Shown: positions 1 to 64,000 of the stretch, piece after piece
How the letters are laid out: each line of letters starts with the position of its first letter
How positions within the stretch are numbered: position 1 is the stretch's first letter
DNA from: Scyliorhinus canicula
Lineage: Eukaryota
Length of the DNA stretch: 64,000 bases
Assembly: GCF_902713615.1 (NCBI RefSeq)
Contig: NW_024055498.1
Span: 1,578,527-1,642,526, forward strand
Direction of reading: 5' to 3'
The notes under the pieces: generated by a model
Database searches by the model: none
Seen by the model: only the letters and a program-made list of their open reading frames with translations
Told to the model about the DNA's origin: nothing
Translations under genes and position numbers: made by a program

Positions 1-139
1 ATTCTACTCCCTTTAAAATAAAGATCAGCATTCAATTTGCCTCCATATTACCTGCAGAACTTACTTTTTGTGGTTTCTGCACGAGGGCCCCCAATTCCCC
101 CATTACTTCAGCTTTCTTCAGTCTTTCTCTATATAAATG

Positions 140-460
140 GGGCCTTACGGTAGCATGGTGGTTAGCATCAATGCTTCACAGCTCCAGGGTCCCAGGTTCG
201 ATTCCCGGCTGGGTCACTGTCTGTGTGGAGTCTGCATGTCCGCCCTGTGCGTGGGTTTCCTCCGAGTGCTCCGGTTTCCTCCCACAGTCCAAAGATGTGC
301 GGGTTAGGTGGATTGGCCATGCTAAATTGCCCATAGTGTAAGGTTAATGGGGGGATTGTTGGGTTACGGGTATACGGGTTACGTGGGTTTAAGTAGGGTG
401 ATCATTGCTCGGCACAACATCGAGGGCTGAAGGGCCTGTTCTGTGCTGTACTGTTCTAAG
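140..460 (+). mobile_element. tRNA-derived V-domain SINE with CR1-type 3' tail (HE1-like). Further copies ~4300-4620(+), 38639-38987(-), 40255-40640(+), 49398-49735(+), 54010-54285(-), 56172-56490(+), 62095-62325(+)
   Basis: tRNA-like head with A/B boxes (TAGCATGGTGG...GGTTCGATTCC). Central GGGTTTCCTCCG..GTGCTCCGGTTTCCTCCCACAGTCCAAAGATGTGC. Tail GGCCGAAGGGCCTGTTCTGTGCTGTA resembles the CR1 3' ends in this window. Confidence 0.85.
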
Positions 461-1272
461 TCTAAATCTAAATAATAACTCTTTATGTTCTTCCTTCTAC
501 CAAAGTGTCTAACCTCACATTCTCTGTCCCTCTGTGGATTTCCTGTAATCCTCACCACTTGCCTTTTTACCTATTTTTTGTCATCTGCATGGGAATAGTA
601 CATTCATTTATCAATCACCGTTTTGAAATTCATGTATTGCCCCACCCCCTCCCCCTCCCCCTCCCTCTCTTGCCTTCTCGTCATCACCTCAAATAAGGGC
701 ACTAAATTTGTCAGGCATGATTTATCCTTCCCGAAGCCGTGCTGACTCTGTTTGATTATATTGAGTATTTCTAAATGCTCAGCTATTGGATCTGTTATAA
801 TGGACTCGAACCGTTTTCCACTGACAGATGTTAAGGTCCCTGGCCTATAGTTACCTGTGTTTGACTCCCTCCCCTTTTGAAGGGTGTAGGGTGGATACGT
901 GGGTTTGAGTCAGGTGATTATGGCTCGGCACAACATCGAGGGCCGAAGGGCCTGTTCTGTGCTGTACTGTTCTATGTTCTAAGGTGGGAGGAGCCTGGTG
1001 TGGAGTTTATACACCAGCACAGAACAGTTGGGCCGAATGGACTGTTTCCCTGCTGTTGACTTTCTGAAACTTTCGAATCCAATATCCGTGAATTCTCAGG
1101 GAAAAGGATTGTGTCCACCTCTGCACCGAGCTGGGAACCCGGACTGATCCCAAAGTGGAAAATGGAAACCTTTAAAATCCAACACAAAACACATTTCTCT
1201 CACATCTAACCCGCGGTTCCATTGTCTCCGGAATTCCCCATTTTATTGACATTTATTGTACATTTTCTGCAG

Positions 1273-1664
1273 ATCCCAATCCGCGGGAACCGTCCGTCTC
1301 TGTCCTCCTGCCCTCGGCTGAAGACGTCTCCGCTCAGAGATTCGTCTCCCTCAGCTGCTTAGTGAGAGGTTTCTCCCCCCGAGAGATCTTCGTCAAGTGG
1401 ACCGTCAATGACAAGCCGGTGAATCCCGGGAACTACAAGAACACCGAGGTGATGGCGGAGAACGGCAATAGCTCCTTCTTCATGTACAGCCTGTTATCCA
1501 TTGCAGCGGAGGAGTGGGCCAGCGGCGCTTCTTACTCCTGTGTGGTGGGACATGAAGCCATCCCCTTGAAGATCATCAACAGAACGGTTGATAAATCCAG
1601 CGGTAAACCCAGTTTTGTGAACATTTCCCTCGCTCTGATGGACACCGTTAATTCATGTCAATGA
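1273..1664 (+). CDS. IGHM: IgM heavy chain last constant exon (Cmu4) plus secretory tailpiece
   Basis: After acceptor ttttctgcAG (1271-1272) reads [43 protein letters not shown]...[23 protein letters not shown]: C1-set Ig domain with Cys-Trp-Cys. Tailpiece [20 protein letters not shown] has the NIS glycosylation site and a penultimate Cys. Internal donor G|GTAAA at 1603 serves TM splicing. Confidence 0.95.
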
Positions 1665-1691
1665 GAATCTATTGGTTATATTTCGAACTAA

Positions 1692-1706
1692 AATAAAAAT
1701 AATAAA
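1692..1706 (+). terminator. Secretory-form polyadenylation signals
   Basis: AATAAA at 1692-1697 and 1701-1706, about 30 nt after the secretory stop, followed by a T/G-rich tract. Confidence 0.8.
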
Positions 1707-2304
1707 AACGTTTCCTCTAATTGTGATTTAAACATACAGCCACTTGATTAATGGTGTTTCCACTTTACTGATGTTAGATCTGAAAATGAAATGAAAATCA
1801 CTTATTGTCACAAGTAGGCTTCAGTCAAGTTATTGTGAAAAGCCCCTCAGCGCCACATTCCGGCACCTGTTCGGGGAGGCTGGTACGGGAATTGAACCGT
1901 GCTGCTGGCCTGTCGTGGTCTGCTTTATAATCCAGCGATTTTAAACCAGTCTCTGGTCAATGAGACCCGGATTTCTACAGGTCTCAGCCCCAAGTCTGAT
2001 ACAACCAGAGCTCTCAGCTCAGAAACACCCTGGGTTAGAGACAGAGTAAAACTCATTCATTCCAGGATTCAGCAAAATATCTTCATTGACTTTCCTCCAG
2101 ATGAGGAGAAATCGGACAATTTCCCATTTCAGACAAACAAACCCATCACATTTAGATCTCGGTGTTCCTGCTTCTCTCATTGTCCATCCCTTTAAAATTA
2201 ATGTCAGCTTTAAGTTGCTGCATGAGACCCATTGGGAACTGATTTGAGGGTCACACAGAAACATGGACCAACAATCTCCAGTCAAAGAGAGGGGAAAGTG
2301 AAAT

Positions 2305-3215
2305 TGTTAATCCACTGTACCCCCACCTCCCCAACAGAGAGAGCGGGAGGGGTATTAGTTATTCCACTGTCTCCCCACCCACCCACCCACCTCCCACACA
2401 GAGAGAGGGGGAAGGGCATTAGTTAATCCACTGTACCCCCACTTCCCCAGTAGAGGGAGGGGAGGGGTATTAGTTAATCCACTGTACCCCCACTTCCCCA
2501 ATAGAGAGAGGGTCTTTAGTTAATTCACTGTACCCCCACTTCCCCAACATAGAGAGTGGGAGGAGCTTTAGTTAATCCATTGTACCCCCAATTCGCCAAC
2601 AAAGAGAGGAGAGGGGGGCATTAGTTAATCCACTGTACCCCACCTCACAATCAGAGAGAGTGGGAGGGGCTTTAGTTAATACACTGTACCCCCACTTCAC
2701 CAACAAAGAGAGGGGCATTAGTTAATCCATTGTCTCCCCACGTCCCCAACAAAGAGAGGGGTTGGGGCATTACTTAACACACTGTACCCCCACTTCCCCA
2801 GCAAAGCGAGGGGAGGAGCATTAGTTAACACACTGTGCCCCCACTTCCCCAGCAAAGCGAGGGGAGGAGCATTAGTTAACACATTGTGCCCCCACTTCCC
2901 CAACAAAGAGACGGTGGTGGGCTGAGTTAATCCACTGTACATCCGCTTCCAACAATGGGGGGGGGGGGGGGGGGGTGTACATTAGTTAATCCACTGTACA
3001 TCCGCTTCCAACAATGAGGGGGGGGGTGTACATTAGTTAATCCACTGTACATCCGCTTCCAACAATGAGGGGGGTGTACATTAGTTAATCCACTGGACAC
3101 CCGCTTCCAACAATGAGTGGAAGGACATTATTTAATCCACTGCCTCCCCACTTCCCCAACAAAGAGAGCTAAGGGGCAATACTAACCCGTTTTACCTCCA
3201 CTTTCCCAACCATAA
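2305..3215. repeat. Intronic minisatellite, ~50-60 bp unit, ~17 copies
   Basis: Recurrent core ATTAGTTAATCCACTGTACCCCCACTTCCCCAACAAAGAGAGGG. A variant sub-array at 2930-3120 carries poly-G tracts. Confidence 0.9.
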
Positions 3216-3714
3216 GAGGAGGAAGGTGATGAGTGAACTCTCTGTATCTCCACCTCCAACAGGGAGAACCCAAAGTCAATTTGCTGACCTGACCAGAGAG
3301 AGGGCGATTATTAACTCAATATCTTCCCAGTCCCCAAGCAGGGAGTTTGGAAGTAAACGGTTGTCTGGACTAAGAACTCAGTTACTGACATTACAAGACG
3401 CCATGTAGTTTACAGGCTGATACATGATAAAGATGTTCTTAAAATATCTATTTATGCAACATAATTTTTTTAGCACCCTTGTTCCTCTTATCCGTATGCT
3501 GAGACCGATTCCCCATAATCCAAATCCAGACTGGTGATTGAATTCTCTCTGGGTTTTCACTGTTCTCTCCCGAGGAGCCTCCTTGTTTTTTTGCATTAGG
3601 TCACCTGATGTCAACTTGCAACTCACGGAAAACATATTTATATGCAGAAAGTTCAACATATTCTACATCGGTATCAATAATACCCACAACTGGCAAAGCT
3701 ACAGGCAGCTGATA

Positions 3715-5035
3715 CAAATACACAGACAGATAAACAGACACAGACACTACACTCACATGCACACAGACCCACAAACACACACACGCTCACAAGTAGACAC
3801 AAACACACACATGGACACACACATAGAAACACATGCACAAACATACACCCAGGCACAACGGACCACACATATTTTGACACAAAAACACACGCAAATGTGC
3901 ACAAAAATTCACAAGCATGCACATAAACACAAAAAGCACATGTTTAGAAACACACAGACTCACGTGCACATCCACAAATACAAACACAATTCCACACACA
4001 CAAGTGGGTACACGCATGTACACAGACATATACAACCACATGTCCACACAGATACACAGACATATACAACCAGACAAGCAGGCTGACAGAAGAATATGAA
4101 ACAGAAATGTAACCAATAACATATAAATTAGCAGAATTTCACGATGACAGAAATATTTCCATTCAAACAGAGACAATAATCCACACTAACGGACACACGT
4201 AGATACATATTAGCTGACTCGTACACACGCTAACACCAACACATATGAATACACATAGAGTCATCAACACACATCAATAGATAGTTATAATCAAACATCA
4301 ACGCATAAATAGCACCACTGCCTCACAGCGCCATAATCCCGGGTTCAATTCCAGCCTTGGGTGATTGTCTATGTGGAGTTCCCACGTTCTCCAGTGTCTG
4401 TTCCCGTTTCCTCCGTGTGCTCCAGTTTCCTCCCACAGTCCAAAGATGTGCAGGTTAGGTGGATTGGCCAGGCTATATTACCCCTTAGTGCCCACAACGT
4501 TAGTTGGGATTACGGGGTTCTCGGCAAAGGGCAGGGGCATGCGTCCAGGCAGAGTGCTCTTTCGGAGGGTCGGTGCAGACACAATGGGCCGAATGGCCTC
4601 GTTCGGCACAGTAGGGATTATATTTAATGATGATTCTATGAAGAAATACACGCATCAACAAACACACACACACAAACGCACTTATCCAGACACAAACATT
4701 AAGACAATGACAAGCATGTTGAACGTACAAAGACACATTGACACTTTCATTACTGGACAGGGAAGTATAAACTCATATTGACACAGGCATTAATATATAA
4801 ACATAGACTTCAACACACAAACACACACAATAAAACACTCATATATACACATTAACAGAAGATAAACAAAGTTCACACAGGCGCTGACACACAAATACAC
4901 AGATCAATACTCCTTGACACATGAACACCGACAATGACACTTATAAAAACATCGGGACACACAAATGAAGAGTAAAGAAATACGAATTTCGCATCCACAC
5001 AGACACAAAAGCTAAAGAACAAACACAAACGTCAG
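3715..5035. repeat. Degenerate (CA)n-rich low-complexity tract interrupted by a SINE
   Basis: Long imperfect ACAC/ACAT runs; explains the spurious His/Thr- and Val/Cys-rich ORFs. Confidence 0.85.
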
Positions 5036-5389
5036 GCAAGGGCGGCACGGTGGCATAGTGGTTAGCACTGCTGCTTCACGCCACCATGGACCTGAGGTTG
5101 ATCCCGCTTCTCGGTCTGTGTCCCAGTGGAGTTTCCCCATGACCCGTGGGTCTCACCCCAACAACCCAATGATGTGCAGGGTTGGTGGATTGGCCATGTT
5201 AAATTGCCCCTTAATTGGAAGAAAAAAGTTACAGAGATCGATTTCCGAGTGTCATGAACTCAACAGTAGATATGCAATGACAAATATATTAAAGAATGAA
5301 TTAGCAGCGGGAGAAAATGAAACGAGAATATTAAAAAACATATCCTGGATTAATAAACAAACTAATTATATTTGGCTCGATCCTTGTAG

Positions 5390-5517
5390 ATACCACAGAC
5401 AACACCTGGACTGAAGAAAATGAGGATGATAACGGGAACATCTGGACAACCGCTTCCACATTCATCACCCTGTTCTTCCTGAGCATTTCCTACAGCGCTG
5501 CTGTCACTCTGGTGAAG
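5390..5517 (+). CDS. IGHM: IgM transmembrane exon TM1
   Basis: Acceptor ccttgtAG 5388-5389; phase matches the 1602 donor. Reads DTTDNTWTEENEDDNGNIWTTASTFITLFFLSISYSAAVTLVK: acidic spacer plus CART-type TM helix. Donor GTGAGA at 5518. Confidence 0.93.
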
Positions 5518-5656
5518 GTGAGAAGATTCAATCCACTCACACTTCAAACTGACAGAGGCCGTTTAAAACATCTCTAAATGTTTGATTGATTAAAAACTCT
5601 AACATCAATGTCCCAGATCATAAACATCGGCTTCATCATTTCTCTCTCTTTTACAG

Positions 5657-5665
5657 ATCAAGTGA
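5657..5665 (+). CDS. IGHM: IgM transmembrane exon TM2 (IK-stop)
   Basis: Polypyrimidine tract plus ttacAG (5655-5656), then ATC AAG TGA; gives cytoplasmic tail KIK. Confidence 0.85.
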   Translation: MK

Positions 5666-6074
5666 TGGGTTGACGTTCGGATGCTGTAGATTTTCCTCAG
5701 CTGTTTATTATGATCTGTGTGTGACAGAAATACAATATCTCCTCTTGGTGACTCTAACAGTAAAATTCTCTCAGTTTATTATTCTGCATCTGTAACTGAG
5801 ACAATCATGGACAGTATTTCTGCTTTTCAGTTTGAAATGTACGAGATAATTTTGGCTGTAATGTAATTGTAGTTAATAATTTCTCTCAATGTCATGTCTA
5901 AATAAGTAACTTACCTCGTACCTTATTAACAACAGTTGCCCTTTATGTTGAGCTCCTGTTTTCTCTCTCTCTCTTGTGTCTGTTACAGTTGTACATACAT
6001 TTGGCAGCTCAGAGGGCATGTGTTCTGTTCTCAGTGTGACCCTCAATCGTTATGTTCCCTTTTGTAAACATCAA

Positions 6075-6115
6075 AATAAACTTTTGTGCTATATTTTCTC
6101 TGAAATTTTAATAAA
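6075..6115 (+). terminator. Membrane-form polyadenylation signals
   Basis: AATAAA at 6075-6080 and 6110-6115 downstream of TM2. Confidence 0.6.
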
Positions 6116-6499
6116 TATTGAATGAAAAATGAAGAAAACAAGTCTAATCTGAACTCCTTTCTCTAAGGTCCATCGGCACCGCTCCATTTCCCCGATTACA
6201 CAGTTGTCTCCCGTTTCCCAGACAGATATTTCTCACCAGTCCTGTCTGGGATGTGTCTGAACTCAAGGCCCCTCAGTGAAAGAGCCGCTGCGCCACCAAG
6301 CGGCCCATCCGGGTTAAGTCACCTTCACCTTTGTCTTTTTTTGGTCAACTCCAGAGACAGAATGATTTCACAGCTGAAGAATTCCACAGATTCACTCCCC
6401 TCTGATGGAAGAAATGTCTCCTCACCTCTGTCCTAAATTTGAGACCTCTTACTCTGAGATTATGCCCTCTGGTCCCAGACTCTCCCACAAGAGGAAACA

Positions 6500-6660
6500 A
6501 GATAATTTTTCAGGCAGTGTAACTGGTTAAAGCTCTTTCCACAGTCAGTTCACTGGAACACTCCCACTCAGATGTGTGTGGGTCTCGGGGCTTTTCCAGT
6601 CACACTGATGTCTGAAATCTCTTCCCACAGTCAGAACAGACAAACACATTGACAGTTTGT
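6500..6660 (-). pseudogene. Solitary fossil zinc-finger leader (no finger array attached)
   Basis: Reverse complement reads VFVCSDCGKRFQTSV*LEKPRDP...VFQ*TDCGKSFNQL, near-identical to 11970-12120 and 48610-48770. Confidence 0.8.
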
Positions 6661-7821
6661 GATATGTAGGTCCTAATGAATTGAGTCAGATCTTGATGTT
6701 ATATTTGGTTCGAGTTGCCCAGCTGCCAAACCTCCCGTTCTAATGCCTGAAAAAGAAGTTTTGAAGCAGAATATTGTTCCCAGTGTCTCTGAAACACTCT
6801 GTCCGCTGAACAATCCACTGGTTGTGGAAGGTGTCACGCATTCCGGTGGATACCACATGCTCCCTCTGCAAGACCACTGGGAATAGACAAGACCACAGAA
6901 CAGAAGTCGGCAGCCAGAGTAACCGCCCACCTCCTCCATAATAATAATAATAATCTTTATTGTCACAAGTAGGCTTACATTAACAATGCAATGAAGTTAC
7001 TGTGAAAAGCCCCTCGTCACCACACTCCGGCGCATGGTTGGGTCACAGAGGGAGCATTCAGAATGTTCAATTCACAGCACGTCTTTCGGGACTTGTGGGA
7101 GCAAACCGGAGCACCCGGAGGAAACCCACGGGGAGAACGTGCAGACTCCACACAGACAGTGACCCAAGCTGGGCATCGAATCTGGGACCCTGAAACTGTG
7201 AAGCAACAGTGCTACCCTACCCCACCCAGCTACAATGCACTGTTTTAACCAGACTCAAAGTAGATTCACGCTCAGCACAAGAATATTAGATAATATAGAC
7301 TGTCAGATCCACAAACTCTGCCAAAGTGGCTGCAACTTGACAGGTTACTGTGGACATTAAACTGTGGGCAATATTCGATGCTGTGACCAATATTTAGTTA
7401 AATACGGACCTGAATAATGAAACTTTGCAGCCACCTGTGAAGTTTAAATGTGTCGTTGTGTCAGGATGAACCAGCATTTGAGGAATGTGAAATCTCGGGA
7501 TTGTTGGTCTCCAAGTGCCGTATTGAACACAGGAGAATGACCTTGAATTGGGACAGGGATAAGCGTGAGTGAGCATCGTAAACTGCTATTGTATCGGGGT
7601 GTTCTGGGCCCCAAAGTTTTAACCCTGCAGTTAATTGGCAGGGATGCAGTATAATAAACCCTGGACAAAACAAATGTGTGTGTGTGAGAAGCATCTGAAG
7701 CACCAGGAACCAGCTGAACCAGCAGAGCTGAATGTCTCCCAGTGCAGCCACAGGACTGAACTTATTCCAGCTTCCAAGCCCACCTCAGACCCAACCTCCT
7801 GGCTATTCATCTACAAGAACG

Positions 7822-8245
7822 TTTGAGGACTTTGGGTCTGTACTCGTTGGGGTTTAGAAGGATGAGAGGGGATCTTATTGAAACTTACAAGATACTGCGA
7901 GGTCTGGATAGAGTGGACATGAAGAGGATGTTTCCACTTGCAGCAAAAAATAGAACCAGAGGACACCATCTCAGACTACAGGGACGATCCTTTAAAACAG
8001 ATGAGGAGGAATTTCTTCAGCCAGAGGGTGGTGAATCTGTGGAACACTTTGCCGCAGAAGGCTGTGGCGTCCAATTCACTGAGTGTCTTTAAGACAGAGA
8101 TAGATAGGTTCTTTATTAATAAGGGAATCACGGGTTATGGGGAGAAGGCAGGGGAATGGGGATGAAACAATATAAACCATGATTGAATGGAGGAGCTGAG
8201 TCGATGGGCCAAATTGCCTAATTCTGCTCCTATGTCTTATGGTCT
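7822..8245 (+). mobile_element. CR1 LINE 3' fragment. Similar decayed CR1 pieces ~6330-6500(-), 9650-10040(+), 11340-11615(+), 13770-14225(+), 14225-15130(-), 19890-20025(-), 54700-55085(+), 59500-59880(-), 60215-60860(+)
   Basis: LRTLGLYSLGFRRMRGDLIETYKILRGLDRVD...RRNFFSQRVVNLWN matches the C-terminus of the 57232-59034 CR1 RT, followed by the CR1 3' UTR. Confidence 0.85.
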
Positions 8246-8799
8246 GATAAGAAGCTTCAGAGACTCATGAGAATTATTTGCTTTTAAAAACGCTTCACTC
8301 CAACGAAAGGATCAGCTCAATAAGAAGACATCAGACCTGCAGCGATATAAAGATTGCAGTCTGCATTCCATTTTCATCATCACAGCTTCAACTTGATCTG
8401 TACCTAATTTCTGTGTCTGTGTCAGTGAGTGAAAGGGCCGAGAGACTTAGATGCTCCAACATCCAGGGAATGGTTGTGAAAATAAATAACCTTTATTCCT
8501 TTAAAAATCACCAGTAAGCCTGCTGCTGAACTGTATTTTAAATAAAGAAATATCACATTGAGGGTCAGAAAATATCACACAAACATCCTGATAATGGACG
8601 GGAAAGGACCACGAAATGTAATCAACCGTTGTATAACCCCCTTCAGGTAGCTATATAGAGGCTGCAGCCTCTCACACTGAATGTCTACGTGATCCATAGA
8701 CACCTCCAGGCTACAAACATCAGCTGCAGCCTGGGAGTGGGTGAAAGATCTGTTGTCTGTAATTTGCCCAGGGCACTAGGACCCGGCTGGGAACAGAAA

Positions 8800-8885
8800 C
8801 CTTCAGGTCCCGCCCACCAGCTGTCGCATCACCAAGACGCCAGCGCATGCGCTCTTCTTCCCCGGTGAACCAAGATGGCAGCTGT
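8800..8885 (+). promoter_or_regulatory. Putative TATA-less promoter for ZF locus 1
   Basis: GC box CCCGCCC (~8810), NRF1 palindrome GCGCATGCGC 8843-8852, YY1-like AAGATGGC 8872-8879, local CpG enrichment. Assignment to ZF1 is inference. Confidence 0.55.
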
Positions 8886-10078
8886 GAAGCAGGGCCTGGT
8901 CCCGGGACAGAGAGCTGACCGGCGGTGATGTGACCTGAGGATCACCACACCTCAGGCAAGGGGCCAGGTTGGGAAGGCGGTGCCTTCAGGAATAACTGGG
9001 AAGGTGATGTTTGGTCAGTTGCTGCAGTCTGTGTAGTGAAAGGTGCTGTCACAGTGGTGTGAGGTAAGGAAGTACAGGATTATCACCCAGCAATGATGAA
9101 TTAAGGGGAATGTAAATCCAGCTCAGGCTGCTTTCAGATTGGAAAGGGAGCTAAGGTGTGTCCTTAGAGCTGGTGAATGTTTTGGCTTTGTCAGTTTCTC
9201 TGTAAAGTCCTTCTCATTCATTCCCTCTCTTTACAGCACAGAGAGAGGCCCTTTGGCCCATTCATAATAATCTTTAATATTAGTGTCACAAGTAGGCTTA
9301 AATTAACACTGCAATGAAGTTGCTGTGAAAATCCCCCACTCGCCTGTTCAGGTACGCAGAGGAAGAATTCAATATGTCCAATTCATCTAACAAGCTCAAC
9401 TTTCCGGACTTGTTGGAGGAAATCGGAGCACCTGGAGGAAACCCATGCAGACACGGGGAGAACGTGCAGACTCCGAAGCCAGGAATCGAACCCAAGTCCC
9501 TGATGCTGTGAAGCACCAGTGCTAACCACTATGCTACCGTGCCGCCCAGAAGATTATTAGATTACTAATTCTGGATGAATTGTGTCCCAGGATGCTGTGG
9601 GAGGTGAGGGAGAGATTGCAGTGGCTCTTACCCAAAGTTTTAACCATAAATTCGGCCTGTGATCCGTAGAATTTAGAAGGTTAAGGTGTGATCTGATTGA
9701 AGTATTTAAGATATTAACAGGGAAAGACAGGGTAGATAAAGATAAACTATTTCCACTGGTTGGAGATTCCAAAAGTAGGGATCATTGTCTAAAAATTAGG
9801 GCTTGACCATTCAGGAGAGATGTTCGGAAGAACTTCTTCACACACAGGGTGGGAGAGGTTTGAAACTCTTTCCCACAAACAGCAGGTGAAGTTGCATCAG
9901 TTGTTAAGTTTAAATCTGAGGTAGAGTTTTGTTAAGCAAAGATATTAATGGATATGGAGTTAGATCACAGATCAGCCATGATCTCACTAAATGGCAGGAC
10001 AGACTCGAGGGGCTGAATGGCCTACTCCTGTCCCAATGTGTATTTCTGTAATTCTGAAATACAGACAATAATATGATA

Positions 10079-10305
10079 GGGGCAGCACGGTGGCGCAGTG
10101 AGGTTAGCCTTGCAGCCTCACGGCGCCGAGGACCCAGGTTCGATCCCGGCTCAGGGTCACTGTCCGTGTGGAGTTTGCACATTCTCCCCATGTCTGCGTG
10201 GGTTTCGGCCCCACAACCCAAAAATGTGCAGGCTAGGTGGATTGGCCACACTAAGTTGCCCCTTAATTGGAAAAAAAATGAATTGGGTACACTAAATTTA
10301 AAAAA
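10079..10305 (+). mobile_element. Short A-tailed SINE variant (same head/core, ends AATTGCCCCTTAATTGG...CTAAATTT(A)n). Further copies ~5040-5228(+), 22062-22268(+), 30885-31108(-), 59965-60175(-), 61000-61210(-)
   Basis: Direct comparison of copies within the window. Confidence 0.8.
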
Positions 10306-10389
10306 AAGAGTATACCATGACAGGGAAAGAGTTCGGATTAGAACCTGAGTTAGTCCGAGCTGCAAACCATCCCTCCAGATCCTGGCCCT

Positions 10390-11000
10390 TCATAGATTTA
10401 ACGAAGGCCAAGGCGATAGTTGGATTATTGAAAGACTTGATGGAGTTGTTGGATACCATTTTTTGGGTCTCAGGATAAAGCCTGACGTAATTCACTCCCC
10501 ACAGCCTTGAGCTGCCTTTGAACTTCATCGAAGCCTCGACGCTTCGTTTGTGTTGCTGCCGAAAGTCCTGAATCGTCCCTCTCTCCTGGAGCCAGACGCC
10601 ACCTCACCGTTCCCTCTCCAGGACATTCTGGCGATCTTTCCAGTTGTGGAAGTGAATGATTACAGGCCTGGGATGAAAACTATCCCTCAGCCTCAGAGAC
10701 GGGATACGATACATCCTTTCTAATTTGAAACACCCAGGCTTCACATCCAGCTTGAGAAAACGTGGCTTCCGGTCCTCGAAGAACTAACGGGAGCCTAACC
10801 ATCCACACCTTCTGACAGGCCATCAACTCGGATGTTCTTTCTCCGACGCTCGGTTCTCCAAATCCTCCAGGACCTCCGCCAGCCACTCGGCTGGATCTCA
10901 AAGGATTGAATTCTTGCCTCCGTGAAGGAGGCATCTTGCTGAATGTTCAGGTTCTCTCCTCCGGATCATCGAGCCTCTTCCTGGTGTTTTGCAGCTGGGC
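10390..11000 (-). mobile_element. Decayed L1-clade ORF1 remnant
   Basis: Reverse strand reads LEDLENR/RRKNIRVDGLSEG (frameshifted L1 ORF1 coiled-coil/RRM junction) and LYPETQKM...FNNPTIALAFV (CTD-like). Confidence 0.6.
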
Positions 11001-12212
11001 CTCATGAGCTCACAGATATTGAGTCAGCACACTCCGCCTCTGGTCAGTAACACGGATAATGTCGGCAGTCATCATTTTCGCCACCTCTTGAGAGAGCCCC
11101 AGAGAGTGCGGGATTGTGAGACCTCCTGAGGGTCAGGCCGCATTGTTGAAAAGGCGGCTTCATTCCCGCTGAATCCACCTGCCCTGTTTTATCAGCGCAT
11201 TTCTTCACTTTTTACAGCATAATCCTTCCAGACCGAACCCTGAAGTCTTCCAGGGACATGATAACAAATATTAATTCAAGGAGTAGGTAGATGAGTGCCA
11301 GGCAATCAGGATAAGTGACAGATCATAGGTCAGTGGCACTAGAACCTGCGGAAAATAAGCTAATCCCATTCCGGTGGGAGGGATTTCTTCACTCGAGGAT
11401 GTGGTGAAGCTTTGGAATTCTCTACCTCCGAGGATTGTGCAGCTTCAGTCGTCAAGTATGTTCAAGACACAGATTGACAAGTTTCTGGATATTGAAGATG
11501 TCGAGGGATATGGGGATAAAGTGGGAAAACGGTGCTGAGCTAGATCGGCTTAGGATCCCATTGAATGGTTCAGCTTCAATGGGCTGAATGGCCGACTGCA
11601 ACTCCTATTTGTTATGATCTCCTGGACAGGAAGCTGTGAGCTTGGATCTGTCAATCAACATGAATCAGCACCTTCAGGAGAATTGGGAGGGTGAATATTA
11701 GATACAGCAGAGTGAGAATGGAGGGAGATTGTGTGGGATGGAGATTTACAGCTTTCGGGGAATAAGATAGAGGAAACAATGTGACATAGAAACTAGCATT
11801 GTCTGTTCTGAGTTTCAATCCTGTACTGACAGTGACGAATTTTGTAAATTGTTTCTTCCAGGATATTAGACAAGGAGGAATTACAGACAGAAATCTCAAA
11901 TGTTACGTCCCGAACTGACAGCCACTCCCTTCCTTGGAACCTGAATACCATCGGGCTTTCAATCTAGAAGGAGAAATGTTTACCCGAACTGTTAGCTAAA
12001 GATTTCAACCATTAGTGTGACTGGAAAAGCACCGAGACCCACACAACACACACCCGAGTGAGAGAGTTCCAGTGAACTGACTGTGGAAAGAGCTTTAACC
12101 AGTTACACAGCCTGAAAAACACAACCTTCAGAGTGAGGAGATACCGTACCCGTGTTGTGGATGAGGCTTCAACTGATTGTCCAACCTGCAGAGACGTGAG
12201 GAGACCCAAAAC

Positions 12213-13031
12213 ATGGAGAAACCGTGGAAATGTGGGGATTGTGGGAAGGGATTCAGAGTCCCATCTCAGCTGGAAATTCATCAACGCAGTCACACTGGGG
12301 AGAGGCCGTTCACCTGCTCAAAGTGTGGGAAGGGATTTACTCAGTTCTCCAGTCTGCAGACACATCAGCGAGTTCACACTGGGGAGAAGCCATTCACCTG
12401 CTCCCAGTGTGGGAAGGGATTTACTCAATTATATCACCTTCAGAGACACCTGCGAGTTCACACTGGAGAGAGGCCATTCACCTGCTCTCAATGTGGGAAA
12501 GGATTTGCTGAAGTATCCAACCTGCAGTCACACCAGCGAGTTCACACTGGAGAGAGGCCATTCACCTGCTCTCAGTGTGGGAAAGGATTTACTCAATTAT
12601 CTCACCTGCGGACACACCAGCGAGTTCACACTGGGGAGAGGCCGTTCACCTGCTCTCAGTGTGGGAAAGGATTTGCTGAAGTATCCAACCTGCGGAGACA
12701 CCAGCGAGTTCAGAATGGGGAGAGGCCATTCACCTGCTCTCGGTATGGGAACGGATTCACTCGGTTATCTCACCTGCGGACACACCAGCGAGTTCACACT
12801 GGGGAGAGGCCATTGATCTGCTCTCAGTGTGGGAAAGGATTTACTCGTTTATCCAACCTGTGGAGACACCAGCGAGTTCACACTGGGGAGAGGCCATTCA
12901 CCTGCTCTCAGTGTGGGAAAGGATTTACTGAAGTATCCAATCTGCGGAGACACCAGCGAGTTCACACTGGGGAGACGCCGTCCACCTCTCACTGTGAGAT
13001 GGGATTGCATATTTCATCGCACCAGCTGTGA
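12213..13031 (+). CDS. C2H2 zinc-finger protein ZF1 (9 fingers, 2 degenerate), no KRAB/SCAN/BTB domain seen
   Basis: MEKPWKCGDC...; TGERPF linkers; finger 6 ends HQRVQ and finger 7 has CSRY. Exon acceptor ttcttccAG at 11860-11861. Confidence 0.85.
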   Translation: MEKPWKCGDCGKGFRVPSQLEIHQRSHTGERPFTCSKCGKGFTQFSSLQTHQRVHTGEKPFTCSQCGKGFTQLYHLQRHLRVHTGERPFTCSQCGKGFAEVSNLQSHQRVHTGERPFTCSQCGKGFTQLSHLRTHQRVHTGERPFTCSQCGKGFAEVSNLRRHQRVQNGERPFTCSRYGNGFTRLSHLRTHQRVHTGERPLICSQCGKGFTRLSNLWRHQRVHTGERPFTCSQCGKGFTEVSNLRRHQRVHTGETPSTSHCEMGLHISSHQL

Positions 13032-13494
13032 CACCAACAATTTCACAATCGATTACAGGGGTTGGATTCTGCTGTTATTGTTTCTACTCTACAGCCAGGA
13101 CTGCATTTTGTTCATTCTGACAGGTGGTCAGTGGGGATGGTCGGAGGGTTTCTTTCTGCTGGACTGGCCGGTCTCACCACTTTGCCTCCAGTGGGCTGAT
13201 TCTCTTTGAGCTTTGTTGCTAATACCTGGTTTCAAATTGCACAAGGATCTCCGAGTGAAAGGGTGTTTGGTAGTGTGAAGATATTTAGTTTCCATTTCTG
13301 TTTCAAACCCTCCAAGCATGCCATGTTGCCATGGAGATGGGCCCTGGTGGTTACCTGGTTCTTTTGTTTAAGTTATCTGGGTGTTCCTCACATCAGAAAA
13401 CTATCAGGGTATGAGCAGCAAGTTGTCTGAGGTGGATTGGGAAACTGATTGGTACAGGGAATACCTAATATTTAAGGAATTATTACATATTTAT

Positions 13495-13730
13495 CAGGGG
13501 GTCGGTCAGCTCAGTTGGCTGGACGGCTGGTTTGTGATGCAGAGCGAGGCCAACAGTGAAGATTCAACTCCCGTATTGGCTGAGTTGATTCATGAAGGCC
13601 CGCCCTTCTCAACCAGGCCCCTCGCCTGAGGTGTGCTGACCCTCGGGTTAAATCACCTCCAGTCAGTTCTCTCTCTGTCAAAGGGGAGAGCAGCCTATGC
13701 TCCTCTGGGATTTTTGCAACTTTTATTTCA
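13495..13730 (+). mobile_element. Additional tRNA-headed SINE-like repeat; related partial copy ~8885-9000(-)
   Basis: Head AGCTCAGTTGGCTGGACGGCTGG...GATTCAACTCCC. Body CCTCGCCTGAGGTGTG.TGA.CCTC matches the reverse complement of 8915-8990. Confidence 0.6.
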
Positions 13731-15484
13731 CATAAATGCAACAAATATAGATTCCTTTAAAGAATAAAAATCCAACAGGAAAAGTGATGGAACCATGGCT
13801 AACAAGAAAAGTTAAAGATTCATTAGATCCATTAGAATTCAGCAAAGGAGGACCAAGAAACTGATGAGAGCAAACTGGTGAGAAACATAAAAACCGACTG
13901 GAAAAGCTTTGACAGGAATGTGAAAAGGAAAAGATTAGCAAAGACCAATGTGGGTCCATTCCAGGCAGAAACAGGAGAGTTTATAATGGGGAGTAAAGAA
14001 ACGGCAGAGAAACTGAACAATGTGTGTCTGTCTTCACGGAGGAAGATGCAAAAATTTCCCCAAAACCCGAGAGACCCAAGGGGCTCGTGAGCACAAGGAA
14101 CAGTAAGAGATGAGAATTAGTGAAAAAGTAGTACTGGAGAAATTAATGGGGTTGGAAGTGAATAAATCCCCAAAAGCTGATGATCCACATACCAGAGTGC
14201 TGAACGAGGTGGCTGTAGAGATCTCTATTCCTCATTCTAAATTCTCCTGACTCTATCTGGAATGGACAAACTTTTCCTTTTTACATACCTATAGAAACCT
14301 TTACCATCCATTTTTATGTAATTTGCTGTTTCACATTCATATTCTATTCTCCCTCGCTTTCTCGGTGTCTTGGTCTTTTGCTCTATTATAAAATCGTCCC
14401 AATCCTCAGGTTTATTCCTATTTCTGATAACTTTATCAGCCTTTTCTTTCAATCTTTTACAAAACTTCACTTCCTCTGGTAGTCAGTTCTCTGACCTTTT
14501 GGGGTTCTTGTGCTCTGAAGGAAAGTAAACTGTGTAATAATTATTGAAAGTCTATCCATTGCCTGTGGACTGTCATATTTTAATTTATTTACCCCAATCC
14601 TCCTCAGCTAATTTGTCCCTTCAACCTTCATAACTTCCTTCAAGCTTAGTACCCTGGCTTCAGATTGGAATACCTCATATTCAATATTCTGGTCACTCAT
14701 CCCTAAAGGTTGTTTTCAGCGCGATTATCAATTAGCCCTTTATCATTGCATCATACTAGATCTACAAGAGCCTGTTCTCTAGTCGGTTCCTCAACATTAC
14801 TGCTGTAGATAACTGTCCCGAACACACTTCAGAAACTTGTCCTCCACAGCATCAGTGGCCATTAGGTTTACCCAGTCTATATGCAGATTGAAGTCACCCA
14901 TTACTGTTTTACCCATGCTACATTCTTCTCTAATCTCCGATTAATACCATGTCCCACACAACCCCTACTGTTTGGTGGCCTATAACAGCTCTTACCAATG
15001 TTTCCTGACCCATGCTGTTTCTTGTCTCCACCCAAACATATTCCACGTTTTGTATTCCTGATCTGAGATCCACCCTTACTAATGTTCTGATGTCGTCCCT
15101 TATTATCCGAGCAACACCACCTCCTTTTCCTTTTTGCCTGCATCATCAGCAAACTAAGCGACCATACCTTTGGTACTGTCATCAAAGGCATTGATATAAA
15201 TTGTAAAACGTTGAGGCTCCAGCACTGATGGATGTGACACATCACTCATTACATCTTGCCCACCAGAAAATGGCCTATTTGTGCCTCCTCTCGGTTTTCT
15301 GGCAGCTGGCTAATCTTTCACTGTGAAAGACAATTCTGGGATTAAAGGCTGCCAGACTGTGAAAAGGACGCAAGTAAATCCTGGGGAATGACTCATTACT
15401 TCGGACTGGTTCTGAGATAATTCAGTTTCGACTTGCAGGGCAAAGTAACTATAATCGTGCAGTTCGAATTTAGATTGCGTAACT

Positions 15485-15790
15485 GTGGTATGGTAGCACA
15501 GTGGTTAGCACTGGTGCTTCACAGTGCCAGGGCGCCAGGTTCAATTCCCACTTGAGCCACTGTTGTACAGTCTGCACGTTCTCCCTGTGTCTGTGTGGGT
15601 TTCCTCCGGATGCTCCGGTTTCCTCCCACAAGTCCCGAAAGGTGTGCTTGTTAGATGAATTTGGCATCCGGAATTCTCCCTCTGTGTACTCAAACAGGTG
15701 CTGGACTGTGGCAACTAGGGGCTTTTCACAGTATCTTCATTGCAGTGTTAATGTCAGCCTACTTGTGATGATAATAAAGATTATTATTAT
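15485..15790 (+). mobile_element. SINE with the same head/core but a second tail type (CTAGGGGCTTTTCACAGTAACTTCATTGCAGTGTTAATGTAAGCCTACTTGTG..ATAAAGATTATTATT). Further copies ~6945-7215(-), 9265-9547(-), 18527-18680(+, partial), 47725-47975(-), 50478-50787(+)
   Basis: Direct comparison of copies within the window. Confidence 0.85.
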
Positions 15791-16727
15791 TAAAAAGAGC
15801 AAAGTTCTATGTGTAGGTTAATGTACCTTTTAGTTTGTTGCATTAAAAGTCATAACACGTGAAGTCCCGCCGTGTGATTCTTTAATTTGTTGACTGGGAA
15901 TTCAATTTTTAAAAAATAATTTGCTGACCTTTATGCAGGTCCTAAGCCACAAATTGCTTCCATCGTGCACCTTTCTGTCTCTATTGTTCGTGTCACTGAC
16001 AGCCAGGTGATGGAGCTGAGGGCTGAATTTAGCTGAGAGTAAAGGAGCCTGTGCACGAATAGAGAGGGGAAGGTGCTGGAGGACTGACTGGGAAATGAAT
16101 CTCCAACTAATCAGGGGTGGGGGGGTTTCGGCGACCACAGTTTACATACAGAAAAATCCCGGAGTTCCCCTCGGGGAAGTGTGTGTAAAGGCCACAATGT
16201 TACAGAAATTCAAGTAAACAGGTTGCAAGGAGAAAGAGTATAATAGAAATGTTTGCACCGAGCAAGAGAAAACTATAAAGCTACAAAAGGAAGAACCTTA
16301 TTGATTGTCATGATGGGGAATGTAGACAGAGGGAGGCAACGCAGAGAAGATATGAATAACTTTAATAAACTTTATTCAACAGTAATGTCACTTACACACA
16401 TTAAAACAAAGGACCTCCAATAGAAACAGATTCTCAGAGGTCAGACTGAGGATAAGATTGGACATGAAGAGATAAATAATCCGAAAGGACAGACAATGTA
16501 TATTCTCGACACTGAGCCAGAGGGTCAGGAGATGGACTAAATACAAAGACATTCTTAAGTTTTTAAGGAAGAGAGGAGATATTCAGTTATAAACCATGAG
16601 AAACGCGGTGACCATATCACACAGACTGACTAAAGACTGACATCATTTACCAGGTTAATTAATGGGTTCATGTGTTCCACTTTGATAAATAAATAACCAG
16701 AGTGTGTTGACAAGTTAAGAACACGTT

Positions 16728-17347
16728 GAGCAAATTCTTCGGGATAGAGGACAAATGCGCTAGGAGGACCAGCGAGCCACGTGCACATGTTTTGGGCATG
16801 CCCTCAGCTGAGGGGGTACTGGGAGGGATTTGCGGGGGTCAGGTCTCGGGTGCTAAAAACAAGGGTGGTGATGAGTCCAGGGGTGGCAATTTTTGGGTTT
16901 CGGAGGACCCGGGGTCCAGGGGGAGAAAGAGGCCGCTGTTTTGGCCTTTGCTTCCCTGATAGCCCGGCGACGAATATTATTGGCGTGGAGGGACTCAAAG
17001 CCCCCGAAGACTGAGTGGTGGCTTGCGGACATGTCGAGTTTCCTGGGTATGGAGAAAATTAAGTTCGCCTTGAGGGGATCTGTGCAGGGGTTCGCCCGGA
17101 GATGGCAACCATTTATTGACTTCTTTGCGGGAGAGTGAGCGTCAGCAGGGGGTGGGGGGTAGAGTACAGTAGGAGGGAAAATATGGCGGGTAGTACCGGT
17201 GGGAGAGGAGCGGGCTTGTGCAATATGTTACGATTGAAGTATTGAAAGTACGTGGATGTTTGCACATTTTTGCCTATTTTGCTTTCTTTCGATGATGTCT
17301 GTAACTGTTTATAAAGCCAAAAACTACCTCAATAAAATTGTTTATTA
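16728..17347 (+). mobile_element. 5'-truncated L1-clade 3' end with 11-bp TSD
   Basis: HMFWACP..L..YW...AFASLIARRRILL.WR..RRWQPF matches the ORF2 C-terminus at 33718-34100. AATAAA near the end; AAGAACACGTT duplicated at 16717-16727 and 17348-17358. Confidence 0.9.
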
Positions 17348-17739
17348 AAGAACACGTTACTAAAGTCGAAAAGGATCAATATAAAATCTCGGTGTTCCTG
17401 AGCAGGTCTACCTTTGAGCAGATTGATCAGATTAGAATAACGTGCTCACTGATCTTTCTGATGAGACCTCCCGTCAGTATCCAGTAATCTCATGGTCTCT
17501 GTCTGGAATGGGTTAGGTGATAGAAATAAAAACATTGAACAAATATCTCATTGTTTCTTATTTTCCGAGCTCGTATTAAGTGTTATGGATAATTCGGTAA
17601 AAACACGTGGTATATTTAGATTTTAGGGAGCAACACTGTAACAATTTGAAATGAAATCCAGGATCTCTGATCATTATGAATTCCATTATCAGAAGCTGTG
17701 TTTCCGGACAGCACACACAGACACCCTCTGTACAGTGTG

Positions 17740-19600
17740 AACTTACTGAGGAGTCAAAGGTTTAAACGACTGAGTGAATCCCTTCCCACTCAGAGCAGTG
17801 AACAGTCTCAGCTCAGTGTGAACTTTCATCAGGTCAGTTGAAACATTTCCACACATGGAGAAAGTGAATGACTGTCCAACAGCAGACTGTGTGACTGAGT
17901 GAATCCCAACACACACATAGAGCAGACGGTTGGCCTCTCCCCAGTATGAATACACTGGTGTCTCAGAAGGGTGCATGTCTAATTGACTCTCCTCCCACAC
18001 TCTGAGCATGAGATGGCCTCTTCCCAGTGTGAGTGCAATGGTGAACTGTGAGGGGAGATGTTTGCCTGAATCCAGTCCCACAGTGAGAGCACCTGAACTC
18101 CCTCACATCGGTGAACACGTCAATGGGAGATAATTTCCTCGGAAAGTTTACAGCACTTCCCGCAGTCTGGGCATTTAATAGGTCACTCATCAGTGTGAAC
18201 TGCCTGATGTCTCACCAGGTTGGACAAGTGAGTAAATCCCATCCTACACTTGGAACAGGTGAATGGCCTTTCCCCAGTGTGAAGTCGCTGGTGGATCAGC
18301 AGGTAGGATGAACGAGTGAATTGTTTTCCTCACACAGAACAACTGACTGGTTTCTCCCCAGTGTGAATGCACCGATGTATCCGCAATTAGGATGACTGAA
18401 TAAATCTGTTCCCACATTCAGAGCAGGTGAATGGCCTCTGCCCAGTCTGAATTCTCTGGTGTCTGAAGGCAGGATGCGATACTGAATCCTTTCCCACATT
18501 CAGAGCAGGTGAATGGCCTCTGCCCAGTTTCCTCCCACAGTCCAATTACGTACTTTAGACAGTCTGAATTCTCCCTCATTACACCCAAACAGGCGCTGGA
18601 ATGTAGCGACTAGGGGCTTTTCACAGTAACTTCATTGCAGTGTTAATGTAAGCCCACTTGTGACAATAAGGATTATTTAAAAATTCCCACAATCTGGACA
18701 TTTAAAAGGTCTCATCAGTGTGAACCTTCTGGTGTGTCAGTAAGTGTGATGAACAAGTGAATCCCTTCCCACACTCAGAGCAGGTGAACGGCCTCTCTCA
18801 GTGTGAGTGCCCTGATGTACAGTGAGGTCAGATGATCGTTTGAACCCAGCCCCAATGGGAGAGCAGCTGAATGATCCTTCATCAGTGTGAATACGTTGAC
18901 GGGACTTCAGTTCCCAGGAGATTCGACAGCACTTCTCACAGTCCAGGCATTTAACGGTGTCTCCCCAGTGTGAATCCGCTGGTGTCTCAGCAGGTTGGAT
19001 GACTGAGTGAATCCTTTCCCACAATGAGGGCAGGTGAATGGCTTCTCTCCAGTGTGAATTCGCTGGTGAACCAGCATAGCTGATGCACAAGTGAACCCCT
19101 TCCCACAATTGGAGCAAGTGAATGGCTTCTCCCCAGTGTGAATGCGTTGGTGTGTCCTCAGTTGGGATGGGGTAATAAATCCTTTCATACAGTTAGAGCA
19201 GGTGAATGGTCTCTCCCCGGTGTGAACTCGCTGGTGTTGAGTGAGGTTAAATGATCGCCTGAACCCAGTCCCGCAGTGAGAGCATCTGAACGGTTTCTCG
19301 CAGTGTGAACACGTTGATGGGACTTCAGATCCCCAGAACTTTTATAGCACTTCCCACAGCCTGAGCATTTAAAAGGTCTCTCATCAGTGTGAATCCGCTG
19401 GTGTCTCAGCAGGTTGGATGACTGAATGAATCCTTTCCCACACTGAGAGCAGGTGAACGGTCTCTCCCCAGTGTGACTGCGCTGATGTTTTAACAGGTCA
19501 GATGATTGTCTGAATCCTCGTCCACACACAGAACACGTGAACGGTTTCTCCTCACTGTGAACGGTGCTTTTCTCTTCCATGTTCAAAATCTGATGATATT
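17740..19600 (-). pseudogene. C2H2 zinc-finger pseudogene ZF2 (multiple frameshifts, SINE insertion at ~18527-18680)
   Basis: Finger repeats continue across three reading frames (19185-19586, 18907-19188, 18737-19117) and decay toward 17750. Confidence 0.85.
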
Positions 19601-20939
19601 CAGGTGATGATAAATTGGCGACTTTTCCAATGTCCTGTCAAACTGATTTAAAACAGAAAAAAGGGAGTGAAAGAGAACGCACATAAACACAAAGAGAGAG
19701 AGCGACGTGGAGCAGCAGGGTTGAAGGGGATGAAGTTTATACAGCTACAACTCGACAAAAGTCTGCCAACCATCAACATGAACCACCCAAAAGGACTGGG
19801 ATAGCAGGTATATATTAATAATAATAATCTTCCATATTGAACATCGTCATCTTGTGTTTCCCCTCCAGGTAACATACCGTCCTGACTAATCAGATATCCA
19901 GTACTGGATAAGCAGAAATTTCCTCTCTCAATTTAATTATTGACAAGACTGAAGCCTTGTCTTCAGTCCCAGCTATAAACTCCACTCCCTCACCAGTGGC
20001 TCCATCCCTCTCCCTGGGAACTGTCTGAATCAGACGGTTCACAACCTCAGTGTCACCTAAATATGGGTTTCCAACCACATCATAACCAAGACCGTTTATT
20101 TCCACCTCAGTGCTCGTCTCTCTCTCGCTGTGTAATTTCCTCTCTGCCCTTGACTCACTCTCTCTCTCTCTTATCTCCCCCCTGCTCGTCTTTCTCTTGT
20201 TAGTGAAAGGGCAGGGAAGTGGAAGAAGCTAATTTGCTCTTTCAGAGAGCTAGCACAGGCAAGACAGGCTGAATGGCCCCGACCCCTGTCTGTATTGTAA
20301 TCACTCAATGATTCAATGAAAAAAGACTTACACTGGAGGCGATGGACCAGATTCTTCCTCCGGACCCACCCTGCTACAAACTGCCTCTTAATTGGTCTGT
20401 CTGTGTTTCCATGAGCGACGCTTGCAATAAAAAAATCAAAATACTGCAGTTGCTGGAAAGCTGAAATAAAAAGTGGAAATGCTGGAAACACTCAGCAGGA
20501 TCTGTGGGGAGGGAAACAGATTTCACATTTTCACTTTGTGCAGAATGAACTGCAGGGAACAAAAATGGTCAATATAAGCTCAGAAGTGGAAGAGAAATGC
20601 ATTATGCCACAGGAAAAGCAATTCCTGACTCTGAAAGGTGCAGTGAGATGGTCGGGGGATGAGCAGTGATGGAAACCTCATGAAAAATGAAAATGAAAAT
20701 CGCTTATTGTCACGAGTAGGCTTCAATGAAGTTACTGTGAAAAGCCCCTAGTCGCCACATTCCGGCGCCTGTCCGGGGAGGCTGGTACGGGAATCGAACC
20801 GTGCTGTTGGCCTGTTTGGTCTGCTTTAAAAGCCAGCGATTTAGCTGAGTGAGCTAAACCAGCCCCTAGCTAAACCAGCCCCTGGTTTAGACATTTAGAC
20901 ATGGTCGATGGAAGTAACAATAACATTTAAAAAAAATTA

Positions 20940-21570
20940 ATGTACAGGATGCTGGTTAGGCCAGCATTTATTGTCCATCCTTAGATGCCCTTCAGAAAGT
21001 GGTGCTGAGTTGCCATCTTGAACTGCTGCAGTCCTGGGCGTGTAGGTACATGCACTGTGCTGTTAGGGAGGGAGTTCCAGGATGTTGCCCCAGCGACAGG
21101 AGGAGCGGCGATATATTCCCAGCTCAGGGCGGTGAGTGACTTGGAGGGAAGCCTCCAGGTGGTGGGGTTCCCAGGTATCTGCTGCTCTTGTCCTTCTAGA
21201 TGGTAGTGGTCGTGGGTTTGGAATGTGTTGTCTAAGGAACCTTGGTGAGTTACTGCAGTGCATCTTGTAGATGGTACACACGGCTGCCACTGTTAGTTGG
21301 TGGTGGAGGGTTTTAATGTTTGTGGAAGGGGGGCAATCAAGCGGGCTGCTTTGTCCTGGATGGTGTCGAGCTTCTTTAGTGTTGTTAGAACTGCGTTCAT
21401 GCAGGAAAGTGGAGAGTATTCCATTACAGTCCTGACTTGTGCCTTACAGATGATGGACAGGCTTTGAGGGGAGTCAGGTGGTGAATTACTCGCCGCAGGA
21501 TTCCTGGCCTTTGACCTGGCAGCCACATTATGAATGTGGCTAGTCCAGTTCAGTTTCTGATCAATGGAAC
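20940..21570 (-). mobile_element. CR1/L2-group LINE 3' fragment of a separate family
   Basis: KAQVRTVMEYSPLSCM...TTLKKLDTIQDKAARLI is typical of the thumb region of CR1/L2-like RTs. Confidence 0.65.
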
Positions 21571-22271
21571 CATGCTAAATATATTTAAAATATGTTAAAA
21601 CTCATTCATTACTGGAGACAGAGAACAATGGTGGAAGGTGATTCGGGAGAGCAGGGGTAAAGCAGATGGAGATGGATTCAGGCCCAGAGTAAATAACAGA
21701 CCCACAAATCTTTGGAGGCGTGGGGCACGATGTCCCAGGAGGGAGAGAGAGATCCAGAGAGCAGAATTCACTTCTTTTCCTTGACTTCTCTACTTATCAT
21801 CTGGGTCCCTGCAAATCAGGGAAATGGACGGTCAAATTCCCTAGATCAAAGACTAATCCAGTTTTATGGACAGGTTGTCTCCATTCTGAACAATGGGGAA
21901 CAACCTCCTCCCAGTCATTCAAAATGTTGCCCTTACACAGATGGCGGCCGGACATGCACCTTGCTGCATCTTGCCCACCAGAAAGATTGAGGCTCCAGTC
22001 GTCGGCTAAACATTCTCCAAGGTGGCCTTCAAGACACAGGACAACAAGGGCAGCATGACAAGCAGTTAGCACTGGGACTGCAGCGCTGAGGACCCAGGTT
22101 CAAATCATGGCCCTGGGTCACTGTCCTTGTGGAGTTTGCACATTCTCCCCGTGTCTACATGGGTTTCAGCCCACAACCCAAAGATGTGCAGGTTAGGTGG
22201 ATTGGCCAGGCTAAATTGCCCCTTAATTGGGAAAAAAAATAATTGGATACTCTAAATTTATTTTTTAAAAG

Positions 22272-22845
22272 ACACAGAGACAACCCAAAATTGCCGAGCA
22301 GAAACTGGTCATCAGACTCTGCTCACATGAGGCCGGCCTGAACCGGGATCTCGGGTTCATATCACATTACATGTAACTCCGACCATACTGCCCGGGTTTA
22401 CAGAATCCTACTCACTGTCCTGGTTTGAGACAATTCACACCTCGATTACCTGTGATTATCCCTCACTCCTCTCACTCTGTTTGTTCCTATAGAGACTGTC
22501 ATTCCAGTCTGTAATGAATGAATTAAAATCACTTATTGTCACAAGCAGGCTTCAATGAAGTTACTGTGAAAAGCCCCTAGTCGCCACATTCCGGAGCCTA
22601 TTCAGGGAGGCTGGTACGGGAATTGAACCCGTGGTGCTGGCCTGCCTTGGTCTGCTTTAAAAGCCAGCGATTTAGCCCAGTGTGCTAAACCAGCCCTGTT
22701 TGATTATCTGGCAATTGTGTCTCTGCCTATATATACTATGTTTGTGAACCTGCCTCCACTTCACCTGAGGCAGGATCACCGCTCCGAAAGCTTGTGATTT
22801 CCAATAAACCTGTTGGGCTTTACCCTGGTTTTGTGAGACTTCTCC
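22272..22845 (+). mobile_element. Older Penelope-like 3' fragment with degenerate hammerhead, interrupted by a SINE
   Basis: EQKLVIRL..GLNRDLGFISHY matches the C-terminus of 24676-26190. Hammerhead-like CAC CTGAGGC A GGATC ACC GCTCC GAAA GCTT GTG at 22762-22796. Confidence 0.75.
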
Positions 22846-23079
22846 CTGGGCTTAAACCCAGCTCAGAGGCGGCATCTCCACCCCTGCCCCACCAGAAAGG
22901 TGGCGTCAAACAAGGCCCACCACGAGAAGTTGTGGCTTTGATCAGCGTAAATATGGGGACTGGGAAGTTATTTCTCATAGTTTCAGCTTGAAAAGGATGT
23001 TTTGATGCCTCTCCACCAACCTGGCAGATCTGTCCTCCCGGAGCACCGCCAACTCCCCCAGAACCGACCGCGGCCCCGA

Positions 23080-23375
23080 GACAGCTCAGCCCCGCCCCTC
23101 ATTGTCTCCGATTGGCTGGAGGACCAGCCTCTCCCACACGGTTCTCCAGCCCCGCCTCTCATTCACTCCGATTGCTTGGAGGACCAGCCTCTCCGATTCG
23201 GTCCTGCAGTCCCGCCCCCACTTTCTATTGGTCGCGAACCGCCGTCAATCATGCCCAGGGAGCTGGAGCATGCGTGGTGCAGCTGCCAGGGCTGAACATT
23301 ATTGCGCATGCGCGGAGTCGAGGCCTTTGGCGGAAGGAGCCGGAGAAGCGGAGTCAGCGTCAGGCGGTGGGTGGG
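23080..23375 (+). promoter_or_regulatory. CpG-rich promoter and probable non-coding exon 1 of ZF3
   Basis: Three 60-bp-period units (starting 23087, 23147, 23207), each with a GC box and an ATTGG-type CCAAT box (second box reads ATTGC). NRF1 TGCGCATGCGC 23303-23313; candidate donor GCG|GTGGGT at 23367. Confidence 0.7.
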
Positions 23376-24666
23376 AGGATTTGGAAACACTTTGTGGATC
23401 CGCAAACCCTTCACCATCATTGTCAGCTCCCTGGGTTGCAGCTGCGGAGCTCAGATCAATGAGGACTCTGATCTCTGGCAAGGAAGGAAATTCCCAGACA
23501 GCAGTGGAAGCTGCTTCATTAAATATATTCAAGGCTCAGTTAGATCCGAAAGGCAGTCAAAGGTTATGGGTGACAGGAAGAAAATGAAGTTTATGGTCAC
23601 AATCCGATCAGCCATGATCTTATTAAATAGTAAGAAGTCTTACAACACCAGGTTAAAGTCCAACAGGTTTGTTTCAAACACGAGCTTTCGGAGCACGGCT
23701 CCTTCTTCAGGTGAATGGAAAGGCTTGTTCCAGAAATGTTTATATAGACACAGTCAGAGATGCCCCGGAATGCGAGCACCTGCAGGCAATCAAATCATCA
23801 AAGATGCAGAGAGAGAGGTAACTCCAGGTTAAAGAGGTGTGAATTGTCCCAAGCCAGTTCAGTCGGTAGGCCTCTGCAAGTCCAGGCTTGTTGGTGGGGG
23901 CCGAATGTAATGCGACATGAATCCCAGATCCCGGTTGAGTCCGCATTCATGCGTGCGGAACTTAGCTATAAGTTTTTGCTCAGCAATTTTGCGTTGTCGC
24001 GTCTCCTGAAGGCCTCCTTGTAGAATGCTGACCCGGAGATCAGAGGCTGAATGTCCTTGACTGCTGAAGTGTTCCCCAACTGGAAGGGAACAGTCCTGCC
24101 TGTTGATAGTCGCACGATGCCCGTTTATTCGTTGTCGCAGTGTCTGCATGGTCTCGCCAATGTACCACGCTTCGGGACATCCTTTCCTGCAGCGTATGAG
24201 GTAGACTACATTGGTCGAGTCGCACGAGTATGCGCCGCGTACCTGGTGGGTGGTGTTTCCACGTGTAATGGTGGTGTCCATGTCGATGATCTGGCATGTC
24301 TTGCAGAGATTACCCTGGCAGGGTTTTGTGGTGTTGTGGTTGCTGTTCTGAAGGCTGGGTAATTTGCTGCAAACAATGGTTTGTTTGAGGTTGCGCGGTT
24401 GTTTGAAGGCCAGTAGTGGGGGTGTGGGGATGACCTTGGCAAGATGTCCATCCTCGCTGATGATGTGTTGGAGGCTGCGAAGAAGATGTCGTAGTTTCTC
24501 CGCCCCAGGAAAGTACTGGACGACGAAGGGTACTCTGTCAGTGGTGTCCCGTGTTTGTCTTCTGAGGAGGTCGGTGCGGTTTTTTGCTGTGGCGCGGTGG
24601 AACTGTCGATCAATGAGTCGAGCGCCATATCCCGTTCGTACGAGGGCATAGCCCTCGTACGAACGG

Positions 24667-26190
24667 GAGGGCATCTTGAAACCCATCGTACAAGGTACAC
24701 CCAGCTTCTGTCGCGACACGACGGACTTCCTACAGAAACTCAGCACCCATGGACCAGTTGAACCAGGAACATTCCTCGTCACAATGGATGTCTCGGCACT
24801 CTACACCAGCATCCCCCATGACGACGGCATTGCTGCAACAGCCTCAGTCCTCAACACCGACAACTGCCAATCTCCAGACGCAATTCTGCAACTCATCCGT
24901 TTCATTCTAGACCACAACGTCTTCACCTTCGACAACAAATTCTTCATCCAGACGCACGGAACAGCCATGGGGACCAAATTTGCACCTCAATATGCCAACA
25001 TCTTCATGCACAAGTTTGAACAGGACTTCCTCACCACACAGGACTTTCAACCGATGCTATACACCAGATACATCGATGACATTTTTTTCCTTTGGACCCA
25101 CGGCGAGACATCACTGAAACGACTACACGATGACATCAATAAGTTCCATCCCACCATCAAACTCACCATGGACTATTCTCCAAATTCAGTTCCATTCTTG
25201 GACACACTCGTCTCCATCAAGGACGGTCACCTCAGCACCTCGCTTTACCGCAAGCCCACAGATAATCTCACGATGCTCCACTTCTCCAGCTTTCACCCGA
25301 AACACATTAAAGAAGCCATCCCCTATGGACAAGCCCTCCGTATACACAGGATCTGCTCAGACAAGGAGGAGCGCAACAGACACCTACAGATGCTGAAAGA
25401 TGCCCTCGTACGAACGGGATATGGCGCTCGACTCATTGATCGACAGTTCCACCGCGCCACAGCAAAAAACCACACCGACCTCCTCAGAAGACGAACACGG
25501 GACACCACTGACAGAGTACCCTTCGTCGTCCAGTACTTTCCTGGGGCGGAGAAACTACGACATCTTCTTCGCAGCCTCCAACACATCATCAGCGAGGATG
25601 GACATCTTGCCAAGGTCATCCCCACACCCCCACTACTGGCCTTCAAACAACCGCGCAACCTCAAACAAACCATTGTTTGCAGCAAATTACCCAGCCTTCA
25701 GAACAGCAACCACAACACCACAAAACCCTGCCAGGGTAATCTCTGCAAGACATGCCAGATCATCGACATGGACACCACCATTACACGTGGAAACACCACC
25801 CACCAGGTACGCGGCGCATACTCGTGCGACTCGACCAATGTAGTCTACCTCATACGCTGCAGGAAAGGATGTCCCGAAGCGTGGTACATTGGCGAGACCA
25901 TGCAGACACTGCGACAACGAATAAACGGGCATCGTGCGACTATCAACAGGCAGGACTGTTCCCTTCCAGTTGGGGAACACTTCAGCAGTCAAGGACATTC
26001 AGCCTCTGATCTCCGGGTCAGCATTCTACAAGGAGGCCTTCAGGAGACGCGACAACGCAAAATTGCTGAGCAAAAACTTATAGCTAAGTTCCGCACGCAT
26101 GAATGCGGACTCAACCGGGATCTGGGATTCATGTCGCATTACATTCGGCCCCCACCAACAAGCCTGGACTTGCAGAGGCCTACCGACTGA
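24667..26190 (+). CDS. Penelope-like RT plus GIY-YIG endonuclease (N-terminally truncated, otherwise uninterrupted)
   Basis: RT motifs VTMDVSALYTSIP, GTAMG, YTRYIDDIFF. Cys-rich linker CKTCQ; endonuclease NVVYLIRC..WYIGET..R.NGH..HF..H. Confidence 0.95.
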   Translation, partial: EGILKPIVQGTPSFCRDTTDFLQKLSTHGPVEPGTFLVTMDVSALYTSIPHDDGIAATASVLNTDNCQSPDAILQLIRFILDHNVFTFDNKFFIQTHGTAMGTKFAPQYANIFMHKFEQDFLTTQDFQPMLYTRYIDDIFFLWTHGETSLKRLHDDINKFHPTIKLTMDYSPNSVPFLDTLVSIKDGHLSTSLYRKPTDNLTMLHFSSFHPKHIKEAIPYGQALRIHRICSDKEERNRHLQMLKDALVRTGYGARLIDRQFHRATAKNHTDLLRRRTRDTTDRVPFVVQYFPGAEKLRHLLRSLQHIISEDGHLAKVIPTPPLLAFKQPRNLKQTIVCSKLPSLQNSNHNTTKPCQGNLCKTCQIIDMDTTITRGNTTHQVRGAYSCDSTNVVYLIRCRKGCPEAWYIGETMQTLRQRINGHRATINRQDCSLPVGEHFSSQGHSASDLRVSILQGGLQETRQRKIAEQKLIAKFRTHECGLNRDLGFMSHYIRPPPTSLDLQRPTD

Positions 26191-26335
26191 ACTGGCTTGG
26201 GACAATTCACACCTCTTTAACCTGGAGTTACCTCTCTCTCTGCATCTTTGATGATTTGATTGCCTGCAGGTGCTCGCATTCCGGGGCATCTCTGACTGTG
26301 TCTATATAAACATTTCTGGAACAAGCCTTTCCATT

Positions 26336-26370
26336 CACCTGAAGAAGGAGCCGTGCTCCGAAAGCTCGTG
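26336..26370 (+). ncRNA. Minimal type I hammerhead ribozyme in the Penelope pLTR (mirror copy 23679-23713 on minus strand)
   Basis: CAC-CTGAAGA-A-GGAGC cgt GCTCC-GAAA-GC-TC^-GTG: intact core, 5-bp stem II, palindromic AGCT stem III, 3-bp stem I. Predicted cleavage after 26367. Confidence 0.8.
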
Positions 26371-26599
26371 TTTGAAACAAACCTGTTGGACTTTAACCTG
26401 GTGTTGTAAGACTTCTTACTGTGCTCACCCCAGTCCAACGCCGGCATCTCCACATCATGGCTTATTAAATAGAAGAGCAGGATTGATGGGCCGAATGGCC
26501 TACTGCTCCTGAGGATCTTAAGATCTCTCCGTTGAGAAAAGGAAATACTGGGCAGATCTGTCCATCAGCATGAGTTAGCACCTTCAGGAGAATAGGGAG

Positions 26600-26770
26600 G
26601 GTGTATCTTCGATGCAGCAGAGTGAGAATGGAGGGAGTGAGTATGTGTGGGGGGGGGGGGGAGGGAGTGAGTGTATGTGGGGGGGAGGGAGTGTATATGG
26701 GGGAGGGAGTGTGTATTGGGGAGGGGGTATGTATTGGGGGAACGAGTGTGTGTGGGAGGGGGGGGTGCAG
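26600..26770. repeat. G-rich imperfect tandem repeat (GGGGGAGGGAGTGTGTATT-like), G-quadruplex-prone
   Basis: About 8 degenerate units expand a segment that is short in the paralogous cassette at 11710-11745. Confidence 0.75.
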
Positions 26771-27038
26771 GGAGGAAGCAGGGATGGAAATTCAGGTCTG
26801 GGGGAATGAGAAAGCAAGTTCCACAGCAACTAAAATTATCTTCTGAATTTCTGAGCTGCACTGAGTGATGACATTTATAAACTCCTTCAACAGGATATTA
26901 AAAGGAGACGATTTGCTGCGAGAAATCTCAAACCAAACTTCACGTCAAGATCTGACAGATTTGTTAGGACGGGGAAAACCATCGGCCATTTTACCATCAG
27001 TGTGACTGGAAAAGCATCAAGTCACGGACACCCGCACC

Positions 27039-27935
27039 ATGGGGAATCCGTGGAAATGTGAGGATTGTGGGAAGGGATTCACTTTCCCATCTCGGCTGGA
27101 AACTCATCGACGCACTCACACCGGGGAGAGACCGTTCATCTGTTCTCAGTGCGAGAAGGGATTTAGAACTTCATCCAACCTGCGGACACACCAGCGAGTT
27201 CACAGCGAGGTGACACCGTTCATCTGCTCCGAGTGTGGGAAAGGATTTACTACTTCACCCGGCCTACGCAAACACCAGCAAGTTCACACTGGGGAGAAAC
27301 CGTTTACCTGCTCCATGTGTTTGAAGGCATTCGGATGTCAATACAACCTGCAGAGACACCAGCAGGTTCACACTGGGGAGAGACCATTCACTTGCTCCGT
27401 GTGTGGGAAGCGATTCGTTGACTCATCCAGCCTGCTTGCACACTTGCGTGTTCACACTGGGGAGAGGCCATTCACCTGTTCTGACTGTGGGAAGGGATTC
27501 ACTCAGTTATCCAGCCTGCAGAGACACCAGCAAGTTCACTCTGGGGAGAGACCATTCACCTGCACTGTGTGTGGGAAGGGATTTGGAGATCCATCCTGCC
27601 TAGTCAGACACTGGCGAGTCCACACTGGGGAGAAGCCATTCACCTGCTCCTTGTGTGGGAAGGGATTCATTCAGTTATCCAATCTGCAAAAACACCAGCG
27701 AGTTCACACTGGGGAAAGACCATTCATCTGCTCTGTGTGTGGGAAGGGATTTACCAATTCCTCCAACTTGCTAACACACCAGCGACTTCACACTGATGAG
27801 AAGCCGTTTATCTGCTCCGTGTGTGGGAAAGGATTTAAACGTTCAGCCCACCTTCAGATACACCAGCGAGTTCACAAGTCATTACAGGGGTTGGACTCTG
27901 CTGTTGTTGCTGCTGTTAATCACATCCAGGACTGA
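27039..27935 (+). CDS. C2H2 zinc-finger protein ZF3 (10 intact fingers)
   Basis: 298-aa ORF; all ten C-x2-C-x12-H-x3-H units intact. Acceptor cttcaacAG at 26892-26893. Confidence 0.92.
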   Translation: MGNPWKCEDCGKGFTFPSRLETHRRTHTGERPFICSQCEKGFRTSSNLRTHQRVHSEVTPFICSECGKGFTTSPGLRKHQQVHTGEKPFTCSMCLKAFGCQYNLQRHQQVHTGERPFTCSVCGKRFVDSSSLLAHLRVHTGERPFTCSDCGKGFTQLSSLQRHQQVHSGERPFTCTVCGKGFGDPSCLVRHWRVHTGEKPFTCSLCGKGFIQLSNLQKHQRVHTGERPFICSVCGKGFTNSSNLLTHQRLHTDEKPFICSVCGKGFKRSAHLQIHQRVHKSLQGLDSAVVAAVNHIQD

Positions 27936-29231
27936 CCCATGTTCATTCTGACAGTTAGTGCTGTTAGAGTCGGAGGGTTTGTTTCTGTTGCACTGGCTGG
28001 TGTCGGAATTTTCATTCCAGTGACTGAATCTCTGAGTGAGGGCACATTTCCACTGAAATGATTCACAGAAGCAGATGTAATGTATTAATTTTATCTTGCA
28101 CAGTTGTGATGAATGTTTATTATATTAAATATATTGTATTGTAGGGACATTGGAACCGAAGTAGGCCATTCAGCCCCTCGAGCCATTCAGCCCCTCGAGC
28201 CTTTCAATGAGATCATTGCTGATCTGTGGCCTAACTCCACAGGGCCCTAACTTGGCCCATGTCCCTGAATATCTTTGCTCAACAGAAATCTATCTATCTC
28301 CGATTTAGAATGAACAACAGCTTCTAGCTGTTTGTGGGAGAGAGTTCCAAGATGTGTAGGTTATGTTAAGGAGTTATTGGGACAGGGCAGGGGGGTGGGG
28401 ATGGTGCAGACTCGATGGACTGAATGGCTTCCTTCTGCACTGTCAGGATCCTATGATTCTATCCTTTTTTGGTTCAAAATGAATAACCGCACTCTTGCTG
28501 ACATTGAATTCCATCTGCCACAATTTTGCCCATTCTCCTCGTCTGTCAAAATCTTCCTGCAATTTTATGCTATCATCTAGACTGTCTACAATGCCACCTA
28601 ACTTTGTATCGTCTGCAGATTTGTATATATGGCTTTCTATGCCATCCAAGTCGTTCATGAATAATGTGACTAATTGAGGTCCTGTCACAGATCCCTGTGA
28701 TACACCATTAGTCACATCCTGCCAATTAGAGTACTTCCCATTATCCCCACTCTGTCACCTGCCACTCAACCAATTCCTAACCATGTCACTGATTTTCCCA
28801 CAACTCCATGGGCTTTCACTTCAGTTAACAGACTCTTATGTGGGACTTGGTCAAATGCCTCTGGCCATCCAAGTTAATAACATCAATAGACATTCTCGTG
28901 TCCACTAGCTCATTCACCACTTCAAAATATTCACTGAGATTTGTCAGGTATAACCTTCCCTTCACTAATCCATGCTGGCTCTCCCTGATTGATCAAAATC
29001 CTTCAAGCTGTTTAGTTACCCCTCTCCCTGAGTATAGAATCTGGAAATTTCCCCACGACAGATGTTCGGCAAAGTGGTCTGTAATTTCCTGGTTTCCCCC
29101 TTTGACTCTTTTTAAAAAGTGGAGTGACGTGGGCAATTTTTCAATCCAGGGAGACTACTCCTGAATCTAGGGAACTCTGAAAGTTTATAGTTCGGGCATC
29201 TACAATGTGCCTCCCGACTTCCTTTAACACC

Positions 29232-29792
29232 CTTGTCTGGTCCATCGGGCAGGAGATACAGAAGTCTGAGAACACACCCGAACAGACTCAAAAACAGCTT
29301 CTTCCCCAGTGTCACCAGACTCCTAAATGACCCTCTTATTGACTGACCTCATTAACACTACACCCTGTATGCTTCATCCGATGCCAATGCTTATGTATGA
29401 TGTGGAGATGCTGCCGTTGGACTGGAGTGAGCACAGTAAGAAGTCTTACAGCATCAGGTTAAAGTCCAACAGGTTTCTTTCAAACAAGAGCTTTCGGAGC
29501 ACTGCTCCTTCCTCAGGTGAATGCCATTCACCCGAGGAAGGAGCTGCGCTCTGAAAGCTCGGGTTTGAAACAAACCTGTTGGACTTTAACCTTATGTTGT
29601 AAGACTTCTAACATTGCTTATGTAGTTACATTGTATATCTTGTGTTGCCCTATTTTGTATTTTCTTGAATTTTGTTTAATTCCCTTTTCTTCCCATGTAC
29701 TGAATGATCTGTTGAGCTGCTTGCATAAAAATACTTTTCACTGTACCTCAGTACACGTGACAATAAACAAATCCAATCCAATCCTGGTGATT
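29232..29792 (+). mobile_element. Rex1/Babar-like LINE 3' end inserted in CR1
   Basis: SGRRYRSLRTHPNRLKNSFFPSVTRLLN resembles the Rex1-type C-terminus. 3' UTR ends AATAAAC(AATCC)n. Confidence 0.7.
29397..29609. mobile_element. Miniature palindromic Penelope derivative with two back-to-back hammerhead motifs and a 9-10-bp TSD
   Basis: Arms 29435-29523 and 29525-29609 are reverse complements (~90%). Tail 29397-29434 is homologous to 26421-26458. TGCTTATGTA at 29388-29397 and 29615-29624. Confidence 0.9.
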
Positions 29793-32700
29793 TGTCATTC
29801 TTTAGTGCCATTAATTTCCTAATTACTGATGCTATACGCACGTTAATTGTATTCAGTCCCTGTCCTCTATCGACTACTAATTTTTTCGGGACTTCCGGCA
29901 AGTTATCGTTCTTTTCAACTGTAAACACTGAGGCAAAGTAATTGTTCAACATGTCTGCCATTTCCCCATTATCACTGACAATATCCCCATTTTCAGCTTT
30001 TATTGCGCCTACATTACTCTTGTCCACCCGCTTTCCCTTTATATAACTGTAACATTTCTTCTTATTGATTTTGATGTCCCTTTCAAGTTTCCTTTCATAA
30101 TCCCGTTTAGAAGCTCTTACAAGCTGCTTTACTGGCCTTTGTATCTATCCCATTTGTCCGGATCTGTGCATGTTTTGCATCATGTTGTGCATTTTTGTAC
30201 TCCCTCACATTTAGTTTTATGCTGCCCCTAACATCGTTAGTTGTCCAGGACTATTTTTTTTGTGTGAAGTGGAGCCTTTTCCTCTGAGGGATATATACTC
30301 ACTCTATATCTCATTAAATGTTTCTTTAAATATTCATTGATCTTCAGTTGTTAAACAGATGTTCCCAGTTTACCGTGGACGGTCTCTGTCTCATCCCGTT
30401 AAAGTCAGCCTTACCCAAATCTAAAATTCTAGTATCTGAATCATGCTTTTCACTTTCAAATGTAACATTGAATTCAATCATGTTATGATCACTATTTGAT
30501 AAATGCTCGCGCACAGTTAGGCTCCGACTTAAATTTGGTTCATTACTCAGAACTAAATCTAATATTTCCTGCCCCCTTGTTACATCTGGAACATATTGCC
30601 GCAGGAAACTATCCCGGACACATTCCAGAAATTCCCTATCTTTCTGACAGCTGCTTGTCTGCCTCTCCCAATCTGCCTCAGTTAAAATCCCCCGTTAATA
30701 CGACTTTGCCTAATTTCTGCATTTATATAATCCAGCACCTTAGAACTGCTATCTGGGTGTCGATACACAACACCCATTACAGTTTAGAACTTTTTCTGTT
30801 CCTCAGTTCCACCCATATGGTCTCCACTTGATATTTTCCCCTCATTCTATCCTCCCTCATCATTGAGGTGGTAGTATTTTTTTTTTAATAAAATTTTTTT
30901 AAATACCCAATTAATTTTTTTCAATTAAGGGGCAATTTAGCATGGCCAATCCACACACCCAGCACATCTTTTGGGTTGTGGGGACGAAACTCATGCAAAC
31001 ACGGGGAGAATTCACAAACTCCACATGGACAGTAACCCACAGCCGGGATTAAACCAGGGTCGTCAGTGCCGTGAGGCAGCAGTGCTAACCACTGCGCCAC
31101 CATGCTGCGGTGATAGGATTTCCAAGCAGTAAGGCTACTCCACTCCCTTGGCCATCTTCCCTGTTCCTCCTGTAAACTTTATAACCGGTATATTTAATTC
31201 CCAGTCCTGACCATCTGGCAGCCATATCTCCATAATCGCTGTCGCTATGGAGGCTAAATCACTAAGTGTCTTTAAGGCAGAGTTGGAACTGGGCAGAACG
31301 GTGGCGCAATGGTTAGCACTGCTGCCTCACGGCGCCACGATCCCAGGTTCGATCCCGGCTCTGGGTCACTGTCCATGTTGTGTTTGCACATTCTCCCCGC
31401 GCTTTTCAAGGAGACACATCCTGAGTGAAACACATCGAGAGTGGGATTGCAACTTGGTAATTTGGTGCAGTGAGGTAATTCGGTGCAGAGTGAGAGAAGG
31501 TGCTTTTTAACCCTGGTAAGTGACTGGTAAGTAGTTTTTCTTTTCATTGTCTAATTTATTTATTTTTATTTTGAAATTGTTGTTGTATAAGTTTACCTAA
31601 GGTTTAAGACATGGCAGGAGATCCCAGACCCGTGTCATGCTCCTCGTGTGCGATGTGGGAGCTCAGGGATACGTCCACTGTCCCTGGCTCTTTCACGTGC
31701 AAGAAGTGTGTTCAGTTGCAGCTCCTGTTAGACCGCTTGACGGCTCTGGAGCTCCGGATGGACTCACTTTGGAGCATCCGCGATGCTGAGGAGGTCGTGG
31801 ATAGCATGTTTAGCGAGTTGGTCACACCGCAGGTGAAAGTTACTGAGGGAGATAGCAAATGGGTGACCAAAAGAAAGAGCAAGAGTAGGAAGGCAGTGCA
31901 GGTGTCCCCTGCGGTCATCTCCCTGCAAAACAGGTATACCGCTTTGGATACTGTTGAGGGAGATGGCTCACCAGGGGAAGGCAGCAGAGGCCAGGTTCAT
32001 GGCACCATGGCTGGCTCTGCTGCACAGCAGGGCAGGAAGAAAAATGGCAGGGCTATAGTGATAGGGGACTCGATCGTTAGGGGAATAGACAGGCGGTTCT
32101 GTGGACGCAATCGAGACTCCAGGACGGTATGTTGCCTCCCTGGTGCAAGGGTCAAGGATGTCTCGGAGCGGCTGCAGGACATTCTGGGGGGGTGAACAGC
32201 CAGCTGTCGTGCTGCACATAGGCACCAACGATATAGGTAAAAAACGGGATGAGGTCCAACAAGCGGAATTCAGGGAGTTAGGAGTTAAACTAAAAAGTAG
32301 GACCTCAAAGGTAGTAATCTCAGGATTGCTACCAGTGCCACGACCTAGTCAGAGTAGGAATGTCAGGATAGATAGGATGAATGCGTGGCTCGAGAGATGG
32401 TGCAAGAGGGAGGGATTCAAATTCCTGGGGCATTGGGACCGGTTCTGGGGAGGTGGGACCAGTACAAATCGGACGGTCTGCACCTGGGCAGGACTGGAAC
32501 CGATGTCCCACGGGGGGGTGTTTTCCAGAGCTGTTGGGGAAGGTTTAAACTAATGTGGCAGGGGGATGGGAACCGATGCAGGAAGTTGGAAGGTAGTAAA
32601 ACAGGGACAGAAGCAAAAGGAAATAAGGGGAAAAGTGCAATGCAGAGAAGACATAGTCAAAAATCTAAAAGGGCGACAGTACAAGGTACAGTGACTGAGG

Positions 32701-33366
32701 GGAGCTCAGTGAATAGGCCCAGTAATAACAAAAGGAATAAAACTGGAGATGTTAAGATTCAAAACAGAGGTAAAAAACCAACATAAATGTACTTTACCTG
32801 AATGCTCGTAGTATTCGGAATAAAGTAAATGAGTTGATGGCGCAAATCATCGTGAATGACTATGATTTAGTGGCCATTACTGAAACATGGTTAAAGGATG
32901 GTCACGACTGGGAGTTAAATATCCAAGGGTATCAAACTATTCGGAAGGACAGAGTGGATGGTAAGGGAGGTGGTGTTGCTCTATTATTTAAGGATGACAT
33001 CCGGGCAATAGTAAGGGATGACATCGGTGCTATGGAGGATAAGGTCGAATCCATTTGGGTGGAAATCAGAAATAGTAAGGCAAAAATGTCACTGATAGGA
33101 GTAGTCTATCGGCCACCAAATAGTTACGTTATGGTGGGGCAGGCAATAAACAAAGAAATAACTGATGCATGTAGAAATGGTACAGCAGTTATCATGGAGG
33201 ATTTTAATCTACATGTTGATTGGTTTAACCAGGTCGGTCAAGGCAACCTTGAGGAGGAGTTTATAGAATGTATCCGCGATAGTTTCCTAGAACAGTATGT
33301 AATGGAACCTACGAGGGAACAAGCGGTCCTAGATCATGTCCTGTGTAATGAGACAGGGTTGATTCA

Positions 33367-36300
33367 TTTTTTTTTTTTAAATAATTTTTATTGAAGAAAT
33401 TTTTCAAAATACAAACATTTTGACCCCCCCTAAATTTACATTTAAATTATAACAAAACAAAGTCAAACCCCCCTACTTAACAAGAAAAAGAAAAAAAAAG
33501 TCCCCCCCCCCCCCACTCGCGCGTCCCCCCCCCCCCCCCCCCCCCCGCCGGCGAACCGACAGTCAGACCAACTTATCATTTCTAGCAGCGTCCTCGGGCA
33601 GGCCTTGCCCGTGCCACCACCGCTACCGTACTTCCTTCGTCTTTGTCCCCCCCCCCCCTCCCCCCCCCCCCTCCTCTCCCCTCCCCTCCCGGGTTGCTGC
33701 TGTCACGGCCTCAGTTTCTATCTCTGATCCAAGAGGTCTAGGAAGGGTTGCCATCGCCTGAAAAACCCCTGCACCGACCCTCTCAGGGCGAATTTGATCC
33801 TTTCCAATTGGATGAAGTTTGCCATGTCGTTTAACCAGGTGTTAACACTCGGAGGCCTTTCGTCCCTCCACTGAATCAAGATCCTCCTCCGAGCCACCAA
33901 GGACGCAAAGGCTAATATTCCAGCCTCCCTCGCCTCCTGTACCCCCGGTTCCACCCCAACCCCGAAGATCGCAAGTCCCCATCCTGGCTTGACCCTGGAC
34001 CCCACCACTCTCGACACCGTCCCTGCCACCCCCTTCCAGAACTCCTCCAGTGCCGGACATGCCCAAAACATATGTGCATGATTCGCAGGGCTTCCCGAAC
34101 ATCTAATACACCTGTCTTCACCCCCGAAAAACCGACTCATCCTTGTCCCCGTCATGTGGGCTCTATGCAGTACCTTAAATTGAATGAGACTTAGTCTCGC
34201 ACATGACGACGACGAGTTGACCCTCTCCAGGGCGTCTGCCCATGTCCCGTCCTCTATCTGTTCCCCCAGCTCTAACTCCCACTTATCTTTTAGCTCCACT
34301 ACTGGTACCTCCTCCACCTCCTGCATAATCTTATAGATGTCCGAGATCTTCCCCTCCCCGACCCAGACCCCTGATAGCACCCTGTCACTCACCCCCCTGT
34401 CGGGAAGCGCGGGGAACCCCTCTACCTGTCGTCTGGCAAATGCCTTCACTTGGAGGTACCTGAACATGTTCCCCGGGGGGAGCCCAAATTTCTCCTCCAG
34501 CTCTCCCAGGCTCGCAAACCTCCCCTCTATAAACAAGTCCCTCAGTTGTCTAATACCCGCCCTCTGCCAGCTCTGGAATCCCCCTCCTGTGTTTCCCGGC
34601 GCAAATCTGTGGTTCCCTCTTAGTGGTGCCCCTATCAGACCTCCCACTTCCCCCCTGTGTCGCCTCCACTGCCCCCAGATCTTGAGGGTGGCCGCCACCA
34701 CCGGGCTCGTGGTATACCTCGTGGGAGGGAGCGGCCATGGTGCCGTTACCAGTGCCCCTAAGCTTATGTTGCCGCAGGACGCCCTCTCCATGCGCTTCCA
34801 GGCTGCCCCCTCCCCTTCCATCATCCACTTTCGTACCATCGATGTATTTGCCGCCCAGTAATATCCTGAAAGGTTGGGTAACGCCAGCCCTCCACTATCC
34901 CTACTCCGCTCCAAAAAGACCCTTCTAACTCTCGGGGTGCCATGTGCCCACACATACCCCATGATACTACTCGTTACCTTCTTGAAAAAGGCCCTGGGGA
35001 GGAAGATGGGCAGACACTGGAACAAAAACAAGAACCTCGGGAGGACCGTCATTTTAACTGACTGCACCCTCCCTGCCAGCGACAGCGGCACCATGTCCCA
35101 CCTCTTAAACTCCTCCTCCATCTGCTCCACCAGTCTGGAAAAGTTCAACTTGTGGAGGGTCCCCCAGTTCTTTGCCACCTGCACCCCCAAATACCTAAAA
35201 CTTTTAACTGCTCTTTTGAAGGGGAGCCTCCCAATTCCCTCCCCTTGGTCTCCCGGGTGTATTACAAAGACCTCACTTTTCCCCAGATTTAATTTATATC
35301 CCGAAAAGTCCCCGAACTCCGCTAGTATCCCCATTACCTCCGGCATTACCCCCTCCGGGTCTGCCACATACAACAACAAATCATCCGCATAGAGCGAGAC
35401 CCGATGTTCCTCCCCTCCCCTTGTCAGTCCTCTCCACCCCCCTGAACCCCTCAGTGCCATCGCCAACGGCTCAATCGCTAATGCAAAGAGTAAGGGAGAT
35501 AGGGGACATCCCTGCCTAGTACCTCGATGGAGCCCAAAATATTCCGACCTCCTCCCGTTTGTTACCACACTTGCCATCGGAGCTGAATAGAGCAGTTTTA
35601 CCCACTTGATAAATCCCTCCCCAAACCCAAACCTTTCCAACGTCTCCCACAAGTATTCCCACTCCACCCTGTCAAATGCCTTCTCCGCGTCCAGCGCTAC
35701 CACTATCTCCGCCTCCCCTTCCACTGCTGGCATCATAATCACATTTAACAATCTCCGGACATTTGTGTTAAGTTGGCGTCCCTTCACGAACCCCGTCTGG
35801 TCTTCATGGACTACCCCTGGCACACAGTCCTCTATCCTGGTTGCCAGGACCTTTGCTAACAGCTTGGCGTCAACATTCAGGAGGGAGATGGGCCTGTAGG
35901 ACCCGCACTGGACCGGGTCCTTGTCCCGCTTCAAAATCAAGGAGATCAGGGCCTGCGACATTGTTGGGGGCAGAACCCCCCCCTCGCGCGCCTCATTAAA
36001 GGCTCGCACCAGCACTGGACCCACCAAGTCCACAAATTTCCTGTAAAACTCCACCGGGAACCCATCCGGCCCCGGCGCCTTCCCCGCCTGCATCTGGCCT
36101 ATCCCTTTAATTAGCTCCTGCAGCTCTATCGGCGCCCCCAACCCTTCCACCAGCTCCTCCTGTACCTTTGGGAACCCCAATTTGTCGAGAAAGTTCTTCA
36201 TTCCCCCTCTCCTCTTCGGCGGTTCAGACCTATACAATTCCCTATAGAAGTCCCTAAAGACCCTATTCACCTCTTGCCCCTTCTGCACTACATCCCCACC

Positions 36301-38497
36301 CCTCTCTCTCACTCCCCCAATCTCTCTGGCTGCATCTCGCTTACGAAACTGGTGTGCCAGCATCCTGCTCGCCTTTTCCCCGTACTCATACGCCGCACCC
36401 TGCGCCCTTCTCCACTGCATTTCCGCCTTCCTAGTGGTCAGTAGGTCGAACCTGGCCTGCAAGCTACGCCGCTCCCTTAATAGCCCCTCCTCTGGTGCCG
36501 CCGCATATTTCCTATCTACTTCTAGGAGCTCCCCCACCAGCCTCTCCCTTTCCTGCCTCTCCTTCCTCTCTCTGTGTGCCCTTATGGAGATCAGCTCTCC
36601 TCTGATCACTGCTTTCAAGGCCTCCCAGACCGTCCCCACCTGCACCTCACCTGTGTCATTCGTACCCAGATAGTTCTCAATGCCCGTTCTCACCCTTCTG
36701 CACACCTCTTCGTCCGCCAACAGCCCTACATCCAGGCGCCACAACGGGCGTTGGTCCCGCGCCTCCCCCATTTCCATGTCCACCCAATGTGGTGCATGGT
36801 CCGATATCGCAATGGCCGAGTACTCCGTGTCCTGCACTCTCGGTATCAGCCCCCTGTTCAATACGAAAAAATCGATCCTAGAGTACACTCTGTGGACGTG
36901 GGAGAAAAAAGAATACTCCCTCGCCCTAGGCCTACCAAATCTCCATGGGTCTACCCCTCCCATCTGCTCCATGAACCCCCTTAACACCTCTGCCGCTGCC
37001 GGCCTCCTATTCGTCCTGGAACTCGATCTATCCAGCCCAGGGTCTAACACCGTATTAAAGTCCCCTCCCATGATCAGGCCCCCTGCCTCCAGTCCCGGGA
37101 TGAGGCCCAGCAGGCGCCTCATAAAACCCGCGTCGTCCCAGTTCGGGGCATACACATTTACCAGTACCACATTCTCTCCCTGCAGCCTACCCCTCACCAT
37201 CACGTACCTGCCCTCCTTGTCTGCCACCACCTCTGCCGCCACAAACGACACCCTCTTTCCCACCAAAATCGCCACCCCCCGGTTCTTGATATCCAAGCCT
37301 GAGTGGAACACCTGTCCCACCCACCCCCTTCTCAGGCGGACCTGATCTGCTACCCTCAAATGAGTCTCCTGCAGCATTGCTACATCAGCCTTCAGTCCCT
37401 TCAGGTTTGAGAAGACCCTTGATCTTTTGACCGGCCCATTCAGCCCCCTTACGTTCCACGTGATCAATCGGGTCGCAGAGCGACCCGTCCCTACTCCCTG
37501 TCGATTAGCCATGTCTTGTCCCTTGCTCGCCCCGGGTCATCCCTTCTTTTCTGACCCGCTTCCCATAGCGATGGCCCCCCCCCCCCCCCACCCCCCCCCT
37601 GGCTCTCCCCTTCTCGTCCCTGGTCTTTCCAGCAGCAACCCGGTGTCCCCCCCCCCCCCCCCCCTGGCTAGGACCCCTCCTAGCCGCGATGTACCCCACA
37701 TCGTACTCCCGAGAGTCAGCTGGTCTCCGCTGACCCGGCTGCTCCTGCCACATTCCGACTCCTCCCGGTTCACCCCATCTGCGCCCGTGAAAGATCCCCT
37801 TAAAACCCCCGAGAAAGACCCGCATAATCAACCCGCTCCCCCCCGTCCCGTCTCCCCAACTTAACGATATAAATACCCAATGGCAACTAAATACATAAAT
37901 ACTTAACTACATACTTAAATAACAAAATAATTAACTAACTATCAACTAACAGTGTGCCCAACCATCACCCTCCATCAAACAGTATAAATAACCGCAGATA
38001 ACCATAACCCGAAAAGAAAAAAAAAGAACAAAAAACCCCCCCAAGCACCCAAAGAAAAAGGGTAAGAGGGGTAAATAACTAAGGGAAATTGGAAACGGGA
38101 AAAAACACCCCATAAGAAGCCACCGACCCACAATAGAGATTTCAACAGTACAAATATACAGAAACACCCAACAACTCGAAACCTTCAAAATATTCAGAAA
38201 AGTCAACCGTTCGAGAAAAAACACCCCAAACAATCCACGAAACTGTTACCCAGTTCCGACCTGGCCTGAAAAAGAAAAGGTCCACTTGCTCAATCAAGAG
38301 TCCCCCGGCGGCTACGACCGCCGGTGCTCCCAGGTTTTAGTTCGTGTCCAACTTTTCCTCTTGTACAAAGGTCCAGGCCTCCTCTGGGGACTCGAAATAA
38401 TGATGTTGGTCCTTGTAGGTGACCCACAAGCGCGCCGGCTGCAGCATTCCAAATTTGATCTTTTTCGCGTGTAGCACCGCCTTTGTCCGGTTGTACC
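33367..38497 (-). mobile_element. L1-clade LINE, 5'-truncated within ORF1, with poly(A) and 16-17-bp TSD
   Basis: AGACAGGGTTGATTCAT at 33351-33367 and 38498-38514; poly-T at 33367-33378. ORF1 C-terminal remnant 38337-38495 (KFGMLQPARLWVTY..FESPEEAWTF); ~820-bp inter-ORF spacer. Confidence 0.95.
33718..37512 (-). CDS. L1-type ORF2: APE endonuclease, RT, C-terminal CCHC; uninterrupted 1264 aa
   Basis: ITWNVRGLN, LQETH, GGDFN, SDH; RT ALDAEKAFD, QGCPLSP, YADD; CIRC..NHAHMFWAC. Confidence 0.97.
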   Translation of the reverse strand: MANRQGVGTGRSATRLITWNVRGLNGPVKRSRVFSNLKGLKADVAMLQETHLRVADQVRLRRGWVGQVFHSGLDIKNRGVAILVGKRVSFVAAEVVADKEGRYVMVRGRLQGENVVLVNVYAPNWDDAGFMRRLLGLIPGLEAGGLIMGGDFNTVLDPGLDRSSSRTNRRPAAAEVLRGFMEQMGGVDPWRFGRPRAREYSFFSHVHRVYSRIDFFVLNRGLIPRVQDTEYSAIAISDHAPHWVDMEMGEARDQRPLWRLDVGLLADEEVCRRVRTGIENYLGTNDTGEVQVGTVWEALKAVIRGELISIRAHRERKERQERERLVGELLEVDRKYAAAPEEGLLRERRSLQARFDLLTTRKAEMQWRRAQGAAYEYGEKASRMLAHQFRKRDAAREIGGVRERGGDVVQKGQEVNRVFRDFYRELYRSEPPKRRGGMKNFLDKLGFPKVQEELVEGLGAPIELQELIKGIGQMQAGKAPGPDGFPVEFYRKFVDLVGPVLVRAFNEAREGGVLPPTMSQALISLILKRDKDPVQCGSYRPISLLNVDAKLLAKVLATRIEDCVPGVVHEDQTGFVKGRQLNTNVRRLLNVIMMPAVEGEAEIVVALDAEKAFDRVEWEYLWETLERFGFGEGFIKWVKLLYSAPMASVVTNGRRSEYFGLHRGTRQGCPLSPLLFALAIEPLAMALRGSGGWRGLTRGGEEHRVSLYADDLLLYVADPEGVMPEVMGILAEFGDFSGYKLNLGKSEVFVIHPGDQGEGIGRLPFKRAVKSFRYLGVQVAKNWGTLHKLNFSRLVEQMEEEFKRWDMVPLSLAGRVQSVKMTVLPRFLFLFQCLPIFLPRAFFKKVTSSIMGYVWAHGTPRVRRVFLERSRDSGGLALPNLSGYYWAANTSMVRKWMMEGEGAAWKRMERASCGNISLGALVTAPWPLPPTRYTTSPVVAATLKIWGQWRRHRGEVGGLIGAPLRGNHRFAPGNTGGGFQSWQRAGIRQLRDLFIEGRFASLGELEEKFGLPPGNMFRYLQVKAFARRQVEGFPALPDRGVSDRVLSGVWVGEGKISDIYKIMQEVEEVPVVELKDKWELELGEQIEDGTWADALERVNSSSSCARLSLIQFKVLHRAHMTGTRMSRFFGGEDRCIRCSGSPANHAHMFWACPALEEFWKGVAGTVSRVVGSRVKPGWGLAIFGVGVEPGVQEAREAGILAFASLVARRRILIQWRDERPPSVNTWLNDMANFIQLERIKFALRGSVQGFFRRWQPFLDLLDQR

Positions 38498-39039
38498 AGA
38501 CAGGGTTGATTCATGATCTCATAGTTAGGGATCCTCTCGCAAGGAACGATCACAATATGATGGAATTTAAAATACAGATGGAGGGTGAGAAAGTAAAATC
38601 AAATACTAGTGTTTTGTGTTTAAACAAAGGAGATTACATAGACATAGAATTTACAGTGCAGAAGGAGGCCATTCGGCCCATCGAGTCTGCACCGGCTCTT
38701 GGAAAGAACATCCTACCCAAGGTCAACACCTCCACCCTATCCCCATAACCCAGTAACCCCACCCAACACTAAGGGCAATTTTGGACACTAAGGGCAATTT
38801 AGCATGGCCAATCCACCTAACCTGCACATCTTTGGACTGTGGGAGGAAACCAGAGTACCCGGAGAAAACCCACGCACACACGGGGAGGATGTGCAGACTC
38901 CGCAAAGAGTGACCCAAGCCGGAATCGAACCTGGGACCCTGGAGCTGTGAAGCGATTGTGCTATCCACAATGCTACCGTGCTGCCCCACGGGATTACAAG
39001 GGGATGAGAGAAGAACTAGCCCAACTCGTCACAATAATG

Positions 39040-39195
39040 GCCAAGGGAACTTTTACATGAACTTAGAGGGGCAGATCGGTCTTCAGTTGAATATCTTACT
39101 TGAAACAAACTCTGACAGTGCAGCACTCCCTCAGTGCTGGGACGAGGAATATTGGATGTGATTTTTGTCCACGGGTCCCTGGACTGGGACTTGAT
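39040..39195 (-). mobile_element. Ancient Deu-domain-like SINE fragment; similar fragments ~55520-55720(+) and ~56085-56160(-)
   Basis: Reverse complement contains CTGAGGGAGTGCTGCACTGTCAGAG...GCCCCTCTAAGTTCATGTAAAAG, resembling the Deu domain as recalled; not database-verified. Confidence 0.55.
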
Positions 39196-39217
39196 TAAAT
39201 TGAATTGATTGGGCCTT

Positions 39218-39930
39218 TAATGGGGATGGTTAGGAGGGGTTAGTTTGAGAGGGGCTGAAGTTTGTATCTGTTGTATGTTTGGGATTGAGGTGGCTATGGT
39301 TGTTGGGGATGGGGGGGGGTGCGTGCGATGGTCAGGGCAACGGAATGCGGAATATATGGTCCCCTGGGGGTGTTTAAGTGTTGTCAGGGGGTTGGGTTTT
39401 GGTTGCTCATCTGTAGCTGGTATGGGCTGGGAGGAGTAGTTTGTTTTTATTCTTTGAGCATACACCATGGGTGGGGGTTACCTTTGTTAACTGTAAAGTT
39501 TCAGCTAGTGAATGGAGTGAGGTGGGGAGAGGGGCTGCGACTTGTTGGAACTGCTTGAGCAAAGTTCAGTGAGCCAAGCTTATTTGTTTGGTGGGGGAGG
39601 GGGGGGGGGGGAAAGAGGAAGGATTTGGTTTTCTGGAAAGATTTTTTTTCAGGGTTATGGTGAGGGGGCTGGAGGGAGGGATGTGGCTGGGACTAAGGGC
39701 TTGTCAGTGCCACGTCCTTGGGGAAGTGCTGGGGGCTGTTGAGTGGGTCCTGGCCACGGGTCGGCCAGAGCTGGCGAACATTGTCTTTTACCTTTAGGAA
39801 TCGGTCACAGTCAGTGAGTGCGGGGATCTCGAGTTTTTTTTCTCTTCAAGGGAAGGTATTTTGTTTGTATGGATTTCTTTTTGTGTTTTATATAATGAAA
39901 AATTTAATTAAAATATTTTCCAAAAAAAAC
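39218..39930 (+). mobile_element. G-rich, A-tailed insertion resembling an L1 non-coding spacer/3' UTR
   Basis: G/T-rich composition like the sense strand of 37513-38336; ends AAAATATTTTCC(A)8. No protein motif found. Confidence 0.4.
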
Positions 39931-40929
39931 ATTCCTTTAAGATGTCAAAACTGTGGACTCAGTTCATGTGTGGGCTTCACTGTCTTTTGCTGAGGGATTT
40001 AAACATGAGGAACATCCCCGGCTCCTCCAGTCTTATAAGAACAAAGTAAATTACAGCACAGGAACAGGCCCTTCGGCCCTCCAAGCCTGCACTGACCATG
40101 CTGCCCGTCTGAATTAAACATCTTCCTGTGTCAGACATCTGATTAAAACATTTTCTTTCCACTTCAATGGACTTTTTTTTAGAATCCATTGACCCTTCTA
40201 CAGAACTGTTACAAGGAATAACAAATGTTTACTCTGTTTCTCTCGCCACAGATGGCACAGTAGTTAGCACTGCTGCCTCACAGCGCCAGCGACCAGGGTT
40301 CAATTCTGGCCTTGGATGACTGTATTGAGTTTGCACGTTCTTCTCGTGTCTGCGTGGGTCCCTACGGGTGCTCCAGTTTTCTCTCACGAGAATATGCAGG
40401 CTTGGTGGTTGGCTATGCTAAATTGCCCCTTAGTGTTCAAAGATGAAGTGGGGTTATGGGGGAAATGCACCTGGGTGGGGTGCTCGATTGGCCATGGTAA
40501 ATTGCCCCTTTGTGTCCAAACAAAGGTTAGGTGCGGTTACTGGGTTACAGGGATGGGCTTAAGTAGGGTACTCTTTGTGAGGGCCGATGCAGGCTTGATG
40601 GGCCTAATGGCCTCCTTCTGCACTGTACATTCTACGATTCTGTTGGAATTTCTTTCCCACAGTCTGACCTGGTGGGTCTGTCTGGTGGTATTTCCCTGGT
40701 ACTGTCCATGTATTTGAACGTTTGGGTACTTTAGGGAGCAGGTAGAACTTCCTTGGCTCTACCTGTTGTCTTTGGTTAATGTGTCTAGAGTTTTTGAGTT
40801 CTTCCAGTCTGTCTCCAATTCTCCTTCCTGTCTCGGGTATATGTGTCCAGGCAGCTTGGTGTTGTGATTCGTGTTGTTCTATTGTCTGTGTGTCTCCAGC
40901 AGGTATTGTTGTCCCTCAATAATGACTGT

Positions 40930-41410
40930 GCTGCAAACCTTGTCTTCTGGTCTTATGAACATATCCGTGTTGGATCCAAGCTCCCGGATTGTCTGTCTTT
41001 CTCTCCGGGTAAGATTCTGTTCGTATTTCACTACAGAGCAGAGACCTGATTGAAGGATTCAAACATGGGAATTCTGGGAAAGAGTCAAGGATTTGGGAGG
41101 TGACAACATGTTCAAGGAGTTTGGCGAGGAGAGGGAGGTTGAAGATGGGGCAGTAATTTGTAAGGATGGCAGGGTCAAGGGTTTGTTTTATTGAGGAGGG
41201 GGAGATGATGGCAGATTTGAAGGACAGAGGGACAGTACCTGAAGAGAGAGAAATGTTGACAATATCCATGGACACAGGATAGTTGGCTGATCAGTAGCTC
41301 AGTGGGAATAGGGTCGATGGAGCAGGAGCTGGGTCTCATGGACAAGATGAGCTCTGAGAGGGCATATGGGAAGATGGGAGAGAAACTAGAGAAAGATGTG
41401 GGTTCAGGGC
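40930..41410 (-). mobile_element. L2-like LINE RT fragment; related pieces ~45895-46310(+) and ~62330-63120(-)
   Basis: FKSAIISP..KQTLDPAILTNYCPIFNLPLLAKLLEHVV; GVPQGSTLGP; YTDNTQLY. Confidence 0.75.
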
Positions 41411-41777
41411 TCGGGAAAGGATGAAATTTAGAGACAGTTTGGTCCGATGGGCTCGTGGAAGGGAAGCAGCAGAGGCAGCTGATCGGATTTACTCAATCTC
41501 AGTCACAAAGAAGCTCCACAAGCTCCTCACACTTCTTATTGGAGACGAGGATGGAAGAGACAGGGGAGAGCGAGAGTACTTCAAAAGGAACTAACTTGTG
41601 TCAGAGATATCAAAAAGTTTCAACACACTGCGTATTTCACACAAATCTAATTTATTTGACTTTTAGCCAGAATATTAGCCCCTGTAAATGGGCTGGAGTT
41701 TGTTATCAGTAGAAAGAGACCCAAATGAACATGGTTCAGTCCTGAATGTGAGGAACAGCAAAACCCAATCACTGTGG

Positions 41778-42986
41778 TTACTTGTGGCCTCGTTGGTGTC
41801 TCAGCAGGTAGGATGAAGTGGTGAATCCCTTCCCACACTCGGAGCAAGTGAATGGCCTCTCCCCAGTGTGAATTCGCTGGTGCTTCTGTAGGGTGGATGC
41901 CTGAGTGAATCCTTTTCCACACTTGGAGCAGGTGAATGGCCTCTCCCCAGTGTGAATTCGCTGATGTGCAGTGAGGTGAGACGATTGTCTGAACCCAGTC
42001 CCACAGTGAGAGCACGTAAACAGTCTCTTGTCAGTGTGAACACGTTGATGACGCATCAGTTTCCCAGAACGTTTATAGGAGTTCCCACAGTCTGGACATT
42101 GAAACGGCCTCTCATCACTGTGAATTCGCTGGTGATTCAGAAGTTCGGATGACTGAATGAATCCCTTCCCACACTCTGAGCAGATGAATGGTCTCTCCCC
42201 AGTGTGAATTCGCTGATGTACAGTGAGGTGAGATGATCGTCTGAACCCAGTCCTGCAATGAGAGCACCTGAACGGTCTCTCATCAGTGTGAACACGTTGA
42301 TGTTGCAACAGTTCCCCAAAACGTTTATAGCACTTCTCGCAGTCTGGACATTGAAAGGGTCTCTCATCAGTGTGAATTCGCTGGTGCTTCTGCAGGTCAG
42401 ATGCCTGAGTGAATCCCTTCCCACACATGGCACAGACGAATGGCCTCTCAACTGTGTGAATTCGCTGATGTACAGTGAGGTGAGATGATCGTTTGAACCC
42501 AGTCCCACAGTGAGAGCACCTGAATGGTCTCTCGTCAGTGTGAACACGTTGATGGCACGTCAGTTCTCCAGATCTTTTATAGCACTTCCCGCAGTCTGGA
42601 CATTGAAACGGTTTCTCATCTGTGTGCACTCGCTGGTGGCTCAGCAGGTGGGCTGAAAGAGTAAATCCCTTCCCACACTCTGAGCAGGTGAATGGTCTCT
42701 CCCTGGAGTGAAATCGCTGGTGTGTGGACAGACCAGATGGCTGAGTGAATCCCTTCCCACACTCGGAGCAGGTGAATGGTTTCTCCCCAGTGTGACTGCG
42801 TCGATGAGTTTCCAGCTTGGATGGATAAGTGAATCCTTTCCCACAGTCCGCACATTTCCACGGTTTCTCCTCAGTGTGACTGCATTTGTGTCTTGTGAGG
42901 CCTGATGGTCGACTGAATCCTCGTCCACACAAACACGTGTACAGTTTCTCCCCACTGTGAATGACATTTTTTCCTTCCATGTTCAA
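41778..42986 (-). CDS. C2H2 zinc-finger protein ZF4 (13 intact fingers plus 1 degenerate)
   Basis: 402-aa open frame; shared acceptor cassette near 43098; shared 3' UTR block at 41690-41780. Confidence 0.92.
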
Positions 42987-43531
42987 AATCTCATGATATT
43001 CAGCAACGATAGGTTCTGATGAATCGAGTGACTCTGTCAGATCGCGATGTGACGTTTGGTTTGTGTTTCCCGTCTGTTAAACCTCCACTTCCAGTATCCT
43101 GTAAATTTACAGAAACCTCACTGTCAGTTTAGGATAGAAATTCACAACATTCTCTCCTCGCCAACTTTGATCAAATGTATTCCTGGAGGTTTGATCACAT
43201 GACCTGCCCCCATCCTTCAGCCATTAATCGGTCAACAAATCCATCCTTGTGACACACTGCCTTCCTCGGCCAATTGGGAAGCAAAAGGACTCATTACCTT
43301 ACAGGACAGTGATTGACTGTCAGCCAAACAACCCTTATCCCATTTTCAATATTTTTCTATCTGCTGAAGATAAATGTTCAAAACAATCTTGTTTACTGTC
43401 TTGAAATGAAAATTGCTTATTGTCACGAGTAGGCTTCAAATGAAGTTACTGTGAAAAGTCCCTAGTCACCACATTCCGGCGCCTGTTCAGGGAGACTGGT
43501 ACAGGAATTGAATTGTGCTGGGTTCAGTCTT

Positions 43532-44167
43532 TTTTTTAAATAAACAATTTTATTGAGGTATTTTTGGCATTGTAAACAGTTACAGTAATGTGCAAATATC
43601 AACACAAAGCAGAAACATAGTTCAAAAGACCACTCCTCTCATAAACAGTACCCACCTATTTATCCCCCCTATTCTACTCTAATCTCTCCCCCCCCCCCCC
43701 CCCCCCCCCCCGCTGACATTTAATTCCCAGCGAAGAAGTCGATGAATGGTTGCCACCTTCGGGCGAACCCTAATACAGATCTTCTTAAGGCAAACTTATT
43801 TTATCCAGCCCTAAATAGCTCAACATGTCTGAGAGCCATGCTTCGGTCTTTGAGTCCCTCCATGCCAGCAGTTTACATCGCCAGGCTACCAGGGAAGCAA
43901 AGGCCAAGACGTCAGTCTCCCTCTCCTCCTGGACACCCGGGTCTTCCAAGACCCCAAAAATTGCCACCACTGGACTCATCACCACCCTGGTTTTCAGTAT
44001 CTGGGACATGACGTTTGCAAATCCCTCCCAGTATCTCCTAAGTTTTGGGCATGCCCAGAAGATGTGGACGTGATTTGCTGCCCCTCCCGCACACCTAGCG
44101 CATTTGTCCTCCACCCCAAAAAAATTACTCATCTGGGCCACCATCATGTGGGCCTGGTGGACGGGAA
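43532..44167 (-). mobile_element. 5'-truncated L1-clade 3' end with 13-bp TSD
   Basis: CARC..HIFWACPKLRRYW..AFASLVAWR. 3' end matches 17320-17347. TGGGTTCAGTCTT at 43519-43531 and 44168-44180. Confidence 0.88.
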
Positions 44168-45006
44168 TGGGTTCAGTCTTGTCAATATTTAAATAGAGGA
44201 AAGTTCTGCTCCTCCAGCATTGGATGTCTGACAAGATCGGACAGTGTGTGTCTTGGAAGGGAACTTGCAGGTGGTGATGTTCACATACATCTGCTGTCCT
44301 GGTCCATCCAGGTGGTGGAGGTCAAATATTTAGGAGATTCTGTCAAATTGTGATTCAGTTGTCAGTCGAGAAAATGCCTCTCCAATGCCACCTATCACCC
44401 CCACCCCCTTTCTCGCTTTCTCTCCCTTTCCCTCATTCTTTTTTACTTTCTCTCTCGGTCTTTTGCTGAGAATTCTCTCGCCCAGAGGGTTGTGGGTGAT
44501 CCATCAATGAATATATTGAAGGCTGAGATGGTGAGATTTTTGGTCTCTCAGGAAGTCAAAGGACATAGAGAGCTAACGGGAAAGTGGAATTGAAGACTGA
44601 GATCAGCCACAATCGTGTTCAATGGCAGAGCAGGGTCGACGGGCCGAATGGTCTACTTCTCCTATTCTTGTGTTCTTGCAGAGGCCTGATTCTTGTGTGG
44701 GCTCAGGCCGGGTGGCCGGTTCCCTTCCCTGAAGGACATTAACAAACTAGTTCACTTTCCACAAAATATTCAACAGTTTTCATGGTCACTTATTCCCGTT
44801 GCCGGCCCCACAAGTTACTAGATTCATTCAGCTCAATTTCACAACCTGTTTTTGTGGGTTCTCTCTCATTCCCTTTTTTCTGTTTTAAATCAATTTCAGA
44901 GTTAGAAGGGGAGGATTTGCAGTCAGGAAACTCAGATCAAACATTACATCAGGATCAGACAACGTCACCGAATTCACCGTAACCTGAATATTGGTGATTT
45001 TTGACC

Positions 45007-45883
45007 ATGGAAGGAAAAAGCAGCGTTCACAGTGAGGAGAAACCGTGGGAATGTGAGGAGGGATTCAGATCCACATCTCAACTGGAAATTCATCATCCCA
45101 GACACTCTGGTCGTGGGAAGAAATTATTTTGATCATCCAGCAGGCTGCAACACCAGTGAGTGCACACTGGGGAGAAACCATTCAACTGCTGCATGTGGGA
45201 AAGGATTCGCTCGGTCATTTGACTTGAAGACGCACATGCGAGTTCACAGGGATGAGAGACCATTTAAATGTCCAGACTGTGGGAAGTGCTGTAAATGTTC
45301 CCGGGCACTAATACTCCATCAACGTGTTCACACCAACGAGCGACCGTTCAGTTTCTCTCACCAGCGCACTCACACTGGGGAGAGGCCGTTCACCTGCTCT
45401 GTGTGTGGCAGTGGGTTCAGTAGGTCATCAAACCTGCGGACACACCAATGGGTTCACTCTGGGGAGAGACCTTACACTTGCTCTGAGTGTGGGAAGGGAT
45501 TCACTCAGTTATCCACTCTGCTGAATCACCAGAGTATTCACAATGAGAGGAGACCATTTAAATGTACAGACTGCAGTAAGTGCTATAAAAGTTCCCGGGA
45601 ACTGCTCCACCATCAGCGTGTTCACACTGATGAGAGACCTTTTCAATGCCCAGACTTTGAGAAGTGCTTTAAAAGTTCCGGGGAACTGATGCATCATCAA
45701 CATATTCACACTGATGAGAAACCGTTCAGGTGCTCCTGCTGCGGAACTGGGTTCAAGACATCATCTGACCTCACTGTACACCAGCGAACTCACACTGGGG
45801 AGAGGCCGTTCACCTGCCCCAATTGTGGGAAGAGATTCACTCAGTCATCCAGCCTGCTGACACACCAGCGAATTCACAAGTAA
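45007..45883 (+). pseudogene. C2H2 zinc-finger locus ZF5, frameshifted at the 5' end (about 6 intact fingers downstream)
   Basis: Family-type start ATG GAA GGA AAA AGC (45007) is out of frame with the finger array. One finger is internally deleted (FSFSHQRTH) and one has CPDF. Confidence 0.7.
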
Positions 45884-46703
45884 TTACAGTGAGTGGACAA
45901 TCTGATCAGCTGCCTCTGCTGCTTCCCTCCCTTCCATGAGCTCCACCAGGCCAAACTGTCACTAAAACTCCCCCTCGTCTGAGTGTGAATTCAGATCTAT
46001 CTCTAGGTTCTCTCCTATTTCCTGTCATGTCCTGTTCAATCTCATCTTGTTTATGAGACCTGACTTCTGCTCCCTTGACCCGATTCTCACTAAACCGCTG
46101 ACCATCCAACTTCCCCACATTAACTGATATTGTTCACAGTTCTCGCTTTCTTCTGGTTTTGCCACTACACTATCCTCACCTTTCCTGAGAAACCAACCCT
46201 TGATGCCCAACCTCCTTGCAAACGGCCATCCCATCTCCAACCTCCCTTTCCTCTCCAACAAGGATCTCTCCTTGGCCCCTCCTATTTCTCATCAACATGA
46301 TGGTACTAGAATCTATAGAATCCCTACACTTTCCATTGGGAATTTGGCCAACGCGCAGGCGCTTTGCCGGCCCGTTTGACTTGGACCGACTGAGCATGCG
46401 TGGCTCTGACATGTACTCGGCATATTTAAAGGGTCAGTGTCCCTTTGCTGTTGCAATTTAAAGGGTCAGATGTTGCGAGCCTGATTTGAACGCAGATAAG
46501 GGAGAATAGGTTTTGTGGCTTCAAAAATAATGTAAAGTTAGAAAACTATCCACCCTCAATTTCTGCATTTTTTTCTTTGCAGGAATTACTGATATAAATG
46601 ATTAAACAAGGAGTGGATTCACAGACAGGATGCTCTGACTCCCAGGCACCACATCAATCTAACCGAGTCACTTAATTAATCAGGACTCAGTAACATTGGC
46701 CAT

Positions 46704-47579
46704 ATGGAAGGAGAGAGCGGCATTCACAGCGCAGGCAATCTGTACACGTCTTCAGCGTGTGGACCTGGATTTAACTATTCGACCAATATGGGAAGACACA
46801 CGTGTGACCTGAAAAGGGAAGGTCTGTCTGGACAATGTGGGGGTGTTGGGAAGGGATTCAGTTGTCATCCCTCTGATCAGGAGATGTATCGATACAGTCA
46901 CACCGGGACAAGGCCATTCACCTGCCCGCAGTGTGACAAGGGATTCACTCGATTTTCAAATATGTTGCGACACCAGCAGGTTCACACTGGGGAGAAACCC
47001 TTCAATTGTTCCCAGTGCGGAAAGCGATTCACTCAGTCATCCCACTTGCTGACACATCAACGGGTCCACACTGGAGAGAGACCATTCACCTGCTCAGTGT
47101 GTGAAAAGAGATTCACGGAGTCATCCACCCTGCTGAGACACCAGCGAGTTCACACTGGGGAGAGGCCTTTCACCTGCTCTGTGTGTGGGAAGGAATTTAC
47201 TGAGTCATCAATCCTGCTGAGACACCAGCAGGTTCACACTGGGGAGAGGCCATTCACCTGCTCTGTGTGTGGGAGGGGATTCACTCAATCATCCAACCTT
47301 GTGAGACACCAGCGAGTTCACACTGGGGAGAGGCCTTTCACCTGCTCTGTGTGTGGGAAGGAATTTACTGAGTCATCAATCCTGCTGAGACACCAGCAGG
47401 TTCACACTGGAGAGAGGCCATTCACCTGCTCAGTGTGTGAAAAGAGATTCACGGAGTCATCGGCCCTGCTGAGACACCAGCGAGTTCACACTGGGGAGAG
47501 GCCATTCCCCTGCTCTGTGTGTGGGAAGGGATTCACTCAATCATCCAACCTTGTGAGACACCAGCGAGTTCACAAGTGA
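46704..47579 (+). CDS. C2H2 zinc-finger protein ZF6 (8 intact fingers, degenerate N-terminal fingers)
   Basis: 291-aa ORF; acceptor ttctttgcAG near 46581. Confidence 0.88.
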   Translation: MEGESGIHSAGNLYTSSACGPGFNYSTNMGRHTCDLKREGLSGQCGGVGKGFSCHPSDQEMYRYSHTGTRPFTCPQCDKGFTRFSNMLRHQQVHTGEKPFNCSQCGKRFTQSSHLLTHQRVHTGERPFTCSVCEKRFTESSTLLRHQRVHTGERPFTCSVCGKEFTESSILLRHQQVHTGERPFTCSVCGRGFTQSSNLVRHQRVHTGERPFTCSVCGKEFTESSILLRHQQVHTGERPFTCSVCEKRFTESSALLRHQRVHTGERPFPCSVCGKGFTQSSNLVRHQRVHK

Positions 47580-48867
47580 CTGCAATGTTCCAATTCTGCA
47601 GTTATTCCTGCTGTTAATCAGATTTAGGAGTAAAACGTGTTCATTATGAAACAGGGGAGTGTCTATGCTGTTGCTGATAGCCACAGTAACCAGGTTGCAG
47701 TTGGAAGACTTTGCATTTATAATAATAATAATCTTTATTGTCACACGTAGGCTTACATTAACACTGCAATGAAGTTACTATGAAAATCCCCTCGTCGCCA
47801 CATTCCAGCGCCTGCTTGGGTACACGGCGGGAGAATTCAGAATGTCTAAATTACCTAACAGCATGTCTTTCTGGATTGTGGGAGGAAACCAGAGCACCCA
47901 GAGGAAAACAACACAGGCACAGGGAGAACTCTGCACTGACAGTGCCCAAAGCAGGGAATCGAACCTGGGCCTTTGCAGTATATAGTGCCTTTCACAACTT
48001 CAGATGTCTCTGTTCGCCTCCAAAACAGCAATGTGATAATGACCAGTGATTTTGTTTTTAGTGAGTTTGATTGCGAGTAAGCTATTAGTCAGAGAGCAGT
48101 GAGAACTCCCCCTACTGTCCTTCTAACAATGCTCGGAGATTTTGTTTAATAATATTACTCCAGAATAGATAAGGGGAACCAATGGATGTGGTGCATTTGG
48201 ATCTTCAGAAGACTTTTGATAAACTCCCACAGAGAAGGTTAATAAACAAGATTGGGGGGGGGGGGGGGGGGGGGGGGGCGGGGGAGTATAATGGCACGGA
48301 TTGAGGATTCACAGAAAACAGAGAGTAGGAATAATCAGGTCATTTTCAGGTTGGCAGACTGAATAGTGAGGTACGGGAAGGATCAGTACTTGGGCTCCAG
48401 CTATTCACAATCTACATCAATGATTTGGATGTGGGGACTAAATGCAATATTTCCATGTTTGCTGATGACTCAAAACTAGGTGAGAATATGCATTGTGAGG
48501 AGAGTACAAGGAGGATTCAAGATGAGTAACGCAAACTGAACATCATGTCAAGATCTGACACAGTCACTTGATTCATCAGGACCTGAATATCATCAGCCTT
48601 TGAATGTGGAAGGAGAAATGTTTGTCTGTTCTGTCTGTGGGAAAAGATTTCAAATATCAGTGTGACTGGAAAAGCACCGAGACCCACACAACACACACCC
48701 GAGTGAGAGTGTTCCAATGAACTGACTGTGGAAAGAGCTTTTACCAGTTACACAGCCTGAAGAAACATTACACCATTCACAGTGAGGAGAGACAGTGCAC
48801 ATGTTCTATGTCTGATCAAGATTGCAACTGATCATCCATCCTGGAGAGACACAAGGACACTGGCACC

Positions 48868-49374
48868 ATGAAGAAACCTTGGAAATGTGGGGACTGTGGG
48901 AAGGGATTCAGTTACCCATCCCAGCTGGAGAGCCATCGGCGCAGTCATACTGGGGAGAGACCGTTCACCTGCTCCATGTGTGGGAAGGGATTCACAAAGT
49001 CATCCAGCCTGGGGTCGGATCAGAGAGTTCACAGTGATGAGAGACCTTTTAAATGCTTTTACTGTGGGGATTCCTTTAAAACCTCTCCAGATCTAATTAA
49101 ACACCAGCTTGTTCACACTGACAAGAGACCATTCAGTTGCTCTCATTGTGAGAAGAGATTCAGACAATCGTCTCACCTTATTCAACACCAGCAAATTCAC
49201 ACTGGGGAAAGGATATTCACCTGCTCCGTGTGCAGAAAACAATTCACTCAATCATCCAATCTCCAGAAACACCAACACATTCACAGTGGGGAGAAGCTGT
49301 TCACCTGCCCCGAGTGTGGGAAGGGATTCAATCGATCATCCAACCTGCTGAGACACCAGCGGGTTCATGTGTGA
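48868..49374 (+). CDS. C2H2 zinc-finger protein ZF7 (6 fingers, 1 broken) preceded by the fossil leader 48540-48860
   Basis: MKKPWKCGDC...HQRVHV*; leader near-identical to that of ZF1. Confidence 0.8.
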   Translation: MKKPWKCGDCGKGFSYPSQLESHRRSHTGERPFTCSMCGKGFTKSSSLGSDQRVHSDERPFKCFYCGDSFKTSPDLIKHQLVHTDKRPFSCSHCEKRFRQSSHLIQHQQIHTGERIFTCSVCRKQFTQSSNLQKHQHIHSGEKLFTCPECGKGFNRSSNLLRHQRVHV

Positions 49375-50043
49375 CTGCAGGAGTTGGGTGTTGGGTAACA
49401 CGGTAGCCTTGTGGATAGCACAATTGCTTCACAGCTCCAGGGTCCCAGGTTCGATTCCGGCTTGGGTCACTGTCTGTGTGGAGTCTGCACGTCCTCCCCG
49501 TGTGTGTGTGAGTTTTCTCCGGGTGCTCCGGTTTCTTCCCACAGTCCAAAGATGTGCAGGTTAGGTGGATTGGCCATGATAAATTGTCCTTAGTGTCCAA
49601 AATTGCCCTTAGTGTTGGGTGGGGTTACTGGGTTATGGGGATAAGGTGGAGGTGTTGACCTTGGGTAGGGTGCTCTTTCCAAGAGCCGGTGCAGACTCGA
49701 TGGGCTGAATGGCCTTCTTCTGCACTGTAAATTATATCTTTGATAATCACATCCTTTGTTTATTTCTGTTCAAGTTAATAACCCCTATAAGTGGGCTGGA
49801 GTTTGATGTTGTCCACAGGACAGGTGATGTGCCGGGATTGCAGTATGTGGGAGTTTTTGGAGAACATTGCCATCCTGGACAATCATATCTGCGGGAGTGT
49901 CTGTAACTTGCAGAATCTGGGCTCAGGGTTATTGAGCTGGAGTCTGAGCTGCTGACATTGTGGGGCATCAAGGGGGGGGGGGGGGGGAAGTCACCTGTAC
50001 ACTTCCCCAAAGTTCAGTAGAAAGTTGCAGTGGGTGGGGGACT

Positions 50044-50149
50044 CGATTTTCTGCATCATTCGACAGTTTGAAATGTGTGGGGATAAGTGAGGAATGATCA
50101 GTGAGCTCCGGCTGTCTGACAGCTCGATGTATTACTGCAGGCTCAGAGA
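50044..50149 (+). pseudogene. Orphan antigen-receptor V-segment 3' remnant, TCR alpha/delta-like
   Basis: 50097-50149 encodes ISELRLSDSSMYYCRLR(D), the FR3 D-x-x-x-Y-Y-C motif. RFSASFDSLK at 50044-50073 is out of frame. No leader, FR1 or FR2; upstream DNA (49830-50000) looks like CR1 ORF1. Confidence 0.8.
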
Positions 50150-50188
50150 CTCAGTGACAGGAACCAGAGGGAACCTCATACAAAAACA
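50150..50188 (+). other. 23-bp-spacer recombination signal sequence with variant heptamer
   Basis: CTCAGTG (50150-50156) + exactly 23 nt + ACAAAAACA (50180-50188), directly after the V end. Consensus is CACAGTG/ACAAAAACC. Confidence 0.85.
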
Positions 50189-50821
50189 CTGTTGCAGTGG
50201 GACATGATGAATGGAGCAGTGGGCTGTGGCGGAAGTTATGTGGAGTTCTAGCATTTAACAGACAATAACGTCCCGACAATGTGTCCACAGACAGCTCTCA
50301 TCAGCTCTGAAGAGAGAAGTCAGATTTCATGCCCTTATATTTTTCTGCTCTATTTGATATGCCACTGATAGAGGATAACCAGAACAAATCTTACCCTTTT
50401 TATGTCCCCAGTGGAAGATTAATCAGAACCCACCCCGTCACCAAGCTCAGTCTAATTCATGACAGTGAGTGAAATATGGGCAGCACGGTAGCACAGTGGT
50501 AAGCACTGTTGCTTCACAGCGCCAGGGACCCGGGTTCGATTCCAGGCTTGGTCACTGTCTGTGCGGAGTCTGCACGTTCTCCCCGTGTCGTTGTGGGTTT
50601 CCTCCGGGTGCTCCGGTTTCCTCCCACAAGTTCCGAAATACTTCCTTACTCGGTGATTTAAACATTCTGAATTCTCCCTCAGTCTACCTGAACTGGCATC
50701 AGAGTGTGGCAACTAGGTGCTTTTCACAGTAAATTCATCGCAGTGTTAATATAAGCCTACTTGTAACACTAATAAAGATTATTATTAAACAGGACATCTC
50801 CATCTACATTCAACACAGGTT

Positions 50822-51000
50822 GTTTAGCATAGGGCTAAATCGCTGGCTTTGAAAGCAGACCAAGGCAGGCCAGCAGCACGGTTCAATTCCCGCAACAGCC
50901 TCCCCGAACAGGTGCCGGAATGCGGCGACTAGGGGCGTTTCACAGTAACTTCATTTGAAGCCTACTTGTGACAATAAGCAATTTTCAATTTCAATTTTCA
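50822..51000 (+). mobile_element. Short SINE with a different head but the second tail type. Further copies ~1785-1945(-), 20688-20890(-), 22520-22697(-), 43405-43518(-)
   Basis: Head AGGGCTAAATCGCTGGCT..GCAGACCAAGGCAGGCCAGCAGCACGGTTCAATTCCCG (B-box-like), then GACTAGGGGC.TTTCACAGTAACTTCAT..AAGCCTACTTGTGACAATAAGC and (TTTCA)n. Confidence 0.8.
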
Positions 51001-51619
51001 ACACCTGTTCTTTGAGATGATTTATTTCAAATCAATTAAAGATCAAACTTATTCGGATCAATGAGATCGCTGTCATTATTTCATTCCAATTACTTGGTTA
51101 TAACAGTGATATTGTGATTCTAATCAACATTTACAGCAACATTGCTATTGACTAATGTGTACAAATTGTCCTCCCATCAGTTCCAGCACCTCCAGGAAGG
51201 CACAATATTCCATTGCCCGTTGCAACTTGGCTTTAAGGGTTAGCCCTGAGCCTGGTGGTAGCTTCACTCATGATACCCAGTTACATGTGAGGTAGAAATG
51301 GGACGGGAATAGAAGTAAAATATTGCGGTTGCTAGAAATCTGAAATAAAAACAAAATGCTGGATAAATTCAGCAAGTCTCGCATCATTTGTTAAGAAACC
51401 GTTAACATTTGGTTGCTATGTTTCTGGTTGCAGAATGTTAACGGTGATCTGGTCCTTTGGACTTCATTTGTACGTTGGAAGACGGAGTGAGGGAAAAAGG
51501 AAGCAATATCTCAATGTCTCTGACAGCGCGTGGTGTCCATCTTTGTGCGGGGCAGAGCTCCATTAGGTCAGAGTGTTAATGGAATCGGGATCGACGTGCC
51601 CCTAACAAAGATGGGGAAG

Positions 51620-51763
51620 ACGCGAGCGATGTCTGCATTTCGCCGAGGACTTCCGGACAGCAGCGCATGCGCATTGCAGCGGGTGTGGTTTGTTGACGGA
51701 AGCGCGCGGACTATTCCCCGGATCAGATGTGAGGGGGGACGGTTAACGGTCGCCGGCGTTGCC
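51620..51763 (+). promoter_or_regulatory. EMC4 CpG-island promoter
   Basis: ETS/GABP site ACTTCCGG 51649-51656, NRF1 GCGCATGCGC 51663-51672, CpG-rich through exon 1; GCC ATG G Kozak context. Confidence 0.75.
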
Positions 51764-54700
51764 ATGGCTGCGGGGGCGGCGCTCGCCAACCGCGCGCGCT
51801 GGCATAAGTGGACCCTCGAGCTCAACCCGAGCGGCAGCAGCAGGTGCAGAGGCCGCGCGGGGAGCCTGGGGCTCGAGTAGGTCGGGCCAGCCTGCCTCAC
51901 CCGCGGGGAGGGCACTGCACACTGACCCAGGGATGTGGGCACCAACCTAAAACTTTACACCCCACGGTTTTCCAGGGTCCTTTCACCCCTCACTTGGCCC
52001 CTTGGCAGAAAGCAGCTTTTCAAATCTCCTAGAAACCACTCCGACCCCACTTGACTTATTTTCCTGGGGTCACGACCCTGAGACACCATCTTGGTTTCAG
52101 CCCCCCCACCTGATCGGGTGCCAACTGCTGTGTTGGCTGGAGGAACGATTGCTCATTTCTAGGGCCGGGTGCTGCACTGGCTCTCTCGACATTCAACATC
52201 GTTCACTTTCAAGCTAAAATTTAGTTCCTCCGGTGATTCGGTGTGATCGCCATTTGATGGAGGACTGGACAAGGGGATTGGCACCCTGATTGTCAGTTGA
52301 CTCCAACCACTTTTGTGGCCGTCCATTACCATGGCAGTTTTGTGGATGCAGTGGTACTGTGTGCTCTTGGCTTGCTCATGGTTTAGTTCATGCTGGCAGT
52401 ATTGCCACCACGGTGGGGTCCCTGATGGAGAGACTCCCTCTTTAAAGAGAGTCCTGAAAGGGTTGCTGAGGTGACCAATTTGTGTTCTCTGTTTCTCGCA
52501 GGAGCTGTGATAAACAGAATGGTCAGGCTGACTTCATGTGCCCAGTCGCATATTCAGACAAACAGCTTCCAGACATCCGCGTCCAAGAAACAAACCGGAT
52601 CGTGGTTGAGAAAGTAAGTTGGATTTGAATGTGTCCTCGGTGTCCAGCTAGCCAGGCTAGGTTTGTCAACAGTGGTTAACTAGGTTGGTGAACCGCTGCA
52701 CCCTATGTGCTAAAGGGACCTTTTGTGATGTTAACCGTCATCCTTATTTCCAGGCCTGGGTGTGACCTTCCCCAACCTGGCTCCCTTTACTGATGCTCTG
52801 CTTGCTTTCTGTTTTCAGTTCTGCTGGGACATCGCCTTGGCTCCATTGAAGCAGCTGCCCATGAATCTGTTCATTATGTACACGGTTGGCAACAACATCT
52901 CCATCTTCCCTATCATGATGGTTTGCATGATGGCCTGGAGACCCATACAGGCACTGATGTCCATGTCGGCAAGTGAGTATTGTATTGATTCTGCAGCTGC
53001 GAAACCGCTCTGAACTGGCATCATTTGAATGGGATTTAGAATAGAGTGCTGAGAGCTCAGTGAATGAGGGAGTTCGGGAAGGACGGGAAAGAGGAGCTCT
53101 TTTACTTTCCAGATTTCTTGGCCTTCAAGAAGTGGTCTTACTCTGCTACAGGAGAAGAAGTTAGTTTGTTAGTGAGTAACTGCCAAGTGACATGGGGTTA
53201 TTCTATTTCTATGGCTCAAAATACTGTAGCAACTGGTTGTAAGGTTGATAAAATATATAAAAACAAAAGTAAAACATATTAGGGGTGGCACGGTAGGTTT
53301 ATACCTCCAATGTACAGATATCCCCCTGGGAGAGAGAGGGGACAGAGACACCAGTCACTGTACAGATATCCCCCTGGGGGAGAGAGGGGACAGAGACACC
53401 AGTCAGTGTACAGATATCCACCTGAGAGAGAGGGGACAGAGACACCAGTCAGTGTACAGATATCCCCCTGAGAGACACCAGTGAGTGTACAGATATCTCC
53501 CTGGGGGAGAGAGGGGACAGAGACACCAGTCACTGTACAGATATCTCCCTGAGATTTCTCTTGGTGTCCAACAATCCATTGATATCAGTTTGGAATATAA
53601 TCAGTGATTGAACATCCACAACTCATGGGGTGAGGAAATTCCACTTCAGCTCAGTCCGAACTGGCTGCCCCTGATCCTGAGGCTGTGTCTCTGTGTTCCG
53701 GATTCTGCAGCCAGAGGAAACAGTGTCTCCACATCTCCCTGTCAAACCCTATTTACAATTATATCTGCTTCAATCGGATCAACTCAGTCTCGGAAACCCA
53801 AGAGAGTAAAGGCCCATTCTTCCCAATCTCTCCTCGTTGGACAATCCTGTCATCCCAGGAACCAATCTGGTGAACCTTTGTTACCCTCCCTCCTGGGCAA
53901 TTCTGTAGATAAGGAGACCCAAACTGCATAAGTTTTTCCTGCTGTGTTTGACCAAAGCTGCAATTTGTACAATTGCAGAAAGATTTCCTCACTCAAACTC
54001 CAGCGAATCATAGAAACCCTATAGTGCAGAAGGAGGCCATTCGGCCCATCGAGTCTGCACCAACCATTTGAAAGGCCACCATACAGAGACCCAATTCCCC
54101 CCCTATCCCTGTAACCCCACCTGACCTTTGGACACTTGAGGGGCAATTTAGCATGGCCAATCTACCAAACCTGTACATTTTTGGACTGTGGGAGGAACCC
54201 GGAGGAAACCCACGCAGACACTGGGTGAACGTGCAGACTCTGCACTGGCAGTCAGCCGAAGCTGTAATCAAACCCGGGTCCCTGGCGCCATCCCTCGGTG
54301 AAGGCTAACGGAATACCTGCCGTCCCAATTTCTTGCTGTATCTCCATGCTGACTGTTTGTGATTCGAGTACAAAGATCCCCCAATCCTCTGTGAACATTT
54401 CAATCTCTCTCCTGTTCCTGATCTTTCTGTTTTTCCCATTCTCACTCCCAGTCTTTAAGGTCCTGGGGAATTCGACTCAGCACTGGCTGCAGTGTCTGCT
54501 CTACTTCATCGGCAACCTGCTGGGGTTGGCCCTGGCCGTCTACAAGTGCCAGGTGATGGGGTTGCTGCCCACACACTCCTCCGACTGGCTGGCATTCCTC
54601 CGGCCGCCCCAGGTAAGATCTGAACTCGGAACGTGAGGGGAGTTAGGAAAATAGGAAGAGAAGGAGACCGTTCAGCGCTCTGGAGCCTGAGCGACGGGTC

Positions 54701-55132
54701 CAACGTTCCCTGGAGTTTAGATCATCCGATTGAAAGGTGTGAAATTCTGAGGAGACTCCGTAAGGTCGATGTGGAGAGGCTAAATCCCGGAGAGTCGGGG
54801 ACACGGGGCCACAGTCTCGATAAGGGGGCGGCCATTTTGGACTGTGACGAGGGAGAATTTCTTCACCCAGAGGGTTTGTGAATCTTTGGAATTCTCTATC
54901 CCAGGGAATCCTGGATGTTCGGTCGTTGAGTGTGTTCAAGGCTGAGGTGGAGATATCTTTGAGAATTGTGGGGCGGGGAGGAGTGCGGGGAGAGTGGAGC
55001 TGAGGTCGATGATGAGCTGTAATCTTGTTGAATAGTGGAGCAGGCTCGCCAGGAGCTATTCCCACTCCTATTCCTGATGTTCCTCTCCTTTCACAGAGAG
55101 TGGATTACATGGGCGGGGGGCTGGTCCTGTGA
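51764..55132 (+). CDS. EMC4: ER membrane protein complex subunit 4; exons 51764-51843, 52502-52613, 52819-52972, 54452-54612, 55097-55132 (543 nt, 180 aa)
   Basis: Spliced product [20 protein letters not shown]...[106 protein letters not shown]. All introns GT-AG with consistent phases. Confidence 0.95.
53300..53552. repeat. ~47-bp minisatellite in EMC4 intron 3 (5-6 units, one shortened)
   Basis: TGTACAGATATCCCCCTGGGGAGAGAGGGGACAGAGACACCAGTCA[C/G] repeated. Confidence 0.92.
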
Positions 55133-56499
55133 TGGTCCCACTCTCCTCCCATCGCTCGGAGAGACAACGCCCGAGGATGATCGACACTGGACTGAATCTG
55201 CTTCCTCCTGGTTAACGTCGGACCAGGCAGGCTCCAGGTAACCTGCCCTCCCATCGTTGCCCCATACACACTGACAGAAAGAGACAGACAGCTGGCCCGT
55301 GTACCTGTGACCACTGTCGGAATGGCCGGAGATGTTGGCAGCAGGGACTGTGAATTTTGTCACTGGTTATTCATTCGTTGATTCTTCAACTCCCTTTGCT
55401 GAGCCACGAATGAGGGATGTGTTGGGGCTGACGATGGGATGGGAGGCTCCTGAATCAGTCAGTCCCGGATGATCCCGGTGGCTCTTGCTCTCCATCCCAC
55501 CTGGGCCGGAAGGTCACAGGTTTGTAATCTGAGAGTCAAGCTGCTGTAATCAGGGCTGTCATTCCAGCCAGCAGAGCTGAGGGAATGCTGCTGTGTCAGT
55601 GAGATGTCAAACCGAGGCCCTCCACCCCCTCGAGTGGATGTAAAATACAAGCAGCAACAGTAGGATGGGGAGGGAAGTTATCTCCAGTGTCCCTCAAATC
55701 CTCACTGAAATTAGCTTCCTGACTGTGTGTTGCATAATGCTATGTGGGATCTTGCTGTGCACATAGCAGTCACCGTCTCCTCCCACAGAATGGCAGGGGC
55801 TACACTGCGGGAGTGACCCGTCGAAAGGAAGAGATTGTCTTCCTCCTGTGCCTTTTCCGACTGGCCCAGAGCTTTCAATCAACACGGCAGCTTTTTATAT
55901 TTGAAGCACAGTCACTGTTTTCACGTGCGAATCTCGGCAGGGACTGCACAGCAAGAGCCCATAAACACTCCGATTACCACCAGATACCACGTCAGGCTGT
56001 CTGAAGGATAATATTCCTGCTCGGACACCAGGCTGGGGAAAGGATTGGGCTGGGTAGTTGCTGCCGTCCTTCTCTCCATCACATTGGCCTCGGGATCTTG
56101 TACATCCACCTGAGGGGGCACAATGTGACAGGGAACCTAGTTTATGTCCCACTGACAACAGGAGGCACGGTAGGGCAGCACGGTAGCACAGTGGATAGCA
56201 CTGTGGCTTCACAGCGCCAGGGTCCCACGATCGATTCCCTGCTGGGTCACTGTCTGTGCGGAGTCTGCACGTTCTCCCCGTGTCTGTGGGTTTCCCCCGG
56301 GTGCTCCGGTTTCCTCCCACAGTCCAAAGACGTGCAGGTTAGGTGGTTTGGCCATGATAAATTGCCCTTAGTGACCAATAAGGTGAGGAGCGGTCATTGG
56401 GTTACGGGGATAGGGTGGAAGTGAGGGCTTAAGTGGGTCGGTGCAGACTCGATGGGCCGAATGGCCTCCATCTGCACTGTATGTTCTATGTTATTGAAT

Positions 56500-56745
56500 A
56501 TTTAGTGCTTGCATATCTGTGAGTGGGCGCACATACGTGCATGTCTGTGTATGTGTGTCTACGTTTGTATATGTGTGTGCCTATGTTTTTTTCTGTGCCT
56601 GTGTATGTGTATGCATGCGCCTGTATGTGTGTGGGTGTGCCTATGCGTGTGTGTGGGTGCATGCGCAAGTGTACCCAGCATATTGCGTGTGCGAGGGTGG
56701 CTAGGTGCGTGTGCCTACGGATGAGTACATGTGTGCCAATGGATG
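56500..56745. repeat. Degenerate (TG)n low-complexity tract
   Basis: Imperfect GTGT/GTAT/GTGC runs. Confidence 0.85.
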
Positions 56746-57137
56746 TGTGTCTGGTCTTTCAACTGCCCTTCCCAGGTTCCAGAAGAGATTTGCTCCAAAG
56801 TCAGTCTGGACATTGTGCCTGAATGTGTTCCACTCTGATACTCTGTACTGTCACTGAGCTTCCCCATTAACCTCATCTGGTGTGTGAAGTGGCTGCAGCA
56901 TCTCCAGGAGTTTCTGACAGTTCTTGACAATCTGCTTTCACTTTATTTAATGATTGTGTTTGAATTGTTCCTCTTCTGTTGGTGGGGCTGGTGTGGTGGT
57001 GGTCGGGGGGGGGGGTCCTAATGGTCAGGGTGCACTTCTGACCCCTCCCAACTCTGAGACTGTGCCCGATACAGGAGTGAACCGAGGCCGCTGGAGGTGA
57101 ATCGATAACCTCCAGGTGAGTGGAGAAATATTCAGTC

Positions 57138-58998
57138 CATAAGACCATAAGACCATAAGACATAGGAGTGGAAGTAAGGCCATTCGGCCCATCGAGTCCA
57201 CTCCGCCATTCAATCATGGCTGATGGGCATTTCAACTCCACCTCCCAGCATTCTCCCCATAGCCCTTAATTCCTCGCGACATCAAGAATTTATCTATTTC
57301 TGCCTTGAAGCCATTTAGCGTCCCGGCCTCCACTGCACTCTGCGGCAATGAATTCCACAGGCCCACCACTCTCTGGCTGAAGAAATGTCTCCGCATTTCT
57401 GTTTTGAATTTACCCCCTCTAATTCTAAGGCTGTGCCCACGGGTCCTCGACTCCTCGCCTAACGGAAACAGTTTCTTTGCGTCCATCCTTTCTAAGCCAT
57501 GTATTATCTTGTAAGTTTCTATTAGATCTCCCCTTAACCTTCTGAACTCCAATGAATACAATCCCAGGAACGCCAGCCGTTCCTCATATGCTAGACCCGC
57601 CATTCCAGGGATCATCCGTGTGAATCTCCGCTGGACACGCTCCAGTGCCAGTATGTCCTTCCTGAGATGTGGGGCCCAAAACTGGACACAGTACTCCAAA
57701 TGGGGCCTAACCAGAGCCTTATAAAGGCTCAGTAGCACATCGCTGCTTTTATATTCCAACCCTCTTGAGATAAATGACAACATAGCATTCGCTTTCTTAA
57801 TCACGGATTCAACCTGCATGTTTACCTTTAGGGAATCCTCGACTAGCACTCCCAGATCCCTTTGTACTTTGGCATTATGAATTTTCTCACCGTTTAGAAA
57901 GTAGTCTATGCTTGGATTCTTTTTTCCAAAGTGCAAGACCTCACATTTTCTCACGTTGAAATGCATCAGCCATTTCCTGCACCACTCTCCCAAACTGTCT
58001 AGATCCTTCTGCAGCCTCCCCACTTCCTCAGCACTACCTGCCTGACCACCTAACTTCGTATCATCAGCAAACTTCGCTAGAATGCCCCCAGTCCCTTCAT
58101 CCAGATCATTAATATATATGGTGAACAGCTGCGGCCCCAACACTGAACCCTGTGGGACACCGCTGGTCACCGGCTGCCATTCCGAAAAAGAACCTTTTAT
58201 CCCAACTCTCTGCCTTCTGTCAGACAGCCAATCCTCAACCCATGCCAGTAGCTCACCTCGAACACCATGGGCCCTCACCTTACTCAGCAGCCTCCTGTGT
58301 GGCACCTTATCAAAGGCCTTTTGGAAATCCAGATAGACCACATCCACTGGGTTTCCCTGGTCTAACCTACTTGTCACCTCCTCAAAGAATTCTAACAGGT
58401 TCGTCAGGCACGACCTCCCCTTACTAAATCCATGTTGACTTGTTCTAATCCGACCCTGCTCTTCCAAGAAATTAGAAATCTCATCCTTAACGATCGATTC
58501 TAGAATTTTACCAACAACCGAGGTTAGGCTAATTGGCCTATAATTTTCCATCTTTTGTCTTGATCCTTTCTTGAACAAGGGGGTTACAACAGCGATCTTC
58601 CAATCGTCCGGGACTTTCCCTGACTCCAGTGATTTTTGAAAGATCTCAACCAACGCTTCCGCTATTTCTTCAGCCACCTCCCTCAGAACTCTAGGATGTA
58701 GCCCATCGGGGCCAGGAGATTTGTCAATTTTAAGACCTTTTAGCTTTTTTAGCACCATCTCTTTTGTAATGGCAACCATACTCAACTCAGCCCCCTGACC
58801 CTTTATAATTTTTGGGATATTACTAACGTCTTCCACTGTGAAGACAGACGCAAAGTACTTATTAAGTTCTCCAGCCATTTCCTCATCTCCCATCACTAGC
58901 CTTCCAGAATCAGTTTGAATTGGCCCAATGTCTACTTTGGCCTGACGTTTGTTTCTTATGTATTGAAAGAAACTTTTACTATCATTTCTTATATTACT
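57138..58998 (-). mobile_element. Young 5'-truncated CR1 LINE with uninterrupted RT (ORF 57232-~58998) and microsatellite tail
   Basis: NYRPISLTS, YLDFQKAFD, GVPQGSVLGP, KFADDTKL. 3' UTR ends (TCTTATGG)n on the minus strand at 57138-57165. Confidence 0.95.
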
Positions 58999-61900
58999 CG
59001 GTGCGAGTTTGGCTCTGCTGTAAAGAAGCTGCAATGTCTTTTCAATGATCCTGTAACTGTGAAAATAAAGAATTTCAGCAAAACTAGGCCTCTGTGAAAT
59101 AACAGTAAAGGAAAACGAGTCTCAGATTTCACTGACTCCACCAGCTCAAAGCTCTCCTGCTCCTTATTAAGTTACGTTTTTAACTCTGCCACAGCCTTGC
59201 CTCCTCTGTCCCAGACTTTATGCTACTGTCTCAGTGAATGGAATGACTGAGTGAATCAACACTCAGTCTTTAACGTTCTCTGTCTGCCTCTCTCTCTCTC
59301 GCTCCCTCCCTCTCATTCTCCCTGTTGTGCTGACACTCATGAATTTCAGGCTGATCACTGAATTCCTATCGACAGTCAACAAGAACTTGATATTTATTGC
59401 ACCTTCAATACAGTAAAAATCATTTAGCACTGGAGCTGCTTTCACCAGATATTCTAGTGTTCCAGATCACCAGAATTCACTGAGTAAAATCATCTCTACT
59501 CGTGCCCATCCTGGCTGTTATGACAAATATTTTAAAGTTGCCTTCTGTTGTTACCAACCACCCTGCCAATGGAAACAACTTCTCTCTGTTGATGAAAACC
59601 CCTCAAGCATTTCAGTCTCTCGATTAAATCTTTCCTTCACCTTCTCTGATACTGGGAGAACAATCCCGGCTTCGCAGGTCTCTTCACAGAACAGAAACCT
59701 CTCATCACTGATACTGTTCTAGTGAGGTTTCCCTGCACCCTCTCCAATTCCTTGATATCTTTCCTAAGGTGCGGTGCTCAGAATTGAACAAAATATTTCC
59801 GATGTGGATTAACCAGTGATTTAGAAAGATTCAGTATAACTTGTTTTTCCCACTCTTTTCCTCCAATAAACCAAAGACCCAATTAGGATGTTTTAACCAA
59901 GTTGATCGACCAGAAGGCCTTTGACAAGGTGCTGCATAGGAAACAATTAAATACGTTTTTAAAAATCAATTTTGAGATTTTATTTTCCAATATAGGGGCA
60001 ATTTAGCGTGGTCAATCCACCTCACCTGCACATCTTTGGGTTGTGGGGGTGAAACCCATGCAGACATGGGGAGAATGTGCAAACTCCACACGAACAGTCA
60101 CCCAGGGCCGGAATTCCAATCCGGGTCCTGAGCGCCGCAGTCCCAGTGCTATCCACTGCGCCACATGCCGCCCTACTATTAAATAAGTTAACAAAGTGTC
60201 TTGGGAGTCCTTGTTCAAGATTTTCTTAAGGTGAACGTGCAGGTTCAGTCGGCAGTTAGGAAGGCAAATGCAATGCTAGCATTCATGTCGAGAGGGTGAG
60301 AATACAAGAGCAGTGATGTACATCTGAGGCTGTATGAGGCTCTGGTCAGACTCCATTTGGAGTATTGTGAGCAGTTTTGGGCCCTGTATCTAAGGAAGGA
60401 TGTGCTGGCCTTGGAAAGGGTGCAGAGGAGGTTCACAAGAATGATCCCTGGAATGAAGAGCTTGTCGTATGAGGAGCGGTTGAGGACTCTGTGTCTGTAC
60501 TCATTGGAGTTTAGAAGGATGAGGGAGGGATCTTATTGATACTGCGAGGCCTGGATAGAGTGGATGTGGAGAGGATGTTTCCACTTTTAGGAAAAACTAG
60601 AACCAGAGAACACAATCTCAGACTAAAGGGACGATCCTTTAAAACAGAGATGAGGAGGAATTTCTTTGCTGTAGAATGCTGTGGAGGCCAAATCAGAGTG
60701 TCTTTAAGACAGAGATAGATAGGTTCTTGATCAATGAGGGGATCAGGGTTTATGGCGAGAAGGCAAGAGAATGGGAATACCAAAATATCAGCCATGATTG
60801 AATGGTGCAGCAGACTCGATAGGCCGAGTGGCCTAATTCTGCTCATATGTCTTATGGTCCTGTCCTGTTGCATTGAAATATTAGTTTATATTCACTCTCG
60901 GGTCACTTTACCTGCATTCTGTTTAAAATTGTACCGTTTAGTTTACTTTGCCTCTCCTCATTCTTCCTTCCAAATACATACTTTTTTAAAAAAATGTTTT
61001 GAAATATTTTTTTAAAATAAATTCAGAGTACCTAATTCAATTTTTCCAATTAAGGGAAATTTAGCGTGGCGAATCCACCTACCCTGCACATCTTTGGCTT
61101 GTGGGGGTGAAACCCACGCAAACGCGGGGAGAATGTGCAAATTCCACACGGACAGTGACCCAGAGCCGGGCTCGAACCTGGGACCTCAGTGCCGTGAGGC
61201 AGCTGTGCTAACCACTGCACCGCCATGCTTCCTCATTCCAAATACATCCTCGATTTGAATCGCTTTGGGATGTTGTGAGCTTGTAAAAGATGCAACATGA
61301 ACACAAGTATTTTCTATCACATTTACAGCTGACTTAAGTTGTAGATTTTGCTCTGGAACGTTTAAATGAGATTGACAGTCACAGTTTAACTATTTTACTG
61401 CAGAAAGAGTTGGTTGTAAATACAAGGTTCCTTAGTGCAGCCTTGGCAAACTGAGTGTAACCCAGAGAGTCTGGTGAGTGGGGGAATTCGGTGAAGGAGG
61501 TGTTTGTTCCTTTTCTACCTTTTTCGTCCTGTACAAATTGGTTCTTACTCTACTACTGGGAAATCATTTGTAATTTGTTGAGTATTTGGTAAGTTGTTCA
61601 GGTTTACTCTATTCCTAAGGTTCAGCGGGGAGTCAGTGAATTCAGAGGGATGATCCCAGACAGCAGTTCTTCAAGGTTCACTGCAGCCCTGGCAGCTCCA
61701 TTCTCATCTCGGGAGAGCTCAGCAACTGCAGACACTGTTTACATCGGAGTTCTCCTGGTGCGGCGGGAGCAACATTTTGCTTTAACACCAAAACAACCTG
61801 AGTAATCGGTCACTCGTCAGATGCTGGTTGTGGAATCTTACAGCCAGCACAGGGCGGGGAAGTGAGCAGGACCTGACGTGCGAGAGCACATGGGCAGTAG

Positions 61901-63301
61901 AGATGTGGATGCTGACACATTCTGGTCAGGGGAAGTGCGGACTGAATGGGAGGTTGACCAGGAATTTAAACAGGGGAATGGATGTGGGTTTCAGCAGTAG
62001 CCGAGCTGGGTGGGGTGGAGACAGGCGACATTATAGATTTTGAAGTATCTGGTATGAGTGATGGTGTGAATATGTGGTCAGAATCTCATCTCAGCGCGGT
62101 GGCACGGTGGTTAGCACTGCTGCCTCCTAGCACCAGGAACCCGGATTCAATTCCGGCCTTGGGTGACTGTGTGGAGTTTACACATCCATTCCGTGGGTTT
62201 TCTGCGTGGGTTTCCTCCCACAGTCCACAGATGTGCAGGTTAGGTGGATTGGCCATGCTAAATTACCCCTTAGATCCAAAAGATGAGCAGGTTAGATGGG
62301 GTCCTGCACTGTAGAGATTCTATGATTGTGCAGAGTGTGGTTCAGCCTCAGATAGTTCCCAGGGAGAGGGATGGACTCGGGATTTAGAGAACGGAATTTC
62401 TGATGGTGACTGAATACAATGGCTTTGGTCTTCCCAATTTTTAATTGGAAGAAATTTCTGCTCATCCAATGCTGGATGTGGGATAAGCAGTTTGATAATT
62501 TAGTAACAGTGGAGGAATGGAGAGGGATGGGGGTGAGGTAGAGCTGGGTGTTGTCAGTGTACATGTGAAAACTAACACGGTGCTTTGGGATGATGTCACC
62601 TAGTGGCAGCGTGTAGATGGGAAATAGGAGGGGCCGAGGGTAGATCCTTGGGGAACACCAAGTACACGGACTTTGGAGAGGAAAGCGATATGAGATAGGC
62701 GGTACTTTGCAACATTAGTCGGAAAAGTTTTGTTTTTTAAAAGGATAGGTGATGATGGTGGATTTAAAGGTGAGAGTGACAGTACCAAAAGAGAGAGAGA
62801 AATATTAACAATATCAGCTAACACGGAGAAGCTAACATGGTCAGGATGTTTAGTGCGAATGGAGTCAAGGAGCAGAAGGCAGGTCTCTGACAAGATGAGC
62901 TCTGAGGAAGATTGAAGATAGGAGTGAAACTGGAGAAAGATGCAGATTTAGGGCTCAGACTTTGAGGAAATTTAGAAATGGTTTGGTCTGGTGGGTTAGT
63001 GGGAGGGAGGGAAGTAGCAGAGGCAGCTGATCGGATTTACTCAATCTCCGTAACAAAGAAGCTCCACAATCTCCTCACACTTGTTGGAGGTGAGGAAGGA
63101 AGAGACTGGGGAACCTTTCAAAGGGAATTAATCTGTTAGAGATACTTTAAAAATTACCACACTGTTGAACATAAAGCTGGTTTATTTGACTTTTATGTGA
63201 AATGTTAACCACCAGAACTGGAGTTTATTAACACCAGCAGAAACTGACCCAATGAATATGGTTCACCCCCGGATACAATTAACAGAACAATTCAATCACA
63301 G

Positions 63302-64000
63302 TTACCTGTGAAGTTGCTGGTGTAGCAGCAGGTTGGCTGACTGTGTGAATCCCTTCCCACACTCTGGGCAAGTGAATGGTCTTTCCCCAGTGTGAATGCG
63401 CCGATGTGTCACCAGATGGGATGATTGACTGAATCCTTTCTCACACTCAGAGCAGGTGAATGGCCTCTCCCCAGTGTGAACTCGCTGGTGTGTCAGTAGG
63501 TGGGATGACCGAGTGAATCCCTTCCCACACTGGGAGCAGGTGAACGGCCTCTCTCCACTGTGGATGCGCTGATGTTCCAGCAGGGTGGATAACCGAGTAA
63601 ATCCCTTCCCACACTCAGAGCAGTTGAAGGGTCTCTCCCCAGTATGAACTCGCTGATGTACTATCAGATCAGATGATCGCCTGAACCCAGTCCCACAGTG
63701 AGAACATCTGAACGGCCTCTCCCCAGTGTGAACACGTTGATGAAACATCAGTTCCCAGGAACTTGTATAGCCCTTCTCACAGTCCTGACATTTAAAAGGT
63801 CTCTCCCCGGTGTGAATTCGCTGGTGTGTCCGCAGGTGGGATGAGTGAGCAAATCCTTTGCCACACGTGGAGCAGATGAACGGCCTCTCCCCAGTGTGAA
63901 TTCGCTGGTGGACAGTGAGGACAGATAATGTCTTGAACCCAGTCCTGCAGTGAGAGCACTTGAAAGGTCTCTCATCACTGTGAACACGTCGATGACCAGT
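63302..64000 (-). pseudogene. C2H2 zinc-finger locus ZF8, frameshifted near 63748, continues beyond the window
   Basis: Five intact fingers in 63302-63748; upstream fingers lie in a different frame. A sequencing indel cannot be excluded. Confidence 0.7.

Follow-up and report, generated by a model that had tools for sequence, protein, structure and literature searches.

How does a retroelement come to lie in a genome as a kilobase-long, nearly perfect inverted repeat, and does such a copy act on the gene beside it? We addressed both questions at one locus of the catshark Scyliorhinus canicula (assembly GCF_902713615.1, contig NW_024055498.1, positions 1,578,527 to 1,642,526). The window is this whole stretch of 64,000 nt, and positions are counted from its first letter. 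A preliminary description, made from the letters of the window, had read the locus as a single, young Penelope insertion in the probable first intron of a zinc-finger gene, ZF3, on which it might act through double-stranded RNA.

Structure and boundaries of the composite

A repeat search of the window returned two inverted arms of 1021 nt each, 750 nt apart, exactly where the preliminary description had placed them (23629-24649 and 25400-26420). Base by base, the arms differ at precisely two positions (24556/25493 and 24577/25472; 99.8% identity), the same two substitutions that had been noticed at the protein level and that reappear in the translations of the two ORFs (KNRTD/KNHTD and RRQT/RRRT). 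A repeat of this length with two mismatches is far beyond chance. Both mismatches are transitions between CpG and CpA, they lie 21 nt from each other, and comparison with a consensus-like contig places both in the right arm. Contigs of other family copies show that these two sites vary within the family. Since clustered differences fit different templates or reverse-transcription error as well as they fit decay after insertion, the arms are an unclean clock, and we rejected an age derived from their divergence as unreliable (only two differences, clustered and at family-variable sites).

The two halves of the composite are not equal partners. On the plus strand, a 5'-truncated copy of a Penelope-like element (PLE) runs from 24667 to 26460, recognisable by an open frame that ends with the stop at 26188-26190 and is followed by a 3' UTR and a tail. 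Its frame has 504 codons (24676-26190, plus strand), contains the 750-nt spacer, and is part of a copy that extends beyond the equivalent of the left arm by a unique continuation of 733 nt. The left arm (23629-24649, minus strand) is an inverted, 5'-truncated copy of the 3' part of the element, equivalent to 25400-26420 and without the tail, and codes for the last 262 aa, GIY-YIG region included. Its first two nucleotides (AG) are also the end of the left duplication, a 2-nt microhomology, and the inverted copy proper may therefore be 1019 nt long.

The composite is flanked by two perfect 12-bp copies of CTTATTAAATAG, at 23619-23630 on the left and 26461-26472 on the right. This is a true target-site duplication, as the empty site rebuilt by joining 23571-23630 to 26473-26540 stays collinear over the joint when compared with six further host-repeat copies in the window, one of which sits upstream of a paralogous ZF gene (11543-11690). 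The host repeat is an older interspersed repeat, inside which the insertion landed. This sole pair of duplications brackets the entire unit, and the left arm directly adjoins the left duplication. Both the 12-bp duplication and the single insertion proposed at the outset are thus borne out.

The inversion junction (24650-24668, plus strand), read from the sequence, consists of one A followed by an 18-nt fold-back. The latter (24651-24668) is complementary to 24630-24647, with ATA as the loop, and shares 2 nt (GA) with the start of the plus-strand copy. An 8-nt direct repeat, GAGGGCAT, occupies 24642-24649 and 24667-24674, and a 17-nt fold-back insert lies between its two copies. The truncation point, where the sequence departs from that of the native element, is fixed at 24667 in two ways: by contigs of other copies (loose ends in runs X1 and X31), and by homologous proteins, which read ...LSG[HY].EGILKPIVQ.

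Identity, age and relatives of the element

Judged by its domains and homologues, the insertion is a Penelope-like element with a reverse transcriptase and, C-terminally, a GIY-YIG endonuclease. The reverse-transcriptase core, including YIDD, lies at 24769-25149 on the plus strand (Pfam RVT_1, E 1.4e-09, 38.4 bits), within the unique spacer and inside the 504-codon frame, confirming that the spacer encodes RT. The GIY-YIG core (VVYLI...YIGET...R..H; 25840-25953, plus strand), with a CxxxxCxxC motif upstream, emerges from an alignment with 11 homologues, in which C..C..C is conserved and followed by VY, YIGxT, R..R...H, E and N. The Pfam GIY-YIG model gave 19.9 bits (E 8.9e-4), under its cut-off of 22.6, while several of the homologues carry PF01541. 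A PDB sequence search with the ORF yielded a marginal GIY-YIG match only, a weak one to T4 endonuclease II. The closest relatives are RT plus GIY-YIG proteins from sharks (85-91% identity), turtles, crocodilians, ticks, sea urchins and amphioxus. Together, the RVT_1 match, the GIY-YIG motifs and these homologues support the Penelope identity first suggested. Compared to full-length relatives, roughly 380-390 N-terminal codons are absent, as is any 5' region, and hence the copy cannot be autonomous.

The family is abundant and has been recently active in the catshark genome. That this copy is young, as had been proposed, is supported by the likeness of its arms, its open frame and a CpG o/e of 0.75.

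At the right end only, sequence and arm comparison delimit a PLE 'tail' of 40 bp (26421-26460, plus strand), a concept established for these elements (PMC8557442, PMC11167929). Loose contig ends group the 3' termini of family copies at two places, 26422/3 and 26457/8, approximately 35-40 nt apart, and the left arm stops 40 nt short of the tail end, where other family copies also end. Upstream of the tail, a motif scan picked out a hammerhead-like core (CUGAAGA, stem GGAGC/GCUCC, GAAA) at 26339-26363 on the plus strand, mirrored at 23686-23710 on the minus strand. The motif continues through 26367, with a 5-bp stem II, GAAA and then a palindromic AGCU. This core is hand-defined only: Rfam found no hammerhead in 22000-28000 (E<=1) or in 26150-26480 (E<=10).

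The arrangement is not confined to this insertion. A second, small inverted element in the window (29397-29618) likewise carries a tail on only one of its arms and comes with a duplication of its own, and an independent DNA run holds many contigs joining inverted 3' ends of the family. The same architecture recurs within the window and among contigs from another individual.

These features are those of EN+ PLEs of the Penelope/Poseidon/Neptune type (Evgen'ev & Arkhipova 2005; Arkhipova 2006; Craig et al. 2021, PMC8557442), which likewise combine RT, C-terminal GIY-YIG and an upstream CxxC in one ORF, are heavily 5'-truncated, carry a 30-40-bp tail on one side only, come with a target-site duplication and reach high copy numbers. 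The hammerhead-like motif near the end of the catshark copy, to which Rfam has no match, is a tentative further parallel. The catshark copy differs in having no direct pseudo-LTR or tandem part, and its hammerhead-like core in a single additional base after the CUGANGA box and before stem II. An inverted, 5'-truncated copy adjoining the 5' end of the element is a published PLE arrangement (PMC8557442), as the preliminary description had held, and the catshark copy is an ordinary instance of it.

Formation of the inverted copy

A single retrotransposition event of the PLE very probably built the whole composite, by what we infer to be priming from both target strands. A PLE protein has been found in vitro to cut and extend both strands of its target, and two adjacent internal RT start sites define the tail (PMC11167929). 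At the catshark locus, the endonuclease of the element would have nicked both strands of the target at a 12-bp stagger, each nick leaving a 3'-OH from which reverse transcription would have been primed. On the bottom strand, synthesis starting at the distal RT start site would have produced the tail and the 1.8-kb plus-strand copy. On the top strand, a start at the proximal site, 40 nt upstream, aided by a 2-nt AG:CU microhomology, would have given the inverted arm of 1.0 kb, which lacks the tail. Finally, both cDNAs would have been joined at their ends after an 18-nt snap-back and through 2-8 nt of microhomology. The footprint matches the biochemistry of PAc (Poseidon of Anolis carolinensis; Frangieh et al. 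2024, PMC11167929), with both strands extended from two RT start sites. In PAc, the spacing of these sites defines the tail; the catshark copy has one arm per site, the sites being 40 nt apart. PAc is lizard biochemistry, whereas the shark case is a genomic end product only, from which we deduce the sequence of steps and how many RNA templates took part.

Priming from two strands normally uses one RNA without overlap, and the 1021-nt overlap of the arms needs two RNA templates or one that was used twice. Nor does the simplest version of any model predict the insert of 17 nt, a fold-back, that separates the 8-nt repeats.

A composite of this shape could also arise from one cDNA. The first strand, primed from the bottom strand, would have reached 24667, annealed to itself and been self-copied into the inverted arm, its 3' end ATGCCCTC pairing with the complementary 8 nt upstream (equivalent to 25400-25407). 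The GAGGGCAT direct repeat lies exactly at both ends that had to be joined, the junction contains an 18-bp local fold-back, and the small palindrome at 29397-29618 reverses direction at just one point (29523/29524), all as this route would have it. However, self-copying should carry on past the 40-bp tail and reach primer and flank, while the left arm stops 40 nt short, ends at the other 3'-end site of the family and joins the duplication through a 2-nt microhomology; moreover, self-copied arms should be identical at birth. We thus consider self-copying doubtful. Two successive events are a far less probable origin: a 5'-truncated insertion, followed either by a second, inverted Penelope at its 5' edge or by a DNA-level inverted duplication through replication fold-back. 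The arm differences do coincide with family-variable sites, compatible with two source copies; yet a second insertion would bring its own pair of duplications, while a single pair brackets the composite and the left arm abuts the left duplication directly, and a duplication of DNA would not stop at the proximal 3'-end site of the family.

One can also suspect the assembly itself, through a palindromic mis-join of long reads or the collapse of copies of a repeated family, as tandem and inverted PLE structures are known to trouble assemblies (PMC8557442). Among the records listed as aligned from an independent individual, none bridges the junctions at 23630, 24650 or 26460, nor the empty-site joint, so the composite structure rests on the assembly and its internal consistency. 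Run X1 does contain a 180-nt contig whose exact match begins at 26461; its first 24 letters could be the left flank, as in an empty allele. An artefact is unlikely given that the rebuilt empty site, flanked by a perfect 12-bp duplication in the occupied state, is collinear with six other host-repeat copies. Two sites distinguish the arms, which are also unequal: only one end has a tail, and a 733-nt continuation is unique to one of them. A fold-back with microhomology, as at the inversion junction, is what reverse transcription typically leaves, and the architecture is found again elsewhere in the window and among another individual's contigs. Taking these points together, we judge an artefact extremely improbable and retain a single retrotransposition event, probably primed on two strands, as the most likely origin of the composite.

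A related process is known from another class of retroelements. In LINE-1 twin priming, reportedly described by Ostertag & Kazazian in 2001, the second target strand primes internally on the RNA and produces a 5' inversion. As in the catshark, an inverted 5' segment is joined by microhomology to a direct 3' segment within one pair of duplications. In LINE-1, however, the segments are adjacent and essentially non-overlapping, whereas the catshark inverted arm duplicates in full 1021 nt of the direct copy and starts at a defined site near the 3' end.

The neighbouring zinc-finger ORF and the meaning of the insertion

The insertion lies approximately 250 bp downstream of a CpG-island promoter-like block (22950-23366, plus strand) and approximately 430 bp upstream of a fingers-only C2H2 exon. 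The block has a GC content of 0.57-0.64 and a CpG o/e of 0.64-0.82, against 0.25-0.4 in the flanks, with GC-box and CCAAT-box repeats at 23087-23240 and GCGCATGCGC at 23306-23315. At its end is the candidate donor proposed in the preliminary description (23366/23367). The ORF, called 'ZF3', encodes 298 aa by translation (27039-27935, plus strand); its candidate acceptors are at 26893/26894 and 27000/27001, and an in-frame stop lies upstream of the ATG, at about 27003-27005. The geometry described for the insertion, between 23367 and 26893, is therefore true, both positions being candidate splice sites. A homology search with the 298-aa ORF returned only ZNFs of other species, at most 63% identical, and exact-product look-ups with this ORF and with a neighbouring 1264-aa ORF found no annotated product on record. 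We also considered the promoter and ZF block as the cargo of a hAT 'Pack' element and rejected it, as no TIR with an exact 8-bp duplication encloses 21500-23300 to 26900-29600, a rejection that holds at that stringency only.

Does the insertion then sit in the first intron of ZF3, forming in the pre-mRNA a 1-kb hairpin that modulates ZF3 through ADAR editing, Dicer or interference with splicing? Its position between a promoter-like CpG island and a ZF ORF invites this reading, and so do the RNA-like data in part: in two RNA-like runs, coverage is zero or near zero over 22900-23322 and sets in within the 23323-23463 bin, and one contig joins approximately 23340-23363 to 27002 onward. A transcript reading through the region could fold into a 1-kb hairpin, with 1020 of the 1021 arm positions predicted to pair with their mirror partner (-2361 kcal/mol). 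But the 23363/27002 joint is not GT..AG at the locus and differs from the 23366/26894 pair that had been proposed, and contigs of both RNA-like runs pass unspliced across 26893. The exon-1-like stretch is multi-copy in DNA, at about 100x the depth of single-copy flanks (contig depth gives neither copy number nor expression and is used qualitatively only), so that a paralogue could be the source of the joining contig. On the arms we saw no RNA-specific A>G, in contigs of a multi-copy family that cannot test editing. Among the thousands of family copies, many of which are inverted, this one does not stand out; its supposed target, the ZF3 protein, is without an annotated product on record. The contigs are thus divided over the first-intron placement, which is no more than a candidate reading, and for the double-stranded RNA, the cruciform and the control of a TE-binding ZNF that had been put forward, the support is that the sequence can fold, nothing more. 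We hold it very improbable that the hairpin regulates ZF3. The fuller proposition, a presence/absence polymorphism in the 5' intron of an expressed fingers-only ZNF whose output the hairpin alters by editing, Dicer cleavage or a splicing block, has only a slight chance of being right. Were this fuller proposition true, an active Penelope family and a candidate TE-binding gene would be linked by direct feedback.

Intronic inverted Alu pairs of primates offer a comparison: they stem from two insertions of about 300 nt each, diverge by 10-15%, and their editing by ADAR is documented. Like them, the catshark arms are retroelement copies that lie inverted to each other at short distance, in sequence that may be transcribed, and could form long dsRNA; unlike them, they would come from one event, span 1021 nt and are 99.8% identical.

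For the host, the most likely consequence of the insertion is none, or a mildly harmful one. The practical meaning for shark genomics is a warning for annotation and assembly, as this family places long, near-perfect inverted repeats near promoters and genes. The value of the locus is otherwise modest and belongs to the natural history of an understudied class of transposons, of which it offers a very fresh and cleanly bounded copy. Its inversion junction keeps the fold-back and the microhomologies, and its arms, one with a tail and one without, correspond each to one start site. A copy with one arm per RT start site would be the in vivo footprint of a two-strand priming so far shown only in vitro, a likelier angle than the regulation of ZF3, but a weaker one. 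With the many similar copies in the genome, it could serve as an in vivo test of the two-strand priming model drawn from the lizard element.

Architecture of the inverted repeat and its target site

A repeat search of the window reproduced exactly the inverted pair of the preliminary description: two arms of 1021 nt, at 23629-24649 and 25400-26420, lying 750 nt apart. Base-by-base comparison gave the same two substitutions and no others (24556/25493 and 24577/25472, spaced 21 nt), both of them CpG<->CpA transitions, along with the same amino-acid differences: KNRTD...RRQT in the minus-strand frame vs KNHTD...RRRT in the plus-strand frame. The 12-bp duplication CTTATTAAATAG was found at 23619-23630 and 26461-26472. 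Every detail of the observation was thus confirmed, and it cannot be due to chance.

Removal of the element and one duplication copy rebuilds an empty site (23571-23630 joined to 26473-26540). The target was an older interspersed repeat, and the rebuilt sequence is collinear across the join (...ATCAGCCATGATTGAATGG.GGAGCAG.CTCGATGGGCCGAATGGCCTAC...) with six further copies of that repeat elsewhere in the window, one of which (11543-11690) lies upstream of a paralogous zinc-finger gene. By this collinearity, the whole composite goes back to one insertion that duplicated 12 bp of its target site, and on the same evidence an assembly artefact or two separate events are both unlikely. In X1, a run guessed to be RNA, the match of a 180-nt contig to the window (26461-26616) sets in precisely at the insertion boundary, the first 24 letters being unmatched. 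This contig is a candidate for an allele with an empty site, or for a paralogous copy of the repeat; it has in common with another individual's DNA four clustered differences at 26539-26551.

In order from its left end, the unit comprises the left duplication, the inverted arm, the junction (24650-24668), the direct copy (24667-26460) and the right duplication. The inverted arm corresponds to element positions 25400-26420 reversed, its first two bases (AG) overlapping the left duplication, and it lacks the 40-bp tail that ends the direct copy (26421-26460). This is exactly the layout of Penelope-like elements (PLEs) in Craig et al. 2021 (PMC8557442), where inverted partial copies are indeed a known arrangement, as had been asserted.

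Identity, abundance and age of the family

An open frame of 504 codons (24676-26190, plus strand) runs unbroken through the spacer and right arm. Its Pfam reverse transcriptase (RT) domain, at nt 24769-25149, falls within the unique spacer, where RT coding had been proposed. In an alignment with 11 homologues, the C-terminal part shows CxxxxCxxC and then VVY...YIGET...R..R...H...E...N, and it scores 19.9 bits against Pfam GIY-YIG (E 8.9e-4), below the 22.6 cut-off. The homologues are RT/GIY-YIG proteins from sharks (Scyliorhinus torazame, 91% identity; Heptranchias, 85%), turtles, crocodilians, ticks, sea urchins and amphioxus. What defines canonical PLEs is an RT with a GIY-YIG nuclease C-terminal to it (PMC8557442); the RT, the C-terminal motifs and homologues of the same kind support the Penelope identity. 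All the defining features of EN+ PLEs that we tested were clearly found except the hammerhead, of which a candidate core is present (CUGAAGA-stem-GAAA-AGCU, 26339-26367; mirror 23686-23710) but drew no Rfam match.

Full-length relatives carry about 380-390 residues ahead of the start of our frame in the alignment with homologues, and contigs of other family copies extend upstream of 24667, translating to TLCENLSGHIE|GILKPIVQ, a motif shared with the homologous proteins. Since both continue upstream there, the plus copy is 5'-truncated at 24667 and was dead on arrival. The family is very abundant: summed over contigs, the depth on the element exceeds that on the single-copy flanks by a factor of thousands, a figure to be read qualitatively only. 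Contig loose ends place the 3' ends of other copies in two clusters, at 26422/26423 and 26457/26458, and in an independent DNA run many contigs join the family's inverted 3' ends (joints 2366x-2371x to 2633x-2639x).

The window also holds a small palindromic Penelope 3'-end element (29397-29618), 88-93% similar to the large copy, with a tailed minus arm (29397-29523) and a tail-less plus arm (29524-29618) turning around at a single point, and its own duplication of roughly 10 bp, TGCTTATGTA, on both flanks; such mini-palindromes are very abundant in the contigs of the independent run. Contigs of X31, a DNA run labelled as another organism, are 99.8-100% identical to 24667-26457 (2 differences in 1256 nt; 0 in 440 nt), and at >=95% they essentially lack the insertion flanks, whose depth is below 1 in two bins and 0 in the rest. 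Their source may be trace shark DNA or a close relative; alternatively, the family may have spread horizontally.

The insertion had been called young. The term is supported by an arm identity of 99.8%, the open frame, a plus copy that differs from a consensus-like contig over 1666 nt at the two arm-mismatch positions only, and a CpG o/e of 0.75 vs 0.25-0.4 in neighbouring non-island DNA.

Position relative to ZF3

Upstream of the insertion lies a CpG-island-like block (22950-23450; GC 0.57-0.64, CpG o/e 0.64-0.82) with three GC-box/CCAAT modules (23087-23240) and the palindrome GCGCATGCGC (23306-23315). The promoter-like part, 23041-23463, has no second copy within the window, and a search around it gave no hAT-type ends flanked by an exact 8-bp duplication. 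Its depth in the independent run is 10-100 times that of single-copy flanks, which makes it a member of a multi-copy family of promoters or first exons. Just upstream is an old fragment of a related Penelope 3' end (22279-22881, plus strand; 71-76% identical), which is interrupted at about 22469-22709. The interrupting sequence is tRNA-like (Rfam tRNA, 24.2 bits at 22609-22694 on the minus strand, under the gathering score) and probably a SINE; the window has many more copies of it (87-90% at 1785-1941, 20686-20865, 43405-43512 and 50810-50990).

Downstream, the 298-aa ZF3 ORF (27039-27935) encodes C2H2 fingers only, with an in-frame TGA just ahead of its ATG (about 27003-27005). A G-rich degenerate tandem repeat (26630-26764; units of about 18-30 nt, GGAGGGAGTGAGTGTATGTGGGGGG...) separates it from the insertion and is absent from the paralogous ZF upstream region 11645-11900.

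The insertion had been placed in a probable first intron of ZF3, spliced 23366/26894. Coverage in the RNA-like runs is zero or near zero over 22900-23322, save for an X2 depth of 3.85 in bin 23041-23181, and starts in bin 23323-23463, which speaks for these runs being RNA and for a start of some kind in that bin. Also in favour of an intron, one contig of X2, the other putative RNA run, joins 23363 to 27002. This joint, possibly with extra letters between its two sides, differs from the proposed splice pair and is not GT..AG at the ZF3 locus. In DNA the depth of the exon-1-like bin is about 100-fold the single-copy value, so that contig may derive from a paralogue in a large ZNF family. Contigs of both RNA-like runs (26779-27017, 26799-26940) cross the proposed acceptor at 26893 unspliced. 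Another sequence resembling a good acceptor, ccattttaccatcAG, ends at 27000, adjoining the joint at 27002, and the interval 26894-27038 resembles decayed finger sequence. Protein homology and exact-product look-ups returned no annotated product matching the ORF. A position within a 5'-UTR intron of ZF3 is plausible, with chances that we judge roughly even.

If the 2.8-kb stretch were transcribed through, 1020 of the 1021 arm positions are predicted to pair with their mirror partner (-2361 kcal/mol), in itself a trivial outcome. The count of RNA-specific A>G changes on the arms is 0, from contigs of a multi-copy family that are unable to reveal editing. Because the genome holds very many such inverted copies, the one at ZF3 is not special a priori. 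Editing of the arms, small RNAs from them, cruciform formation and a regulatory effect of the hairpin on ZF3 are all speculation.

How the composite may have formed

In vitro, cleavage and extension by a PLE protein affect both strands of the target, and reverse transcription begins at two neighbouring internal sites; the stretch between these sites is the tail (Frangieh et al. 2024, PMC11167929). Our family agrees with this two-start-site picture in its two clusters of 3' ends, its tailed and tail-less arms and its inverted 3'-end joints. Nicks staggered by 12 bp would yield two primers: the bottom strand would prime at the distal start site, giving the tailed 1.8-kb copy, and the top strand (...AAATAG-3') would prime 40 nt further in with the help of AG:CU pairing, giving the tail-less 1.0-kb arm.

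The meeting point reads ...TCCCGTTCGTACGAGGGC-ATA-GCCCTCGTACGAACGGGA-GGGCATC... and forms an 18-bp fold-back (24630-24647 with 24651-24668, loop ATA) that overlaps the direct copy by 2 nt; 8 nt, GAGGGCAT, are directly repeated at 24642-24649 and 24667-24674. Such features are typical of a reverse transcriptase that snaps back during synthesis and joins ends through microhomology. A single cDNA snapping back at the 8-nt homology to make both arms would account for this junction, but it leaves unexplained why the inverted arm ends at the proximal one of the family's two 3'-end sites, with tail and flank uncopied; we favour two-strand priming by a factor of about two. For the arms to overlap by 1021 nt, either two RNA templates or one used again would be required. 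Both arm differences fall at sites variable among family copies in the contig comparison, and two templates, RT error or CpG decay fit them about equally well. The interest of the large copy, which is modest, lies in its being a clean in vivo footprint of the PLE integration mechanism.

What the first reader, a model, noticed from the sequence alone, without database searches (positions are those of the whole stretch)
50044..50188. Orphan TCR-alpha/delta-like V end with an intact-geometry 23-RSS, 44 kb downstream of an IgM cluster
Seen: ISELRLSDSSMYYCRLR(D), then heptamer CTCAGTG, exactly 23 nt and nonamer ACAAAAACA, in the same orientation as the IgM gene, among ZF genes and retroelements. 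Established: VH and TCR alpha/delta V segments carry 23-RSS; shark VH ends about YYCAR, whereas the LSDS..YYCxLRD ending is TRAV/TRDV-like; Ig-TCR delta chimeric rearrangements are known in sharks. Inference: either this IgM cluster lies in or near remnants of a TCR alpha/delta region, or a V end was relocated, possibly by RAG or segmental duplication. The CAC-to-CTC change should inactivate RAG cleavage.
Basis: partly seen in the sequence, partly recalled or inferred. Interest (0 to 1): 0.8.

Follow-up and report, generated by a model that had tools for sequence, protein, structure and literature searches.

The report
Dead T-cell-receptor V gene fragment
This is the broken back half of a T-cell-receptor alpha/delta-type V gene segment, with its recombination signal still attached but mutated, lying 44 kb behind an antibody (IgM) gene in a catshark; such V segments between shark IgM clusters were described in 2025, so it is an ordinary fossil.

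Summary
At 50097-50149 (+) the sequence reads ISELRLSDSSMYYCRLRD. It is followed by CTCAGTG, exactly 23 nt, then ACAAAAACA. This is the only such V end and the only RSS with 2 or fewer mismatches in the 64 kb window.

It is a V pseudogene relic. Only CDR2-FR3 survives (about 50002-50149). A 5-nt insertion shifts the frame and creates a TGA. FR1, CDR1, FR2 and the leader are gone, replaced by a poly-G run and a LINE ORF1 fragment. Heptamer position 2 is A-to-T.

The TCR alpha/delta assignment holds:
- An index-free phmmer search of 1.84 billion proteins gave 60 hits. Forty-six are C-(A/G/V)-L-x V ends read through a 23-RSS, one is VH-like and none is VL-like.
- The closest relatives are two bamboo-shark V segments, 81% identical in DNA across FR3, heptamer, spacer and nonamer.
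- The RSS starts at nucleotide 15 from the Cys codon, the modal position for shark and teleost V-alpha.

The window is Scyliorhinus canicula. Flajnik et al. 2025 already report TCR-alpha/delta-type V exons between elasmobranch IgH clusters. This scan has also noted the same juxtaposition many times elsewhere in this genome, for example s1-286373 and s1-278436.

RAG-mediated relocation is not supported. Interest is low.

The parts
50002..50149 (+). Remnant of a V exon (CDR2 to the end of FR3) of a TCR alpha/delta-type V segment. RFSASFDS is at 50044-50067, ISELRLSDSSMYYCRLRD at 50097-50149, and the Cys104 codon at 50136-50138.
   Evidence: tblastn of the bamboo-shark V protein P0030: residues 38-65 match 50002-50082 and residues 69-87 match 50097-50153. 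blastn gives 81% identity to L002 and L001 over 50101-50199. MAFFT alignment A1 supports this. phmmer hits are.
50084..50090 (+). Inactivating lesion: about 5 extra nucleotides relative to the bamboo-shark relatives (exact placement depends on the alignment). They shift the frame and give an in-frame TGA at 50088-50090.
   Evidence: Alignment A1, columns 107-111; translations.
50150..50156 (+). RSS heptamer CTCAGTG. Position 2 is T instead of A. It starts at nucleotide 15 counted from the first base of the Cys codon.
   Evidence: The relatives have CACAGTG (L002) and CACGGTG (L001). Position 15 is the modal V-alpha RSS position in the bamboo shark and in zebrafish (PMC10322711).
50157..50179 (+). 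23-nt RSS spacer.
   Evidence: The whole RSS block (heptamer, spacer and 8 of the 9 nonamer bases; 50150-50187) is 82% (L002), 76% (L001) and 76% (L003) identical to the RSSs of those V segments. Its translation TGTRGNLIQK matches RSS read-throughs of V-alpha gene models.
50180..50188 (+). RSS nonamer ACAAAAACA (8 of 9 to the consensus ACAAAAACC).
49972..49987 (.). Run of 16 G at the junction where V homology ends on the 5' side.
49791..49971 (+). Fragment of the N-terminal part of a LINE ORF1 (Cys-rich MCRDCSMWEF... then a coiled-coil-like ELESELLTL). It is 3'-truncated at the poly-G and occupies the place of the missing V 5' half.
   Evidence: It resembles the intact ORF1 start at 31611-32195 by inspection only; blastn and tblastx found no significant match within the window.
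49392..49737 (+). tRNA-derived SINE copy upstream of the block.
   Evidence: Repeat families D16-D18.
50477..50628 (+). SINE copy downstream of the block.
   Evidence: Repeat family D17, 84% identical to the 49392 copy.
1290..1664 (+). IgM CH4 exon with secretory tail, the reference point of the finding. The TM1 exon is at about 5440-5565.

Best explanation
The block is a non-functional fossil of a germline TCR alpha/delta-type V gene segment. It belongs to a shark V lineage whose intact members end in ...LQLSDSAVYYCGLRD followed by a 23-RSS.

It sits in the catshark antigen-receptor complex, where IgM miniclusters and TCR alpha/delta-type V segments are interspersed. Inference: it was once an ordinary V segment of that region and was left behind.

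It has been inactivated at least three times:
- Loss of the leader, FR1, CDR1 and FR2. The break is now a poly-G run abutting a 3'-truncated LINE ORF1 fragment. Inference: a deletion or rearrangement after a LINE insertion.
- A 5-nt insertion in FR3 that shifts the frame and creates a TGA.
- An A-to-T change at heptamer position 2.

The first three heptamer bases (CAC) are the part of the RSS needed for RAG nicking (established knowledge, Hesse et al. 1989). The signal should therefore be essentially uncleavable. The fragment does nothing today.
For: Shown directly:
- Sequence and geometry.
- The phmmer search of the 37-aa ORF against 1.84 billion representatives gave 60 hits at E of 0.001 or better. 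Forty-six have C-(A/G/V)-L-x ends followed by a heptamer read-through, 1 is VH-like and 0 are VL-like.
- The informative names among the hits looked up are TCR alpha V (Ictalurus; Pelobates).
- The best hits are P0012 and P0030, V-set proteins of Chiloscyllium punctatum. Their loci align to the relic at 81% DNA identity over 88-99 nt spanning the FR3 end, heptamer, spacer and nonamer, with blastn E of 1e-21 and 2e-18.
- Homology extends back to about 50002.
- A profile of these V domains retrieves 463 proteins. Every named hit among the 120 listed is TCR alpha or alpha/delta V.
- The heptamer begins at nucleotide 15 from the Cys codon. In PMC10322711 this holds for 86.8% of shark V-alpha, for 99.2% of expressed zebrafish V-alpha, and is the commonest value in the bamboo-shark TRAV table.
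- The window is GCA_902713615.2, scaffold CACTIT020000075.1. That accession is Scyliorhinus canicula in PMC10322711 supplement 6.
Against: - Only about 150 nt of coding sequence survives, so the class assignment rests on FR3 and the RSS.
- The closest full-length relatives (P0012, P0030) are atypical. They lack Cys23 and Trp41.
- Against solved mammalian structures they score about as well with Ig lambda light chains as they do with teleost V-alpha. The lineage may be one of the 'intermediate' V types mentioned in PMC12227049.
- I could not read the scaffold outside the window. The neighbouring TCR V arrays are known only from unchecked scan notes.
- Genome-wide copy number could not be measured because read laying failed.
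Confidence: 0.87

Rival explanations
1. It is the relic of an Ig V segment: a VH of a decayed IgM/IgW minicluster, or a light-chain V, rather than a TCR-type V.
For: - It lies next to an IgM gene, and a 23-RSS is also carried by VH.
- MYYC is common in shark VH (my own knowledge).
- PDB searches with the fragment and with P0012/P0030 return mostly antibody V domains. That library is dominated by antibodies, and a canonical V-alpha-like control (P0053) behaves similarly.
Against: - Only 1 of 60 unbiased phmmer hits is VH-like and none is VL-like.
- The motif is L-S-D-S-x-x-Y-Y-C-x-L-R-D, not E-D-T-A-x-Y-Y-C-A-R.
- The heptamer starts at nucleotide 15 from the Cys codon. A VH ending TGT GCx AGA GA puts it at 12, and light-chain V segments encode most of CDR3 and put it well beyond 20 (established knowledge).
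- No D or J segment and no 12-RSS follows within the window, unlike a shark V-D-D-J minicluster.
Confidence: 0.06
2. A V end was moved here from the TCR alpha/delta locus by RAG-mediated transposition, by retroelement transduction, or by a small segmental duplication.
For: - The fragment is 5'-truncated and abuts a LINE fragment and SINEs.
- A duplicated TCR J cassette has been noted elsewhere in this genome (s1-246653; unchecked by me).
Against: - RAG excision separates the coding end from the RSS. Here they are contiguous in germline form, so a RAG transposition product is excluded on mechanistic grounds.
- There is no poly(A) tail and none was seen by eye downstream of the RSS; target-site duplications were not searched for.
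- The adjoining LINE piece is the 5' end of ORF1, not a 3' end that could transduce downstream DNA.
- Interspersion of TCR-type V segments among IgH clusters is the normal state of this region (PMC12227049), so no special relocation is needed.
- A local duplication cannot be excluded without the whole genome.
Confidence: 0.05
3. It is a chance resemblance, or part of a repeat consensus that merely looks like a V end plus RSS.
For: A repeated element in the window carries an RSS-like 23-spacer pattern with 3 mismatches, in three copies (43453, 50941; a 22-spacer version at 20739). RSS-like strings therefore do occur in repeats here.
Against: - There is 81% DNA identity over about 99 nt to bona fide open V exons with RSSs in another shark.
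- A pattern with 2 or fewer mismatches is expected 0.11 times per window.
- The YYC motif is unique in six frames.
- No second copy exists in the window.
Confidence: 0.02

Closest known systems
TCR alpha/delta-type V exons interspersed among IgH miniclusters in the elasmobranch antigen-receptor complex (Flajnik et al., Sci Adv 2025, PMC12227049)
   Same: Same species group (catshark is one of the four genomes analysed) and same arrangement: a TCR alpha/delta-type V with a 23-RSS lying between or next to IgM clusters.
   Different: This copy is a truncated, frameshifted fossil with a mutated heptamer. The paper describes V domain exons in general, and its coordinate table was not available to me, so I cannot say whether this fragment was listed.
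Chiloscyllium punctatum V segments GCC45228.1 (P0012, locus L002) and GCC20152.1 (P0030, locus L001)
   Same: They share the FR3 (RFS..D.S..EG...I.EL.LSDS..YYC.LRD), the RSS position, the spacer and the nonamer. DNA identity is 81% over the FR3 end plus RSS.
   Different: Those are open, full-length V exons with CAC heptamers. They carry Phe at the Cys23 position and Leu/Val at the Trp41 position. The relic has lost that part, so it cannot be scored for these residues.
Fish V-alpha segments with the 'primordial' RSS position 15 (Giorgetti et al., Nature 2023, PMC10322711)
   Same: The heptamer begins at nucleotide 15 from the Cys codon. The coding end is of the TG(T/C) xxx CTx AGA xx type, and the spacer begins ACAGGAA as in many teleost V-alpha read-throughs.
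   Different: Those elements are functional and expressed. This one cannot be.
TAILV and Ig-TCR delta trans-rearrangement in sharks (cited in PMC12227049)
   Same: Both reflect the physical intermingling of Ig and TCR delta/alpha gene segments.
   Different: TAILV are IgH-like V segments inside the TCR locus. This is the converse, a TCR-like V beside an IgM gene, and it is dead, so it contributes to no chimeric receptor.

Membership tests
Germline rearranging V gene segment (functional) | V-set FR3 ending in the conserved Y-Y-C (Cys104) | tested here: met
   ISELRLSDSSMYYC at 50097-50138. Pfam V-set matches weakly, E 0.11, profile positions 77-98. phmmer hits are.
Germline rearranging V gene segment (functional) | RSS with a CAC-initiated heptamer, a 12- or 23-nt spacer and an A-rich nonamer directly after the coding end | tested here: not met
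   The spacer (23 nt) and nonamer (8/9) are correct, but the heptamer is CTCAGTG.
Germline rearranging V gene segment (functional) | Leader exon plus an uninterrupted V exon with FR1 (Cys23) and FR2 (Trp41) | tested here: not met
   tblastn with six V domains finds only residues corresponding to CDR2-FR3. There is a 5-nt insertion and a TGA at 50088-50090. Upstream are a poly-G run and a LINE fragment.
TCR alpha/delta V type (TRAV/TRDV) | FR3 end of the type L-x-L-S-D-S-A-x-Y-Y-C-(A/G)-L-R, with nearest relatives being TCR alpha/delta V segments | tested here: met
   46 of 60 phmmer hits are of this type, and named ones are TCR alpha V. In the profile search every named hit is TCR alpha or alpha/delta V (its word-based candidate step may favour DSAVYYC-containing proteins).
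TCR alpha/delta V type (TRAV/TRDV) | 23-RSS beginning at nucleotide 15 from the Cys codon | tested here: met
   The Cys codon starts at 50136 and the heptamer at 50150, which is position 15. The reference distribution comes from PMC10322711.
TCR alpha/delta V type (TRAV/TRDV) | Located in a V array upstream of TRD D/J/C and TRA J/C, and used with C-alpha or C-delta | not testable with these tools
   No J, D or C segment lies in the window. Neighbouring arrays are known only from scan notes and from PMC12227049. Expression is impossible for a truncated segment.
IgH V (shark IgM/IgW VH) | E-D-T-A-x-Y-Y-C-A-R end with the heptamer about 11 nt after the start of the Cys codon, followed within about 1-2 kb by D and J segments with 12-RSSs | tested here: not met
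   The motif and RSS position differ. No further RSS was found. Only one VH-like protein is among the 60 hits.
Ig light-chain V | Germline V encodes most of CDR3 (6 or more codons after Cys). Shark kappa/sigma types carry a 12-RSS. | tested here: not met
   Only 11 nt follow the Cys codon, and the spacer is 23 nt. No VL-like hit was found.
High-copy transposon or repeat | Multiple copies with the same flanks | tested here: inconclusive
   There is no second copy in 64 kb. Genome-wide depth could not be measured.

The most novel reading that the evidence does not exclude
The relic may mark the presence in catshark of a shark V lineage (C-G-L-R-D ending) that I could not find described (not searched for in the literature). 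Its intact members in the bamboo shark have Phe in place of the canonical Cys23 and Leu/Val in place of Trp41. They nevertheless keep open frames and CAC-type 23-RSSs, and have diverged under purifying selection: 60% amino-acid identity, dN/dS 0.24 at dS 1.15. That would be a disulfide-less alpha/delta-type V domain family conserved across shark orders. It could be one of the 'intermediate' V types lying between IgH clusters.
Probability: 0.2. Interest if true: 0.5.

Novelty: new member of a known kind. Interest (0 to 1): 0.15.

Why it matters
Little on its own. It is one more decayed V segment, and it confirms at base-pair level that TCR alpha/delta-type V segments lie beside IgM genes in the catshark, which is already published. 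Two modest uses remain. It is a marker for annotating the catshark antigen-receptor complex. It is also a pointer to the unusual C-G-L-R-D V lineage that lacks Cys23 and Trp41 in the bamboo shark.

Tried and rejected
I therefore have no read depth, no paralogue variants and no expression data.
- The first look-up of sequencing runs attempt failed. The second shows only that one organism in 8 studies holds the stretch, and no holder is on record as RNA.
- The search for homologous proteins with the fragment read through its break with X found no candidate, because three shared 5-mers are required. With P0012 alone it returned only itself.
- PDB sequence searches confirm a V-domain FR3 but cannot separate TCR from Ig. 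Multi-V antibody constructs dominate, and even the canonical V-alpha-like control P0053 hits antibodies first.
- I looked for the CTCF-like motif 21-25 nt behind the nonamer that other scan notes report for V genes of this genome. The best match is 10 of 14 positions, no better than random 100-nt windows, and nothing is conserved in L001-L003. Rejected for this lineage.
- The 10 kb either side of P0030 in the bamboo shark holds no other V, so that locus gives no context.
- Supplements of PMC10322711 hold TRAV coordinates and RSS positions but no sequences. I could not tell whether the C-G-L-R-D lineage is expressed with C-alpha. PMC12227049 has no supplement held.
- Within-window blastn and tblastx found no relative of the 49760-50480 block.

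Full report
**1. Observation.**
- In one frame, RFSASFDS lies at 50044-50067.
- After a frame change, ISELRLSDSSMYYCRLRD lies at 50097-50149, with the Cys codon at 50136-50138.
- Then come CTCAGTG (50150-50156), a spacer of exactly 23 nt, and ACAAAAACA (50180-50188), all on the + strand.
- The IgM CH4/secretory-tail exon (about 1290-1664) and the TM1 exon (about 5440-5565) are on the same strand. The block is therefore about 44.5 kb behind TM1.

The RSS-23 consensus with 2 or fewer mismatches occurs once in 64 kb on both strands, against 0.11 expected from shuffles. A D-S-x-x-Y-Y-C type motif occurs once in six frames. The two are joined in the exact register of a V gene, so chance is not a serious option. 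No other copy of the block exists in the window.

**2. Anatomy.**
tblastn with V domains found later shows that V homology runs from about 50002 (CDR2) to the coding end at 50149, and nowhere else in the window. Alignment with the closest relatives (A1) gives these identities:

| Segment | Identity |
|---|---|
| 5' part of FR3 | 64% |
| 3' part of FR3 | 69-72% |
| RSS | 76-82% |

Similarity fades beyond the nonamer.

Relative to those relatives, the relic has about five extra nucleotides near 50084-50088. These shift the frame and produce the TGA at 50088-50090.

Upstream of about 50002 there is no FR2, CDR1, FR1 or leader. Instead there is a run of 16 G (49972-49987). Before it lies a piece that reads like the N-terminus of a LINE ORF1, cut off at its 3' side. 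SINE copies bracket the whole (49392-49737 and 50477 onward).

I infer, without proof, that a deletion or rearrangement after a LINE insertion removed the front half of the V gene.

**3. What kind of V.**
An index-free phmmer search of the 37-residue ORF (window 50094-50204) against 1.84 billion representative proteins returned 60 hits at E of 0.001 or better.
- Forty-six are V domains ending C-(A/G/V)-L-x whose gene models read on through the heptamer and spacer. The regex count was 45, plus P0030, which has HYC in place of YYC.
- One is VH-like and none is VL-like.
- The remaining 13 comprise large non-rearranging Ig-superfamily proteins and two weak hits with no V-like motif (P0016, P0047).
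- Informative names among the hits looked up are TCR alpha V (Ictalurus; Pelobates).

The three best matches continue through the translated spacer and nonamer (TGTRGNLIQK versus TGTRVSLVQK, TGNRGRLVQK and TGTHGSLIQK). The RSS itself is therefore homologous.

Two of the three are hypothetical V-set proteins of the brownbanded bamboo shark. I fetched their loci, L002 and L001. They align to the relic at 81% DNA identity over 99 and 88 nt, covering the FR3 end, heptamer, spacer and nonamer.
- Their heptamers are CACAGTG and CACGGTG, so the T at position 2 of the relic is a derived lesion.
- Their Cys+1 codon is Gly, so the ancestral end was C-G-L-R-D. The relic's Arg is a G-to-A change.

A profile of these V domains retrieved 463 proteins. 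Every named hit among the 120 listed is TCR alpha or TCR alpha/delta V. The caveat is that this tool's word-based candidate step may favour DSAVYYC-containing proteins.

An independent geometric criterion agrees. The heptamer starts at nucleotide 15 counted from the first base of the Cys codon. Giorgetti et al. 2023 (PMC10322711) give these figures:
- 99.2% of expressed zebrafish V-alpha have this position.
- 86.8% of shark V-alpha have it.
- It is the commonest value in their bamboo-shark TRAV table.

By established knowledge, a VH ending TGT GCx AGA GA puts the heptamer at 12. Light-chain V segments put it far later.

Comparison with solved structures did not discriminate.

**4. Context and identity of the genome.**
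A zinc-finger ORF of the window is found exactly in GCA_902713615.2, scaffold CACTIT020000075.1 (4.93 Mb). That assembly accession is listed as Scyliorhinus canicula in PMC10322711 supplement 6.

Flajnik et al. 2025 (PMC12227049) analysed catshark, great white shark, epaulette shark and a stingray. [quoted passage not shown] Unchecked notes of this scan say the same for this genome:
- An IgM 3' end joined to a TCR alpha/delta V array 119 kb upstream on the same scaffold (s1-278436).
- V genes 117 kb and 791 kb upstream (s1-278496, s1-300713).
- Another orphan TCR-like V next to an IgM C region (s1-286373).
- Many IgM clusters beside TCR V arrays.

**5. Mechanism.**
The fragment has no function today. 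Its frame is broken, its front half is missing, and its heptamer has lost the CAC triplet that RAG needs for nicking. That last point is established knowledge (Hesse et al. 1989), not tested here.

Relocation by RAG is not supported. RAG cuts precisely between the coding end and the heptamer, and here they remain joined as in any germline V. Retro-transduction is also unsupported. There is no poly(A) tail; target-site duplications were not searched for. The neighbouring LINE piece is a 5' portion, not a 3' end. A small local duplication cannot be excluded without the whole genome.

**6. What I could not do.**
- I could not read the scaffold outside the window.
- The class assignment rests on about 150 nt of coding sequence plus the RSS.

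**7. Side observation.**
The two bamboo-shark relatives are open V exons with RSSs. However, they carry Phe where Cys23 should be and Leu or Val where Trp41 should be.
- They are 60% identical in protein, with dN/dS 0.24 at dS 1.15.
- This suggests constraint after the loss of the canonical disulfide partner.
- Their nearest canonical relative found is a coelacanth V ending YYCGLWEA.
- Against mammalian structures they score about as well with lambda light chains as they do with teleost V-alpha.
- They may belong to the 'intermediate' V types of PMC12227049.
- The relic has lost the relevant part, so it says nothing about these residues in catshark.

**8. Verdict.**
The TCR alpha/delta-type assignment and the dead RSS are supported. 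RAG relocation is not supported. The arrangement is already published and has been seen repeatedly in this genome by this scan. This is a new, decayed member of a known kind, and interest is low.

Noticed in passing
L002:87-443 and L001:10001-10299 (Chiloscyllium punctatum; proteins P0012, P0030): The two closest intact relatives of the relic are open V exons with CAC-type 23-RSSs. They have Phe at the Cys23 position and Leu/Val at the Trp41 position. They are 60% identical, with dN/dS 0.24 (dS 1.15). This may be a disulfide-less alpha/delta-type V lineage under constraint.
   Followed up: partly
window 2291-3270: A minisatellite of about 20 copies of a 51-52-nt unit (GTTAATCCACTGTACCCCCACTTCCCCAACAAAGAGA...) lies in the intron between the IgM CH4/secretory exon and TM1. 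Each unit contains a CACTGTA heptamer-like string.
   Followed up: no
window 20739 (-), 43453 (-), 50941 (+): A dispersed repeat (family D19) carries an RSS-like string, CACAGTA + 22-23 nt + ACAATAAGC (3 mismatches). One copy lies 750 bp downstream of the relic. I read this as a chance resemblance inside a repeat, not a signal.
   Followed up: partly
L004:1-6876 (= window about 43704-50579), minus strand: The public annotation has a minus-strand gene model (383-aa product) that spans the whole locus, so the relic lies inside an intron or extended span of that model. Several small runs of uncertain type (RNA or DNA) hold the stretch. Transcription is untested.
   Followed up: no
window 50189-50288; L001-L003 downstream of their nonamers: The CTCF-like motif 21-25 nt behind V RSS nonamers, reported by other notes for this genome, is not detectable here. 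The best match is 10 of 14 positions, equal to background.
   Followed up: yes
window 48868-49374 (+): A six-finger C2H2 zinc-finger ORF ends only 18 nt before the SINE that precedes the relic. The window holds at least ten such ZNF ORFs on both strands around the relic.
   Followed up: no
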